Assembly: GCA_018302785.1 (NCBI GenBank)
Contig: JAGVZF010000034.1
Coordinates: 1-57,417 of the forward strand
DNA: 57,417 nt
DNA from: Candidatus Woesearchaeota archaeon
GTDB lineage: Archaea; Nanobdellota; Nanobdellia; SCGC-AAA011-G17; JAGVZF01
Direction of reading: 5' to 3'
In this document: positions 1 to 57,417 of the stretch, piece after piece
How the letters are laid out: the number at the start of each line of letters is the position of its first letter
Position numbering within the stretch: the stretch's first letter is position 1
Position numbers and translations under genes: made by a program
Notes under the pieces: model-generated
What the model was told of the DNA's origin: nothing
The model's input: the letters and a program-made list of their open reading frames with translations, nothing else
The model's database searches: none

Positions 1-99
1 ATCCATTTTATCTTTCTCTTGTTAAGTTTCTTCATAAGAACCTGCTCTACAGCAGGTCTTATCTTTTTTACCGAGAGGACATTATTTCTGGATAAGACA
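1..99 (-). mobile_element. Probable left end of an IS481-family insertion sequence; transposase ORF starts at 35 and runs off the window
   Basis: Minus strand from 99 reads TGTCTTATCCAGAAATAATGTCC (IS481 ends start with TGT). ATG at 35 gives MKKLNKRKIKW..., resembling N-termini of archaeal IS481-type transposases as I recall them. Only 11 codons are visible. Confidence 0.45.
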
Positions 100-149
100 A
101 ATTAAATCAAAACAGAAAAATTTATATTGAATGAATAAGTATCTAATTT

Positions 150-356
150 ATGCGTAAAAAGCAAGATAATACATTATTCATCTTTATAATTTTAGTCATA
201 TTACTATTTATACTTCCTCTTACTTTTAACACACCAGAAAAATTAGGTATTCAAGCATCTCCACCAAAAGAAGCTTTAGCAGGATCAATAGTTCTGGTAA
301 CTCTAGCATTAATAATATATTTCTCAGAAAAAACATATAAATACAGTGTAGATTAA
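150..356 (+). CDS. Small hypothetical membrane protein (2 TM, 68 aa)
   Basis: Two hydrophobic stretches; TATA-like AAAAATTTATA about 25 nt upstream. Confidence 0.6.
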   Translation: MRKKQDNTLFIFIILVILLFILPLTFNTPEKLGIQASPPKEALAGSIVLVTLALIIYFSEKTYKYSVD

Positions 357-358
357 AA

Positions 359-430
359 TGCGTCGGCGGAGATTTGAACTCCGGTCATCGGCTTGGAAGG
401 CCAATATTCTAACCACTGAACTACCAACGC
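359..430 (-). tRNA. tRNA-Gly (anticodon TCC), CCA not encoded
   Basis: Reverse complement folds as a cloverleaf: acceptor GCGTTGG/CCGACGC, anticodon arm TTGGC-CT TCC AA-GCCGA, T-arm CGGAG-TTCAAAT-CTCCG, discriminator A. Confidence 0.97.
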
Positions 431-467
431 ATAATAAAAGATCCAGAATTAAATATTATAAATCTTT

Positions 468-2900
468 CTAATCACTTTTTTTCTTGAATAAATAAAATCC
501 ACCAAGAAGGATAACTAAAATAACTATATTTAAATTACTAAAAAATGGTATATAAACTTCTCTTACTAAAGTACATTCTTTTGCAACAGTAGTTGAAACT
601 GGTGGATCAATAGGTGGATCTGTATCAACTATTGTTGTAGTCTCTTGATAAGTTCCAACATTGTCACCATTGCCATCATCTTGACATTCTGTTTTTGTCA
701 AAATAGTTTGTAATCCGGGCTGTATAGATAAACAAGCAGTACAATCATTACTACATTTAAAATAAGGTGGACTTGCACAATAACTATTAGGAGGATCACA
801 AATCTCTCCAATACTAGGCTCTAAAATATTATTGCCACATCTTCCTGCACATCCTGAAATATTAAACATGCACTGATTTGGATAACCATACTTAATACAG
901 TCTAATGTTCCACTTAAATATCCTAAATTACCACAACTCTTATTATCTAAGTCATGCCCAGGAATATTATTATCTAAACATCCATTAGGACCACAGTCAC
1001 ATTCTTCATTAATATCAATATCTTCATTCCAACATATTCCTCCATTAATATTATCAACTTGAATCCAATTACTAGAATTTATTCCAGAGCCAGTAATTTC
1101 ATTTATTTCTCCAACAAACATATATTCTAAATCATAATTCCCATCTTCAATAGTTTCATTAATATCATTAGGAGCATGATATTCAGTTGTCCATGTACTG
1201 CTTACAAATTGCTCATTACCAGCACTTAAATTAACATCTCCAGGAACATTATTTAATAAAGGTGGTAGTAAAACTTCTCCTGTTGAATTTCCAGTCATAT
1301 TATTAACTTCATTAATTAAGAAGTGAACATGCAAAGTATCACAATTTCCTATTGCTTTAACTCTAAACCTCAAATTCATAATTCCATAATGTAATAACGC
1401 ACCTTTATCATAAACATAATTATCATCAGTAGGATGTATTATACTAGCTTCTGCTAACGTACAACTACTTGGATTAACAACATTAACAGGAGCACTAATA
1501 TCTAGATTTCCTGTTTTTGCATGTACATTAGTACTTCCAAATTGAGCACCAGTAAACTTAACTGTAGTATCTCCATTTTTAGTTAAATTACTTAAAATAT
1601 TGACATTTCCAATATTAGTATTATCAACACTAAAGTAAATTATAGTCCCATCTGGTGCAGCATTTCCATTAGTTAAACAATTAGGAAATGGATTATTATT
1701 AATACAAGCACTAACTTGGACTTCAGCTTCTCCATTTACAAAAATAAAGCTTGGATTAATATTTATTTGAATTCCAGTTATACTAGGTAATGTATAATAA
1801 ACATTTTTAGTCCCATCTTGATTAGCAACATCACTTACAGCTCCCCCAATAATATACTTAATTTCATTTAAAGAAGCACTTGAATGTTTGTATCTAGAAA
1901 CTCCATTAGGCAATGCGTTATTTAAAGTAACATCACTCCATGTAGGATTAACATTATCAAAACAAGCTCCATATATTTTATTTCCATAACTTATATATCC
2001 ATATTTTCCAATACAAGAAACTCCATAACTTAAAATTGAACTAAAACTAGCATGATTCTTAATAGTTGCAGGTAAATTATTGCCTTGAACCCAACATCCA
2101 GGATCTCCAACATTATTACAAGAACTTCTCATATCACTTAATTTTTTTCTGTAAACTGTATTTCTAACACCATTATTATTTTCTCCTCCAAATAGATAAA
2201 CATATTTTACAGAATTAATTTCAATTATCTCTGCTGTATGCCTTGCTAACTCAATATTATTAATTCCATCTAATGTTATAGGAGTTGCAGTAGTCCATTG
2301 GTTAGAGAATCCTCCTGTAGAATTAATTTGATTCCATCTTACACTACTTACATAATTTCCAGGAATCCTACCACCTATTAAATAAACAACATTTCCATCT
2401 AAAACAGCAGCTAAATCTCTAACATCATTTTGATTACATCCATCACCAATAGTATTATCTAAATTGTAATATCCAAAACTCCAGTCAGATAATTCACCAG
2501 AGATATGATCTACTATTTTTGCATACTGTATTTGATTAGTACATCCACTTCCTGCAATAACATAAATATAAGCATCATTTCCATCTTCATAAATTAATGA
2601 TGCTTGATCTGCAGTGTCTGCCAGTCCAAAATTATTTCCAACATTCCAACTTAATATATTCCCATTAGGTTGAATTTCACTAATGTAGATTAAACTATCA
2701 CCACCACTTCCTGTATTAGAATCTCCATTTATAACATATAAAAAAGTCTTTCCTGTTACAGGACTTCTATAAGCTAAACTAGAGTGCATTACTCTGTTAC
2801 TGGGAAGTAAGCTTGTAGTTTCCTGCCAAGTTAATGAATAAACAATTGAAGAAGAATAAATCAAAATAACAAAATATAATATAAATATATAAACCTTCAT
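468..2900 (-). CDS. Surface protein: signal peptide, six-bladed Kelch-like propeller, Big_1/invasin-like Ig domain, Ig-like domain, Cys-rich repeats, IPFF-TM-basic tail
   Basis: Kelch-like blades ending LYVING, IYVIAG, VYLIGG, VYLFGG, YISYG and YIIGG; APDGT..F Ig motif; CGNNILEP..GEICD Cys repeat; C-terminal TM followed by KKK. Confidence 0.8.
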   Translation of the reverse strand: MKVYIFILYFVILIYSSSIVYSLTWQETTSLLPSNRVMHSSLAYRSPVTGKTFLYVINGDSNTGSGGDSLIYISEIQPNGNILSWNVGNNFGLADTADQASLIYEDGNDAYIYVIAGSGCTNQIQYAKIVDHISGELSDWSFGYYNLDNTIGDGCNQNDVRDLAAVLDGNVVYLIGGRIPGNYVSSVRWNQINSTGGFSNQWTTATPITLDGINNIELARHTAEIIEINSVKYVYLFGGENNNGVRNTVYRKKLSDMRSSCNNVGDPGCWVQGNNLPATIKNHASFSSILSYGVSCIGKYGYISYGNKIYGACFDNVNPTWSDVTLNNALPNGVSRYKHSSASLNEIKYIIGGAVSDVANQDGTKNVYYTLPSITGIQININPSFIFVNGEAEVQVSACINNNPFPNCLTNGNAAPDGTIIYFSVDNTNIGNVNILSNLTKNGDTTVKFTGAQFGSTNVHAKTGNLDISAPVNVVNPSSCTLAEASIIHPTDDNYVYDKGALLHYGIMNLRFRVKAIGNCDTLHVHFLINEVNNMTGNSTGEVLLPPLLNNVPGDVNLSAGNEQFVSSTWTTEYHAPNDINETIEDGNYDLEYMFVGEINEITGSGINSSNWIQVDNINGGICWNEDIDINEECDCGPNGCLDNNIPGHDLDNKSCGNLGYLSGTLDCIKYGYPNQCMFNISGCAGRCGNNILEPSIGEICDPPNSYCASPPYFKCSNDCTACLSIQPGLQTILTKTECQDDGNGDNVGTYQETTTIVDTDPPIDPPVSTTVAKECTLVREVYIPFFSNLNIVILVILLGGFYLFKKKSD

Positions 2901-2938
2901 TTTTCCTCTTTTATTATAATGATAAAATTAATTGAAAT

Positions 2939-5206
2939 TTAAACCTTTCTAATTCTCTTTTTATTTTTAGTTTTTACAAAGAAATAATAAATTGAAATTA
3001 ATGCCAAAACCATTAAAACATTTAATGGAGTAAAAAATGGAATATCTACTTCACTTATTAATGTACATTCTTTTGGTGTAGTTCTTTGAGTTCCTGGAAT
3101 TGCTTGATTAGTAATAATATTAACTTGTACAATAGTTTCATCATAAACTCCTACATTGTCTCCATTGCCATCATCCCTGCAAGGGGTTCTTGTTAAAATT
3201 GTTTTAGTATTTCCATCTAAGCCAATACACCTCTTACAGTTACTATTACAAACTAAATAATTAGTATTACTACAATAACTTCCTGGAGGATCACAACCTT
3301 CATCTCCTTCTACATCACCATCTCCGCAAACAGGATTTCCAGGACCTCCACCTCCGCCAGTAGTACATTGTGAAGTGTCAAATTCACATTGTTGACTTGA
3401 ATAGCCTGCATCATAACAATCTAATTGTCCCCCTGTAAACGGAGGTACATGATTTATACCTGTACATTGCTTACCATTTAAATCATCTCCCGGGGGATTT
3501 AAACAATCTCCATCAGGACCACAATCACATTCCTCATTTTCACTTGCTTGAATAATACCATTACCACAATTTGGTTTAGCCTCATCATTAACTTGAATCC
3601 AATTATCTGCATCTCGTGTTATACTTGAATCTTCCATCACAGTTGCAGTAAATGTATATTCAATATCTTCATCTTCTGGAGCAACATCGCCAGTTCTATA
3701 CTCAGTTCTCCATGTTGCCAAATATTCTTGATTGCCATTATCCAAATTAATTGGAGCTAACCCAGTTATATATTGACTTGAATCTTTAACGCCTGCATTC
3801 TCATTAAAATCAAAAATTTCTAACTTTAATCTTTTTGAACCACAATTTCCTTGAGTATAAACTCTTAACCGCACATTTTGATCTTTATTTAGTGTTTCAC
3901 CATCAGGATATACATAATTATCATCTGTTGGGTGAATAATATGAGCTTGTACAATCCTACATTGTGTTGAATAAGGCGGTAATTGAATATAATTAGTAGA
4001 TCTGACTGCATTACCATCTACTACTGCTTTAAATGCATATTCCCATTCCAAATCCCCACCAGCACCATCTTCTATCGCATCACCTAAATCAAATCTATGT
4101 TGCACAGTCCATATTCTATCTATAGTTTGTGGATTCTGATTAATTGTAACTAGTGGTGGCGGACTAGTAAACACACTTACATCATTTTCCTCTGTTGCTG
4201 GCCCAGGAACAATATTGTCCATTTCCCATATTTGATAATTTACATTTTTTCCAACACAATTATTTGCAGTAAATCTAAACTTGACATCGGTACCTGCTAA
4301 AACTACCTGTCCAGAAGGTATTATATTTCCTTGAACAGTTGTATCTCTAATTTCTACATTACTTATAACACAACTAGATTGTAGTGTAACTGTAATAGTT
4401 TTTAATCTATTGACACTTCCAGCGATTGCGTGAATATCTCCACTTCCTGGCTGATTCCCAGAAGTAAAGGTTACCGTTGCTATCCCATTTACAGTTTGAG
4501 CAGATCCAGAACTTAGACTTCCAATATTTGCACCTATAGGTACAATATTAGCAATATTAAAATTAACAACAGTACCATCTGGTGCACCATTTCCATTCGC
4601 AACACAATTAATATCTAAATCATTATTAATACAAACAGTAGCTCTTACAGCAGCTGTATTACCTCCAATTTGTAAAGTATCAGGATTAACACTTAAGTGA
4701 ATTTGGCTTATACCAGAAGCTATTGGACCTGGTACTGAACAGCATACTTTTGTTGAATAAGGACTACTACAATCTCCAACATGAGCATTAGTTATAGAAG
4801 ATATTTCAGCCACACATTTATAAGTAGAACCTAAACTATTACAATCTGTTGCATATAAACAGCTAGCAGAAGTACCATCATTAGTAGATAAACAAGCTTT
4901 TTGATTATAATTACCCATACTATTTTCTTCAACATGAGCATTAGTTATAGAAGATAATACTAAAACAGTAGCTCCATTAGCTTGACATGTATTCATTAGA
5001 TTAGATCCTGTACAACAAACTAATGTCTGATAGTTATTTTGACTAGCCAATTCAGCATGAGCATTTGTATTTCCAGATGCTTTAAACAATAAAACTTCCC
5101 CAGAACTACAACTAGATTTAAAAGAACAACTATTTAATTGAGCAGCATCTACAAAACTAAGTATTAAAAAGCTAAAAATAATAAAAATTAAGAAAAATTT
5201 TCTCAT
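2939..5206 (-). CDS. Surface protein: signal peptide, triple TNAH Cys-rich head, Big_1-like domain, two Ig-like domains, Cys-rich repeats, IPFF-TM-basic tail; C-terminal part paralogous to 468..2900
   Basis: TNAHAE/TNAHVE/TNAHVG repeats; shares APDGT, IIHPTDDNYVY, NWIQV, EECDCGP, DDGNGDNVG, KECTL and IPFF with the downstream gene. Confidence 0.8.
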   Translation of the reverse strand: MRKFFLIFIIFSFLILSFVDAAQLNSCSFKSSCSSGEVLLFKASGNTNAHAELASQNNYQTLVCCTGSNLMNTCQANGATVLVLSSITNAHVEENSMGNYNQKACLSTNDGTSASCLYATDCNSLGSTYKCVAEISSITNAHVGDCSSPYSTKVCCSVPGPIASGISQIHLSVNPDTLQIGGNTAAVRATVCINNDLDINCVANGNGAPDGTVVNFNIANIVPIGANIGSLSSGSAQTVNGIATVTFTSGNQPGSGDIHAIAGSVNRLKTITVTLQSSCVISNVEIRDTTVQGNIIPSGQVVLAGTDVKFRFTANNCVGKNVNYQIWEMDNIVPGPATEENDVSVFTSPPPLVTINQNPQTIDRIWTVQHRFDLGDAIEDGAGGDLEWEYAFKAVVDGNAVRSTNYIQLPPYSTQCRIVQAHIIHPTDDNYVYPDGETLNKDQNVRLRVYTQGNCGSKRLKLEIFDFNENAGVKDSSQYITGLAPINLDNGNQEYLATWRTEYRTGDVAPEDEDIEYTFTATVMEDSSITRDADNWIQVNDEAKPNCGNGIIQASENEECDCGPDGDCLNPPGDDLNGKQCTGINHVPPFTGGQLDCYDAGYSSQQCEFDTSQCTTGGGGGPGNPVCGDGDVEGDEGCDPPGSYCSNTNYLVCNSNCKRCIGLDGNTKTILTRTPCRDDGNGDNVGVYDETIVQVNIITNQAIPGTQRTTPKECTLISEVDIPFFTPLNVLMVLALISIYYFFVKTKNKKRIRKV
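4777..4956. repeat. 27-bp exact direct repeat (4777-4803 and 4930-4956) encoding SSITNAHV
   Basis: caacatgagcattagttatagaagata is read at both positions. Confidence 0.9.
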
Positions 5207-5207
5207 T

Positions 5208-5816
5208 TTATGACGTTTGTATCATTGTCGCACAAAATAATTGTTGAGATTTTATTTCCTTCAAGTAAAATTGACCTGGAGATACACATTCACATTCACA
5301 TGTATCTCCATCTGAACAAGCTCCAGAAGAGCTACTAGTACAAGATTCTGAACCCTGTGCAATTGTCCCACCACTACATTCTGGGTATAAATTACCATTG
5401 CAACCCCATTGACAAGTTGCAGATGATTGACAAAAAGAATTACAATTACTAGCACATTGGGCAGCACTACATCCAGTATATCTTTTTGATATAGAACCTT
5501 GACCCGGACATGCAGTTTGTTGTGTTGTGCAAATACCATTATTTACACAAATCTTTGGAGAATTAGTCCCCATATCTTTAAAACTAATATCTTGACTGTC
5601 TATTCTATCTGCATCCAATCCCGAGCTAATCCCATCATTATCTCTAGTCCATATTGTAGATGGATTAGGCAACCCTTGAACCTCTGTATATGTATGTCCA
5701 AACTCAGAAGGATTATTTGTACCATAAGCTAATACAAAAATAACAGCTCCAAAGCCAATTAAAAATAGAGTTAATATATATAAATGCCTTTTCTCAATTT
5801 TAAAAGTAAATTTCAT
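5208..5816 (-). CDS. Secreted or membrane-anchored Cys-rich protein with a fibre-like DG.SSGLDAD.ID motif
   Basis: N-terminal hydrophobic segment; YGTNNPSEFGH; DGISSGLDADRID; very Cys-rich C-terminal half; GAGGTG SD upstream. Confidence 0.75.
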   Translation of the reverse strand: MKFTFKIEKRHLYILTLFLIGFGAVIFVLAYGTNNPSEFGHTYTEVQGLPNPSTIWTRDNDGISSGLDADRIDSQDISFKDMGTNSPKICVNNGICTTQQTACPGQGSISKRYTGCSAAQCASNCNSFCQSSATCQWGCNGNLYPECSGGTIAQGSESCTSSSSGACSDGDTCECECVSPGQFYLKEIKSQQLFCATMIQTS

Positions 5817-5861
5817 ATTCCCACCTCATTTTTTCCATCATAAAGCTAATAATTACCTTAT

Positions 5862-8390
5862 TTAAATCTTTTTCTTTTTAAAGGCATAATCTATTTGCTT
5901 TCTAGTCCAACCTTGTCTTAATAATACTAAAATAATTTTGTCTTTTTTAATACCTTTTGCTAAACTTTGATTAATATAATTCTTTAAATTATAGAAATCT
6001 TGGGTATTATTAAATAAAGAACTTTTCTCCTCACTACTATTTTCTTTTTTAATAAATCTCTTTAAATTTCCAGGTCCATCTGTAAAGAATAAATAATAAA
6101 TAATTAAAACAACAAACAAAATAATAATATATAGTATCCAATTTATTTTTACTTTCCTACAATCAACAGGACAACTATCAGCAGTCTCACTTTCACTACA
6201 AATATTATCTCCACATTCAACTTCATTTATAACATCTTCCTTATTAGCTCTTAAAAGAAAAGTCTTTCCATAACTTGTTATATCATCACCTTTATAAGAA
6301 TAAGCGATTTCACCACCCCCAAGATTCTCAAATAATAAAGCAATATTTTCTTTATCTTGTGTAGCCCCTCCATTGATAACATTAACAAGTTCTATATTGT
6401 TCACAACATCACTTAAATCCTCAACAACTAAGTAATTATCATCAAAATTTAACTCTTTTTTAACAACTACATAACTATCATCTGCTCCTCCTATATAAGT
6501 AACTTCAACTAATACTATTTTACCTTGTATTAGTAAATCTTTATTATAATTATAAACTTCATTTACAGAATCTTTACTATATTTACTTACAATATCTCTA
6601 TTAATATCATCAATTAAAGGATAAATATTTTGTTCTTCAACCTTAACATTTATTCTACTAGGAATAACATTTCTTATATTTCTTACAGAATCATAAATCC
6701 TAGTATATCTAGACTGATTAGTTTCATTTCCTAAAGACCTAAATTCATTTTCTAATAAATTCAAATTATTTTTTGAGCTGTCAATTATATCATTAAATCC
6801 TAATAAATCATAAAATTCAAATATTTCTGGAGTTACATTTGCAAAATAATTTTCAGCGTCTCTAATTTTAAGTCTTGTATCATTAATATAATCTCCTAGT
6901 GAATTTTCATATCCTACAACTTTAACATTAATAGTTTCTAAATTACTTTTAGCTCCTGTTGTATCTGTAACTATTAAAGAAATTGTATAATTCCCATAAC
7001 TAGCAAATGAATAATTAGTTACAGCCCCAAATTTTGTTATATTTCCAAAATACCATGTATAATTAGTAATATTTCCAAGAGTTGATGTTGAGTCTCTTCC
7101 ATCAACAATAAAAGATTCTCCTAATCCAACTCTTTCCGAATTAACTCTTATTCTTGCAATTGGGATTTCTCTTACAGAAAAATCAATAGAATTAGAATTA
7201 ATTCCATTAAGCATTAACTTTAATGAATAATTTCCTCTTGTTAAAGGAGTTCTTAATGAATTAAACTTATTTAAGTTTAATCTAGCAATTCCATTATAAG
7301 ATAAAGAATCTCCAATAGAATTTAATTTATACATCCTATCAAATTTATTAACAGAATCCATTCTTACTAAAACACTTTGTATGTTAAAAGTAGAACTTCC
7401 TTTAGTGTAAAATGCAATAGGAACTATACATAAAGTGTCAGCACATCTGTTTAAATAATCTTCAAATCTATTTTTAATTTTCTCATTAGTGATTGATACA
7501 AATCCATCCAATTCATCTGAATATTTAACAGGTCTTACACTTAAATAATAGAAATTAGAAACGGCTCCAAATTTCTTTGGCAGTTCATAATAAACAGTAC
7601 CTGCAAACCCAGTCTTAGAATAAATACATACCCTATAATTTCCATCAATTATATTAGTAATATTTACTGTACAAGAAGTAATATTATAATTATTATTGTT
7701 TAATAAACTTTCATCTGCATCACACTCTTTAGTATCTAAGCTTAAATACAAATTACCCCCATCAATAATCTTCTTTGCTTTAGCATATAATATGATATCA
7801 ATACTATCATAAAGTTCATTCAAACTTAAATTCAAGTCTTCACAAAATCTATCTATAGAATTTCCTCTTAAGTCAACAGAACTATCAGGAGTTTGATTTA
7901 TAGAAAATCCATTTTGAGTAACTTCATTTTCTAAGCCAATCCTTTCTCCTTTTAGAGCCCAATCAAAAATTCTATCATCACCAACATCTAATTTTAACTT
8001 TACATTACTTCCAGTTAAATTAATATAAAATTGATTTACAGTAGCTAAACTAGATGGAATTGAAAACCCAAATAATTTCATAGTATCTATATTAAAGCTA
8101 CCACTACTAAAAGAATCTCCATCAAACTGATAATTCCTAGAAATAACACTATAATTTACTCCATTAGCATTAAAAAAATCAGATATTTTTATGATGCTTA
8201 CGTTATTATTATTTATTAAAGCTAAAATACTAGAATTTGTACTAACATTTTGGCCTAAACTTAAATTTAAATATCCATTAAAACTTTGATTAGTACTATA
8301 CAAATTTGAATCTAAAGCTAAATTTAAATCTATGGCATAAACAGAATCTATAATCAATAACAAGAATAAAAATACTACTCCTCTTTTCAT
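5862..8390 (-). CDS. Large PKD-domain surface glycoprotein with C-terminal TM and small cytoplasmic helical domain
   Basis: Signal peptide; PKD motif (DGRDS...ITNYTWYFG...YGNYTISLIVTD); CGDNICSESET..SCPVDC; TM; L.NYI...L.KG...I...LLRQGWT..QID tail; about 20 NxS/T sequons. Confidence 0.8.
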   Translation of the reverse strand: MKRGVVFLFLLLIIDSVYAIDLNLALDSNLYSTNQSFNGYLNLSLGQNVSTNSSILALINNNNVSIIKISDFFNANGVNYSVISRNYQFDGDSFSSGSFNIDTMKLFGFSIPSSLATVNQFYINLTGSNVKLKLDVGDDRIFDWALKGERIGLENEVTQNGFSINQTPDSSVDLRGNSIDRFCEDLNLSLNELYDSIDIILYAKAKKIIDGGNLYLSLDTKECDADESLLNNNNYNITSCTVNITNIIDGNYRVCIYSKTGFAGTVYYELPKKFGAVSNFYYLSVRPVKYSDELDGFVSITNEKIKNRFEDYLNRCADTLCIVPIAFYTKGSSTFNIQSVLVRMDSVNKFDRMYKLNSIGDSLSYNGIARLNLNKFNSLRTPLTRGNYSLKLMLNGINSNSIDFSVREIPIARIRVNSERVGLGESFIVDGRDSTSTLGNITNYTWYFGNITKFGAVTNYSFASYGNYTISLIVTDTTGAKSNLETINVKVVGYENSLGDYINDTRLKIRDAENYFANVTPEIFEFYDLLGFNDIIDSSKNNLNLLENEFRSLGNETNQSRYTRIYDSVRNIRNVIPSRINVKVEEQNIYPLIDDINRDIVSKYSKDSVNEVYNYNKDLLIQGKIVLVEVTYIGGADDSYVVVKKELNFDDNYLVVEDLSDVVNNIELVNVINGGATQDKENIALLFENLGGGEIAYSYKGDDITSYGKTFLLRANKEDVINEVECGDNICSESETADSCPVDCRKVKINWILYIIILFVVLIIYYLFFTDGPGNLKRFIKKENSSEEKSSLFNNTQDFYNLKNYINQSLAKGIKKDKIILVLLRQGWTRKQIDYAFKKKKI

Positions 8391-8410
8391 ATCTAAATAC
8401 TGAAATTTTT

Positions 8411-8424
8411 TATTTATAAACCTT
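8411..8424 (-). promoter_or_regulatory. BRE/TATA promoter of the surface-protein operon
   Basis: AAGGTTTATAAATA about 25 nt upstream of the ATG at 8390. Confidence 0.6.
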
Positions 8425-8425
8425 A

Positions 8426-8941
8426 TTATTTATTTTTAATTATAGTTTTTCCTTTTTTATTAGGCATTATAATAACTTCATAATCTTTAAATTTATCCTT
8501 TATATTTTTATCCTTAAAATATCTATCCAGAACTAAAGCTAAGGCACTGACTTCACTATGTGGTTGATTTATTACACTTAAATTATAATCCACTAAAGAA
8601 TAAACTTCTCCAGGAACTTTTTCTCCACCTACAATAATTAATAAATTTTTATCTTTAATTTTATCTATTAAATCTTCAAAATTTTCTCCATAAACAGTTA
8701 AATGAACCTTAATCCCATTAAAAGACTTTATAAAACTTCTATAATTCTCTATATATTTAATAGAAAAATTTCCTCCAAATTTCTTAACTACTTTTTTAAT
8801 ACTTTCTTCAAATTTACTGTCTTTTTGACCACTATAATATAAATTATCAGCTAAAAAGGCTCTTGCAGCCAAAGCTAAATGAGTGTCTAATCTATAGTCT
8901 CTATGTATTCTATGGCCTATCTTTAAAACAGAAACTTCCAT
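8426..8941 (-). CDS. trm56: tRNA (cytidine(56)-2'-O)-methyltransferase (SPOUT, archaeal)
   Basis: GHR..RD.R..THLAL.ARAF, HLTVYG, VGGEKVP and NQPHSEV.ALA motifs. Confidence 0.95.
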   Translation of the reverse strand: MEVSVLKIGHRIHRDYRLDTHLALAARAFLADNLYYSGQKDSKFEESIKKVVKKFGGNFSIKYIENYRSFIKSFNGIKVHLTVYGENFEDLIDKIKDKNLLIIVGGEKVPGEVYSLVDYNLSVINQPHSEVSALALVLDRYFKDKNIKDKFKDYEVIIMPNKKGKTIIKNK

Positions 8942-8991
8942 AAAACTACTAATTAAAAAGATTTTTAAATTGTTTCTTTCTCTTTTTATTC

Positions 8992-9888
8992 ATGAATTTT
9001 AGATCTAAAGTAGAAGCATCTTTTGAAAAGAACTATAAAAAGTTCATTTTTATACCTCTAGCAATATTAATTATTAGTATAATTCTAATCTTTATTCAAT
9101 ACCAAAGAACAGGAGATTTTCTTTACAAAGACATAAGCCTTAAAGGAGGCCTTTCAATAACAATAAACACAAACAATGATATAGATTTAAATGATCTAGA
9201 ATCAAAAATAACTTCTAAGTTCTCAAGTGCAGAGGCAATTGCCAGAAAATTAACAGATTTTAGCACAGCCCAGATTACAGGTATTAATATAGAAGCTTCT
9301 GGTGTAGAAGAAAAAGATCTTAAACCATTTTTAGAAGAATATTTTGCTTTAAAATTAACAAATGATAACTACTCAGTAGAAGAAGTTGGGGCCTCTTTAG
9401 GTTCTTCATTTTTTAAAGATTTAATTATATCTTTAATATTTGCTTTTATATTTATGGCAATTGTAGTATTTGTAATATACAGAAAATTTATTCCAGCTAT
9501 TACTGTAATATTAACAGCTTTAACTGATATAATTGCCACCTTAGCTGTAGTAAATTTACTTGGGATAAAAATTTCAACTGCTGGAATAGCAGCATTTCTA
9601 CTTTTAATAGGTTATTCAATAGATTCTGATATGCTATTAACAACTAAAATACTTAGAAGAAAATCTTCTTCTGCAATTTCTGAAATGTATAATGCAATGA
9701 AAACTGGTTTGATGATGACAATAACTACACTCGTAGCATTAGCTTTAAGCCTAATATTTACAAACTCAATTGTTATAAGGCAAATATTTAGTATAGCTCT
9801 AATTGGACTAATCATAGACATAATTGCAACTTATTTAGGCAATGGTCCTGTGTTATTATGGTACGCAAAGAAACATGAAACTAAATAA
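8992..9888 (+). CDS. secF: Protein translocase subunit SecF
   Basis: DISLKGG, VGASLG, AAFLLLIGYSIDSD motifs; 6 TM; adjacent to secD. Confidence 0.95.
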   Translation: MNFRSKVEASFEKNYKKFIFIPLAILIISIILIFIQYQRTGDFLYKDISLKGGLSITINTNNDIDLNDLESKITSKFSSAEAIARKLTDFSTAQITGINIEASGVEEKDLKPFLEEYFALKLTNDNYSVEEVGASLGSSFFKDLIISLIFAFIFMAIVVFVIYRKFIPAITVILTALTDIIATLAVVNLLGIKISTAGIAAFLLLIGYSIDSDMLLTTKILRRKSSSAISEMYNAMKTGLMMTITTLVALALSLIFTNSIVIRQIFSIALIGLIIDIIATYLGNGPVLLWYAKKHETK

Positions 9889-11443
9889 AATACTTAAGAA
9901 ATGGAGAGTAATAGTTTTAATATTAGCACTTTTAATTAGTTTGATTTCTATTAATTATCAATTTAATACAGAAGGAGTTATAATAAAAGGTGTAGAATTT
10001 AACTCAACTGCTTCATTAGCAGGAATTCCAACGCCATCACCAAATATAGCTCCCACAAACTATGAAAAAATTATAGCAGTTAATGGAAAAGAAATTAAGA
10101 CATTAGAAGATTACACAAAACTAGTTACAGAATCTCCTAATAACCAAGCATTAAGAATTCAAACAAATAAAAATAGTTATGCTATACTAAAATCAAATGC
10201 TTCATCTTTAGGAATTACTGTAGATAATGTTCCCACATCAAATATTAAAAAAGGACTTGAATTACAAGGAGGAACTAGAGTTTTATTAAAACCAGAATCT
10301 ACAATAACAGATCAAGACAGAGAAGATTTAATTCAAATCTTAGAAAATAGACTTAATACATATGGCTTAAGCGACATAAAAATAAAAAAAGCTAATGATC
10401 TTTCTGGGAATAAATATATTTCTGTTGAAATTGCTGGAGCTACAAAAACAGAAGTCAAAGACTTAGTAGCATCTCAAGGAAAATTCGAAGCTAAGATAGG
10501 AGATTCTATTGTTTTTGAAGGTGGTAAAAAAGACATAACATTTGTTTGTAGAAATGATGGAACATGCTCAGGAATAAGAGAATGTCAAGAATCTAGTGAA
10601 GGTCAAGTTTGTATTTTTGAATTTGCAATTACATTATCTGCTGATGCTGCTAAAAAACATGCTGAAATCACAAAAGATTTAGATATAAATATTTCATCAC
10701 AAGGAACAAAATATTTATCAAAAACTCTTGATTTATACCTAGATAATAATCAGGTTGATTCCTTACAAATAGGTGCCGACTTAAAAGGAAGAGAAGCTAC
10801 TCAAATAGCTATTTCTGGTCCTGGAATAGCTACAACAAAAGAAGAAGCTTCACAAAATGCATTAAAGAATATGAACAAGCTTCAAACAATTTTAATTACA
10901 GGATCGCTTCCATTTAAATTAGAAATAGTAAAAATAGATAATATTTCCCCAACATTAGGTTCTCAATTTGTTAAAAATGCTTTATTAATAGGAATTATTG
11001 CTTTAATTGCTGTAGCAATAACAATTTTCATAAGATACAGAAGCTTAAAGATTGTAATTCCAGTTTTTATTACTCAAATCTCTGAAATAATATTATTACT
11101 TGGATTTGCATCTTTATTTAAATATAATTTAGATTTAGCTGCAATAGCAGGAATTATTGCTGCCGTAGGTACAGGAGTAGATGATCAAATAGTTATGATA
11201 GACGAGATTAGAGCTAAAGGCTCAGAATCTTATGCATCAACTGTAAAAGAAAGAATAAAAAGAGCATTCTTCATTATAATGTCTGCTTGGGCTGTTGGTG
11301 TAGCTTCTATGCTTCCATTATTAAGAGCAGGAGCTGGATTATTAACAGGATTTGCCTTCACAACAATAGTAGGAATTTCAGTGGGAGTCTTTATAACAAG
11401 ACCTGCATTTGCATCTATTGTAGAAACTTTATTGGAAGAATAA
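9875..11443 (+). CDS. secD: Protein translocase subunit SecD with a PDZ-like insertion (probable start ATG 9875; ORF track gives 9842)
   Basis: GLELQGGT, RLN.YGL.D, ITGSLP, SPTLG, GIIAAVGTGVDDQI motifs; overlaps the secF end. Confidence 0.93.
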   Translation: MKLNKILKKWRVIVLILALLISLISINYQFNTEGVIIKGVEFNSTASLAGIPTPSPNIAPTNYEKIIAVNGKEIKTLEDYTKLVTESPNNQALRIQTNKNSYAILKSNASSLGITVDNVPTSNIKKGLELQGGTRVLLKPESTITDQDREDLIQILENRLNTYGLSDIKIKKANDLSGNKYISVEIAGATKTEVKDLVASQGKFEAKIGDSIVFEGGKKDITFVCRNDGTCSGIRECQESSEGQVCIFEFAITLSADAAKKHAEITKDLDINISSQGTKYLSKTLDLYLDNNQVDSLQIGADLKGREATQIAISGPGIATTKEEASQNALKNMNKLQTILITGSLPFKLEIVKIDNISPTLGSQFVKNALLIGIIALIAVAITIFIRYRSLKIVIPVFITQISEIILLLGFASLFKYNLDLAAIAGIIAAVGTGVDDQIVMIDEIRAKGSESYASTVKERIKRAFFIIMSAWAVGVASMLPLLRAGAGLLTGFAFTTIVGISVGVFITRPAFASIVETLLEE

Positions 11444-11445
11444 AC

Positions 11446-11487
11446 AAAAAGTTTATAAATAATCATTAAGATACATAGTTGGGGTGA
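11446..11487 (+). promoter_or_regulatory. BRE/TATA (11446-11460) and SD GGGGTGA (11481-11487) for the small ORF at 11494
   Basis: AAAAAGTTTATAAAT, then GGGGTGA 6 nt before the ATG. Confidence 0.7.
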
Positions 11488-11493
11488 TTATTT

Positions 11494-11643
11494 ATGCCAG
11501 CATCAAGTGAAATGTACATTCTTTATATATTATTAGGAGCTATTGCTGCAGTAATTTATTCTTTAAGAAGAATATATATACTAGAAAACAAAATTGAAGA
11601 TATGGAAGAAAACATATTGGCAGCATTAAAAAAGAGAAGATAA
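11494..11643 (+). CDS. Small single-TM protein with coiled-coil-like basic tail (49 aa; absent from ORF track)
   Basis: MPASSEMYILYILLGAIAAVIYSLRRIYILENKIEDMEENILAALKKRR*; own TATA and strong SD; fills the gap up to the next gene. Confidence 0.85.
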   Translation: MPASSEMYILYILLGAIAAVIYSLRRIYILENKIEDMEENILAALKKRR

Positions 11644-12471
11644 TTAGTACAAAGAATCTATTTTTTTTATTATATTTTCTTCTAACTTAATTTCTAAAGC
11701 TTTTATATTTTCTTCTAAATGTTTCTTATTTTTAGTTCCTGGAATTGGAATTGTATTTTTCCATTTATTAATAATCCAAGCTAAGGCTAATTGACTTACA
11801 CTTATTTTTAATTCATTAGCAATTTCAATGAGTTTCTCATTAGTTAACAATCTTCCACTTCCTAAAGGAAAATACGGAATAAATGCAATATTATTTTCAA
11901 TTAAATAAGGCAATAAATCTTCTTCATCTCTTTTATAAGCTAAATTAAAGTGATTTTGAACACTAACTACATTAACAATTTTCTGAGCTTCTTTTAATTG
12001 ATGTAAATCAAAATTACTAACCCCAATATTCTTAATTAAACCATTTTCTTGTAATTCCTTTAAAGCCTTAATACTTTCTTTTAATGGTATTTTTCTATCT
12101 GGGGCATGTAATTGATATAGTTCAATTTGTTTTAATTTTAATCTGTTTAAACTTCCTTTAATTGCTTCTTTAATATGTTCAGGTCTTCCATCTGTATCCC
12201 AATTTATTCCCCCAGGTCTTGTACATCCTGCTTTTGTTGCAATCAAAATCTTTTCTTTATCTTTTTCATTTAATGCTTTTCCAATTAATTCTTCATTTCT
12301 GCCCAAGCCATAAACATCTGCAGTATCAAAAAAATCAACTTCTAATTTAACAGCATGTTTTAATAATTCAATAGCATCTTTTTCTTCTGCTTTAGGTTTG
12401 TACTCATCTAAAGCCATAACTCCTAGACCTATTGCCTTGACAGTTCTCCCAGCAATTTTTCTTTTTTCCAT
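11644..12471 (-). CDS. Aldo/keto reductase
   Basis: GLGVM, FFDTADVYG, ATKAG, LYQLHAPD, IGVSNF, IPIPGT motifs. Confidence 0.95.
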   Translation of the reverse strand: MEKRKIAGRTVKAIGLGVMALDEYKPKAEEKDAIELLKHAVKLEVDFFDTADVYGLGRNEELIGKALNEKDKEKILIATKAGCTRPGGINWDTDGRPEHIKEAIKGSLNRLKLKQIELYQLHAPDRKIPLKESIKALKELQENGLIKNIGVSNFDLHQLKEAQKIVNVVSVQNHFNLAYKRDEEDLLPYLIENNIAFIPYFPLGSGRLLTNEKLIEIANELKISVSQLALAWIINKWKNTIPIPGTKNKKHLEENIKALEIKLEENIIKKIDSLY

Positions 12472-12510
12472 GCATATCTAAAGATATTAGTTTATTTAAG
12501 ATTATTGAAA

Positions 12511-12621
12511 CGCCGAAGCCAGGATTCGAACCTGGAAGTCCACAAGGACGCAGTTTTCGAGACTGAGCAATCATATTTAAAATATGATTTCTGCTGCCAT
12601 ACCAGATTAGGCGACTTCGGC
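12511..12621 (-). tRNA. tRNA-Ser (anticodon CGA) with a 28-nt intron in the 5' anticodon stem (best fit 30/31; intron 12563-12590)
   Basis: Acceptor GCCGAAG/CTTCGGC with G73; long variable arm GTCC-TTGT-GGAC; T-arm CCAGG-TTCGAAT-CCTGG. Removing 28 nt restores GCAGT-CT CGA AA-ACTGC. Confidence 0.92.
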
Positions 12622-12661
12622 ATCAAAAACCTTTAATATTTTTCTCTTATTAGCTTTAAAT

Positions 12662-13060
12662 ATGTTACCAAAGTATCATTTTTATATTGGATTAATAACT
12701 TCAATAGTTGTTTACTTTATCTCAGGATTTACTAATGCTTTATTATTCTTCATTGGATCTTTTCTAATTGACACAGATCATTACATAGCTTTTGTATTTA
12801 AAGAAAAAAATTGGTCTTTAATGAAATCTTATTTCTATTGGAAATATCTAAATTATCCTTATGATGAATTAATGATCTTTCATACAATAGAAATATGGAT
12901 TTTACTTTTAATTATAGGTCTTTTAATAAATCCAGTACTTTTTATGTTAGCTGGAATGTTATATCATGAATTATTTGATATTTATGATATGCATAAAAGA
13001 AAATTATTCAATGCTAGAGCAATTTCTTTATTTGCTTGGGCAACTAGAAATCTAAAATAA
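12662..13060 (+). CDS. Membrane-bound putative metal-dependent hydrolase (YdjM-like)
   Basis: N-terminal His, GSFLIDTDH, FHT and HELFD motifs among TM helices. Confidence 0.6.
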   Translation: MLPKYHFYIGLITSIVVYFISGFTNALLFFIGSFLIDTDHYIAFVFKEKNWSLMKSYFYWKYLNYPYDELMIFHTIEIWILLLIIGLLINPVLFMLAGMLYHELFDIYDMHKRKLFNARAISLFAWATRNLK

Positions 13061-13063
13061 ACA

Positions 13064-13113
13064 GAAAAGCTTATAAATACTAATTTCAATCTTTATAAAA
13101 AAATAAGAGGTGA
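13064..13113 (+). promoter_or_regulatory. BRE/TATA (13064-13078) and SD GAGGTGA (13107-13113) for the gene at 13118
   Basis: GAAAAGCTTATAAAT; GAGGTGA 4 nt before the GTG. Confidence 0.65.
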
Positions 13114-13117
13114 GATT

Positions 13118-14278
13118 GTGAAAAATCAAAAAACATTATTAATAATTTCGATATCAATTCTATTTCTATTAAGTTTTATTGTTATAGGAAGTTTAAGTGC
13201 AAATGCAGCTACATCTTCTTCTTCAAAATGTAGTGATTCTGATGGAGGATTAAATTATGTTGTAAAGGGTACAGTAAGAGCTATAAATGGTACAAATGTA
13301 ACATACAGCACAGATTATTGTTTACCATGGGGGGATAATACGCTTGGAGAGTATTACTGTTCTAATGGAATTGCAAGAGAACAATACTATACATGCGAAA
13401 ATTTAGGGCCTAATTATATATGTACAAATGGTAGATGTGCAACTAATGGCACTACAAACCAGACACCAACACGTTTTAAAAGTCCAACTAATCCCCCAAT
13501 AAGAATGGTAAATACAACAACATGTAACATATGGGCAGTTCCTAGTCAAGGCATTGGTCCATTTACAAGTAACATTTCAGCAAGATTTGGAAATGTAACA
13601 GATCAATTCCCATTTACTGCAACTCTTAAATGTAATTCAAATGATGCAGGTATAGGCATTCCAGTTTGGTTAAATGACCAAATTATTTCAAGGCTTTGTA
13701 ATTATCCACAAGTAAACATACAAACTATTTTTACGGCAAGTGCATCAGGCGCAGGAGCAACTTGTACCACATCGGTTTTTGACAATCCACGACCACAAAC
13801 TTGTGTAGATACAGATGGTGGTAGAAATTATGGAGTTAGAGGTATAACTTATACAAACTATACACAAAATTACACAGATACATGTCAAGACAATTTAAAA
13901 TTAAGAGAATATTGGTGTTCAGGCAACTATGTAGCAAATGAAATTGTAATTTGTAGAAATGTTGGCTTCAAAAAATGTAGTCTTGGAAGATGTATAAACC
14001 CAAGTAATCCGACATTAACAGAACCACAAACATCAACAAAGTCAAGATTTTTCTTATGGGGATTACTAGACATCTTTAGAGGAAAAGTAACAGGTAATGC
14101 AGTAATGGATAGACAGAATCCACAAGAAACTAATATCTTTAATTGGTTAGTATTAGGAGTAATCTTGGTAGCAGGAATAATGTTATATAATAAAAGACAG
14201 TCTACATCAACAACAGAAGTAAAAGAAAGAAGATCTGAAACATCAAAATCTAGATCTCAAAGATCAAGAAGAAGATAA
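13118..14278 (+). CDS. Cys-rich surface protein with two CxD(S/T)DGG domains, C-terminal TM and Arg/Ser-rich tail
   Basis: CSDSDGGLNY..KG...D.C....L.EYYC and CVDTDGGRNY..RG...D.C...LREYWC; many sequons; GTG start with SD. Confidence 0.8.
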   Translation: MKNQKTLLIISISILFLLSFIVIGSLSANAATSSSSKCSDSDGGLNYVVKGTVRAINGTNVTYSTDYCLPWGDNTLGEYYCSNGIAREQYYTCENLGPNYICTNGRCATNGTTNQTPTRFKSPTNPPIRMVNTTTCNIWAVPSQGIGPFTSNISARFGNVTDQFPFTATLKCNSNDAGIGIPVWLNDQIISRLCNYPQVNIQTIFTASASGAGATCTTSVFDNPRPQTCVDTDGGRNYGVRGITYTNYTQNYTDTCQDNLKLREYWCSGNYVANEIVICRNVGFKKCSLGRCINPSNPTLTEPQTSTKSRFFLWGLLDIFRGKVTGNAVMDRQNPQETNIFNWLVLGVILVAGIMLYNKRQSTSTTEVKERRSETSKSRSQRSRRR

Positions 14279-14304
14279 TTTTTTTCTTTTTTATATATTC
14301 ATTT

Positions 14305-14907
14305 TTACTTGTTTAAAACTAAGAATTTATTATTATTCTTCAATTTTTCATATTGTTTCTTATCTCTAAACTTAATTACTTTAGCAGGATTTCCACCAAT
14401 AATAGCTAAATCAAGAACATCCTTAGTAACAACGCTTCCTAATCCAATAATAGAACCTTCTCCAATTGTAACTCCAGGAACTATACTAACTCTACTTCCT
14501 ATCCACACATTATCCTTTATTATAACAGGCTTATGAACTTTTTCTTTTCCAAAAGGTAATATCTCTTTATTATAATCATGATTCCAAGTATAAATTAATA
14601 ATCCTCCAGACAAACTACAATTACTTCCAATAGTTAATCCACCTTCTGCAGAAATAAAACAATCTGGTCCTAAATAAACATTACTCCCAATTATAATTTT
14701 TTCAGGATGACTTATATTAGTAGGTTGTGAAATCCTAACATTAGTACCAACAGATTTCAAATTAGATACTAACAAGTCATTCTTCATTAATCTATAGTAA
14801 GATAATATTTTATTTTCAACCCAAAAATAAACTTCATTAAAATATCTCCAAGTAACTCTCAAAAATCTATTTCTATAAAAAAGATTAAATAAATTAAATA
14901 ATTTCAT
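14305..14907 (-). CDS. Hexapeptide-repeat (LbH) sugar acyltransferase
   Basis: NHDY...PVII.DNVWIG....PGVTIGEGSIIG.GSVVTKDV...GGNPAK. Confidence 0.9.
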   Translation of the reverse strand: MKLFNLFNLFYRNRFLRVTWRYFNEVYFWVENKILSYYRLMKNDLLVSNLKSVGTNVRISQPTNISHPEKIIIGSNVYLGPDCFISAEGGLTIGSNCSLSGGLLIYTWNHDYNKEILPFGKEKVHKPVIIKDNVWIGSRVSIVPGVTIGEGSIIGLGSVVTKDVLDLAIIGGNPAKVIKFRDKKQYEKLKNNNKFLVLNK

Positions 14908-15010
14908 TTTAACTCTTACACTCGGAATTCACTTCATTTCAATAAATATTTATCTTCATCAAATCTTATTATAAAAAGTTTTAAAAACCTTCCTAATAAC
15001 TCATAAATTA

Positions 15011-15439
15011 ATGGAAAGTTCTAAGCACAGTTGGTTAAAATTAACACTAATTTCATTATTATTCAACCTTATTTTATATCCATTTGTAAAATATTCAAAT
15101 AATTTAGGTGTATCTAGCTCAGTTGCCTTAGTTATGTATTTTGTATTTGCTAGCTTAGGAATGATAATTTATCATATAAAAAAGAAAACTAACTTAAAGA
15201 TAGATAAAAAAACTTTTGCAATAGTAATCTTAACAACTCTGTTTATGTTAGTAACTAATTTATCTATGTGGCAGGCAGTTGTTATTGCTCCAAATATAGG
15301 ATATCCTATCTTAATTACACAAGCTTCAATGATACTAATAACATTATATGCAGCCATATTTCAAAAAGAAGAATTTAATATCAAAAAAATACTATCAGTA
15401 ACATTAATTTTCATAGGGATTGTCATAGTGATGTTATAA
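15011..15439 (+). CDS. Half-size EamA/DMT transporter
   Basis: 5 TM; APNIGYP loop; F.KEEFN..K...V.LI..GI ending. Confidence 0.8.
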   Translation: MESSKHSWLKLTLISLLFNLILYPFVKYSNNLGVSSSVALVMYFVFASLGMIIYHIKKKTNLKIDKKTFAIVILTTLFMLVTNLSMWQAVVIAPNIGYPILITQASMILITLYAAIFQKEEFNIKKILSVTLIFIGIVIVML

Positions 15440-15855
15440 TGAATTGGATTTTGTTATCATTAATTGCAATGTTTTTTAATTTCGTAGTATTTATTTTAAT
15501 AAGAAAACTAACAAAAAGAATGTCATCAAGTGTAATGTCTCTTTATTTATTTGGAATCTCAGCTATCTATTTAATAATAACAAACTTAATTTTAGAAGAA
15601 TCTTATTCTATGCCAAAAATAGCATTTTTATTATTAACTACTGCAGGATTAGCAGGAAGTATAGTCTACTTAGTTTTATACAAAGCAATTAGCATCGCTC
15701 CAAATATAGGATATCCTGTAGCTGTATTTTCTTTACATATTGTAATAACTACAATAATATCTGCCTTATTTCTTGGCACAAGTCTAACTCTAATTAAATT
15801 TATTGGAGTAATAATTGCTGCAGCAGGTATTATCTCATTAATACTTTGGAAATAA
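15439..15855 (+). CDS. Half-size EamA/DMT transporter, paralog of the upstream gene
   Basis: 5 TM; YKAISIAPNIGYP; FLG..LT..KFIG; TAATG stop/start overlap. Confidence 0.85.
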   Translation: MNWILLSLIAMFFNFVVFILIRKLTKRMSSSVMSLYLFGISAIYLIITNLILEESYSMPKIAFLLLTTAGLAGSIVYLVLYKAISIAPNIGYPVAVFSLHIVITTIISALFLGTSLTLIKFIGVIIAAAGIISLILWK

Positions 15856-15865
15856 TCAGCTTTTC

Positions 15866-15943
15866 TTACTTTTCAAAACATGTTCTATAATCAAATGGTT
15901 TAGTTCTAACAGGTTCTCCACCCAAAATTGCTAATTTACTCAT
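15866..15943 (-). pseudogene. 5' remnant of a DegT-family aminotransferase gene
   Basis: ATGA-coupled to 15940..17010; reads MSKLAILGGEPVRTKPFDYRTCFEK*EK versus MSKLAIFGGEPIRKKPFQYLPDYDEKEEK of 25905..27128. Confidence 0.8.
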
Positions 15944-17010
15944 CTTAGCAACCTCCCATCTTTTGTAAAGCTTGTCTCTCTTGCCTTTACTTTTCTTAAT
16001 ATATCATTTAAAGGTAATTTAACCTTTACATTTCCCCCAAAATCATGAGATTCATAAAATGCCATTGCTATTTCCAGTGCTGCTTTTCCATCATATCCAC
16101 TTTCTTGATTAATTTCATTCTTATTTAATGCTTCAACTATATTCTTAACAGCATTTAAATATGGAGATAAACTTTTAACTTCTTCTATTTTATCTTCTTT
16201 TAATTCATAAATTCCACTTTCTCCTTCACTACTTTCAATTTTAAATAATTCTATATTTTTTCCACTTCTAATCATTCCACCAACACTTAATATTCCTTTA
16301 CTTCCAATTAAATCAACTTTAAAATGACAATAGTCTCTCCATCTACAATCAAATGTTGCATGCACCCCATTCTTAAATCCAATAACACCATAAGCTCCAG
16401 GATCAGTAGTTTCATCATGCAAAATTTTACCGCTCACCCATTCAGCATCTCCAACATAATATCTTAACAAATCAAATAAATGACTTCCCCCATTTAACAA
16501 TCCAACAGTAGCATAACTATCAACTTTTTGTATCTCTCCAATCTTTCCAGAATCTAATAATTTTTTTGCTAAAATAAAAGAATTATCAAACCTTCTTGTA
16601 TGATCTATAACTAAGTGAACATTATTATTCTTACAAGTCTCAATCATTTCATCACATTCTTTTAAACTCATCGCCATTGGCTTTTCACAAAAAATAGCCT
16701 TTACACCTTTTTCACATGCATACAAACAAATATCTCTATGACTATCATTATGTGTACAAATGCTTAAAATGTCGATGTCCTCTTTATCAAACATTTCCTT
16801 ATAATCAGTATATAATTTATCAATACCACTATCTTTTCTAAAATCTTCTAATCTATCATTATTAATATCACAACCAGCAATTAATTCTATATTATCATGA
16901 GCTAAATAACATCCTGTATGAGATGCAGGCTTATTTTTTATTTTTGGGTCCCTATCAAATAAGTTTCCTATTCTACCTAATCCAACAATTGCAGCTTTGT
17001 AAATAACCAT
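15940..17010 (-). CDS. Gfo/Idh/MocA-family oxidoreductase (NDP-sugar dehydrogenase)
   Basis: VGLGRIG, AIFCEKPMA, HTRRF, SHLFD motifs. Confidence 0.92.
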   Translation of the reverse strand: MVIYKAAIVGLGRIGNLFDRDPKIKNKPASHTGCYLAHDNIELIAGCDINNDRLEDFRKDSGIDKLYTDYKEMFDKEDIDILSICTHNDSHRDICLYACEKGVKAIFCEKPMAMSLKECDEMIETCKNNNVHLVIDHTRRFDNSFILAKKLLDSGKIGEIQKVDSYATVGLLNGGSHLFDLLRYYVGDAEWVSGKILHDETTDPGAYGVIGFKNGVHATFDCRWRDYCHFKVDLIGSKGILSVGGMIRSGKNIELFKIESSEGESGIYELKEDKIEEVKSLSPYLNAVKNIVEALNKNEINQESGYDGKAALEIAMAFYESHDFGGNVKVKLPLNDILRKVKARETSFTKDGRLLR

Positions 17011-17245
17011 ATTAGTAATAATCCAGAAACATTTATAAAGCTTTTACTAGAGATTAAATAAATAGTTATTACATATTTAATTTCTTTAAGTCTTAGAAAC
17101 GTGCTAGAGTTCCCATAATCATTTGCTTTAAAATTTATTATTCATACAGCAAGCTTTAAATAATTATTCAAAACAATAGTATCAATGATAAAAATAGAGA
17201 ATTATTGTTCTATATTATTTATAACAACAGAAAGGCAAGCCAAAA

Positions 17246-17842
17246 ATGTATGACGAAAAAAATTATGATCCTTCATTTGTATCATCTAAAGCAATAATAG
17301 GAAAAGGTACAACAATATTTAGATGCAGTGTAATAAGAGAAGACGTCCAAATAGGTGAAAATTGTGATATTAGAAATTTTGTCTATATAGACAGAGGGGT
17401 TATTATAGGTAAGAATGTAAAAATTATGGACGGTACATACATGTATAGAGGAATAAGAATAGAAGATAATGTTTTCATTGGTCCAAAAGTTTTATTCTTA
17501 AATGATAAACATCCACGTAGAGATAAAATAAGAGATTTAAAAAATATTGAATGGGTAGTAAAAAAGAATGCATCTATTGGGGCAGGATCAGTAATTCAAT
17601 CTGATATAACATTAGGGGAATATTCATTAGTAGGTGCAGGTTCTGTAGTAATGAAAGATGTCCCTCCATTTGGGCTAGTCTATGGAAATCCTGCAAAACT
17701 TAAGACCTTTGTTTGCAGAAATGCCCATCCTTTAAAGATTTCAACATTTATTCAGACCAAAGATAATGTTTCTTTTAAATGTAAGATATGCAATGACTAT
17801 ATAGAAATAGAAAAAAGCGATTTTCTAAAACTATCAGTATAA
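17246..17842 (+). CDS. WbpD/FdtC-like LbH N-acetyltransferase with C-terminal Cys/His ribbon
   Basis: IEDNVFIGP...F.ND.HPR, ASIGAG, GAGSVV.KDVP...VYGNPA, C..H...C..C tail. Confidence 0.88.
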   Translation: MYDEKNYDPSFVSSKAIIGKGTTIFRCSVIREDVQIGENCDIRNFVYIDRGVIIGKNVKIMDGTYMYRGIRIEDNVFIGPKVLFLNDKHPRRDKIRDLKNIEWVVKKNASIGAGSVIQSDITLGEYSLVGAGSVVMKDVPPFGLVYGNPAKLKTFVCRNAHPLKISTFIQTKDNVSFKCKICNDYIEIEKSDFLKLSV

Positions 17843-17865
17843 ATAATTTCAAACGGATATAAAAA

Positions 17866-19635
17866 CTAATATTTTAATTTTATTTTATTAATTATATCAA
17901 GAACTCTCTTTGTAGAATTTCCATCAATTTTATAAAACAAATCTTTTAGTATCTTATCCCTAGCTTTTTTTAATGAGTTAATTACTTTCTTATTATTTAA
18001 TACATCATCAATTGCTTTTTTTAAGTCTTCTTTACTATACACTTCATAACAAACACCAGCCCCAACATAGGGAAGATCATCCTTAACTCCAGTTAAATTC
18101 AAAGAGATTACAGGTTTATCAAACGCCAAAGCCTCTAGTATTGTAGAAGATCCAAATGATATTATAACATCCGAGACATAAAATAAATCATAAAGATTAG
18201 AGCTTAATATAGTTACATGAGTCTTATATTTAGCAGAGAGCCTCAAATACTCATTAGTAGTCAATTCATCTCCAGGATGTTTTTTTACAATAATTTGAAA
18301 TTCTTTAAGTTCTTTAGCAGAATCCAATAATGCTAGAAAAATTGGTCCATTAATGCTTTTATGAACAGCAGAAGTAAATAATATAATCCTCTTATTAGGC
18401 AAGGAGAATTTTTCCATTATTGAATCTTTATCCCTATTGTCAAGAACCGAATCTAATTTTGGCCAACCTGTGACTATAACATTTTTAATTCCCCTTTTAT
18501 TATAAAACTCTTTACTTCTAAGGCCATAAGCTAAATAATAGTCTAATGTAGGTGAATTATATGAAGTAGGCTCTCGGTTATTCAGAACTCCGTTTTGCAT
18601 ATACACTAAAGGAATTTTTTGTTCCCTACAGTATCTATAAACTGGTTTAGCTAGCCCAGATGATTCATCCAAACCAAATATCAAAGAAGGCTTACAAATA
18701 TCTATCATATTCCTTCCAACCTCATGTACATAAAGAATTTCTTCTATAAACATTCTTTTTCCAAAGAAATAATCAAATATATCTTCTAAACTATTCTCTA
18801 ATTGTATATTTAAATATGAAAATTTTATTTTTTTAAATGACTTAAATTTATTATTATAAATTTTTAAGTAATCCTTAACATTCTTTATATCATCAAATGA
18901 ACAAAATTTTTCAAAATCCACATAATCTAAGTTATTACTATCTAAGACGTTCTTTAATTGTTCTTTGACTCTAATTTCCTGCCTTATTATAAGTCCATCT
19001 GAAGTTCTTTTTATTATTGGGAGAATGCTATCAATAGCACTATTTAAGCTAATAATAAATAAGACTTGGTTTTTCTTTACTTCCAAATCTAGACTATTTT
19101 TTCTATTTCTATATCTTCTTAAAGTCCTGATAATAAAAGGTTTGAAGTTTGGTAATTTATATTTCCGTTTGCCTATAACAGGTATATTATAAAATCCAGT
19201 TACATCAAGAATAGCATTGGATATAACAGAAGCATCGTAAACGAAGTAAACACAATTTATCTTTTCATCCTGTATTACTTTCTTAAATAGTTTTATCATC
19301 TGTAATCTATCATTAAAATATTCATAAAGAAAACTAATAAAATTAGATTCCATATAATCCCACATATCAATATTTTTGTATTTTAGAAATTCCATTAATG
19401 TTATATTATTTACTTTTAATTCCCCCCAAGATTTATATAAGTTCCATGCCTCAAAAAACATATCTTTATTCAAGTCCCCATAATAATCTTCTTCACTTTT
19501 TGAATCAAAATTAATTAAATTCTTTGTACCTTTTAATGCAAGAATTATAAATTTCTCATTCTTAGAAGTTAAATTACTTATTAAACTATTATAAAAATTA
19601 ATTTCATTTAGATTTTTGATTACAATTAATTTCAT
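17866..19635 (-). CDS. GT-B fold surface-glycan protein (CDP-glycerol glycerophosphotransferase / sialyltransferase-like)
   Basis: MQNG, VTGWPKLD, VKKHPGD, SSTILEAL..DKPVI, DGNSTKR motifs. Confidence 0.7.
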   Translation of the reverse strand: MKLIVIKNLNEINFYNSLISNLTSKNEKFIILALKGTKNLINFDSKSEEDYYGDLNKDMFFEAWNLYKSWGELKVNNITLMEFLKYKNIDMWDYMESNFISFLYEYFNDRLQMIKLFKKVIQDEKINCVYFVYDASVISNAILDVTGFYNIPVIGKRKYKLPNFKPFIIRTLRRYRNRKNSLDLEVKKNQVLFIISLNSAIDSILPIIKRTSDGLIIRQEIRVKEQLKNVLDSNNLDYVDFEKFCSFDDIKNVKDYLKIYNNKFKSFKKIKFSYLNIQLENSLEDIFDYFFGKRMFIEEILYVHEVGRNMIDICKPSLIFGLDESSGLAKPVYRYCREQKIPLVYMQNGVLNNREPTSYNSPTLDYYLAYGLRSKEFYNKRGIKNVIVTGWPKLDSVLDNRDKDSIMEKFSLPNKRIILFTSAVHKSINGPIFLALLDSAKELKEFQIIVKKHPGDELTTNEYLRLSAKYKTHVTILSSNLYDLFYVSDVIISFGSSTILEALAFDKPVISLNLTGVKDDLPYVGAGVCYEVYSKEDLKKAIDDVLNNKKVINSLKKARDKILKDLFYKIDGNSTKRVLDIINKIKLKY

Positions 19636-19636
19636 T

Positions 19637-20740
19637 TTAAATTAACTTAACATACATCTCTTCTAATTTTGGAATAAGTACCTTCCAATCATAATTTATA
19701 GCCTTACTTTTAGAATAATTTCCCATTTCCTTCAAATCCATTTTCATAATTCTTTCAATTGTCAATATAACTTCATTATCATTTATTACAAAACCATTTT
19801 TCCCATTTTCTATTAGTTCTTTAGCTGCACCAACATTAGTAGATATTACTGGTAAGCCTGCAGCCATCGCCTCTAATATGGGGATACCAAAACTCTCATT
19901 TGAGGAAGTTAACACAAATAAATCTGCACATAAATAATAATCAATAATCTCATTGAAAAATTTTTGGCCAACAAATATTACTTTATTCTCTATCTTAAGT
20001 TCTTTTATTAAATTATTTAAATACTTAAAATATTCATTATCAACAACAGTTCCAACATGAACAAAGAATACATCTAGATCTTTAATTGCCCTAAGGCTTA
20101 GCTCTAATCTCCTTTTTCTGACTATACTACTAACATTAATTACAATAAATTTATTGGGGATCTCCAATTTTCTTCTAAGCAACTGTTTATCATATTTTTT
20201 CTGAAATTTATGATAATCCACTCCTGAAGGCCAAACAAAAATTCTTTCTGGTTTAAGATTTGTCCTTTCCATTAAAATTTTCTTTTGTTCTTCAGTAAAA
20301 ACCTGAATTATATTTGCTTGTTTCGCTGGCCATTTTAAAAAAAAATTATAATAAATTTTACCTAATACCCCTTTATGGGGTGGCACATCCCGGTCTATAT
20401 CAGCCCATAATACTAAATTATATTTTTTAATTCTCTTCAAATATCCTGTTATAAATGTAGAAAAATACCCAATTACATGCGTATGTATGATATCTGGATT
20501 TTTATCAAATAATATTCTAAATATAACGCCTGGAAAGAATGCCTTTTTAAAAATTTTTATACCCCTAAATCTTGTAATTTTAACTTTAGATGCTTTATCA
20601 TTTGGAGGCAAGGCACTTAATCTAACGTCAGAAGTGTATATTTCAACATCATGACCTAAGTCCTTCATACCCTCTATCATGTAAATGGTACTATGGCCAC
20701 TTCTATTACTATAATCATCTAATATGTGAATAATTTTCAT
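19637..20740 (-). CDS. Glycosyltransferase family 4
   Basis: ESFGIPILEAMAAGLPVI. Confidence 0.93.
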   Translation of the reverse strand: MKIIHILDDYSNRSGHSTIYMIEGMKDLGHDVEIYTSDVRLSALPPNDKASKVKITRFRGIKIFKKAFFPGVIFRILFDKNPDIIHTHVIGYFSTFITGYLKRIKKYNLVLWADIDRDVPPHKGVLGKIYYNFFLKWPAKQANIIQVFTEEQKKILMERTNLKPERIFVWPSGVDYHKFQKKYDKQLLRRKLEIPNKFIVINVSSIVRKRRLELSLRAIKDLDVFFVHVGTVVDNEYFKYLNNLIKELKIENKVIFVGQKFFNEIIDYYLCADLFVLTSSNESFGIPILEAMAAGLPVISTNVGAAKELIENGKNGFVINDNEVILTIERIMKMDLKEMGNYSKSKAINYDWKVLIPKLEEMYVKLI

Positions 20741-20762
20741 AAAGAGTAAAAACTAATTAATT

Positions 20763-21806
20763 TTATAAAACTAATCTTTTATAACCACTAATCACCTTTT
20801 CAATAATCACTTCCCAAACAAAATTTTTTTCTATGTGTTTTGATAACTCTCTACTTTTATCTTTAGATAGCCCCTCTTTAATAGCTTTTTCAATGCTTTC
20901 TATATTAAGTGGATTTACATAATCTCCATAATCCCCAAAATATTCTTTAGTACTCCCTCTTTCTGTTATTACAATATTTGTGCCAGCCAATGCAGCTTCT
21001 AAAGCAACTATACCAGGACTTTCAACATAACTGGGTAGTACAAGAACTTTGGCTGCAGCATATGCCGACATTAAAATACTTGAATCCATGTCAAACTTAC
21101 CCAAGAAATGAATATTTTTCCCGGCAGTCTTAACACAAGTATCATAATATTGTTGCTGATCAATAATTTTATCTCCAATAATAACTAAAGGAGTCCCAAG
21201 TTTATTCATTATCTTAATTAAATTAAGAACATTCTTCCTTGTGTCTATTCTCCCCACAAAAAGTACAAAATCTTGCAGTTTATATTTATCAATGAATTCA
21301 TCTGGTTTTGCATTCTTAAATTTTTTTTCAACTCCTACAGGTACTGTAAAAATCTTTTCTTTATTAATATTAAAATCCCTAATTAAATAATCTGTTTCGT
21401 CACGAGAATCAACAAATATAATATCTGACATTTTCAAAATACTTTTAGTTTTTATTCCAAAGTCAAATAATATAGAATTCTTTAATCCGAAATAAGCTAG
21501 ATTTTTGAACTTTTTCTTAAATCCGAATGATTCATATAAAGAATACTTCAATGAAGGCCTATTATATATAGGAGTTAATGCAATAGGAACTTTTTGTAAA
21601 TGCGCAAAATTAACTACATCATAACAATTATTTGATTTACCAAAATTATGCAATAAATCAAAATCATTTAGTTTATCTTCCCACGGATTAAATAATTTAA
21701 CTTTTATTCCCGCTTTTTCTAAATATTCTTTAGTTTTAAGTAATAAAACCTCTCCACCACCCGGATGCTGGAATCCTATATTGCTATTATTAAATAGAAT
21801 CTTCAT
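20763..21806 (-). CDS. Glycosyltransferase family 4 (paralog of the gene ending at 27171)
   Basis: PGGGE, FVGRI..RKN, PSYVESPGIVALEA. Confidence 0.92.
   Translation of the reverse strand: MKILFNNSNIGFQHPGGGEVLLLKTKEYLEKAGIKVKLFNPWEDKLNDFDLLHNFGKSNNCYDVVNFAHLQKVPIALTPIYNRPSLKYSLYESFGFKKKFKNLAYFGLKNSILFDFGIKTKSILKMSDIIFVDSRDETDYLIRDFNINKEKIFTVPVGVEKKFKNAKPDEFIDKYKLQDFVLFVGRIDTRKNVLNLIKIMNKLGTPLVIIGDKIIDQQQYYDTCVKTAGKNIHFLGKFDMDSSILMSAYAAAKVLVLPSYVESPGIVALEAALAGTNIVITERGSTKEYFGDYGDYVNPLNIESIEKAIKEGLSKDKSRELSKHIEKNFVWEVIIEKVISGYKRLVL
21265..21311. repeat. 47-bp exact repeat; second copy at 27670-27716
   Basis: acaaaatcttgcagtttatatttatcaatgaattcatctggttttgc occurs in both GT4 paralogs. Confidence 0.9.
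21690..21742. repeat. 53-bp exact repeat; second copy at 28089-28141
   Basis: aaataatttaacttttattcccgctttttctaaatattctttagttttaagta occurs in both GT4 paralogs. Confidence 0.9.
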
Positions 21807-21843
21807 TGGTATAAATATCAGAAGATAAAAAATAAAAAATATC

Positions 21844-22890
21844 TTACTGAACTAAATGTTCTAAGCTCAACAAAACACCTGCAGGTAAATCAACACTAAC
21901 TACCCTTCCCAAATATATTTCATATTCCTTTGGAGAAATACCAGTTCCAGGTCTCTTTATTCCAAGATTGTCCTCAGTTAGAATGTCTCCTGCTTTAACA
22001 TCTCTAGTTATTACTAAACTATGCCTAAATAAATCTGTTGCACTTTTCTCTACTTCTAAAAATGCCTTCTGAGTACCTAATGCACGGTGAATTTCATCTA
22101 CACCTCTTACTAACTCAGACAATTCATCAGGTTCAATTGAAGCTTTTTGATCTGGTCCTGGCCAATTTCTATCAATAGTAAAATGTTTTTCAACAAGATT
22201 TGCCCCTAAACCTATAGCAGCCAATGTAATAGTGATTCCTTGTGAATGATCAGAAAAACCTATAGGTATATTGTACTTTCTTTTCAATACAGGTATTACG
22301 CCAATATTACAATCTTCTGGTCTAGTAGGGTATTGAAAAACACAGTGCATTAATGCAATTTGGTCATTAATTTTAACAACAGACTGGAGGGCATCATCTA
22401 TGTCTTGATACGTAGAAGCTGCTGTAGATATTATCATTGGTTTCCCTCTTCTTGCAATATGTCTAAGTAATGGCATATTAGTCAATTCTCCAGATCCTAT
22501 CTTGTAACCAGGTAAATCAAATTCATCAAGGAAATCAATAGCTTCTCTGCAATAAGCTGTAGACATAAAAATTATCCCTTTTTCTTCTGCCCGTCTCTTA
22601 AGCGCACGATGATCATCTTTAGACAAACTGATTCTGTTTAATAATTCATATAAATTTTCATTCTCCAAGTGGACAGCACTACCAGCAGACTCTAACATTT
22701 CATATTCAGGTAAATGAGTTTGGAATTTAACAACATCAGCTCCAGATTCTGCTGCAGCATCAACTAATTCCACAGCCTTTTTCATATCACCATCATGATT
22801 TATGCCTGCCTCTGCAATAATAAAAGGCTTATAACCATCTCCAATATTTCTTCCAATATATATGCTACTTTTCATGTTCATTACCTCCAT
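21844..22890 (-). CDS. neuB: Nonulosonic acid synthase (NeuB/LegI/PseI family) with SAF domain; true start probably 22875 after SD GGAGGT
   Basis: IIAEAGINH.G, VKFQT, KIGSGE, GFSDHS, EKHFT, GPDQ..S, KRPGTGI motifs. Confidence 0.95.
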   Translation of the reverse strand: MEVMNMKSSIYIGRNIGDGYKPFIIAEAGINHDGDMKKAVELVDAAAESGADVVKFQTHLPEYEMLESAGSAVHLENENLYELLNRISLSKDDHRALKRRAEEKGIIFMSTAYCREAIDFLDEFDLPGYKIGSGELTNMPLLRHIARRGKPMIISTAASTYQDIDDALQSVVKINDQIALMHCVFQYPTRPEDCNIGVIPVLKRKYNIPIGFSDHSQGITITLAAIGLGANLVEKHFTIDRNWPGPDQKASIEPDELSELVRGVDEIHRALGTQKAFLEVEKSATDLFRHSLVITRDVKAGDILTEDNLGIKRPGTGISPKEYEIYLGRVVSVDLPAGVLLSLEHLVQ

Positions 22891-22912
22891 ATGTTTATCA
22901 ATTTAAAAACTA

Positions 22913-23629
22913 TTACAATAATTTAAGTTTCTTAAGATGTTGTTCTATAACAAAAAAATCTACTTCTGTGTCTATATCTAAAGAGGAAAATTCATCCATT
23001 TCATATATTGCATTATTCTCTTTAATAACTATATTATTCTTTTCTTTTAGTTTATCCCTTTTAGTAAACCAAAATGCACCATTAGCTTGATATACTGAAG
23101 GCAGTTGCTGCCTCTCTAAATTATATGCATCTCTTCCATCATCTAATTCTATCAATGGAACTCCCAAATCATTTTTTTCAACAAACATCCAATAAGGGGG
23201 GAAGGCTCTTTTTACACTAATTAAAGAATCAAAATTCCCGCTCATAAATTTTTCGTAAGCCTCCTTAATATGTGAAGCAGTTGTAAGTGGAGTAGTACAT
23301 TGTAATGTTACCACAACATCTACCTTAATTCCTTTACTCTGTTCCAAAAAAGATACTGCATGTTCTATAACTGGTGGAGTATGAGCAATATCGGTAGCCA
23401 AATGTGCAGGCCTTAAAAAAGGAACAGATGCCCCAAATTTTCTTGCAATATTTGCTATTTCTTCAGAATCTGTACTAACAATAACATCATTAAATACCTT
23501 AGATTTTAATGATGCTTCAATTGCATATGTAATCAATGGTTTTCCATCTAGTAACTTAATGTTTTTTCCAGGAACCCCTTTTGATCCTCCTCTTGCAGGG
23601 ATAATTGCTACAACATACTTATTACCCAT
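22913..23629 (-). CDS. neuA: Acylneuraminate cytidylyltransferase
   Basis: IPARGGSKG.PGKN, VSTDS, RP..LA.D, LQ.T.P, RQ, NGA, DIDT..DF motifs. Confidence 0.95.
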   Translation of the reverse strand: MGNKYVVAIIPARGGSKGVPGKNIKLLDGKPLITYAIEASLKSKVFNDVIVSTDSEEIANIARKFGASVPFLRPAHLATDIAHTPPVIEHAVSFLEQSKGIKVDVVVTLQCTTPLTTASHIKEAYEKFMSGNFDSLISVKRAFPPYWMFVEKNDLGVPLIELDDGRDAYNLERQQLPSVYQANGAFWFTKRDKLKEKNNIVIKENNAIYEMDEFSSLDIDTEVDFFVIEQHLKKLKLL

Positions 23630-23680
23630 AAATATACACTATCAGATAAATTTAAATAAATTTCTACTAGCCTCAACTTC

Positions 23681-24796
23681 ATGAAAATATTAAGTGCTGC
23701 ATGGCACCCCGGAAGTGCAAACTCAATAGCTCCTGTAATAAAGCAATTAGAAAATGATCCCAATGTTGAGTTAGAAGTACTTGCATTTGAGTCTGCAGCA
23801 GAAGTTTTTAAAGATAAAGGTATTAATTGTTCCGAAGTTTCATCGCCATCATTAGAGTCTATGATTTCAATAGTAGACTCTATAAATCCAGATTTAACAC
23901 TAACAGGAACAAGTAATCGGAACAAAAAACATAACGAAGTACTTGAACAAAATGTAACTCTTGCAACCAAAGTAAGGGGAATTGCATCATTAGCAGTAGT
24001 GGATGTAGTAAGTACATATACAGAAATTTTCAGTGGATCTAAACCAAATCAAAGATTTTTATATCTTCCAGATAAGGTAGCTGTAATGAATGAAAAAGCC
24101 AGACAATTAATGTTAGAAGAAGGTTTTCCAAGTGAAATAATTCATGTCACTGGGAATCCACAATTTGATGATCTATCCTCTATAAAAAGTAGTTTTACAC
24201 AAGAGGATAAAGAAAGAATAAGAAGAGAGTTAAATATAAGTCTAAATTCATATTTAGTTTTATTTTTGTCACAACCTATTGAAGATGACTTTGGATCAGA
24301 TACATCAAATCCAAAATACTTAGGATATACTGAAAAAACAGTATTCTCATACTTACTTGAAACAATACAAAAAACAAAACAACCTGAACAAGGACTAGTT
24401 TTACTTGTAAAAACGCATCCAAGGGAAGGAGAAGCAGAAAGTTTGAAAGCATTAGCAAGTTCATATCCAAGTACAAGATTCATTGGAAGATATAACCCTA
24501 GACAATTAATTTTAGCAGCAGATTTAGTCATTAGCGCATTTTCAACACTTCTTTACGATTCCACTTTATTAGACAAACCATCCATTAGCCTACAACCAGG
24601 TTTAATTAAAGAAGATATGATAGCAACCAATCCATTAGGTATCACAGTCCCCATATATACAAAAGAAGAAATAGTTCCAACATTGGAAAGAACAATACAT
24701 AATCAAAGTTATCAAAAAGATTTGAAAATAAAAAGAGATAGTTTTAAAATAGAAGGTAATGCAACGCAAAATATCTTAAATTTAATTTATAGATAA
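23681..24796 (+). CDS. GT-B fold protein (sialyltransferase / glycerophosphotransferase / epimerase-like), antisense to the surrounding operon
   Basis: HPGSAN, VTGNPQFD, FLSQP, VKTHPRE, ST.LYD..L.DKP.IS motifs. Confidence 0.7.
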   Translation: MKILSAAWHPGSANSIAPVIKQLENDPNVELEVLAFESAAEVFKDKGINCSEVSSPSLESMISIVDSINPDLTLTGTSNRNKKHNEVLEQNVTLATKVRGIASLAVVDVVSTYTEIFSGSKPNQRFLYLPDKVAVMNEKARQLMLEEGFPSEIIHVTGNPQFDDLSSIKSSFTQEDKERIRRELNISLNSYLVLFLSQPIEDDFGSDTSNPKYLGYTEKTVFSYLLETIQKTKQPEQGLVLLVKTHPREGEAESLKALASSYPSTRFIGRYNPRQLILAADLVISAFSTLLYDSTLLDKPSISLQPGLIKEDMIATNPLGITVPIYTKEEIVPTLERTIHNQSYQKDLKIKRDSFKIEGNATQNILNLIYR

Positions 24797-24801
24797 TTAA
24801 T

Positions 24802-25839
24802 TTAAACCAATTGAGCTGACTCTTTTATCATTCTTCTTAGAACAGCCCCCCTTAATCCACATCCATCGCATATTTTCATATCTCCAGACCTACCATCAAG
24901 ATGAAGTTTTCTAAAAGCCATAAGTTTTCTACTTTTCCAAATATCTTCTAATTTATCAGTATTCAAATTACCTACAACTTCTTCATTGTAAGTATCACCA
25001 CAACATAAAGTAACATTACCATTCCAATTTACAAATAATCTGTGCCAAAGTTGCGGGCAGGCAAATTTCTTTTCAACTTCTGGAAAAGAACCTTTACTTC
25101 CTAAAGACATATCGTACATATCATCAAATGCAACAATATCAACATGAGATCCCCAGAATTTCTTAAATTCCTCTACTTGGTGTTTATTAGTTTCTTGAAG
25201 AACAGCTTGTATTCTAATCCTAGGTTTCAATTCTCCAGCAGCATTTGTCTTTCCTACCTCATCTCTCAATCTTTTAAATCTACTAATATTCTCTACAACT
25301 TGATCAAATTTTGCACCAACCCTAATAGACTCGTAAACCTCTTTGGTGCATCCATCCACAGAAAAAATTACTTTATCAATACCAGCATCTATTAGAGCTC
25401 TAGCTTTAGCTTCAGTCATCAAAGTCCCATTTGTATTGATCATTACCTCGATAACCCCTTTTTGTTTAGCATATCTTACCATATCAACAAGCTTAGAATG
25501 TAGCATAGGTTCTCCCCTATAATTTAATTTAATAGAGGCTAATTTCTTATTCCCAAATTTATCTTGTCTTCCCTCATCAATACCTTTTTTGAATAACTCA
25601 AAATCCATATAGCCTAATTCATTTTCTTCATGGAATTTCTTATCACTCTGGAAGCACATTACACACCTTAAATTACAAGGTGCAGCACTTTCAAAGTCAA
25701 CATGGATTGGGAAATCATCCACTATATTTAGCGCAGGATTATTATTCCATCTCCATCTATACTTTTGATACTCTTCTGTACTCTCTTCATTAGACCCTTG
25801 AGCTACAGTAAATGTCGGATTAACAATGAATTCTACCAT
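24802..25839 (-). CDS. Radical SAM protein with SPASM/twitch domain
   Basis: CNLRCVMC, RGEPMLH, NTNGT, FSVDG; C-terminal CPQLW...G.V.LCC.D...GN...C..C. Confidence 0.92.
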   Translation of the reverse strand: MVEFIVNPTFTVAQGSNEESTEEYQKYRWRWNNNPALNIVDDFPIHVDFESAAPCNLRCVMCFQSDKKFHEENELGYMDFELFKKGIDEGRQDKFGNKKLASIKLNYRGEPMLHSKLVDMVRYAKQKGVIEVMINTNGTLMTEAKARALIDAGIDKVIFSVDGCTKEVYESIRVGAKFDQVVENISRFKRLRDEVGKTNAAGELKPRIRIQAVLQETNKHQVEEFKKFWGSHVDIVAFDDMYDMSLGSKGSFPEVEKKFACPQLWHRLFVNWNGNVTLCCGDTYNEEVVGNLNTDKLEDIWKSRKLMAFRKLHLDGRSGDMKICDGCGLRGAVLRRMIKESAQLV

Positions 25840-25904
25840 ATAATAAGCCTCTTCTAATTTTAATTCCCAATATTTTAAATTACTTTTGGTATTACTAGTA
25901 GATA

Positions 25905-27128
25905 CTAATTTTCTAATGATTTTAAAGAATCTACATTCTCCATAACTTTAGTAAAACCATTAATGATATCTTGCATGTCTTCAAAATTATTTGGGTACAT
26001 AATTTTTCTAATCCATATAGCACTTTTACTACACAAATCTTCTGCAATAGGATTCATACCTTTATAATACTTTCCTTCATCATTATTGAGGAATATTGGA
26101 TTCATATATAGTGGATGTGGATATCCCTTATCAGCCTCGATACCCTCAGCATTTAACGCTTTCAAAAAAACATCTCTAGTTACTCCTACTTTATTTTCAT
26201 CAAATAATAAAGGGCATACATGAGCTACACTATAAGATTGATTTGGGATTTTTAACTTAGAGATTCCATCAAAGTTTATTCCTTTATCTAAATATTGGGT
26301 ATTAAGAATTCTATATTTATTTAAAGATTCTAACTTTTTAAGTTGCTCTATCCCGATAGCAGCCTCAAATTCAGTCATTCTATAGTTCCAACCTAAAATC
26401 TTAGAAAGATAACTTCTACCTCCACTAACTAATATCTCACCATGACTTCTAACTAGTCTACATATATCATTATAATCAGAATTATTAGTAATAATCATAC
26501 CACCTTCACCAGTCACCATATTTTTTGTCTCAACAAAACTAAACGCACCAATATCTCCAATTGTACCAACTAATTTTCCTTTATATTTTGCACCAGGAGA
26601 TTGTGCACAATCCTCAAGTATTTTTATATTATATTCATTTGCAATTTCTATAATAGGGCCCATGTCACAAGGATTACCCACAAGATGAACTGGAATTATT
26701 GCTTTAGTTTTTTTTGTAATTAATGATCTTATGTTCTCAGTATTAACATTAAAAGTATCTTTATTAACATCACAAAAAATTGGAATTGCATTACACATAA
26801 GAACAGAAGAAGCAGTAGCTGTAAACGTGTAACTAGGAACAATAACTTCATCACCTTTAGTTACACCAAGTGCTACTAAACCAGCATGTAAAGCAGCAGT
26901 TCCGGAGTTAAATGCCACTGCATAATTCATATTATGATATTTTGAAAATTTATCTTCAAATTCCATAACTTTTGGACCACCAGTTCTATAACTTTTATGA
27001 AATCCCGATAATACTCTAGTTCTAAAAACATCCATTACAGCTTTTTCTTCTTTTTCGTCATAGTCTGGTAAATATTGAAATGGCTTTTTCCTTATAGGCT
27101 CTCCTCCAAAAATAGCAAGTTTACTCAT
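25905..27128 (-). CDS. DegT/DnrJ/EryC1/StrS sugar aminotransferase
   Basis: NSGTAALH, EDCAQ, FSF..TKN...GEGG, GWNYRMTE motifs. Confidence 0.95.
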   Translation of the reverse strand: MSKLAIFGGEPIRKKPFQYLPDYDEKEEKAVMDVFRTRVLSGFHKSYRTGGPKVMEFEDKFSKYHNMNYAVAFNSGTAALHAGLVALGVTKGDEVIVPSYTFTATASSVLMCNAIPIFCDVNKDTFNVNTENIRSLITKKTKAIIPVHLVGNPCDMGPIIEIANEYNIKILEDCAQSPGAKYKGKLVGTIGDIGAFSFVETKNMVTGEGGMIITNNSDYNDICRLVRSHGEILVSGGRSYLSKILGWNYRMTEFEAAIGIEQLKKLESLNKYRILNTQYLDKGINFDGISKLKIPNQSYSVAHVCPLLFDENKVGVTRDVFLKALNAEGIEADKGYPHPLYMNPIFLNNDEGKYYKGMNPIAEDLCSKSAIWIRKIMYPNNFEDMQDIINGFTKVMENVDSLKSLEN

Positions 27129-27170
27129 ATTATCATTTTACTCAATTTATTTATTATTTAAATTTTATTG

Positions 27171-28205
27171 TTAAATTACTTTTTTATAGCCTATTATTAA
27201 TCTTTCAATAACTCTCGACCACAGAAAATTTTTTTTAATATGTAAAGACAAATCTTTATTCTTATCCTTATCAAGAGCTTTTCTTATTTTCATTTCAATA
27301 TCTAAATTACTACGTGGATTAACATAAAGAGCATATTTGTTATAATAATCCATAGTGGATCCTCTTCTTGTTATTACAATATTTGCTCCTGCTAATCCAG
27401 CTTCTAAACCCACTAAACTCGGAGTTTCGTACCAACTAGGCATCACTAATACTTTTGCTGCAGCATAAGCAGATTCTAGCATCGAAGAACCATGATCCAT
27501 ATTACCCAAGAAATAAATATTTTTCTTTGCAATTTTAACACAGTTTTCATAATATGTAAGATTATCTTGAGTTTTAGATCCAATTATAACCAAAGGTACT
27601 TTTATTTTATTCATAATTCTAATTAAACTCAGAATATTTTTCCTAGGTTCTATCTTTCCTACAAAAAGCACAAAATCTTGCAGTTTATATTTATCAATGA
27701 ATTCATCTGGTTTTGCCTTATAAAATCTCTCATCTACCCCACAAGGCACTGGATGTATCTTTCTTATTGGGAATCCAAAATCTTTACATAATAATCTCCC
27801 TTCAATCATTGAATCTGGAGTAATTAAATCAGTCATCATCATAATTTTTTTAGATTTAGAAACCATTGGAAAATGCTTCTTTAATAATGTGTATCCAATA
27901 TTTTTAATTTTTTGAGGTGTTAAAAAATGCTCATTTAAACCGTAACTCAAAGCGGGCCAGTTATATATTGGAGTTAAAACTACTGGTAAATTATACATTT
28001 TTGAAAGTTTGATGAAATCATAACTATTATCAGTCTTACCAAAATTATGCATTATATCGTAGTCAATCATTTTATCATGCCATTGATCAAATAATTTAAC
28101 TTTTATTCCCGCTTTTTCTAAATATTCTTTAGTTTTAAGTAGCAAAATTTCTCCGCCACCAGGAACTTGAAATACAGTATTGTTACAATTAAAAAGTACT
28201 TTCAT
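27171..28205 (-). CDS. Glycosyltransferase family 4 (probable start 28205, ATGA-coupled; ORF track gives 28220)
   Basis: PGGGE, FVGKIE.RKN, PSWYETPSLVGLEA. Confidence 0.92.
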   Translation of the reverse strand: MKVLFNCNNTVFQVPGGGEILLLKTKEYLEKAGIKVKLFDQWHDKMIDYDIMHNFGKTDNSYDFIKLSKMYNLPVVLTPIYNWPALSYGLNEHFLTPQKIKNIGYTLLKKHFPMVSKSKKIMMMTDLITPDSMIEGRLLCKDFGFPIRKIHPVPCGVDERFYKAKPDEFIDKYKLQDFVLFVGKIEPRKNILSLIRIMNKIKVPLVIIGSKTQDNLTYYENCVKIAKKNIYFLGNMDHGSSMLESAYAAAKVLVMPSWYETPSLVGLEAGLAGANIVITRRGSTMDYYNKYALYVNPRSNLDIEMKIRKALDKDKNKDLSLHIKKNFLWSRVIERLIIGYKKVI

Positions 28206-29338
28206 ACCATAAATCTCCAAACAAAGTCTGTTTTTCCTTCACTTGTCCTTTTATATAAGATTAATGATTGCAGCGCAAACATCGTGCACCAAGAATTTGG
28301 ATTATTTGCCAATTGTCCATCATTCTTTGTTCCGAAAATAAATGCACCCCTATGTTCTCCACTTGTAACTTGATATTTAATGAGTCTATTATAAACCGTA
28401 TTTATCTCCCTATCAATATTTAACTGACCAATATTCTTTGATAGAAGCGCCATCCTTAAAGTTTGGGCGATTATATCAGATCTCTCATTATAATTAAATT
28501 TATTATTCATAAAATGCCTGGGTACTTCCCAATTAGGACCTAAATTTCTTAGTAAATATTCTGATGCTTTTGATGCTATTTCAAGAAAAGTTTTATTATT
28601 TAAAAATTGGCCAGAAGTAAAAAAAGCCTCAGACGAATAGTTGTGGGGATGGAAATTTGAACTATTAAAATTCTGGTAAGTTCTAAATCTATAATCTTTT
28701 TCCTTATATTTTAAAGAATAATTTAAACATTTAATAACTGTATTTTTTATTTTATCATTATTTGTTATATCATAAAGGTTCAAAAGTCCTATACATACTT
28801 TAGCTAAATAACTGCCAGATTGTGTTGACCAAGTATCTAAATTATGTTTTGGTTTTCCGTCTTTGTCTACAAATGGTATAAAGGACCCATCTTGATTTTG
28901 CATATTTAATATCCAATTTGCAATACTACTAGCTGCATTTAGATATCTTTCATCATTTGTTTCTCTATACAAATTAACAATACCATTTAATATTATTCCA
29001 GAATCAAACAAATATTTAACGCCTTTATTTTTATTGTACTTCTCAAAGTATGGAAAACAAGAAAAACATCCACCATCACTATCTATAACTTTATCTAATA
29101 TCCAATTTGCTGCAATCTTTGCTTTTTGTAGGTAAATTTCCTCTTTTTCAAGATTATATAAATAAGTCAATAATGTAATCCCATATCCTGTAATTTCTGG
29201 ATAGGCAAATGCAAATCCACCTAATTCATCATCATACCAACTATTAAAAGCACCTAAATGCTCACCTTCTTTTTGTTGAACATCAGAGTTCAACAACCAA
29301 TTTTTTGCCATATCAATTATTTGATCCAAGTAAATCAC
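28202..29338 (-). CDS. (alpha/alpha)6-barrel protein of unknown function (AGE-epimerase / glycoside hydrolase / prenyltransferase-like fold)
   Basis: Repeated helical-hairpin motifs (A.NWLL, YL..A...ANWIL..Q..DG); YPEITGY, FDSG, SWCTMFA. Confidence 0.65.
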   Translation of the reverse strand: MIYLDQIIDMAKNWLLNSDVQQKEGEHLGAFNSWYDDELGGFAFAYPEITGYGITLLTYLYNLEKEEIYLQKAKIAANWILDKVIDSDGGCFSCFPYFEKYNKNKGVKYLFDSGIILNGIVNLYRETNDERYLNAASSIANWILNMQNQDGSFIPFVDKDGKPKHNLDTWSTQSGSYLAKVCIGLLNLYDITNNDKIKNTVIKCLNYSLKYKEKDYRFRTYQNFNSSNFHPHNYSSEAFFTSGQFLNNKTFLEIASKASEYLLRNLGPNWEVPRHFMNNKFNYNERSDIIAQTLRMALLSKNIGQLNIDREINTVYNRLIKYQVTSGEHRGAFIFGTKNDGQLANNPNSWCTMFALQSLILYKRTSEGKTDFVWRFMV

Positions 29339-30272
29339 CCATTTTTAATCCATTTATTTTATAAAATTCATCGGCCCACATCTCTGCTTCATCCTGAAAA
29401 CCAACTCTCTCTATCAATAAATGACCATCACTACATTTAACATAAAACCCTTTTTTATCATCAAGGTTGTAGATACTACCATTAATTTCATTAGATTTAT
29501 CGATATTATTAACTAAAACATAAGAAGCTTTCCAAATATAAACAACCCTATTATTTAAATAAGTAAACGCACCAAAAAAAGGGTGGGTGGATGCCCTAAC
29601 TAGATTGAAAATTTGTCTGCTGCTCGAACTCCAATTAATTTCACTATCTTTTGGTTTTCTTTGTGGTAAAATAATACTAGTGCCCCTATTCTGTTTTATT
29701 CTAGTTGTATTTCCTTCCTCATTCAAATCTTTAAGTGAACATCTTAACATTTTTACAGTGTAATAATCAGATTTATCGTGTAATGTTTTAATATTATCCC
29801 TATCATCAATTCCAAAATATTCTACTGCTATTATATCACCTTCATCAACACCTTCAATCAAATAATATAAACTTACACCCCATCTTTTTTCGTCTCTCAA
29901 CAATGCCCAATTTAAAGACGCACCTCCTTTAACATCTGGGAGTGGCCCCCCATGACTACCAATAGTCCCTAGTTTTGGAATATCTAATATTTCCTTAGGT
30001 ATGATCTCAGAAGAACCAAATTCAAATATTACATCAGGATTTATTTTTCTGATTAGTTCAATATTTTCACTATCTCTAAGTCTCCTACAATATACAACTT
30101 GAAATCCATATCTATCAGATAGATCGTCAAATGTGGTCCATCTAGCTTTCCTATGTTTCCAACTTAAATCAGAACCAAATACTGCTTCAACTTTAAATCC
30201 TTCAGTTTTTAGTATTTCCTCTAAACATAGTTTTGTATGTTCCGTAGGCCCTATTACTATGGCTCTAATCAT
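29313..30272 (-). CDS. Sugar N-formyltransferase (Fmt/ArnA N-terminal-like)
   Basis: H...LP..KGG.SLNWAL, GVDEGDI, R.P.D..I.W, F.LVRA..HP..GAF motifs. Confidence 0.88.
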   Translation of the reverse strand: MIRAIVIGPTEHTKLCLEEILKTEGFKVEAVFGSDLSWKHRKARWTTFDDLSDRYGFQVVYCRRLRDSENIELIRKINPDVIFEFGSSEIIPKEILDIPKLGTIGSHGGPLPDVKGGASLNWALLRDEKRWGVSLYYLIEGVDEGDIIAVEYFGIDDRDNIKTLHDKSDYYTVKMLRCSLKDLNEEGNTTRIKQNRGTSIILPQRKPKDSEINWSSSSRQIFNLVRASTHPFFGAFTYLNNRVVYIWKASYVLVNNIDKSNEINGSIYNLDDKKGFYVKCSDGHLLIERVGFQDEAEMWADEFYKINGLKMGDLLGSNN

Positions 30273-31264
30273 TTTCTTTGGGCTTTAACCCATTCTATGT
30301 TTCTCTTCAACCCTTCATCTATTGAAATAGTAGCACTCCAACCAAAAAGAGATTTAGCCAATGAAGGATCACAACAAAGCCTCTTAACCTCAGAAGTCCT
30401 TGGAGCTATATGTACAATTTCACAATTTGAATTTGAATATAATTTTATTTTTTGAGCAACATCTTTAATCATAATATCCTTACCAGTACCAAAATTTACT
30501 GCCTTACCGATAGCGTCGTTGTGAGAACCCATAATTAAAAAAGCATTAATTGTATCTTCTACATACATTAAATCTCTAGTTTGAGTTCCATCGCCATGTA
30601 TAGTTAACGCTTCTCCATTTAAAGCCTTATTAATAAAAAAAGGAACCACATCATAAGTATGCCTTGGTCCATATGTATTAAATGGTCTAACAATAGCAAT
30701 AGGAATTTTATAAGTATTCCACCAAGACCATGCAAATCTATCTGCTGCTAATTTACTAGCACCATAAGGAGATGTAGGATTCATAATATCGCTTTCTTTA
30801 ATAGGTTCATCATGAGTACCATAAATTTCACTTGAAGATGTACAAACTGTTCTTAATACATTTCCCATTGATCTAGATGCTTCAAGAACATTTAATGTAC
30901 CATACACATTAGCGTCAATAACTTCTAAAGGTTGATTAAATGATTTAGGAACATATGCTTCTGCAGCTAAATGGAATATTATTTCTGGATTATTAGATAC
31001 TATTAAATTTTTGGAATCTGGAGAACTTATATCTCCAGCTATTATTTTGATATTATCAATATGATGCCTTATATTCTTCAGTTCAAACCGATTTGTACCA
31101 GTAACTGAACTTCCCCTAACATAAGCTGTGACTTTAGCACCCATATTAACAAGTCTATCAACTAAATGAGAGCCCATAAAACCATCTGCCCCTGTAACAA
31201 GGACTCTTTTTCCATTATAAAAGTCATAAAATTTATCTTCTTTTTTATCCATATTCCTTAACAT
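30269..31264 (-). CDS. NDP-sugar 4,6-dehydratase (extended SDR, LegB/RmlB-like)
   Basis: VTGADGFMGSHL, HLAA, TSSSEIYG, SPYGASK, RPFNTYGPR, GDG.QTRD motifs. Confidence 0.93.
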   Translation of the reverse strand: MLRNMDKKEDKFYDFYNGKRVLVTGADGFMGSHLVDRLVNMGAKVTAYVRGSSVTGTNRFELKNIRHHIDNIKIIAGDISSPDSKNLIVSNNPEIIFHLAAEAYVPKSFNQPLEVIDANVYGTLNVLEASRSMGNVLRTVCTSSSEIYGTHDEPIKESDIMNPTSPYGASKLAADRFAWSWWNTYKIPIAIVRPFNTYGPRHTYDVVPFFINKALNGEALTIHGDGTQTRDLMYVEDTINAFLIMGSHNDAIGKAVNFGTGKDIMIKDVAQKIKLYSNSNCEIVHIAPRTSEVKRLCCDPSLAKSLFGWSATISIDEGLKRNIEWVKAQRK

Positions 31265-31286
31265 ACCTAAAAATTTTTAAATCTTA

Positions 31287-32372
31287 CTAATTATTTACTT
31301 TATTTATTAAATACTTGATAATTTTCATTGAAGAATTACCATCCCCAAAGGGATTTTCCCAAGAATTATTAATAGTCAACATCTTACTAGTTGCCTCTAG
31401 TATCTTTTCTTTATTTAGACCTGCTAAAATACTACTTCCTACTTCCAACGCCTCAACCCTCTCAGTATGATCTCTTAATATTACACAAGGAACTTTTAAT
31501 ATACAACTTTCTTCCTGTATTCCACCAGAGTCAGTAAAAACTAACCTAGCGTGATTTTGAAGCTGTATAAAATCCAAATATCCTAATGGATCTATCATTT
31601 TAACAAAATAGGGTATTTTTAAATTAAATTTTTCTATATTTTTCTTAGTTCTTGGATGGACAGGAAACAAAAATCTAATTTTGTGCTCATTATATACTAA
31701 TTCTAAGCTTTCAAAAATAGTTTGTAATAAGTCTTTATCGTCAACATTTTCAGGTCTATGGATAGTCAACAAAAAATAATCTTTAGGTTTTAAAGAAAGC
31801 TGTTCTAATATTTTACTTTTATCATTAGATATTTCTAAGTTCTTTATTAAAGCATCCACAATTGTGTTTCCAGATATCATTATTTTTTCTCTGGATAATC
31901 CTTCACCAATTAAATTACCATACGATATACTTGTTGGAGCAAATAAATAATCAGATAAATGATCTGCAACGATTCTATTTATTTCTTCAGGCATTTTCTT
32001 ATCATAACTTCTTAAACCTGACTCAAGATGAGCCACTTTTATATGAAGTTTAGTTGCAGCCAAAACTCCAGCCAAAGTAGAATTTGTATCACCTAATACT
32101 AGTACCATATCCGGATTTTCTTCAAGTAATATTTTTTCAATTCCTATAAGCATAACACCAGTCATTTCTCCATGATTCTTCGATCCAATTCCTAAATTAT
32201 ATTTAGGTTGAGGTAATCCTAATTCTTCAAAAAAGAGTTTATCCATATTATATGAATAATGCTGACCAGTATGTATAACAAAGAAGTCAATATTATTTTC
32301 ACTTACATATCGAATTACAGGAGATAATTTTATAATATCTGGTCTTGTTCCTACTACAATACATAGTTTCAT
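31287..32372 (-). CDS. wecB: UDP-GlcNAc 2-epimerase, non-hydrolysing type
   Basis: GTRPD.IK, HTGQHY, GDTN, H.E.GLRS, MPEEINR, HRPENVD, TDSGGIQEE, TER, NPFGDG motifs. Confidence 0.93.
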   Translation of the reverse strand: MKLCIVVGTRPDIIKLSPVIRYVSENNIDFFVIHTGQHYSYNMDKLFFEELGLPQPKYNLGIGSKNHGEMTGVMLIGIEKILLEENPDMVLVLGDTNSTLAGVLAATKLHIKVAHLESGLRSYDKKMPEEINRIVADHLSDYLFAPTSISYGNLIGEGLSREKIMISGNTIVDALIKNLEISNDKSKILEQLSLKPKDYFLLTIHRPENVDDKDLLQTIFESLELVYNEHKIRFLFPVHPRTKKNIEKFNLKIPYFVKMIDPLGYLDFIQLQNHARLVFTDSGGIQEESCILKVPCVILRDHTERVEALEVGSSILAGLNKEKILEATSKMLTINNSWENPFGDGNSSMKIIKYLINKVNN

Positions 32373-32493
32373 CTAACCACCTTGTTTTAGATATTAGGTT
32401 AGAAAAACAATGGGTATAAAAAGCTTATTATACTCAAATTAATAAGTATCGCCATATAACTAAATGAATATTTAATAAATAAATTATCAAATT

Positions 32494-33156
32494 ATGGATG
32501 CTGTAATTTTAGCTGCAGGTAAAGGAGAAAGACTAAAACCGTTAACTGATAATATACCAAAAGGTATGGTAATAATTGATAATAAACCTATATTAGAACA
32601 CACAATAAAATTACTTGTTAAAAATAGAATAAACAAAATATACATAGTAGTTAATTATAAAAAAGAAATAATAATTAATTTCGTAGATTCTATAAAAAAT
32701 AAATACAAATTAGAAGCATATTATATACATCAACAAGAATTATTAGGCACTGCGCATGCAACATCTTTGATTCCTAATAATATAAGCAATCCTTTTTTAT
32801 TAATACTTGGAGATGTTGTGTTTTACGATTTCCCAAATAGTTTACCATTAAAACCAACAATATTTGTAAAAAAAACAGATGACACAATAAACAAAGGGAT
32901 TATAGAAATAAAAAATGGAATAATAACAAATTTTCATTATAATAAGGAGAAACTAAATAAAGAGAAATTTGTAGATATAGGTTTTATGGTACTTACAAAA
33001 GAAGTTATAGAAAATTGTAAAGAATATAAATATATTAAAGATACTCCTATAGTAGAAGTAATTAATAATATGATACAAAACGGAGTTAAGTTCTTAGCAG
33101 AAAATTTCAAAGGTGAAATAAGACATATAACCTCAATTGAAGATATTAATAGGTAG
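32494..33156 (+). CDS. Sugar-phosphate nucleotidyltransferase
   Basis: AVILAAGKGERLKPLT..IPK, Q..LLGTAHA, GD motifs. Confidence 0.9.
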   Translation: MDAVILAAGKGERLKPLTDNIPKGMVIIDNKPILEHTIKLLVKNRINKIYIVVNYKKEIIINFVDSIKNKYKLEAYYIHQQELLGTAHATSLIPNNISNPFLLILGDVVFYDFPNSLPLKPTIFVKKTDDTINKGIIEIKNGIITNFHYNKEKLNKEKFVDIGFMVLTKEVIENCKEYKYIKDTPIVEVINNMIQNGVKFLAENFKGEIRHITSIEDINR

Positions 33157-33188
33157 TTTTTTAACTCTTTTTACATTTTTATTACTTA

Positions 33189-33980
33189 ATGGAAATAGGT
33201 CAGTTTATGGAATGTGTAATTTTTGATAATCTTACTGGATGTAAAGTAGTAAGCTACAAAGAAGAACTTTGGAGGCCAACAGATCAAACAATAAGTGATC
33301 TAATAGGAGATCAATGGAGAAAAATGGAGGCAAGAAATATATCTGTAGGGGCTACACTGACAAACGGTCTTCTGGTTAGAGCTAATGAAATGCACATGGA
33401 TGAGCAAAGAATACTAGAGGTAGCAGCTCAGAAATTAGATTATAAATCACATGCAACAACTAGAGATAATCCAGACATACCAATAACACAAAGAGGCTTA
33501 GGTCTCTATGTAACAGCACAATTAGTTTCATCTGACAGTTATTTAGTATTTGGAAGAACTAAAAACACAGAAATTCAATATCAAGACATTATTAATGTTA
33601 TTGCAGGAGGGGTAGAACCTCAAGACATAGTTATTGGACAAGGACTTGAACACGCAATGCTAAGAGAAGTTAAAGAAGAAACAGGTCAAGAAGATCAAGA
33701 TATAGTATCTATAAATATCTCATATGTAATAAGAGAAATGATAGCAGCACACCCATCATTAGTGCATATTATCTCTTCAAGATTAAACAGTAGAGAAATG
33801 ATTGAAGTCTACAAATCGCATACACACAAACAAATACAAAGTGGAGAAAGTCCTGAATTAAAAGAATTACACTTCATACCAATAGACAAGAAAAAAATAG
33901 TTAAAGCTTTAGAAGATAGTGCTAATAATTATCATGAAAGGGTAAGAATCGTTTTACTTCACACAATAAATCAACTATAA
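33189..33980 (+). CDS. NUDIX hydrolase (NUDT22-like architecture)
   Basis: GG.EP......A..REVKEETG Nudix box after a long N-terminal extension. Confidence 0.7.
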   Translation: MEIGQFMECVIFDNLTGCKVVSYKEELWRPTDQTISDLIGDQWRKMEARNISVGATLTNGLLVRANEMHMDEQRILEVAAQKLDYKSHATTRDNPDIPITQRGLGLYVTAQLVSSDSYLVFGRTKNTEIQYQDIINVIAGGVEPQDIVIGQGLEHAMLREVKEETGQEDQDIVSINISYVIREMIAAHPSLVHIISSRLNSREMIEVYKSHTHKQIQSGESPELKELHFIPIDKKKIVKALEDSANNYHERVRIVLLHTINQL

Positions 33981-33990
33981 TTTAATAATT

Positions 33991-35028
33991 TTAAACATAA
34001 TCCTTACTATAATTTTTTTCTCTTAAATATATTCTAAGAAATACAATAAGTATAGATAACACCAATGGTCCTATTACAATTCCAGGAACGCCAAATATCC
34101 CAATTCCCCCAACCAATCCTAATAAAATAATTACTTGATGAATCCTAGCTTTTTTACTTATAATTCTAGCCTTAATAATATTATCAATTGAACTAATCAA
34201 TAACGCCCCATAAATAAATAGTAATATGCCTTTAGTAGTATCCCCTGATATAAAAAAGAAAATAGAAGCAGGCACCCATACAAAAGCAGGCCCAACAAAT
34301 GGAAATAAAGCCAGTATAGACATTACCAAGCCCCATATTAAGAAATTATCAATACCAAATATATAAAATCCAATAGCCCCCATAGCACCCTGAGCAACTG
34401 CAGCAACTAAGGTCCCATAAATAACTGCCTTAATAACTTTTTCAGATTCTAAAAACAATTCATCTTTGTATATTTTCTTAATAGGTAAATGATTGTTAAT
34501 AGATTTAAGAAGTCTTGCTCCATCCCTAAAAAGATAGAATAAAACAAAAATAATAATAAACGTTTCAAGTATTCTAAAAGGTATTGATCTAATAAATGTG
34601 GTTATAATATTAGTAAATCCTTTAGTTAAATCTGTAGTTAATGATCCAGTTATTGCTTCAAGATTAACAAAATCAGGTAAATTCAAATATTCCTCTATAT
34701 CATCTGTATATCCTATTAAATATGCATCCATTTCCTTTACATCAATTGAGAAATATCTAAATTGTTGTAGTATTAATTGAACTGATAATATTCCGGGCAG
34801 TATAACAATTAACAAAACAATTATAACCATTAATATTGATGAAACACTTTTATAAGGGATAATATTGTGCAATTTTCTATAAATTGGATAAAAAATATAA
34901 GCTAAAATAATAGAAATAGAAATTGCATTAATAAAAGGTCTCAACATTAAGAACGACAAAACTAATATAACTAAGAAGAATATAACATAAAAATATTTTG
35001 CTCCTTTTTTTAATGTAATATGCTCCAT
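33991..35028 (-). CDS. AI-2E family transporter
   Basis: LAYIFYP, FYLFRDG, QG..G.IGF, PFVG...VWVP, DN, GG...FG..G...GP motifs. Confidence 0.93.
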   Translation of the reverse strand: MEHITLKKGAKYFYVIFFLVILVLSFLMLRPFINAISISIILAYIFYPIYRKLHNIIPYKSVSSILMVIIVLLIVILPGILSVQLILQQFRYFSIDVKEMDAYLIGYTDDIEEYLNLPDFVNLEAITGSLTTDLTKGFTNIITTFIRSIPFRILETFIIIFVLFYLFRDGARLLKSINNHLPIKKIYKDELFLESEKVIKAVIYGTLVAAVAQGAMGAIGFYIFGIDNFLIWGLVMSILALFPFVGPAFVWVPASIFFFISGDTTKGILLFIYGALLISSIDNIIKARIISKKARIHQVIILLGLVGGIGIFGVPGIVIGPLVLSILIVFLRIYLREKNYSKDYV

Positions 35029-35139
35029 ATCTAATCTTTAAACAAATTCGTTTATAAAGCTTGTTTTTAATCTCAAAATAATAAAAAATCAATAAATACC
35101 AATAGAAAGCTTTAAAAGACTAGTTTCATTAAAGTTAAT

Positions 35140-35496
35140 GTGGATAAAAAAATAGTTCTTGGACTAATAGAACCTATAGACATAGGTGGGGAAAAAGTAT
35201 TAGGTAAAATTGATACTGGTGCATCTAAGAGCTCTATTAGCATTCAATTAGCAAGCAAATTAAGGCTAGGTCCAATAGTTAAAACAGTGAGAATTATAAG
35301 TTCACATGGAAAGACAGTAAGGCCGGTAATAAAAGTAAGTATTATTATTGGGGGTAAAAAATTTAAGATGCTTTTCAATTTAACTGATAGAAAAAAGTTA
35401 AAATACCATATATTAATAGGGCAAAATATTTTAAAGCGAGGATTTCTAATAGATCCAAATAAACATGAAAGTAGGGATAATCAGCTTATTAAGTGA
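35140..35496 (+). CDS. RimK-associated retropepsin-like protease (RimB / Zn_protease family)
   Basis: G..E, KIDTGA..SSI, RP, LTDR..LKY..LIG motifs; overlaps rimK. Confidence 0.88.
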   Translation: MDKKIVLGLIEPIDIGGEKVLGKIDTGASKSSISIQLASKLRLGPIVKTVRIISSHGKTVRPVIKVSIIIGGKKFKMLFNLTDRKKLKYHILIGQNILKRGFLIDPNKHESRDNQLIK

Positions 35497-36526
35497 AAGT
35501 AGTAAAATGATAGGCAAGGAATGTAGAGACTACTTTGATAAAGTTGAGATGATTAATATTAGAGACGTAAATGTCTCTAGTAGTACTAATAGCTTAGAAA
35601 CATTATATAATGCAAAAAAACTTGATACTTTTGATTGTTTATATCTAAGAGGTTCATATAAAAATGCACTTTTATTAAGAGCAATAAGTGAATGTTACTT
35701 AAACACAACATATCTCCCAATAAAGCCAGATTCTTTTACAATAGGTCATGATAAATTTTTAACAATATTAGAGCTTCAAAAACATGGTATAGATATTCCA
35801 AAAACATATGTTGCATCTACAATATCAAGCGCAAAAAAAATCTTAGAAACTGTAAATTATCCTGTTATGGTTAAAATTCCAAGCGGAACACATGGAAAAG
35901 GAGTTATGGTAGCTGATAGTTATGCAGCAGCTTCCTCAGTCTTAGATACATTAGAGGTTTTTAAACAACCTTATATAATTCAAGATTATGTAGAAACTAA
36001 TGCAACTGATGTAAGAGCCATAGTTCTAGGAGATAAAGTTGTTGCTGCAATGAGAAGGAAAGCAAGCAATGGAGAATTAAGAGCAAATATTCACATGGGT
36101 GGAAAAGGAACCCCTATAGAACTAGACTATAATACAGAAAGAATAGCTGTAAAGGCTGCAAGAGCAGTTGGTGCTGAAATCTGTGCCATAGACATCTTAG
36201 AAAGTAGAAAGCCAAAAGTAATTGAAGTAAATCTAAGCCCTGGGTTAAGAGGTATAACTTCAGTAACTAAAAAAAACGTAGCAGGAAAAGTAGCAAAATT
36301 CTTATCAGAAAGAACAAAAGAATTTACAGAAAATAAGAAAAAAGAAAATATTAAAGAAATAATTGGTGTAATTGATAAAGATAAAAATGAAATTATAACT
36401 AACTTAGATATAAAGCTTGGAAGAATTAGACTTCCACAAATTATTTCAAAACTAGCAGATATAAAAGATGAAGAAGAAGTTGTTATTAAAGTTGTTAAAG
36501 GAAGAATTGAAATTGAAAAGCATTAA
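35465..36526 (+). CDS. rimK: RimK-family ATP-grasp ligase with C-terminal AbrB/SpoVT-like domain
   Basis: DK, P.T, P..VK...GTHGKGV, Q.YV, DVR..V.G, RANIH.GG, EVN.SPG; tail LDIKLGRIRLP......IKDEEEV.I.V.KGRIEIEK. Confidence 0.88.
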   Translation: MKVGIISLLSESSKMIGKECRDYFDKVEMINIRDVNVSSSTNSLETLYNAKKLDTFDCLYLRGSYKNALLLRAISECYLNTTYLPIKPDSFTIGHDKFLTILELQKHGIDIPKTYVASTISSAKKILETVNYPVMVKIPSGTHGKGVMVADSYAAASSVLDTLEVFKQPYIIQDYVETNATDVRAIVLGDKVVAAMRRKASNGELRANIHMGGKGTPIELDYNTERIAVKAARAVGAEICAIDILESRKPKVIEVNLSPGLRGITSVTKKNVAGKVAKFLSERTKEFTENKKKENIKEIIGVIDKDKNEIITNLDIKLGRIRLPQIISKLADIKDEEEVVIKVVKGRIEIEKH

Positions 36527-36568
36527 CTTTCAAAATCTTTATAAAGCTTTACAAAAACTATTTTTAAT

Positions 36569-37273
36569 ATGAAAGTAGCAATAATGTATTCTGGTGGGAA
36601 AGATTCAACAAATGCAATAGAATATTGTTTAAATAAAGGTTGGGAAATTACTCATTTAATTTCAGTAAAGCCATCTATTAAAGATTGTTATTTATTTCAT
36701 TATGCAACTGTAGAACTAACAAAAGAAATAGCTAAAATTTTAAGTATTAAACATGTTTACTTAACCTGTGATGTAGCAGATCCTATTAAAGAAGGCAAAA
36801 TAATAGAAAAGACAGTTCTTGATATCATAAAAGAAACAAAATTAGATGCCTTAGTCCTAGGAGGAATAGGTTTACAAGAGACTCAATTAAAAACATTGCA
36901 AAAATTAATGTTACCTCATAAAATAGAAGTATTTGCAACACATTCTGGGGAAGACCAAGAATCTGTTCTTAAAGAAATGTTAAATAAAGGTTATAAATTT
37001 ATAATAAGCTCAGTAGCTTCTGATGGCCTTCAAAATTGGCTAGGTAAAGAAATAACATTAAGTAATTTTAATCAGTTAAAAAGTGACTCAATTAAATTTG
37101 GTTTTGATTTGCTTGGAGAAGGCGGATACTATGATACATTTACTTTTGATGCTCCTTTTTTAAGTAAAAAACTTATTATAGAAGATTTTACTAGAGTTCA
37201 AGAAGGGAATTATAATGGCTATATAGTTGTAAATAAATTTAAAATAATTTTAAAGAAAAAAGCTGAAATTTAA
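36569..37273 (+). CDS. Diphthine-ammonia ligase (Dph6)-family PP-loop ATPase
   Basis: SGGKDS, Y.FH, V...GL..WLG, GEGG.Y.T...DAP. Confidence 0.8.
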   Translation: MKVAIMYSGGKDSTNAIEYCLNKGWEITHLISVKPSIKDCYLFHYATVELTKEIAKILSIKHVYLTCDVADPIKEGKIIEKTVLDIIKETKLDALVLGGIGLQETQLKTLQKLMLPHKIEVFATHSGEDQESVLKEMLNKGYKFIISSVASDGLQNWLGKEITLSNFNQLKSDSIKFGFDLLGEGGYYDTFTFDAPFLSKKLIIEDFTRVQEGNYNGYIVVNKFKIILKKKAEI

Positions 37274-37377
37274 ATCTAACATTATTCCACTCAAAATTGT
37301 TTATTATATATTTTCATAGAAGAATCACTTTTTCCCATACAAAAAGTTTTTAAATAAACTTCTTACTATATTCATTA

Positions 37378-38229
37378 ATGGTTTTAGAATCTTTCATATC
37401 TCCTCTTAAAGCAGAAAACAAGCCTTGGATTATGCTCTTAATGGGATTTATTTATGCATTCGTTGCAGTTTTTCTAAGTTTATGGATTTTTAAGCAATAT
37501 TCTAGCTTAGTAATGGTATTCTTAACAGTTATAGCAGCAGTTCCATTAGTATATAGTACGCTTAAACTTGAAGAAGGAAAAGATACTGAAATTAAAAGTG
37601 AAATGTCTCTTTTAAAAGAGCATAGCAAGGCATTAAAATTCTTTATGTTTATGTTTATCGGCTTTGTTCTAGCTTTTGTACTTCTTTACATAATATTGCC
37701 ACCAAACTTAGTTCAGCTATTATTCAGTTCACAAACGGAAACTATAGATAATATAAATTCTAGAGTTTCTGGAAATGCAATAAGCACTTCAAATATATTT
37801 GCCCAAATATTTTTAAATAACATTAAAGTTTTAATGTTCTCCATATTCTTTGCATTTTTCTATGGAGCTGGTGCAATTTTTATTTTAGCCTGGAATGCTT
37901 CTGTTATTAGTGCGGCAATAGGAAATTTTATTAGAGACAAAATAGCAGAATACACAGCAAGTATTGGTTCTTTAAATTTATTCAATTATTTTTATCTATT
38001 TAATTTAGGTCTTTTAAGATATTTTATTCATGGGATTCCAGAAATTCTAGCTTATTTTATTGGAGCTCTTGCTGGTGGCATAATTAGCGTAGCAATGATA
38101 AATCACGATATAGAAAGCGAAAGGTTTAATAACATTATGTTAGACGCATTAGATTTAACAATGCTCGCTATCTTTATTCTATTTATAGCAGCGATAATTG
38201 AAGTATTTATAACACCAATTTTCTTTTAA
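37378..38229 (+). CDS. SpoIIM/DUF95-family membrane protein
   Basis: IFLNN..V, F.L.WNA, HGIPE..AY...A..G, AA.IE motifs. Confidence 0.85.
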   Translation: MVLESFISPLKAENKPWIMLLMGFIYAFVAVFLSLWIFKQYSSLVMVFLTVIAAVPLVYSTLKLEEGKDTEIKSEMSLLKEHSKALKFFMFMFIGFVLAFVLLYIILPPNLVQLLFSSQTETIDNINSRVSGNAISTSNIFAQIFLNNIKVLMFSIFFAFFYGAGAIFILAWNASVISAAIGNFIRDKIAEYTASIGSLNLFNYFYLFNLGLLRYFIHGIPEILAYFIGALAGGIISVAMINHDIESERFNNIMLDALDLTMLAIFILFIAAIIEVFITPIFF

Positions 38230-38230
38230 T

Positions 38231-40882
38231 ATGGAAGAAGAACTACAAAACAGGAAGAAAAAACTTTATTCAACAATAAAAAAAGGAAAGTTAATTTGGA
38301 TAGCTATTGCATTAATTCTTATTGCTTATTTTGGATTTTGGATAAGAACTCAAAATTTACCTTTACTTAAAGATGTAACTAATAACGAATATATCCCAAT
38401 GGAGCTTGATTCTTTTGTAATATTAAGATATGCAGAATATTATAATGAACACGGAAAACTAATGGAAAATGATAAAATGAGATATTATCCAACAGGTTTT
38501 GATCCTAGAAAAGAATTTTCATTTATGGCATGGTTTATCTCAACCTTATATAACATACTACACTTTTTTAATAAATCAATAACAATTCAATTAGCAGATG
38601 TTGTTTATCCCCCAGTAGCATTTGTTCTAGGCATAATATTCTTCTTTTTACTTGTAAATAGTCTTTTTAATTATAAAATAGCTCTAGTTGCATCTTATTT
38701 ACTAACAGTAAGCCCTATATTCTTACAAAGAACTATAGCAGGATTCTCAGACAAAGAAGCTATAGCAACAGCCATAATCTTCATGTCCCTTTATTTCTTT
38801 GTAATATCATGGAAAACAAATAAAGTTTGGAAAGTTATCTTATTTAGTTTTCTTTCAGGATTAACAACAGCAATGTCAATGCTAGCTTGGGGTGGGGGTA
38901 ATATAGTAACATTTATAATTGGTGCATTTATGTTAACAGAAGTTTTCTTAAATCAATTAAGCAAAAAAGATTTCTATAGAAACAGCATTTACTTTATAAC
39001 ATCTTTTACTATATTAAGTTTTATCACAAACAAATATCCAATAAAAGAACTAGCCTCTAGCTTAACTACAACAATCACAATATTCGGTTTTGTTGCAGGT
39101 ATTGTATATTACCTTATTTACTATAAAAATATATTTAAATTAAAAGATAAATTTGAAAATAAACTTCCTATTGGAGTAGTATCAATTATATTATCAGGAA
39201 TTTTAGGATTAATTGCAACAAGTATTTTAGTATCTCCTTTATTCTTAATAGATAAAATAAAAGATATAATACAATTAGCAGTAAATCCATTTGGAAGAAG
39301 TAGATGGGCACTAACAGTAGCAGAAAGTATGCAACCTTATTTTGTTGATTGGATTTCTAATATAGGAAAATTCTTTGTTTATATCTTTATATTCGGATCA
39401 ATTTTGTTATTTTATGAAACTGTAAAGAAATTAAAATACAAATATTATTTAACAATTGCATACACAATTTTCATTTTTGCATTTATAATGAGCAGATATT
39501 CAAATAGTTCTTTATTAAATGGAACAAATACAATATCAATAATTCTTTACTTAGGATCATTATTAGTATTTAGTTTACTAATTATTTATCTTTATATTAA
39601 ATCATTCTATAAAGACAAAGAAGAATACAATAAATTTGTTGCTATAGATAAAGTCCATTTATTTATGATTGTATGGTTTCTATTTATGGTTGTTGCAGCT
39701 AGAGGTGCTATAAGAGTTTTATATATCTTTGCACCTGTTATTGTTATATTATCTTCTTTCCTTATTGTTAGATCATTAGATTATTCATTATTACTAAAAA
39801 AGTTTTATTTAAAAATAATTGGAGTACTAATAATCATTCTTATTCTTTTTATACCAAATATTCAAGGAAATATATATGCTTATACAGTATCTACAGTAAA
39901 TCAGGCAAAATTCACAGGTCCATTATACCACCAACAATGGCAATTAACAGGACAATGGATTAGAGAAAATACTCCAGAAGATGCTGTATTTGCTCATTGG
40001 TGGGACTATGGTTATTGGGTCCAAGGAGGAGGTAAAAGAGCGACAATAACAGATGGAGGAAATGCAGTAGGTGCATTAAATTATTTTATGGGTAGATATG
40101 TTCTAATGGGGAACACAGAAGAAGAAGCTCTAAGATTTTTAAAGGCTAGAAACGCAACTCATCTATTAATTGTATCTGATGAAATAGGTAAATATCCAGC
40201 ATTTTCAGCAATAGGCTCAGATGAAAATTATGACAGATTTTCATGGTTATCTACTTTTGCGCTTGATCCTGCAAATACACAAGAAACTAGAGATAATATA
40301 GTTTTAATATACACTGGTAGTTATCCATTTGACGATGATTTTGTTTATAATGGAAAATTATTTCCAAGAAGATCCTCAGGAGTAGGTGCTATATTATTAC
40401 CAATAGCTAAAAAAGACAATAGTACGCAATTAGATCTTAATAATCTTGAAATTAGACAGCCAACTGCAGTTGTTATCTATAATGGCCAACAAACTAACAT
40501 TCCATTAGAATGTATATTTATAAAAGATAAAGAAATAGTTTTTAATGAAAAAGGAGTTTCAGGATGTCTTAGACTGATTCCAACTATAGATAGAAATGGT
40601 CAAACAAATCCAATTGGAGCAGGAATCTATGTTTCTCCAGATGTAAGAAAAACATTATTCACAAAGCTTTATCTTTATGGCTTAGAATCTCAATACTTTA
40701 AAGTTGCATATGATGACAGTTCTAGAATGCCTTTATCTGTATTTGATGGAAATTTAATAGGTCCAATGAAGATATGGGAAATAAGTTATCCTGAAAAACT
40801 AGATATCCCAGAATTTAAGTATTATATTGAAGATAGGCTTCCAGATCCGAATGTAACTAAAGTAAACCTAGATTTTTACTAA
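38231..40882 (+). CDS. aglB: Oligosaccharyltransferase AglB (STT3 family)
   Basis: ELD..V.LR, RT.AGFSDKE, W.G, TVAE, WWDYGYW, DGGN, DEIGK motifs; multi-TM N-terminal region. Confidence 0.97.
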   Translation: MEEELQNRKKKLYSTIKKGKLIWIAIALILIAYFGFWIRTQNLPLLKDVTNNEYIPMELDSFVILRYAEYYNEHGKLMENDKMRYYPTGFDPRKEFSFMAWFISTLYNILHFFNKSITIQLADVVYPPVAFVLGIIFFFLLVNSLFNYKIALVASYLLTVSPIFLQRTIAGFSDKEAIATAIIFMSLYFFVISWKTNKVWKVILFSFLSGLTTAMSMLAWGGGNIVTFIIGAFMLTEVFLNQLSKKDFYRNSIYFITSFTILSFITNKYPIKELASSLTTTITIFGFVAGIVYYLIYYKNIFKLKDKFENKLPIGVVSIILSGILGLIATSILVSPLFLIDKIKDIIQLAVNPFGRSRWALTVAESMQPYFVDWISNIGKFFVYIFIFGSILLFYETVKKLKYKYYLTIAYTIFIFAFIMSRYSNSSLLNGTNTISIILYLGSLLVFSLLIIYLYIKSFYKDKEEYNKFVAIDKVHLFMIVWFLFMVVAARGAIRVLYIFAPVIVILSSFLIVRSLDYSLLLKKFYLKIIGVLIIILILFIPNIQGNIYAYTVSTVNQAKFTGPLYHQQWQLTGQWIRENTPEDAVFAHWWDYGYWVQGGGKRATITDGGNAVGALNYFMGRYVLMGNTEEEALRFLKARNATHLLIVSDEIGKYPAFSAIGSDENYDRFSWLSTFALDPANTQETRDNIVLIYTGSYPFDDDFVYNGKLFPRRSSGVGAILLPIAKKDNSTQLDLNNLEIRQPTAVVIYNGQQTNIPLECIFIKDKEIVFNEKGVSGCLRLIPTIDRNGQTNPIGAGIYVSPDVRKTLFTKLYLYGLESQYFKVAYDDSSRMPLSVFDGNLIGPMKIWEISYPEKLDIPEFKYYIEDRLPDPNVTKVNLDFY

Positions 40883-40920
40883 ATTGATAGCTTTTTAAAT
40901 TTTTTAGTTATCTAAATATT

Positions 40921-41946
40921 ATGATAAGAAAGATTAGAGATATTTCTAGAAAATATGCATTATGGGTAGATTATATATTCTATTTAATATTTAGTCCATT
41001 TAAATTTAAGAAATTTCCAATTAATATAAAGAAAATTCTAGTTGTTGAAGATCTTTCTATAGGAGATATATTAGTTGTAGTGCCTACATTAAGAGCATTA
41101 AAGGCAAAATTTGGTGCTCAAATTGACATAAAAGTAAGTCCAAATATGAAAGAAGTAGCAGAATCCCTTCCTTATGTAAATAAAATAATTACAAATTTTG
41201 ACATAGATAAAGATTATGATCTGGGAATTATTCTTCACTCAGGATCATTTAAAAACAGCTATAATTTACTAAGAAATAAAGTAAAATATAGAATTGGTTG
41301 TACAAAAGTTGGAGTTTTAACACCAAAAGGTTTTTTCTTAAATAAAAAAATCATGCCTAATACCAAAGAACAACATAAAATAGAAGATAACTTAGATGTA
41401 ATAAGGCCTATTAAGGTAGATACACAAAATAAATCACTTGAAATAATTACTGATAAAGAAATAGATAAAAAAATAATCTCGTTATTTAAGCAAAACAAAT
41501 TAAATAAATTTAAAGTTGTTATTCACCCAGGTGCTAATTACAAGTCGCATGAATGGGTTCCAGAAAGATATATTAAAGTAATACAATTTTTAATAGATAA
41601 TTACGACGCAAGCATAATAATTACAGGAAGTAACAAAGATAAAAATATTTTAGAATATATTTTGAAGCAATTTAATAATCCAATATTAGATTTATGTGGA
41701 AAAACAAACATTAAAGAATTTTTCTCAATAATAAAAAATTCTGATTTAGTAATTAGTGTAGATACAAGTGCTATGCATATAGCAGCAGCTTTTAACAAAC
41801 CAATTATAGCCATATTTGGAGATGGTTATCCAAAAATGTGGTATCCATACACAGAAAATAAAGTTATTTTATTCAAAGATTATTCAACTAAAAATATTTA
41901 TGAGGAAGATGTTATTGAGGCAATACAAAAATTAATAAAAAAATGA
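40921..41946 (+). CDS. Glycosyltransferase family 9 (heptosyltransferase-like)
   Basis: IGD.L...P.LRALK, RIG, HPGA....W..E, DL.GKT, S.DT..MHIAAA..KP motifs. Confidence 0.93.
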   Translation: MIRKIRDISRKYALWVDYIFYLIFSPFKFKKFPINIKKILVVEDLSIGDILVVVPTLRALKAKFGAQIDIKVSPNMKEVAESLPYVNKIITNFDIDKDYDLGIILHSGSFKNSYNLLRNKVKYRIGCTKVGVLTPKGFFLNKKIMPNTKEQHKIEDNLDVIRPIKVDTQNKSLEIITDKEIDKKIISLFKQNKLNKFKVVIHPGANYKSHEWVPERYIKVIQFLIDNYDASIIITGSNKDKNILEYILKQFNNPILDLCGKTNIKEFFSIIKNSDLVISVDTSAMHIAAAFNKPIIAIFGDGYPKMWYPYTENKVILFKDYSTKNIYEEDVIEAIQKLIKK

Positions 41947-43070
41947 GAATATTATATATAACCCCATATTTCTATCCTGTAAAGGGTGGAGCTGAAAATG
42001 TTCTTTTCCATATAGCTAAAGAACTAGTTAAAAAAGGGCACGAAGTTAAAGTACTAACATCTGACTTAGATAGGGATAAAAGAATACAAAAAAAAGTTGA
42101 AACCATTGAAGGAATAAAAATAAAAAGATTAAAAACTTATTTTAAATTAGGTAATTTTGTTGCCTTCTTTCCTTCAGTTTTTAAAGAAGCACTAAATGAA
42201 GATTTTGATATAGTCCATATTCATGGTTATAGACACCCACATAATCTACTAGTCTTCTTAATAAAAAAACCAAAATTAATTACAGCACACTGGCCAGAAT
42301 ATCCTATAAAAATAAGGGGACTTATCTTAGGAATTGCAGCAGAATTATTTGATTTAATCCTAGGAAGAGCAATACTAAATTCTTGTAAGTTTGTATGTGC
42401 AGATACAGTTCCAGAAGCAAAATGGTATCAAAAAAAATTCAATTTAAGTTATAATAAAATAGCTTTAGTCCCACTAGCGATTCCTAATGAGTATTTAAAA
42501 ATTAGAAATCCAAGTATATTTAGAAAAAAATTAGAAATTAGAAATAACGAAATAATTGTATCCTCACTTTCAAGATTACATAAAAGTAAAGGATTAGACT
42601 TATTAATAAAAGCAGCTAAATACTTTCCAGATGTTAAATTTATTATTGCTGGAGCTAATGCAGGTTATGAAAAAGAACTTTTTAACTTAATCTCAAAATT
42701 AAAACTAAATAATGTAACAATAATACAAAATTTAAATGATGAAGAAAAATTACAACTCTTAAGTTCCTCAGATATTTTTGTGCACCCTAGTTATTATGAT
42801 GCTTTTGGCATATCTATACTAGAAGCATTCTCTCAAAATAATGCAATAATTGCCTCACATACAGGAGGAGTACCTTGGGTTGTAGGAAATTCAGGATTTA
42901 CATTTAAAGTAGGAAGTGTAAAAGATCTTAAATCTAAACTTGAAATTCTTATTAATAACAAAAGACTTAGATTAAATCTTGCAGAGAAAGGAAGAAAACG
43001 AGTAAAAAATTTTATTTGGGGCAAAGCAGTTGAAAATCAGGAAATCCTTTACAAGAAATCTATTAAATAA
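41943..43070 (+). CDS. Glycosyltransferase family 4
   Basis: P..GGAE, SRL..SKG, PS.YDAFGISILEA. Confidence 0.93.
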   Translation: MRILYITPYFYPVKGGAENVLFHIAKELVKKGHEVKVLTSDLDRDKRIQKKVETIEGIKIKRLKTYFKLGNFVAFFPSVFKEALNEDFDIVHIHGYRHPHNLLVFLIKKPKLITAHWPEYPIKIRGLILGIAAELFDLILGRAILNSCKFVCADTVPEAKWYQKKFNLSYNKIALVPLAIPNEYLKIRNPSIFRKKLEIRNNEIIVSSLSRLHKSKGLDLLIKAAKYFPDVKFIIAGANAGYEKELFNLISKLKLNNVTIIQNLNDEEKLQLLSSSDIFVHPSYYDAFGISILEAFSQNNAIIASHTGGVPWVVGNSGFTFKVGSVKDLKSKLEILINNKRLRLNLAEKGRKRVKNFIWGKAVENQEILYKKSIK

Positions 43071-43072
43071 AT

Positions 43073-44197
43073 TTATCCGGAAGCATGATCTACCTTGATA
43101 TCTTTAAATCCTAATCCGGTGGTCTCGGCAATATGATTCTTAATGTTAACTCTTTGCTTATTTAACTCACGTATTGCTATAGCCCTTCTACCAACTTCCT
43201 CAAGACCAAGTTTACCTTCTTTTCCACTTCTTATATCAAATTCCAAGTCCCAAATACCTTTATTAACACTATAAAGATCACTAAACCAATTAGGTTTAAT
43301 TTCAACGCCACTCTTTTGATATTCATTTAGAGCAAAAGTGTAAGAATCATACTCTTTTTTTAATGATTCATCCCCTAGCCTCTCTATTTTCAATTTTAAT
43401 ATAGACAACCGATCTATGATGTCTGATAAAGGCACCTTAACAAACTTATCTGGAGCATGAATAAATCTTCCAAAAGTAAATATGCCTTGAACTCTATTTA
43501 AAGACACTAAGCCAGGAATTAAATCATCCTCAATACTAGATGTCTTTTCATGAAAATAATCAAAAATTTCGTAATTAAAAAGGTAAACACCAGCATTAAT
43601 TATATTAGATCCTGTTACTAAACCTCTTCTAAAGTCTACAATTATCCTTCCATCTAAGACCACATTTGTAGCATTAGGAGATTCAGTTGATGTAATCAGC
43701 CCAACAGTTGCTAAATAATCATCCCTGATATGTTCTTTTAACATATTTTTTAAGTTAAAGTTATTAAAAGTATCTGCATTCATCACTAAAAAGGTGTTTT
43801 TAAGTTGGTCTTTCACTAATAATAAGGCCAACGCTGTGCCTTTACTGTCTTTTTCATCAATTAATTGTAATTTAGAGCTGTTTTGTATATTAGCAGTTGA
43901 CTCAATTAAAGAATCATTTAATTTAGTCACTAGATACACTTCATTAATACCATTTGAAGTAAGAAATTTTAAATTATGCTCAATTAAAGTCATATCTCCA
44001 AATTTTTGGAATAAAAATTTTTGGTGTTGCTCTTTTATAAGTAAAACTGCTTGGGACAAAGGAGAATATTTGACAGCTTTATTTAAAAGCATGCCTATAG
44101 CATGAGATCTTGACGAAATATTCTCTTTTTCCATAAAATTATCTATACAATCTAATAAATATTGGTCCATAGATATAGCTATTTTCACCTTTTTCAT
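43073..44197 (-). CDS. Fusion of ribbon-helix-helix (CopG/NikR-type), degenerate sugar-phosphate nucleotidyltransferase and DUF6165/DUF4254-like helical domain; putative regulator
   Basis: KVKIAISMD..LL..ID.......SRS.AI..LL; GTA.AL...FLVMNAD...INAGVY.F but no GGxGxR loop; SDIIDRLSIL.LK...N..IWDLE..IR...N.QR..IKN.I. Confidence 0.75.
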   Translation of the reverse strand: MKKVKIAISMDQYLLDCIDNFMEKENISSRSHAIGMLLNKAVKYSPLSQAVLLIKEQHQKFLFQKFGDMTLIEHNLKFLTSNGINEVYLVTKLNDSLIESTANIQNSSKLQLIDEKDSKGTALALLLVKDQLKNTFLVMNADTFNNFNLKNMLKEHIRDDYLATVGLITSTESPNATNVVLDGRIIVDFRRGLVTGSNIINAGVYLFNYEIFDYFHEKTSSIEDDLIPGLVSLNRVQGIFTFGRFIHAPDKFVKVPLSDIIDRLSILKLKIERLGDESLKKEYDSYTFALNEYQKSGVEIKPNWFSDLYSVNKGIWDLEFDIRSGKEGKLGLEEVGRRAIAIRELNKQRVNIKNHIAETTGLGFKDIKVDHASG

Positions 44198-44213
44198 TTT
44201 AATAATTATTAAA
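44198..44213. promoter_or_regulatory. Perfect 16-bp palindrome TTTAATAATTATTAAA next to the RHH-fusion start codon; candidate operator
   Basis: Read directly; lies between a minus-strand TATA-like element (about 44221-44234) and ATG 44197. AT-only, so chance occurrence is possible. Confidence 0.35.
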
Positions 44214-44272
44214 GTATTAACTTATAACAATTTCTATTATTTAAAAACAAATTTTAACTATATAAAAACAAC

Positions 44273-44287
44273 AAAAGATTTATAAAT
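44273..44287 (+). promoter_or_regulatory. BRE/TATA promoter for the gene at 44326
   Basis: AAAAGATTTATAAAT. Confidence 0.55.
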
Positions 44288-44325
44288 TATAAGGTAGGAA
44301 TTATTCATACCAACAGAAGTTAACC

Positions 44326-45705
44326 ATGAAAACACTATTTATATATTGGAAACACCCAATAGAGCCTTTAGGTATTATGTATTTATCTGCAGCCCTTAAA
44401 GAAGCAGGACACAAAACCAAACTAGTTGCAATTGGTAAAGATAACATAGAAGAAGTAGTAATGTCATTTAAACCAGATATTATTGCTGCCAGTATTATGA
44501 CTGGGAGCCAAGGAGAATTCATTAATCTAATTAATTCATTAAAAAAAAAGCATGATTTCTTTGCAGTAATGGGGGGTATACATCCTACTTTCTATCCAGA
44601 TGAAATAAAAGCAGAAGGTCTAGACTGTGTTATTCTTGGGGAAGCAGAAGAAGCATTAGTTGAATTAGCTAATAGCATTGAAAATAAAGAAAACCTCACA
44701 AAAATACCAAATATTTGGGTAAAAATAAAAGGCAAAGTATTCAAAAATGAGAAAAGGCCTCTTGAACAACATTTAGACAAATTACCTTTTGCTGATAGAG
44801 AAATTGTTTATGAACATGAATATTGGAAAAGTCAACCAATAAGACATTTTATAGCAGGAAGAGGTTGTCCATACAAATGCACATATTGTTTTAATCACGC
44901 GATGGTAAAAGAATATAAAGGAAATGGTAATTGGGTGAGATGGAGATCTGTTGATAAAGTAATTGAAGAAATTAAAGACGTACTAGAAAAATATGGTGGG
45001 GAAATGGTTTACTTTCAAGATGATACTTTTATATTAAATAGACAATGGCTGAATGAATTTTGCGAAAAATATCCAAAATCCATTAATAAACCGTTTCATT
45101 GTCATATAAGAGCCAATTTAGTAGATGAAGATATGGCAAAAAACCTTGGAAAAGCAGGTTGTTACTCAGTACATATGGCAATAGAAGCAGGCAATGATCA
45201 TATTAGAAATGACATATTAAAGAGAGAAATGTCAGATGAACAAATATTAAATGCTGCAAAATTCTTAAGAAAATATCAAATAAGAATTATGATGCAAAAC
45301 ATGATAGGATTGCCAACAGGTTCATTCAAAAATGATTTAGAAACCCTAAAAATAAATATGAAATGCAAGCCTACGTATGCATGGTGTTCAATATTCCAAC
45401 CATATCCAGGACTAGAATTAACAGAATTTGCAGCAGGAAAAAAATTATTAGAAGGAGACTATAAAGATATTACAACAAAATTCTTTGAAACAACAATTTT
45501 GAAAACTTACGATAAAAAGAAAGTATCAAACCTCCAAAAATGGTTTGCAATATGCGTTGATTTCCCCTTGATATATTATACAGGATTACTTCACTTGTTT
45601 GTAAATATGCCACGAAACAACTATACTCAAAAATTCTTTAACTGGGCATATGAAAAACATAGAAGTTGGAGAGATAATCACTTGTATGGCCTAAAACTAA
45701 ACTAG
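44326..45705 (+). CDS. B12-binding-domain radical SAM protein (class B-like)
   Basis: PLG.MYLSA.LK, GG.HPT, GEAE, RGCPYKCTYC, FQDDTF, IEAG, PYPG motifs. Confidence 0.93.
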   Translation: MKTLFIYWKHPIEPLGIMYLSAALKEAGHKTKLVAIGKDNIEEVVMSFKPDIIAASIMTGSQGEFINLINSLKKKHDFFAVMGGIHPTFYPDEIKAEGLDCVILGEAEEALVELANSIENKENLTKIPNIWVKIKGKVFKNEKRPLEQHLDKLPFADREIVYEHEYWKSQPIRHFIAGRGCPYKCTYCFNHAMVKEYKGNGNWVRWRSVDKVIEEIKDVLEKYGGEMVYFQDDTFILNRQWLNEFCEKYPKSINKPFHCHIRANLVDEDMAKNLGKAGCYSVHMAIEAGNDHIRNDILKREMSDEQILNAAKFLRKYQIRIMMQNMIGLPTGSFKNDLETLKINMKCKPTYAWCSIFQPYPGLELTEFAAGKKLLEGDYKDITTKFFETTILKTYDKKKVSNLQKWFAICVDFPLIYYTGLLHLFVNMPRNNYTQKFFNWAYEKHRSWRDNHLYGLKLN

Positions 45706-45738
45706 TAGTTTTATAAATTTTACCTCTATTAAATAACT

Positions 45739-46635
45739 ATGATATCTATTATAATTACTTCTTATAAAGAGCCCCACACAGTAGGAAGGGCAATTGAAGC
45801 TATTATAAATCAAAACATTAAAGAAAAATATGAATTGATTTGTGCATCTCCAGATGAAGAAACAGCAAAAGTTGTTAAGACATACTCAAAATTAGATAGT
45901 AGAATTAAGTATTTTAAAGATCCTGGCAAAGGAAAAATGTTAGCACTCAACTTGCTTTTTAAAAAAATAAAAAGCGATATTATCATTTTAACTGACGGTG
46001 ACGTTTATCTATCTAATAATAGCGTTAGTGAAATAATTAAAGCATTTAGTAATAAAAGCGTTGGCTGTGTTGCAGGCAGGCCAGTTTCAATTGACAATAA
46101 AAAACAACTACTAGGATATTGGAGCCATTTGCTTACTCATGGTGCTCATTTAGCAAGATTAAAGAGGCATAAAAACTCCCAGTATTTCACTTGTTCTGGA
46201 TATCTTTTTGGATTTAGAAATGGGCTAATTAAAGAATTTCCAAGAAGTGTACCAGAAGACGCTGTAATACCATATATAGTACTTAAGAAAGGATACAAAT
46301 TGTCATACGCCCAAGAAGCAAAGGTCTTTGTAAGTTATCCAAAAAACATAATAGATTGGATTAAACAAAAGAAGAGAATTAATAAGGCATATCACAATAT
46401 CTATAGCATGATTATAGAAGGTGATAAAATTCCAAAAATGAAATCTATGAGAAATGAAATTATAGAAGGCACTATTATTGCTTTAAGTTATCCAAAAAAC
46501 ATAAGAGAATTTTTTTACACTTTAGCTTTATTTCCATTTAGACTTTTCGTGTGGTCCCAGTCTTTTTTTGATCATTATATTATTAGCAAAAAACACACAG
46601 ATGCTTGGGACCAAATAAAAAGCACCAAAACCTGA
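45739..46635 (+). CDS. Glycosyltransferase family 2
   Basis: ISIII..Y.E, GK..ALN, TDGD, ED, Q.KR motifs. Confidence 0.9.
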   Translation: MISIIITSYKEPHTVGRAIEAIINQNIKEKYELICASPDEETAKVVKTYSKLDSRIKYFKDPGKGKMLALNLLFKKIKSDIIILTDGDVYLSNNSVSEIIKAFSNKSVGCVAGRPVSIDNKKQLLGYWSHLLTHGAHLARLKRHKNSQYFTCSGYLFGFRNGLIKEFPRSVPEDAVIPYIVLKKGYKLSYAQEAKVFVSYPKNIIDWIKQKKRINKAYHNIYSMIIEGDKIPKMKSMRNEIIEGTIIALSYPKNIREFFYTLALFPFRLFVWSQSFFDHYIISKKHTDAWDQIKSTKT

Positions 46636-46681
46636 TAACAGCAAAAGAAAAATTTGTTTATATATATTTTAAATAGAAATA

Positions 46682-47287
46682 ATGGAAAATTCTGAAGAAA
46701 CAAACATACTTGAGAAGTACATAGATAATGTAGGGACAATTTTACAAGAATTAAAAAAATACAATAACGAAGTAAATCAAGCATCTGACAAAATAATACA
46801 TGCCTTAGAGAAAGGCAACAAGGTATTTATTTGTGGTAATGGGGGGAGCAATTGTGACACGCAACACATATCAGCAGAACTTACAGGTAGATTTCTAGAT
46901 GGTAGAGAAAGAAAAGGACTAGCTGCAATTGCCCTACCAACTTCTCTAGCAGCAGTTACAGCCATAGCAAATGATTATGGTTATGAATTTGTTTTTGAAA
47001 GAGAACTTCAATCTCTCTCCAATCCAGGAGATATTTTAATTGGTATATCAACAAGCGGAAATTCTACAAATGTCCTTAATGCAATAAAATATGCTAAAAA
47101 TAATAACATATATGTAATAAGTATCTTAGGTAAAACTGGGGGTAAAATAAAAGGACTTTCAGATATAGAATTTGTTGTTCCATCAAAAGAAACAGGTGTT
47201 ATTCAAATAGTACACTCAATTATATATCATGCTATATGCGATAAAATAGATGAATATTTCGTTAATAAAAATCAACCTAAGCAATAG
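46682..47287 (+). CDS. gmhA: Phosphoheptose isomerase (SIS domain)
   Basis: CGNGGS..D.QH..AEL.GRF, TA.ANDYGY..VF.R, STSGNS, IQ..H motifs. Confidence 0.93.
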   Translation: MENSEETNILEKYIDNVGTILQELKKYNNEVNQASDKIIHALEKGNKVFICGNGGSNCDTQHISAELTGRFLDGRERKGLAAIALPTSLAAVTAIANDYGYEFVFERELQSLSNPGDILIGISTSGNSTNVLNAIKYAKNNNIYVISILGKTGGKIKGLSDIEFVVPSKETGVIQIVHSIIYHAICDKIDEYFVNKNQPKQ

Positions 47288-47328
47288 ATTTATAAGTATT
47301 TTTCTAACAACTATTATCGAAGATAAGA

Positions 47329-48771
47329 ATGAAAACCACAATTGAAATAGTAAAGGATTTTGCTCATAAAAAAATAATGGTTATTGGAGATCTGATGTTA
47401 GATAGATATTTATTTGGAGAAGTTTCAAGAATATCCCCAGAAGCACCAATACAAATATTAAACGCACAATATAAGAAATATGCTCCTGGTGGTGCTGCTA
47501 ATTGTGCAGTAAACGCGTCAGCGCTTGGTGCAAAAACATCTATTTATGGAATTACTGGCGATGACCCAAATGGAAGAAAATTAGAATTATTGCTAAAAAA
47601 ACATAATATAGATACAAGTAATATAATATTTACTAAGAAATGCAAAACTATTGTTAAAGAAAGAATTGTATCTAATAATCAACAACTATTAAGAATAGAC
47701 TTTGAGGAACTTAATAGCTATAAGGGCATATCAAAAGATAAATTAATATTTGACATAAAAAAAGACATAAAAAAATTTGATGCTATCCTTGTCTCAGATT
47801 ATGCAAAAGGTCTAATAAATGTTGAAATTATGGAAACAATAAAAAACTCAAAAAAAGAATTTACTCCAATTATAGTAGACCCAAGACCTAAAAATAAAGA
47901 ATTATTTAAAAACGTTACTCTTATAAAACCAAATTTAAAAGAAGCTATGGAAATGTCTCCAAATAATAAATCTGTATATGATATAGGAATATTTTTGGCA
48001 AAAGAACTAAATTCAAATGTTTTAATTAGCAGAGGATCTGAAGGGATGTCCCTATTCTCAAAAGATTTAACTTATAAAGATATTCCAACTGAAGCAAAAG
48101 AAGTAAGAGATGTTTCTGGAGCAGGAGACACAGTAACTTCAACACTTGCATTAGCAATATGTGCAGGAGCTACACTAAATCAAGCTGCTATACTGGCAAA
48201 CCAAGCCGCAAGTATAGTAGTATCAAAATTCGGAACTGCAACAGTAACTCAAAAAGAATTATTAAGTTTAATTTCAACAGAAAATAAGAAAGTAAAAGAC
48301 TTAAATCAATTAAAAGAAATTATTAAAGACTATAAAAAAAGACATAAAAAAATCGTATTTACAAATGGTTGTTTTGATATATTACATCCAGGACATACAA
48401 AATTTTTATCAGAATCTAAGAAATTAGGAGACATCTTAGTAGTAGCCTTAAACAGTGATGAATCCGTTAGAAAATTAAAAGGAACTGGTAGACCAGTAAT
48501 TTCAGAAAAAGAAAGAGCTGAAGTAATATCTTCACTTGAATCAGTTGATTATGTAACTATATTTAAAGAAACTGAACCTTATAAAGTGATATCAGCCCTA
48601 AAACCAGACATTTACACAAAAGGAAAAGTATATTCTATGTCAGAACTTCCTAAAAATGAACTTAAGTCAATAAAAAGTACAAATTGCAAAGTAGTATTTA
48701 TTCCAAAAAAAGAAAATTTTTCTACAACAAATATTTTACAAAAAGTAAATAATTCAAAAAATGGAATCTGA
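47329..48771 (+). CDS. hldE: Bifunctional heptose-7-P kinase / heptose-1-P nucleotidyltransferase
   Basis: GD.MLD.Y..G...RISPEAP, SDYAKG, DVSGAGDT; FTNGCFDILHPGH, NSD.SV..LKG..RP, STT motifs. Confidence 0.96.
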   Translation: MKTTIEIVKDFAHKKIMVIGDLMLDRYLFGEVSRISPEAPIQILNAQYKKYAPGGAANCAVNASALGAKTSIYGITGDDPNGRKLELLLKKHNIDTSNIIFTKKCKTIVKERIVSNNQQLLRIDFEELNSYKGISKDKLIFDIKKDIKKFDAILVSDYAKGLINVEIMETIKNSKKEFTPIIVDPRPKNKELFKNVTLIKPNLKEAMEMSPNNKSVYDIGIFLAKELNSNVLISRGSEGMSLFSKDLTYKDIPTEAKEVRDVSGAGDTVTSTLALAICAGATLNQAAILANQAASIVVSKFGTATVTQKELLSLISTENKKVKDLNQLKEIIKDYKKRHKKIVFTNGCFDILHPGHTKFLSESKKLGDILVVALNSDESVRKLKGTGRPVISEKERAEVISSLESVDYVTIFKETEPYKVISALKPDIYTKGKVYSMSELPKNELKSIKSTNCKVVFIPKKENFSTTNILQKVNNSKNGI

Positions 48772-50323
48772 AGACCAAAATGAAAAACAAAACACGAATG
48801 ATATAACTACAAAGGAAACTAAAGTCGTAAGTAACAATAAAGGATATTTAGCATTATATATAATTATTGCAATATTGATTTTTGCATTTATTCTAAGAAC
48901 ATATTACTTCATAGAAACAAAAGATCAATTAGTATGGTGGGATGAAGCAGAATATCTTGTAAAGGCAAAGTCAATTGCCCTAGGTACATCAGATCAAGGT
49001 TGGAATCCATTAAGAGAATTATTCATGTCATTTTTTTGGGCATTTTTTTATAAATTAGGTGCAACAGAAACTATAATTAGAATAAGTTCATTAATTATAT
49101 CAATCTTGTCAATATTTCTAACTTATTTAGTAGGAAAAGAAATATTTAACAAATACGTCGGATTAATTGCAGCATTTATTATGGCAATTTTAAACCAGCA
49201 TATATTTTTTAGTCTCAGAATGTTGATAGATATTCCTGCTTCTGTATTTTGGTTATCATCAATCTACTTCTTCTGGAAAGGTTATGTAAAAGAGAATAAA
49301 CCAAAATACTTAATTTTATCAGGAGTATTTTTAGCAATTGGTTTTCTTGCTCATTATTCACTTTTATTCCTATTTATTGCTTATGCATTATTTATATTAA
49401 TCACTAAAAATATTAAATTTGTAAAAGACAAAAATATTTGGCTAACATTAGTAACAATAATAATTCTAGTGAGTCCATATATAATATGGTCATTAATAAA
49501 ATATAAAACCCCCCTTCCAAGATATGCTGCAGCATTTGTAAGCGCAGAAACATCAAAATTTACACTTTCTGCATGGGATGTATACATTAAATATCTACCA
49601 CTACATCTTGATATTTTATTATTGCTTATTTTTATAGTAGGTTTAATCTTAATATTAATAAACGTATTATTAAGTCTTGATTTTATAATAAAAGGAAAAG
49701 AAAACTCAACATATAAATATTTATATACTTTACTATGGATTATTGTTCCATTTTTTATTTATACTTATGCAAGTATTGAAGGTGGAGGATATGCAGAACC
49801 AAGGTATTTAATATTAATGCTACCGCAAATAAGTATAATTGCTGCACTAGGACTAGAAAAACTTTATAATTTAATAAAATCAAAAAACAAACTAATTGCT
49901 ATAGCGGCAGTTTTATTAATATTAATATTTTCAATATTTATACAAATTAGAGCTGCAGATTCATTAATCAAGAGTAAATTAGGACTACAGCTTCAAGAAT
50001 TTAAAAATGCTGCTTTTTATGTTAAAGAAAACACAAATAAAAAAGACACCGTAATCATAAATAGCATGCAAATGGAATTATCTTATTACTCAGAAAGAAG
50101 AATACTAGGCTTTGGATTAAATGAAACTACCCTTTTATCTTCGATTAAAAATCAAAATGCTAAATATATCTTGCTAAATGCCCTATATCCATCAGAGCAA
50201 TGGATGTACGAATTTCCATCAAAACATCAAGATATATTAGAACTAGAACAAGCATATTTTGCAGATAAAGAAAAAACACAGCCCATTGCAGCAATATACA
50301 AAATAAAATCTACGAATCCTTAA
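48761..50323 (+). CDS. GT-C membrane glycosyltransferase (ArnT/PMT_2-like, lipid-P-sugar donor)
   Basis: WWDEAEY after TM1, R...D.P, EPRY...P motifs; about 13 TM and a C-terminal soluble domain. Confidence 0.88.
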   Translation: MESEDQNEKQNTNDITTKETKVVSNNKGYLALYIIIAILIFAFILRTYYFIETKDQLVWWDEAEYLVKAKSIALGTSDQGWNPLRELFMSFFWAFFYKLGATETIIRISSLIISILSIFLTYLVGKEIFNKYVGLIAAFIMAILNQHIFFSLRMLIDIPASVFWLSSIYFFWKGYVKENKPKYLILSGVFLAIGFLAHYSLLFLFIAYALFILITKNIKFVKDKNIWLTLVTIIILVSPYIIWSLIKYKTPLPRYAAAFVSAETSKFTLSAWDVYIKYLPLHLDILLLLIFIVGLILILINVLLSLDFIIKGKENSTYKYLYTLLWIIVPFFIYTYASIEGGGYAEPRYLILMLPQISIIAALGLEKLYNLIKSKNKLIAIAAVLLILIFSIFIQIRAADSLIKSKLGLQLQEFKNAAFYVKENTNKKDTVIINSMQMELSYYSERRILGFGLNETTLLSSIKNQNAKYILLNALYPSEQWMYEFPSKHQDILELEQAYFADKEKTQPIAAIYKIKSTNP

Positions 50324-51319
50324 TTACTGACTTTAAAGAATTTACAACCTTCATAATATCTATAAACTTTAAACAGTTATAATGCTCAAATCTACATTCT
50401 AATTTATTACCAACCATGTAACATGGTCTACAAAACAATGGTAAGTACACTACAATATTTTTGTTTCCAGTAGGAGCAGTTCTAATAGGATCATTAGGAC
50501 CCTCTATAACTACAGTAGGAACGTTAACAGCTGAAGCTATATTCATTAATCCAGTATCATTAGTCAAAAATGCATCACATTTAGATATTATAGCAGCTGT
50601 ATCTAATGTATTGGCTTCATTAACAATATAAGAATTATTTACTCTATTTTTTATGTAATCCTTTAACTCTTTTTCATTTGACCCGCCAAATAAAAGAAAT
50701 TTGCCTTTCATATCTTTAGATAACAAATTAGCAGTTTCTACAAAATTATCTTTATTCCATCTCTTATTTATCATTCCAGCTTGCTCACTAGATCCAGCAT
50801 GTATCCCGATTATCTTATCATTCTTAGATATTTTATTAATTCTAAAGAATTCATTTGCATAATCCATATTTTCAGGTGCTAAACATAAATCTAATTTCTT
50901 ATCAAACTTATTTTCTTTTATGCCAATTAAAGAGATTAATCTTAAATTCTCATCAATCTCATGGACATTTCTGTCTAATGGTATTCTTTTTGTAAATAAA
51001 AAACTAATTTTACTACCGCAAAGGAAACTTACCCCAGTGTAATAATAATTATTAGCTGGATAAGGCATAACAGAGATATCATATTTATTTCTCCTTAATT
51101 TTAATACAAATAAAAATGATTTAATATATCCATTTTTCTGGAATTCCCATAAAATTAATTTATCTATATTAGGGTTATCCTTCAATATTTCCATTACAGA
51201 TTTATACATAACTAAAACAGTAATTCTGCATTAGGAAATGATTTTCTAATAGCTCTTAAAGTAGGAGTAAATAATAAAGCATTTCCTAATCCTGGTAACA
51301 AATGTATTAATATTTTCAT
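50310..51319 (-). pseudogene. GT9 heptosyltransferase-like gene with a 1-nt frameshift near 51224 and an apparent in-frame deletion
   Basis: ATG 51319 (ATGA-coupled) gives MKILIHLLPGLGNALLFTPTLRAIRKSFPNAE; one added base joins ITVLV-MYKSV of ORF 50310..51209, which has HAG...K.W, NDTGLM.IA and C.PC motifs. Confidence 0.8.
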
Positions 51320-52077
51320 TTTCTAAAAAAATTATCGTGAATTTTATCATATGCTTTAACAACAAATATAAATCTAGAATAAATTAACCTTAATCTTATC
51401 ATAGATAAAAACATTTGCCATGATGTCTTTGCAACTTTTAATTTAGATCCTTCTTGATCATACCATGTAGTAGGAATCTCAATAACCTTAAAATCTTTTT
51501 TCCTTAACAAATATAATAGATCAACATCAAATCCCCATTGAGTTATACCTAAATCGTTTACAACAGATTTAACTGCTTTATTAGAAAATAATTTAGCGCC
51601 ACATTGAGTGTCTCTAATATTAATTCCAAATAAAATTCTTATAAGTAAATTAAAAGCTCTACTAGCAACTCTTCTTTGTAAGGGTTGTTTTCTATTGATT
51701 ATAGCTCCATTAATCCATCTTGATGCAACAATTCCATCAAAATTCTTCAATTTAACAATTAAATCATAATAAGCATCAGGCACAGTAGCCATATCAGCAT
51801 CAACAAATCCTATCAAATCTCCATTAACTCTCTTAAAACCTTCTATAATTGCACCACCCTTACCAATTTTTCCAGAGACATTTACATATTTAATTTGTTT
51901 ATATTGTCTAGATATTTTATCTACAACACCTATTGTGTTATCATTACTTCCATTTATAACTACAAATATTTCAAAGTCTTTACTATAGATTCTATTAAAA
52001 TAGTCATAATAACTAATAAGTGTATTTTCTATTCTCTTTTCTTCATTATAAGCTGGTATTACTATTGAAAGTTTCAT
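51316..52077 (-). CDS. GT2 polyprenol-phosphate glycosyltransferase (Alg5/AglJ-like)
   Basis: SIVIPAYNEEKRI, GKG.AI..G, F.DAD, ASR, DTQCGAK.F, W.FDVD motifs. Confidence 0.92.
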   Translation of the reverse strand: MKLSIVIPAYNEEKRIENTLISYYDYFNRIYSKDFEIFVVINGSNDNTIGVVDKISRQYKQIKYVNVSGKIGKGGAIIEGFKRVNGDLIGFVDADMATVPDAYYDLIVKLKNFDGIVASRWINGAIINRKQPLQRRVASRAFNLLIRILFGINIRDTQCGAKLFSNKAVKSVVNDLGITQWGFDVDLLYLLRKKDFKVIEIPTTWYDQEGSKLKVAKTSWQMFLSMIRLRLIYSRFIFVVKAYDKIHDNFFRK

Positions 52078-53326
52078 TTTTGTTGCTCAACATTGTATAG
52101 ATAAACATTAAAATAAATAATGCCAATGATAAATAAAATAAGACATTTACAACTTGACTTATTGATTGATGATAAATATAAAGTAATACAATTTCAATTA
52201 TATTAAACAATAACAAAATATAAATAAATGATTTTTTACGTAAGGACAAATTATAAAATATTAAAACGTAAATTAATGATAGTAAACTCATAAAAACTGC
52301 AAATTTTCCAAGTAAAGGAACAATATTCAAATATTCTTTACCGAATAATAAGTTTACTGTAAAACCTGGGAAAAAATAATAAAACAAAACAGAAACAAAG
52401 CAAAATAAGAATACTATTAATAAAGACTTAAGTAATATATTTCTAGTTCCAATCTTTTTAGAATTAAGTTCAATTACCTTAGGGAACATAACATAAACAA
52501 TAGAAATAGATCCAAAATACACTACTTTTCCTAACATTGCCAGCGCAGCATAATATCCGGCTTCAATATTATTAAAGAAATGTTTAACTAAAAAGATGTC
52601 TAAACTAAACATCAAAGTAATACTCATCATAGCAATCAATACAGGTATTGAATAATCAAATATATCCCTAGTTTTATACATCTTTTCACCCTTCCCAATA
52701 TACAATCTTAATGTAATCAAAGTCAACAAGAAAGGAATTAAATATGATAGTATAATAGCAAACATAGCCCCTTTAACAGCAAATCCTATTAATACTAAAA
52801 CTAATCCGAAAGTTAGCTTAACAAATCCTTGTATTATCATACTATATCCTAAAGATTTAAAAAATTGTAGACCTTGCATTATTCCCCATGTAACTGCTAA
52901 TAATAGGGAAACAATAAACAAAAATCCAGATAATACAATTAAACTAATTTCATCTATTTTGAGAAAGTTAGCAATAAACTTAGAAAACAAAATATAAATT
53001 ATAAAAATTATAAGACTATAAATAAAAATTTTCTTTAAAGAAGAAGTCAAAAGACGTTTTATCGCTTCCCTATTATTATTAGCTATTAATTGTGATGTAA
53101 AATTTGCAATTGTAGTTTGTATTGTATTAAATGGCACATTAATAATATATAATATTGTTAACAAAGCCCCTAATACACCATAAGAAGCAGGTCCTAAAAT
53201 TCTACCAACAAAGAAATGAAAAAAATAGCCAGCAGCATTAGTAATTAAAGAACAAACAAAAATAAAAATACTATATTTATAAAAATTATCCTTACTTTTT
53301 TCCTTTATATTATTCATAAATTTCAT
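52046..53326 (-). CDS. Oligosaccharide flippase (MOP/Wzx family)
   Basis: About 12 TM; R.LGP..YG, G..QG.Q.F, D...VKHF....AG.YAA, FP motifs. Confidence 0.88.
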   Translation of the reverse strand: MKFMNNIKEKSKDNFYKYSIFIFVCSLITNAAGYFFHFFVGRILGPASYGVLGALLTILYIINVPFNTIQTTIANFTSQLIANNNREAIKRLLTSSLKKIFIYSLIIFIIYILFSKFIANFLKIDEISLIVLSGFLFIVSLLLAVTWGIMQGLQFFKSLGYSMIIQGFVKLTFGLVLVLIGFAVKGAMFAIILSYLIPFLLTLITLRLYIGKGEKMYKTRDIFDYSIPVLIAMMSITLMFSLDIFLVKHFFNNIEAGYYAALAMLGKVVYFGSISIVYVMFPKVIELNSKKIGTRNILLKSLLIVFLFCFVSVLFYYFFPGFTVNLLFGKEYLNIVPLLGKFAVFMSLLSLIYVLIFYNLSLRKKSFIYILLLFNIIEIVLLYIYHQSISQVVNVLFYLSLALFILMFIYTMLSNKNETFNSNTSL

Positions 53327-53329
53327 AAA

Positions 53330-54313
53330 TTAGAAAAACCATATTAAACTTGCGAAAATTACCTCTATTATAATCATAAAATAGGTTATTTGCTTTTCTG
53401 TATACTTCCCAGTTCTACTAAATATATGGGGTAAAGAATATATTTTAGAATAGAAAGATTGAATCTTTCCATTTTTATAATATCCATAGCTATTAGCATT
53501 AAACTTAGCCCTAAACTTTAAGAAAAACTCAATAATAAATGGAATAGAAATAAACAAAGCCACTTTCTCCATATTCCCTAATATAGCTATAGAAGCAATT
53601 ATAGCACCTAATAAATATGTAAGAGAATCTCCAGGAAGTATTTTTGCAGGAACTTTATTAAATATAAAAAATGCTAATAAAGCCATAAATGTTACTAATG
53701 CTATAACCGCAGCTATATAACTTCCATGAGTATAAGCATACAGTCCTAAACTTAAAGTATAAATTAAGCCCATTCCAGCTTCCATACCATTAAAACCAGC
53801 TAATATATTTACCATATTAGCAGCTACAACAATTCCAATAGGGATAAATATCAAAGGATAAATAATACCTAAGTCAATAACCTCAAAAAAAGGAAGTTTT
53901 ATCTTAGTAAACCCAACATTTATAACAGCTAATGGAATTGCAGCAGGAATAGTTAATAAAGGCTTTTGCCATTGTTTTAGACCACTAGAACTAGAGCTAT
54001 TTCTATGTATAATAGAATCATCAACAAATCCTATAAAGGTTATTAATAAAATAGTTGTAATCGCCCCAAACAAACCAAGTGACATAGAATTATTATTATA
54101 AATAAAAGTTTGAACAAAAATAAAAAACATTAAACCCATAAAAATTCCTGCCATTACAGCTAATCCACCAGAAACAGGAATTAATGGCTTATCTTCTTTA
54201 TTCATATCAGGAACAGTCATTCCTATTCTTCTTAGATATCTAATTAACCATTTTATACAAAGATATGTAGTAATAAACCCTAAAACTCCAGAAAGAAAAA
54301 TCTCTATTAGCAT
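53330..54313 (-). CDS. UDP-GlcNAc:polyprenol-P GlcNAc-1-P transferase (GPT/Alg7/AglH-like, MraY superfamily)
   Basis: DMNK...P..P.SGG, GF.DD, N.VN.LAG.NG.EAG, N..PAKI.PGD motifs. Confidence 0.9.
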   Translation of the reverse strand: MLIEIFLSGVLGFITTYLCIKWLIRYLRRIGMTVPDMNKEDKPLIPVSGGLAVMAGIFMGLMFFIFVQTFIYNNNSMSLGLFGAITTILLITFIGFVDDSIIHRNSSSSSGLKQWQKPLLTIPAAIPLAVINVGFTKIKLPFFEVIDLGIIYPLIFIPIGIVVAANMVNILAGFNGMEAGMGLIYTLSLGLYAYTHGSYIAAVIALVTFMALLAFFIFNKVPAKILPGDSLTYLLGAIIASIAILGNMEKVALFISIPFIIEFFLKFRAKFNANSYGYYKNGKIQSFYSKIYSLPHIFSRTGKYTEKQITYFMIIIEVIFASLIWFF

Positions 54314-54465
54314 ATAATTTTTTTCACAAGAAACCTTAAAAATCTTTCTAAATAAGTAGGTAAAGGTCTACTTTAATCTTATTAGTTATAGTATATAATA
54401 AGTTTTATAATGATTTCTATATGAAGTACTATTTACAGAAGAAGAATCAAAAAAATTAATAGAAA

Positions 54466-55980
54466 CTACTTAAATTTAGGTATCATTGTCTTGATAAGCA
54501 TCAAATCATCTTTACTAACTGATTTAAACAATAACAAGAATACAAAATAAATAATTAAGCTAATTATACCTATTAATCCTAAAGATATCCATGCAACATC
54601 TATCTTCAGAAAATCCTTTAACAAAAATCCAACAAAAAAAGCAATTAATGCTGCAGATAATGCTCTTAATAACACATTACTAAATGGATGCATTTTTGTA
54701 CATAAATATGTCTTTATAGTTAATGTAATATACCAAACAACAAAAGTAACAACTGCTGCAATTGCAGCACCCATCATACCATATTTAGGAATTAAAGTTA
54801 AATTCAAAACAACATTTAATATTGTAACGAAAATACTATTAAATAAAATAAATTTAGTTTGTTTTATACTTTGAAGAACTCCACTTGGTTGCTGTAATAG
54901 AGAATAAATAAAATATCCAAAACTTAAAACAATTAAAACTAAATATGCTTGCATATAATCAGGTCCAAATAAAACAAGCAATACTTCCTTCGGAAACAAA
55001 ATTAATATTAACAAAACTGGAAGATTCAAAAAGAAAATCCATTTACTTGTAGTTTTATATATTCTAGCAACTTCATCTTTACTTTCTTTTGCATAAAGTT
55101 CAGTAATTATAGGAACAAAAAGAAAAGTTATAGTAGTAGATGCAATTAAAAGCAAACCTGCCATCGGAAGTGCAGCATTATACAATCCAACTTCAGAAGC
55201 ACTCTTAAAAATACCTATAAATATATTATCACCCCAGCTTTGTACCATACCTATTATTGAAACAAATGTTAATGGCCATGTATAAGCTGCAAGTTCCTTA
55301 AAATTCTTAATAGCTTTAATATTACTTTTAAAGATTGGAAAAACTTTTTTTTGTACTAAATAAATAAAAATTATTGCGCTTGATGCTAAAGCTATTACAT
55401 ATCCATAAACAGCTCCAAGTAATCCTAAACCTAGTAAAAATAAAATTAAAGTTACAATAAACTGAATTCCTGACTCAGAAACGTTTCTAACAAAAATGTT
55501 ATATTTAACTCTCTGAAACGCTTGCGTAACACTCTCTAGATTACTAACTACCACAACAATAGGTATAAGTAAAGAAAAAATCCTTAAAATAGGAATTAAT
55601 GCCTCGTTATGGAATATCCCATTAGCAATATTACTAGAAAATATAAATAATATTACCATTAACAAAATTCCTAAAGGTAAAGTAATCTTTAAACTAGACA
55701 AAATTGTTCCTTTAATTCTTGCTGAATCATTTTTTCCTTTATAAAAAGAAACAAATCTTAGGACTCCAGATGGAAATCCTAATAATGCTACAGCAGTAAA
55801 AAATCCCACAACAGCAAATCCCAAATTTAATAATCCATAAGAATCAGGCCCTAAATATCTTGCTACAATTAATCTATAAAGATAGTTGAATATCTTAGAT
55901 AAAATCATACCGGCTAAAACAATCATAGAACCTTTTGCAATTTTTTCTAATTCTTTGTCAACCATGTGTCTAACTGCCAA
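54466..55980 (-). CDS. Oligosaccharide flippase (MOP/Wzx, AglR-like); true start may be ATG 55965
   Basis: About 14 TM; AR.LGP..YG, D...IG......VG.YNAA, N..LN..LIP.YG..GAA.A motifs. Confidence 0.9.
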   Translation of the reverse strand: MAVRHMVDKELEKIAKGSMIVLAGMILSKIFNYLYRLIVARYLGPDSYGLLNLGFAVVGFFTAVALLGFPSGVLRFVSFYKGKNDSARIKGTILSSLKITLPLGILLMVILFIFSSNIANGIFHNEALIPILRIFSLLIPIVVVVSNLESVTQAFQRVKYNIFVRNVSESGIQFIVTLILFLLGLGLLGAVYGYVIALASSAIIFIYLVQKKVFPIFKSNIKAIKNFKELAAYTWPLTFVSIIGMVQSWGDNIFIGIFKSASEVGLYNAALPMAGLLLIASTTITFLFVPIITELYAKESKDEVARIYKTTSKWIFFLNLPVLLILILFPKEVLLVLFGPDYMQAYLVLIVLSFGYFIYSLLQQPSGVLQSIKQTKFILFNSIFVTILNVVLNLTLIPKYGMMGAAIAAVVTFVVWYITLTIKTYLCTKMHPFSNVLLRALSAALIAFFVGFLLKDFLKIDVAWISLGLIGIISLIIYFVFLLLFKSVSKDDLMLIKTMIPKFK

Positions 55981-56015
55981 ATAAACTTTATATAAAACTT
56001 TTCTTTAATTAATAA

Positions 56016-56678
56016 CTACTTTCTATAATCTGTTAATCTACTATAATATTCCAAGCAATGTTCTGTTTCTTTAGAAAGATTCATTTTATCTCTTTTTATA
56101 CCAATTATAAAAATGTTATCTGCAAAGTTCCCAATATTAAAGGGAAAATATAAACTAAACTCCCATTTTATTAGCCTATTGGGAGATAAACTTATAACTT
56201 TTGTATCCTCATCTTTAATATTAAACCCACATTCTGAAACAATCTTTTTAAGTAACTTAACATTAAAATCTTTTAAATGTGAGGAATAAGCATTTGCACA
56301 ATTAGAAGGAAGCTTTCCGAAGATCATATATATTCTACTTTTAATTCCACAAATATTAGGAGTAGTCAAAACAAATATACCATTATCTTTTAAAACTCTA
56401 TGACATTCCACAACAAAAAATATAGGATTAGTCATATGCTCTATTATTTCTCCAGCAATTACAACATCATAAGAATTATCTTTTTGAGGGATTCCATTTT
56501 CCAAGTTAGCGATTATATCACTCCCCCTATCAAAGAAATCAATATCTACAACTTTATTATTTCTAGCTTCAATCTTAGCTTTTTCTTCTTTTGCAATTCC
56601 ACCTAAATTCAATACTTTTTTCCCAGTTCCAATTCTATTAATTATCCAATCCCACCTATATCTATGAAATTTTTCCAT
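56016..56678 (-). CDS. Class I SAM-dependent methyltransferase
   Basis: VLNLGG, YDVVI.GE.IEH, E..RVLK..G...LTTPN motifs. Confidence 0.85.
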   Translation of the reverse strand: MEKFHRYRWDWIINRIGTGKKVLNLGGIAKEEKAKIEARNNKVVDIDFFDRGSDIIANLENGIPQKDNSYDVVIAGEIIEHMTNPIFFVVECHRVLKDNGIFVLTTPNICGIKSRIYMIFGKLPSNCANAYSSHLKDFNVKLLKKIVSECGFNIKDEDTKVISLSPNRLIKWEFSLYFPFNIGNFADNIFIIGIKRDKMNLSKETEHCLEYYSRLTDYRK

Positions 56679-56718
56679 TTTTAATAACTAAAAGATAATT
56701 TTTATAAAAGTTTGCTTA

Positions 56719-57417
56719 TTAATTCTCAATATATGCTATAACAATAGCATTAGCATATCCAAAGGGACTTCCAAATTTAACATCCTTAACACCATCATAG
56801 TTTGCTTCAACCCATTTATTATCTATAGAGACTCTTTTCATAAATAACAACTTAGAAAAATGCAGTTTATTTTCTGTCAATTTTTCATCTAAATAATTAT
56901 TATATCCAACTGGAAAAGTAGCAATAAATTTCCCATTGACATTTAATAATTTCTTAATATTATTAAGAGCCCTAATAATCTTCTCTTTATCTTTAACCTC
57001 TTCATCATAACCTATATGCTCAATTGTGCTTATACTAACAATTAAATCATATTTTTTATCACTTTTAAAATCAACAATATCTTCATTAATTATTCCTTGA
57101 GCTTTTTCATATTTATCAACTACATCATGATCAAAATCAAAATAATGTGAAATAACATGCCCTACTTCTAATATCCTTTTACCTTTACTTTTTTCAACTT
57201 CTCCCAAAATTATAGGAAGTTCTACAGTTCTTTCATTTTTCCATGTAGTATTATAACTATGATATAAATACCTATATTCATTTCCTTGAAACTTAAAGGA
57301 TTTTTTAGGCATAAAAAATCTAAAATAATAATATTTTACTTCATTTTTAAAAACTTTAATAGAAGACTTGAATAAATAACCAATACCTTTCTCTTTTAAA
57401 ACTATCTTGCCTAAATA
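56719..57417 (-). CDS. Class I SAM-dependent methyltransferase-like protein; frame stays open to the window edge, so probably 5'-truncated
   Basis: NER.VE.P, ILEVG, YDLI.SIST.EHIG motifs; the 35 codons upstream of ATG 57312 (YLGKIV...YFRFF) contain no stop. Confidence 0.75.
   Translation of the reverse strand, partial: YLGKIVLKEKGIGYLFKSSIKVFKNEVKYYYFRFFMPKKSFKFQGNEYRYLYHSYNTTWKNERTVELPIILGEVEKSKGKRILEVGHVISHYFDFDHDVVDKYEKAQGIINEDIVDFKSDKKYDLIVSISTIEHIGYDEEVKDKEKIIRALNNIKKLLNVNGKFIATFPVGYNNYLDEKLTENKLHFSKLLFMKRVSIDNKWVEANYDGVKDVKFGSPFGYANAIVIAYIEN

Follow-up and report, generated by a model that had tools for sequence, protein, structure and literature searches.

A candidate Woesearchaeota regulator that joins an RHH domain to a catalytically degenerate nucleotidyltransferase fold beside heptose and glycosylation genes

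Introduction

Enzyme-derived one-component repressors are represented by the ROK repressors Mlc and NagC, by RpiR with its SIS domain and by SorC/CggR. The idea of a dead pyrophosphorylase reading the level of a sugar nucleotide comes from proteins of the GMPPA/eIF2B type; GMPPA binds GMPPB, and GMPPA, KJC2 and the eIF2B subunits work within protein complexes. To our knowledge, no prokaryotic dead sugar-nucleotide pyrophosphorylase has earlier been known as the sensor of a transcription factor, and our literature search found no description in print of a regulator combining an RHH domain with a GT-A-like nucleotidyltransferase sensor. Among RHH regulators, E. coli NikR carries an RHH domain followed by a ligand-binding domain, and its operator is given as GTATGA-N16-TCATAC in PMC7055735.

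The genomes of DPANN archaea are tiny and encode few recognisable regulators, and a genetic system for these archaea is lacking. In this work we describe a candidate regulator, its candidate operator and a presumed target operon, obtained by comparison alone and all open to in vitro testing, in a 57,417-nucleotide stretch of DNA from a Candidatus Woesearchaeota archaeon (contig JAGVZF010000034.1; hereafter the window).

Results and Discussion

Comparison with described systems

NikR was the best-matching characterised relative of the RHH domain of the window protein. The two would have the same plan, an RHH domain and then a ligand-binding domain, and the half-site hexamer of the candidate operator, GTATGA/TCATAC, is identical to that given for E. 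coli NikR in PMC7055735. The half-sites are, however, 5 bp apart here and 16 bp apart in NikR, the aligned strand residues are K/A/S instead of R/T/T, and the proposed sensor of the window protein is a nucleotidyltransferase fold without the ACT-like tetramerisation/nickel-binding domain. The window protein is no NikR.

GMPPA, KONJAC and the gamma and epsilon subunits of eIF2B share with the window protein both the fold and a degenerate catalytic loop. These proteins are eukaryotic, have a left-handed beta-helix as the C-terminal domain and regulate a partner enzyme or factor through protein contact, whereas the window protein is archaeal, lacks the beta-helix and is joined to a putative DNA-binding domain. 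The best fold matches were HddC and GDP-mannose pyrophosphorylase, which have the GTA, G-D and NAGxY motifs in common with the window protein but, unlike it, possess the glycine-rich loop, the PK lysine and the metal-binding Asp. The enzyme-derived repressors resemble the regulator proposed here in combining a DNA-binding domain with a catalytically silent fold of sugar metabolism, in sensing a pathway sugar and in having adjacent target genes; they are mostly bacterial and differ in using helix-turn-helix domains, joined to folds of the kinase, isomerase or deaminase kind.

Domain architecture of the window protein

The gene occupies 43073..44197 on the minus strand and encodes 374 residues. 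The original prediction had described a three-part protein at 43073..44213, and an RHH domain, a GMPP/HddC-like fold and a DUF6165-like part were all recovered; the 16 nucleotides at 44198-44213 are a noncoding palindrome outside the ORF. The fusion is not an assembly artefact, the caveat attached to that prediction, as the 90% cluster of the protein lies on 15 contigs and the fusion also occurs in six further clusters. Three independent metagenome contigs carry the same three-part fusion.

The RHH domain covers residues 1-44 (44066..44197, minus strand), close to the predicted residues 1-42. NCBIfam NikR models aligned weakly with residues 3-41 (E 0.005) and nowhere beyond residues 3-47 of the window protein, and Pfam RHH_1 matched 15 of 47 family members with a best E-value of 2.5e-5. 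When a profile built from 46 family N-termini was compared with the PDB, the nine best of 12 matches were RHH proteins, headed by the Rv0298 antitoxin (E 0.003) and E. coli NikR (E 0.004). The model of the window protein has helices at residues 12-25 and 30-43, which corresponds to a strand-helix-helix of ~45 residues. The most conserved N-terminal residues of the family were found in the K-I-A-I-S strand and in the S-R-S-Q-A-I-E helix start, and it is through this strand and helix start that RHH proteins touch DNA. A toxin-antitoxin type pair of an RHH protein with a minimal nucleotidyltransferase was ruled out, as the second fold is that of a sugar-1-phosphate nucleotidyltransferase.

This second domain, at residues 49-250 (43448..44053, minus strand), was assigned from Pfam, Foldseek, PDB profile and alignment results and is catalytically degenerate. 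Pfam NTP_transferase (PF00483) covered residues 60-217 (E 1e-11) with profile positions 22-190 of 245 alone. The top Foldseek matches were GMPP/VTC1 and HddC with a probability of 1.00 (VTC1 7x8k, E 6e-18; HddC 5xhw, TM 0.77 on the target), and the pseudo-nucleotidyltransferases GMPPA (7d72), KJC2 (8yre) and the eIF2B subunits were among the structural and sequence neighbours. The PDB profile alignment of the domain begins after the position of the catalytic loop. Alignment to intact enzymes showed that 10 residues are missing in all aligned members exactly at the glycine-rich loop (G-x-G-x-R, with the catalytic Arg), and that the P-K lysine is absent from the window protein and every aligned family member; in the window protein, residues 54-64 (44006..44038, minus strand) stand in place of the loop and the lysine. 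The Asp of the late D-I-G metal-binding motif is replaced by His247, and this His was invariant in an 11-sequence alignment. The replaced catalytic loop in an HddC/GMPP-like fold, as originally noted, was thus upheld by the PF00483 match, Foldseek and the 10-residue gap. The NCBIfam HddC equivalog NF049965 scored 32.7 bits against a cutoff of 300.

The pocket motifs G-T-A, D142 (G-D) and N-A-G-V-Y are retained, and D142, G203, Y205 and E223 were invariant or nearly so in 47 family members. Intact enzymes bind the sugar phosphate through the lysine of the E-K motif. Most relatives have this motif, whereas the window protein has R-R instead and its closest relative has lost the motif as well, so the pocket of the window protein may differ from that of the 250-residue family. 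Some other chemistry is still conceivable despite the loss of the known catalytic motifs. A separate nucleotidyltransferase with an intact loop is also encoded in the window, at 32494-33156.

The C-terminal domain (residues 254-373; 43079..43438, minus strand) is a DUF6165/DUF4254-like four-helix bundle according to Pfam and the AF2 model, in which it has four helices and a pLDDT of 90.7. The predicted DUF6165/DUF4254 likeness of the last ~120 residues held at a borderline level: DUF6165 (PF19662; cutoff 27) scored 24.0 bits in the whole protein and 28.1 bits for residues 250-374 alone, and DUF4254 (PF14063) scored 16.5-18.9 bits, under its cutoff. Among 72 relatives of the domain, DUF6165 matched 26 and DUF4254 matched 31 at E <= 0.01, and look-alikes of the domain in the Atlas bear DUF6165/DUF4254. 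Foldseek against the PDB gave no match to the domain at E <= 0.001, VIA-align wide gave generic helical bundles only (best Z 6.7, under the noise level quoted for helical models), no PHROGs family matched the domain, and no hexapeptide-repeat Pfam match was detected in the protein. The homodimer prediction, made with two full-length copies and without controls, gave scores of 0.24 and 0.17 against a mark of 0.42, which argues neither for nor against a dimer.

Family distribution and origin of the fusion

The window ORF is a single-copy orthologue of a widespread 250-residue family of Woesearchaeota/Nanoarchaeota, which consists of the RHH domain and the pseudo-nucleotidyltransferase; its genome has one family copy and no 250-residue paralogue. 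At least 151 tblastn matches were obtained in species-representative genomes, and the best 80 of these were all from Woesearchaeota/Nanoarchaeota-type MAGs and all of the 250-residue two-domain form. The seven fused clusters formed one group nested inside the family (SH-aLRT 94), and the fused form was found in none of 239 other genomes of the order. As judged from these sequences, the third domain is a late add-on of single origin in one small clade, and the architecture that matters is the two-domain one, without the DUF6165-like part.

The relatives of the C-terminal domain either stood alone as proteins of ~120 residues or were joined to a GT2, GT4, methyltransferase or HAD domain, and its regulator-fused form was seen in this small clade only. 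A split arrangement, with a DUF6165-like gene beside a 250-residue gene, was not found within +/-8 kb of the 80 loci. In one relative, a standalone DUF6165-like copy adjoins the same type of GT2 gene and an hldE kinase gene; the co-occurrence of DUF6165/DUF4254 with heptose genes, as originally noted, was borne out in part.

Association with heptose and glycosylation genes

Re-examination of the neighbourhood confirmed the divergent run on the plus strand, which is the presumed target operon. It consists of a B12-binding radical SAM enzyme (44326..45705), a GT2 glycosyltransferase (45739..46635) of a type that is elsewhere fused to or located beside DUF6165-like domains, a gmhA-like SIS phosphoheptose isomerase (46682..47287), a bifunctional hldE with PfkB kinase and cytidylyltransferase-like adenylyltransferase parts (47329..48771), and a GT-C (PMT_2) membrane glycosyltransferase as the last gene (48761..50323). 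The orthologue of the radical SAM gene holds the same position in the fused relative L105.

Across the family, the gene is divergent from ADP-heptose genes (gmhA or cupin, hldE kinase, hldC and epimerase) and adjoins a GT9 gene. A SIS/gmhA, PfkB heptose kinase, GT9 or HldD-like epimerase gene was located within +/-3 genes in 70 of 79 sources (78 loci and the window), and the upstream neighbour was divergent in 61 of the 70 sources having one; the loci come from related, non-independent MAGs, so that these counts, like those given below for the operator, overstate the statistical weight. A separate HldC-like ORF was detected in the flanks of 46 of 80 loci. Together with the bifunctional hldE of the window, this indicated that the pathway owns a nucleotidyltransferase, and the proposal that the protein is the missing nucleotidyltransferase of the pathway was rejected.

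A conserved palindrome at the putative promoter of the divergent operon

A conserved palindrome, GTATGAA-N3-TTCATAC, is present at 44294..44310 with one mismatch, located in a half-site, and is the candidate operator. It lies 15 nt upstream of the ATG of the radical SAM gene and 113 nt upstream of that of the regulator gene. Directly before it, at 44273..44292 on the plus strand, is a putative BRE/TATA of the divergent operon, assigned from its sequence and from the conservation of its position among relatives. In 55 of 75 sources, one or more sites with two or fewer mismatches were found within 200 bp upstream of the family gene. The density of sites there was 3.97 per kb compared to 0.016 per kb across the remaining 933 kb of these loci, an approximately 250-fold enrichment. 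In the remaining 20 sources, some had the palindrome further upstream and some had none (e.g. L053, L055 and L074). A GTATTAC variant of the half-site occurs in L023, L060 and L063. Most of the perfect sites outside the 200 bp sit slightly further upstream, before an inserted gene. A TATA-like element was found within 22 bp on the regulator side of the palindrome in all 56 sources having a site with at most one mismatch; on the opposite side, the divergent gene commonly has a start codon 11-16 nt away. The three fused relatives each have a perfect site, at -106, -80 and -107.

In the 953-kb genome of the window, the palindrome at 44294-44310 was the sole site with one mismatch or fewer. When 240 genomes of the order were searched, a perfect site was detected in five, one in each, and the reversed control pattern in none; three of the five sites were within ~150 bp of a family gene. 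A wider regulon in the window genome was examined as well and rejected, as there was no second site with at most one mismatch and the number of sites with two mismatches (8) was comparable to that of the control (9).

Proposed mechanism and alternative explanations

This analysis established the architecture, the loss of the catalytic motifs and the synteny, as well as where the candidate operator lies and that it is conserved. The original proposal of a one-component regulator linked to genes of heptose synthesis and glycosylation was supported in its core by the synteny (70/79) and the palindrome (55/75), with the correction that the operator is a different palindrome from the one put forward. 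The window protein is probably a local transcription factor, and most likely a repressor, of the radical SAM-GT2-gmhA-hldE-GT-C run, with the dead enzyme domain as a sensor of sugar nucleotides; the neighbouring genes would most likely be switched off or on by the supply of sugar nucleotide. That the protein binds DNA, in which direction it regulates, which ligand it senses and what the C-terminal domain does are all inferred. In the proposed mechanism, the N-terminal RHH domain would bind GTATGAA-N3-TTCATAC at 44294-44310. As this site lies between the BRE/TATA and the start codon of the operon, the bound protein would block the recruitment of RNA polymerase. The middle domain, having lost the loop and the metal-binding Asp and kept the motifs of the substrate pocket, would act as the sensor for one of the sugar nucleotides or sugar phosphates in the pathway, the prime candidate being ADP-heptose or a relative. 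Ligand binding would alter DNA binding and thereby give feedback control of heptose supply. The C-terminal domain was a later addition and probably derives from a standalone gene, of a kind usually found with the same GT2, and its likeliest roles would be docking to the GT2 or extra oligomerisation.

The evidence on the middle domain also bears on two other explanations. The RHH domain might bind the operator while the dead fold only oligomerises or holds a pathway protein such as HldE/HldC, GT2 or GT9, the signal being protein contact. The pseudo-nucleotidyltransferases among the structural neighbours (GMPPA 7d72, KJC2 8yre and eIF2B), the missing E-K phosphate-binding motif, and the link of the C-terminal domain to GT2 by fusion and adjacency, which hints at docking, are all consistent with this. 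However, GTA, D142, NAGxY and E223 were the most conserved positions of the domain in the 47 members, as would be expected of a ligand site that has been kept, and GMPPA itself binds GDP-mannose according to the title of entry 7d72; we consider a purely protein-mediated signal unlikely. It is rather improbable that the protein performs a non-canonical nucleotidyl transfer or a related reaction in addition to repressing the operon, even though it keeps the fold and the motifs of the sugar/nucleotide pocket, the family sits within a nucleotide-sugar pathway, and NadR, BirA and PutA pair catalysis with repression. The loop with the catalytic Arg, the PK lysine and the metal-binding Asp are missing in every aligned member, the HddC equivalog score is far below its cutoff (32.7 against 300 bits), HldC or a bifunctional HldE already serves the pathway, and the window has its separate intact-loop nucleotidyltransferase (32494-33156).

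That the N-terminal 45 residues do not bind DNA, and instead only extend a non-catalytic pathway subunit for the sake of oligomerisation or stability, with another factor reading the palindrome, seems very unlikely. Matches to known RHH models were all weak (E 0.003-0.005) and RHH_1 reached just 15 of the 47 members, as would suit such an extension. The palindrome nevertheless follows the gene closely, with the ~250-fold enrichment beside it, 44294-44310 is the only near-perfect site in the window genome, three of the five perfect sites in the 240 genomes adjoin a family gene, and the conserved K-I-A-I-S and S-R-S-Q-A-I-E segments are those through which RHH proteins contact DNA.

The favoured reading, a local repressor with a sugar-nucleotide sensor, would carry the GMPPA/eIF2B theme beyond control through protein contact to the direct control of genes. 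It would mark ADP-heptose synthesis as a regulated, conserved pathway of Woesearchaeota, whose surface glycans probably matter in contact with host cells, and it gives the uncharacterised DUF6165/DUF4254 a concrete functional neighbourhood, that of GT2 glycosyltransferases. A more elaborate version, which we regard as a long shot, is that the protein reads two signals, the pocket sensing the pool of ADP-heptose or a related NDP-sugar and the DUF6165-like bundle docking on the GT2 of the operon. If true, transcription of the heptose and glycosylation genes would be coupled to the precursor level and also to the condition of the glycosyltransferase machinery, and a DPANN archaeon would have a sequestration switch like those of Mlc-PtsG or PutA; more generally, phage and bacterial DUF6165/DUF4254 might then be general docking modules for glycan-building enzymes.

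Other repeats upstream of the regulator gene

The perfect 16-bp palindrome at 44198..44213, which adjoins the ATG of the regulator gene and had been put forward as a regulatory site, does exist. The window contains three such palindromes compared to 3.8 +/- 2.0 in Markov simulations, and the probability that the 128-bp spacer contains one or more by chance was ~0.03. It was absent upstream of the gene in the three fused relatives (L103-L105), and was rejected as an operator on the grounds of its chance-level count and this lack of conservation. Next to it, at 44214..44221, is a single surviving repeat (GTTAATAC on the strand of the gene) of a candidate proximal operator, which in the 250-residue relatives has three parts and directly adjoins the ATG. 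This operator is nearly gone in the window, which makes autoregulation doubtful here. The conserved palindrome at 44294-44310 falls inside the fragment that had originally been proposed for EMSA.

Domain architecture of the ORF

The ORF at 43073-44197 (minus strand) encodes a protein of 374 aa, and the finding extends over the 16 bp upstream of it. The window, with a G+C content of approximately 28%, encodes AglB/STT3 and diphthamide synthase and is carried by a genome of 953 kb (96% complete); close relatives of the ORF were all from Woesearchaeota/Nanoarchaeota-type MAGs, and the host is therefore an archaeon of the DPANN type. Proteins of this kind are named NDP-sugar pyrophosphorylases in databases. 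The N-terminal RHH domain of the original prediction was borne out: residues 1-44 weakly matched NikR models (E 0.005), Pfam RHH_1 was found in 15 of 47 family members, and RHH proteins made up nine of the 12 PDB matches to a profile of 46 N-termini, led by the antitoxin Rv0298 (E 0.003) and NikR of E. coli (E 0.004). Residues 49-250 were assigned to the nucleotidyltransferase fold (Pfam PF00483, E 1e-11), and Foldseek with the AlphaFold model (mean pLDDT 81) retrieved GDP-mannose pyrophosphorylases and HddC with a probability of 1.00. The proposed DUF6165-like C-terminus was modelled with confidence as a bundle of four helices (residues 254-373, pLDDT 90.7 when folded alone), although its DUF6165 score lay at the edge of the cutoff of 27 bits (24.0 bits in context and 28.1 bits alone).

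Loss of the catalytic motifs

The family was aligned with intact-loop enzymes, namely the window's nucleotidyltransferase at 32494-33156, one enzyme from the locus L101 and three database enzymes. The alignment revealed a 10-residue gap exactly at the glycine-rich G-x-G-x-R loop, the absence of the P-K lysine, and a His in place of the Asp that binds metal in the D-I-G motif. Every one of the 47 wider-family representatives showed these losses, and the Pfam and PDB alignments of the fold started only downstream of the loop. Of all positions in this domain, those of the pocket motifs (G-T-A, D142, N-A-G-x-Y and E223) were conserved best, with the caveat that E-K, a motif most relatives keep, reads R-R in the window protein and R-N in P0002, its nearest relative. 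By each of the sequence criteria tested, the enzyme fold is dead. The product of 32494-33156 (plus strand), a 220-aa nucleotidyltransferase encoded 10 kb from the ORF with the glycine-rich loop and P-K lysine intact, is likely the active sugar-1-phosphate nucleotidyltransferase of the region.

Heptose genes around the family

A gmhA-type SIS, PfkB heptose kinase, GT9 heptosyltransferase or HldD-like epimerase gene was located within three genes in 70 of the 79 sources scored (the window and 78 loci, L005 and L012 not being scorable; ORFs called by a simple longest-ORF rule), the counts not being independent as the loci are from related MAGs. The upstream neighbour was divergent in 61 of the 70 sources having one. 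The divergent operon was usually gmhA - 297-aa protein - kinase or cupin - epimerase - kinase, and a convergent GT9 - DUF2304 - GT2 set usually lay downstream. In the window and the fused relative L105, the first gene of the divergent operon encodes a B12-binding radical SAM protein, orthologous between the two, and a GT2 gene of one and the same type comes next. This gene context ties the family to heptose.

Several neighbours were observed in addition. In 21/79 sources (L052:6402-7295 on the minus strand and 20 further loci), gmhA and the heptose kinase gene are separated by the gene of a conserved protein of some 300 aa, which matched no Pfam family at E 1e-4 and is a candidate enzyme of the archaeal heptose pathway. 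A small cupin (Cupin_2/mannose-6-phosphate isomerase-like) replaces gmhA beside the regulator in 34/79 sources (L051:7516-7872 and 33 other loci) and may be an alternative sedoheptulose-7-phosphate isomerase; the 430-aa kinase ORF at L105:6932-8224 ends in a cupin-like C-terminus. The radical SAM orthologue at L105:1120-3891 (minus strand) has 923 aa compared with 459 in the window, with about 440 extra residues directly after the Cys-rich radical SAM motif and flanks 59% identical to the window protein; the insert may be an intein.

Conserved palindrome as a candidate operator

Reading of the regions upstream of the family genes recognised the palindrome GTATGAA-N3-TTCATAC, which 55 of the 75 sources carry with at most two mismatches in the 200 bp upstream (74 loci, not independent of each other and with start codons placed by motif, and the window; five loci whose start codon could not be placed were left out). 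Its density was 3.97 per kb upstream vs 0.016 per kb over the other 933 kb, and several of the palindromes in the latter were perfect sites slightly more distal, upstream of an inserted EamA gene. The copy in the window (44294-44310) has one mismatch and is the only site with at most one mismatch in the whole 953-kb genome; sites with two mismatches numbered eight, vs nine for the control. The three fused relatives (L103-L105) carry perfect copies at -106, -80 and -107. Across 240 genomes of the order, five perfect sites were detected, one per genome and three of them within about 150 bp of a family gene, vs none for the reversed control pattern.

A conserved A/T-rich element flanks the palindrome on the regulator side, and on the other strand it resembles a BRE with a TATA box after it. 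Within 22 bp of the palindrome, a TATA-like match was present in 56/56 sources, which is weak evidence alone in such A/T-rich DNA. The start codon of the divergent gene is commonly 11-16 nt from the palindrome on the opposite side (15 nt in the window). An operator between the TATA box and the start site is the classic arrangement for archaeal repressors. The sub-group of L053, L055 and L074 has no palindrome and carries a GGTATGCAAAGGT-like sequence directly 5' of the ATG (GGTATTCCAAAGT in L074); its members share a downstream gene of 524-526 aa, the scanned copy of which, in L055, had no Pfam match, and may have a different operator and target.

In many loci of the 250-aa family (L013-L080), the last 30 bp before the regulator's own ATG hold a three-part site, GTAATAC or GTATGAA, then TACTAC, then TTCATAC, in 10-bp steps; a [TA]CATAC half-site was present within 45 bp of the ATG in 42/74 sources. 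This arrangement suggests leaderless mRNAs and autorepression in these loci. The window keeps only the first repeat (44214-44221), and the lost second and third repeats are replaced by the palindrome TTTAATAATTATTAAA (44198-44213). This 16-bp palindrome of the original prediction exists, but was not found in the three fused relatives. The chance of such a palindrome in the 16%-G+C spacer is about 0.03, and the window contains three perfect palindromes of at least 16 bp vs 3.8 ± 2.0 expected from first-order Markov simulations. The other two are at 49711-49726 and 54754-54769; one is A/T-only and the other, TGCTGCAATTGCAGCA, lies within a flippase-like ORF (54466-55980).

Proposed function and alternatives

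The best-supported reading is that of a local repressor, in which the RHH domain would bind 44294-44310 and block the promoter of the radical SAM - GT2 - gmhA - hldE - GT-C operon, and the dead pyrophosphorylase pocket would bind a sugar nucleotide of the pathway and thereby modulate DNA binding. Enzyme-derived sensor domains on transcription factors and pseudo-pyrophosphorylases as sugar-nucleotide sensors are both well known. The joining of such a sensor with RHH, in a conserved archaeal family with a candidate operator, was not found in full-text literature searches.

One rival is a regulator whose sensed signal is a protein partner. Most relatives of the C-terminal domain stand alone as proteins of about 120 aa, and others carry it joined to a GT2, GT4, methyltransferase or HAD domain; atlas clusters of look-alikes occur frequently in tailed-phage records. 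In a relative of the same order, a standalone copy with 64% identity is divergent from GT2 and hldE kinase genes, the GT2 being 43% identical to that of the window, and in a database protein the domain is fused with a GT2 of this type (37% identical over the full length). This fusion and adjacency link the domain to that glycosyltransferase; its fold gave no functional lead. Another rival is a bifunctional enzyme-regulator. A separate HldC-like adenylyltransferase is encoded further along in 46/80 loci and the hldE of the window is bifunctional, and the pathway therefore needs no nucleotidyltransferase role from the regulator protein.

The last rival is a protein without DNA binding. The half-site hexamer of the palindrome equals that of the E. 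coli NikR operator as written in PMC7055735 (GTATGA-N16-TCATAC), and NikR is the best characterised match of the RHH domain. However, the half-site spacing and the aligned strand residues differ, and NikR is therefore a resemblance rather than a membership.

Distribution and origin of the fusion

A tblastn scan of species-representative genomes detected at least 151 relatives, the best 80 of which each comprised about 250 aa with only RHH and the dead fold; no DUF6165-like ORF occurred within ±8 kb in these 80 loci. The three-domain form is rare, with seven clusters at 90% identity and three metagenome contigs, and was not found in 239 other genomes of the same order. A tree built on residues 1-252 placed the seven fused proteins in a single group (SH-aLRT 94) within the 250-aa forms, indicating that the fusion arose once. 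As no separate 250-aa copy exists in the window's genome, the fused protein is the family orthologue rather than a side branch. Standalone C-domain proteins start with Met-Met-Glu-(Ile/Met)-Pro-Leu, and five of the six other fused clusters still show this sequence where the domains join, as would fit simple read-through between two neighbouring genes. Residue 255 is encoded by GTG (43436-43438) and aligns with the start Met of the standalone DUF6165-like proteins, from which the C-terminal domain could in principle be translated separately.

A second, more distant RHH and nucleotidyltransferase-like family was observed at L099:2989-3831 and in about 25 genomes of the order. Its members (280-295 aa, 25-30% identical) partly keep the A-G-x-G loop and adjoin radical SAM genes and an HldC-like gene, and the combination of RHH with the pyrophosphorylase fold is therefore wider than one family.
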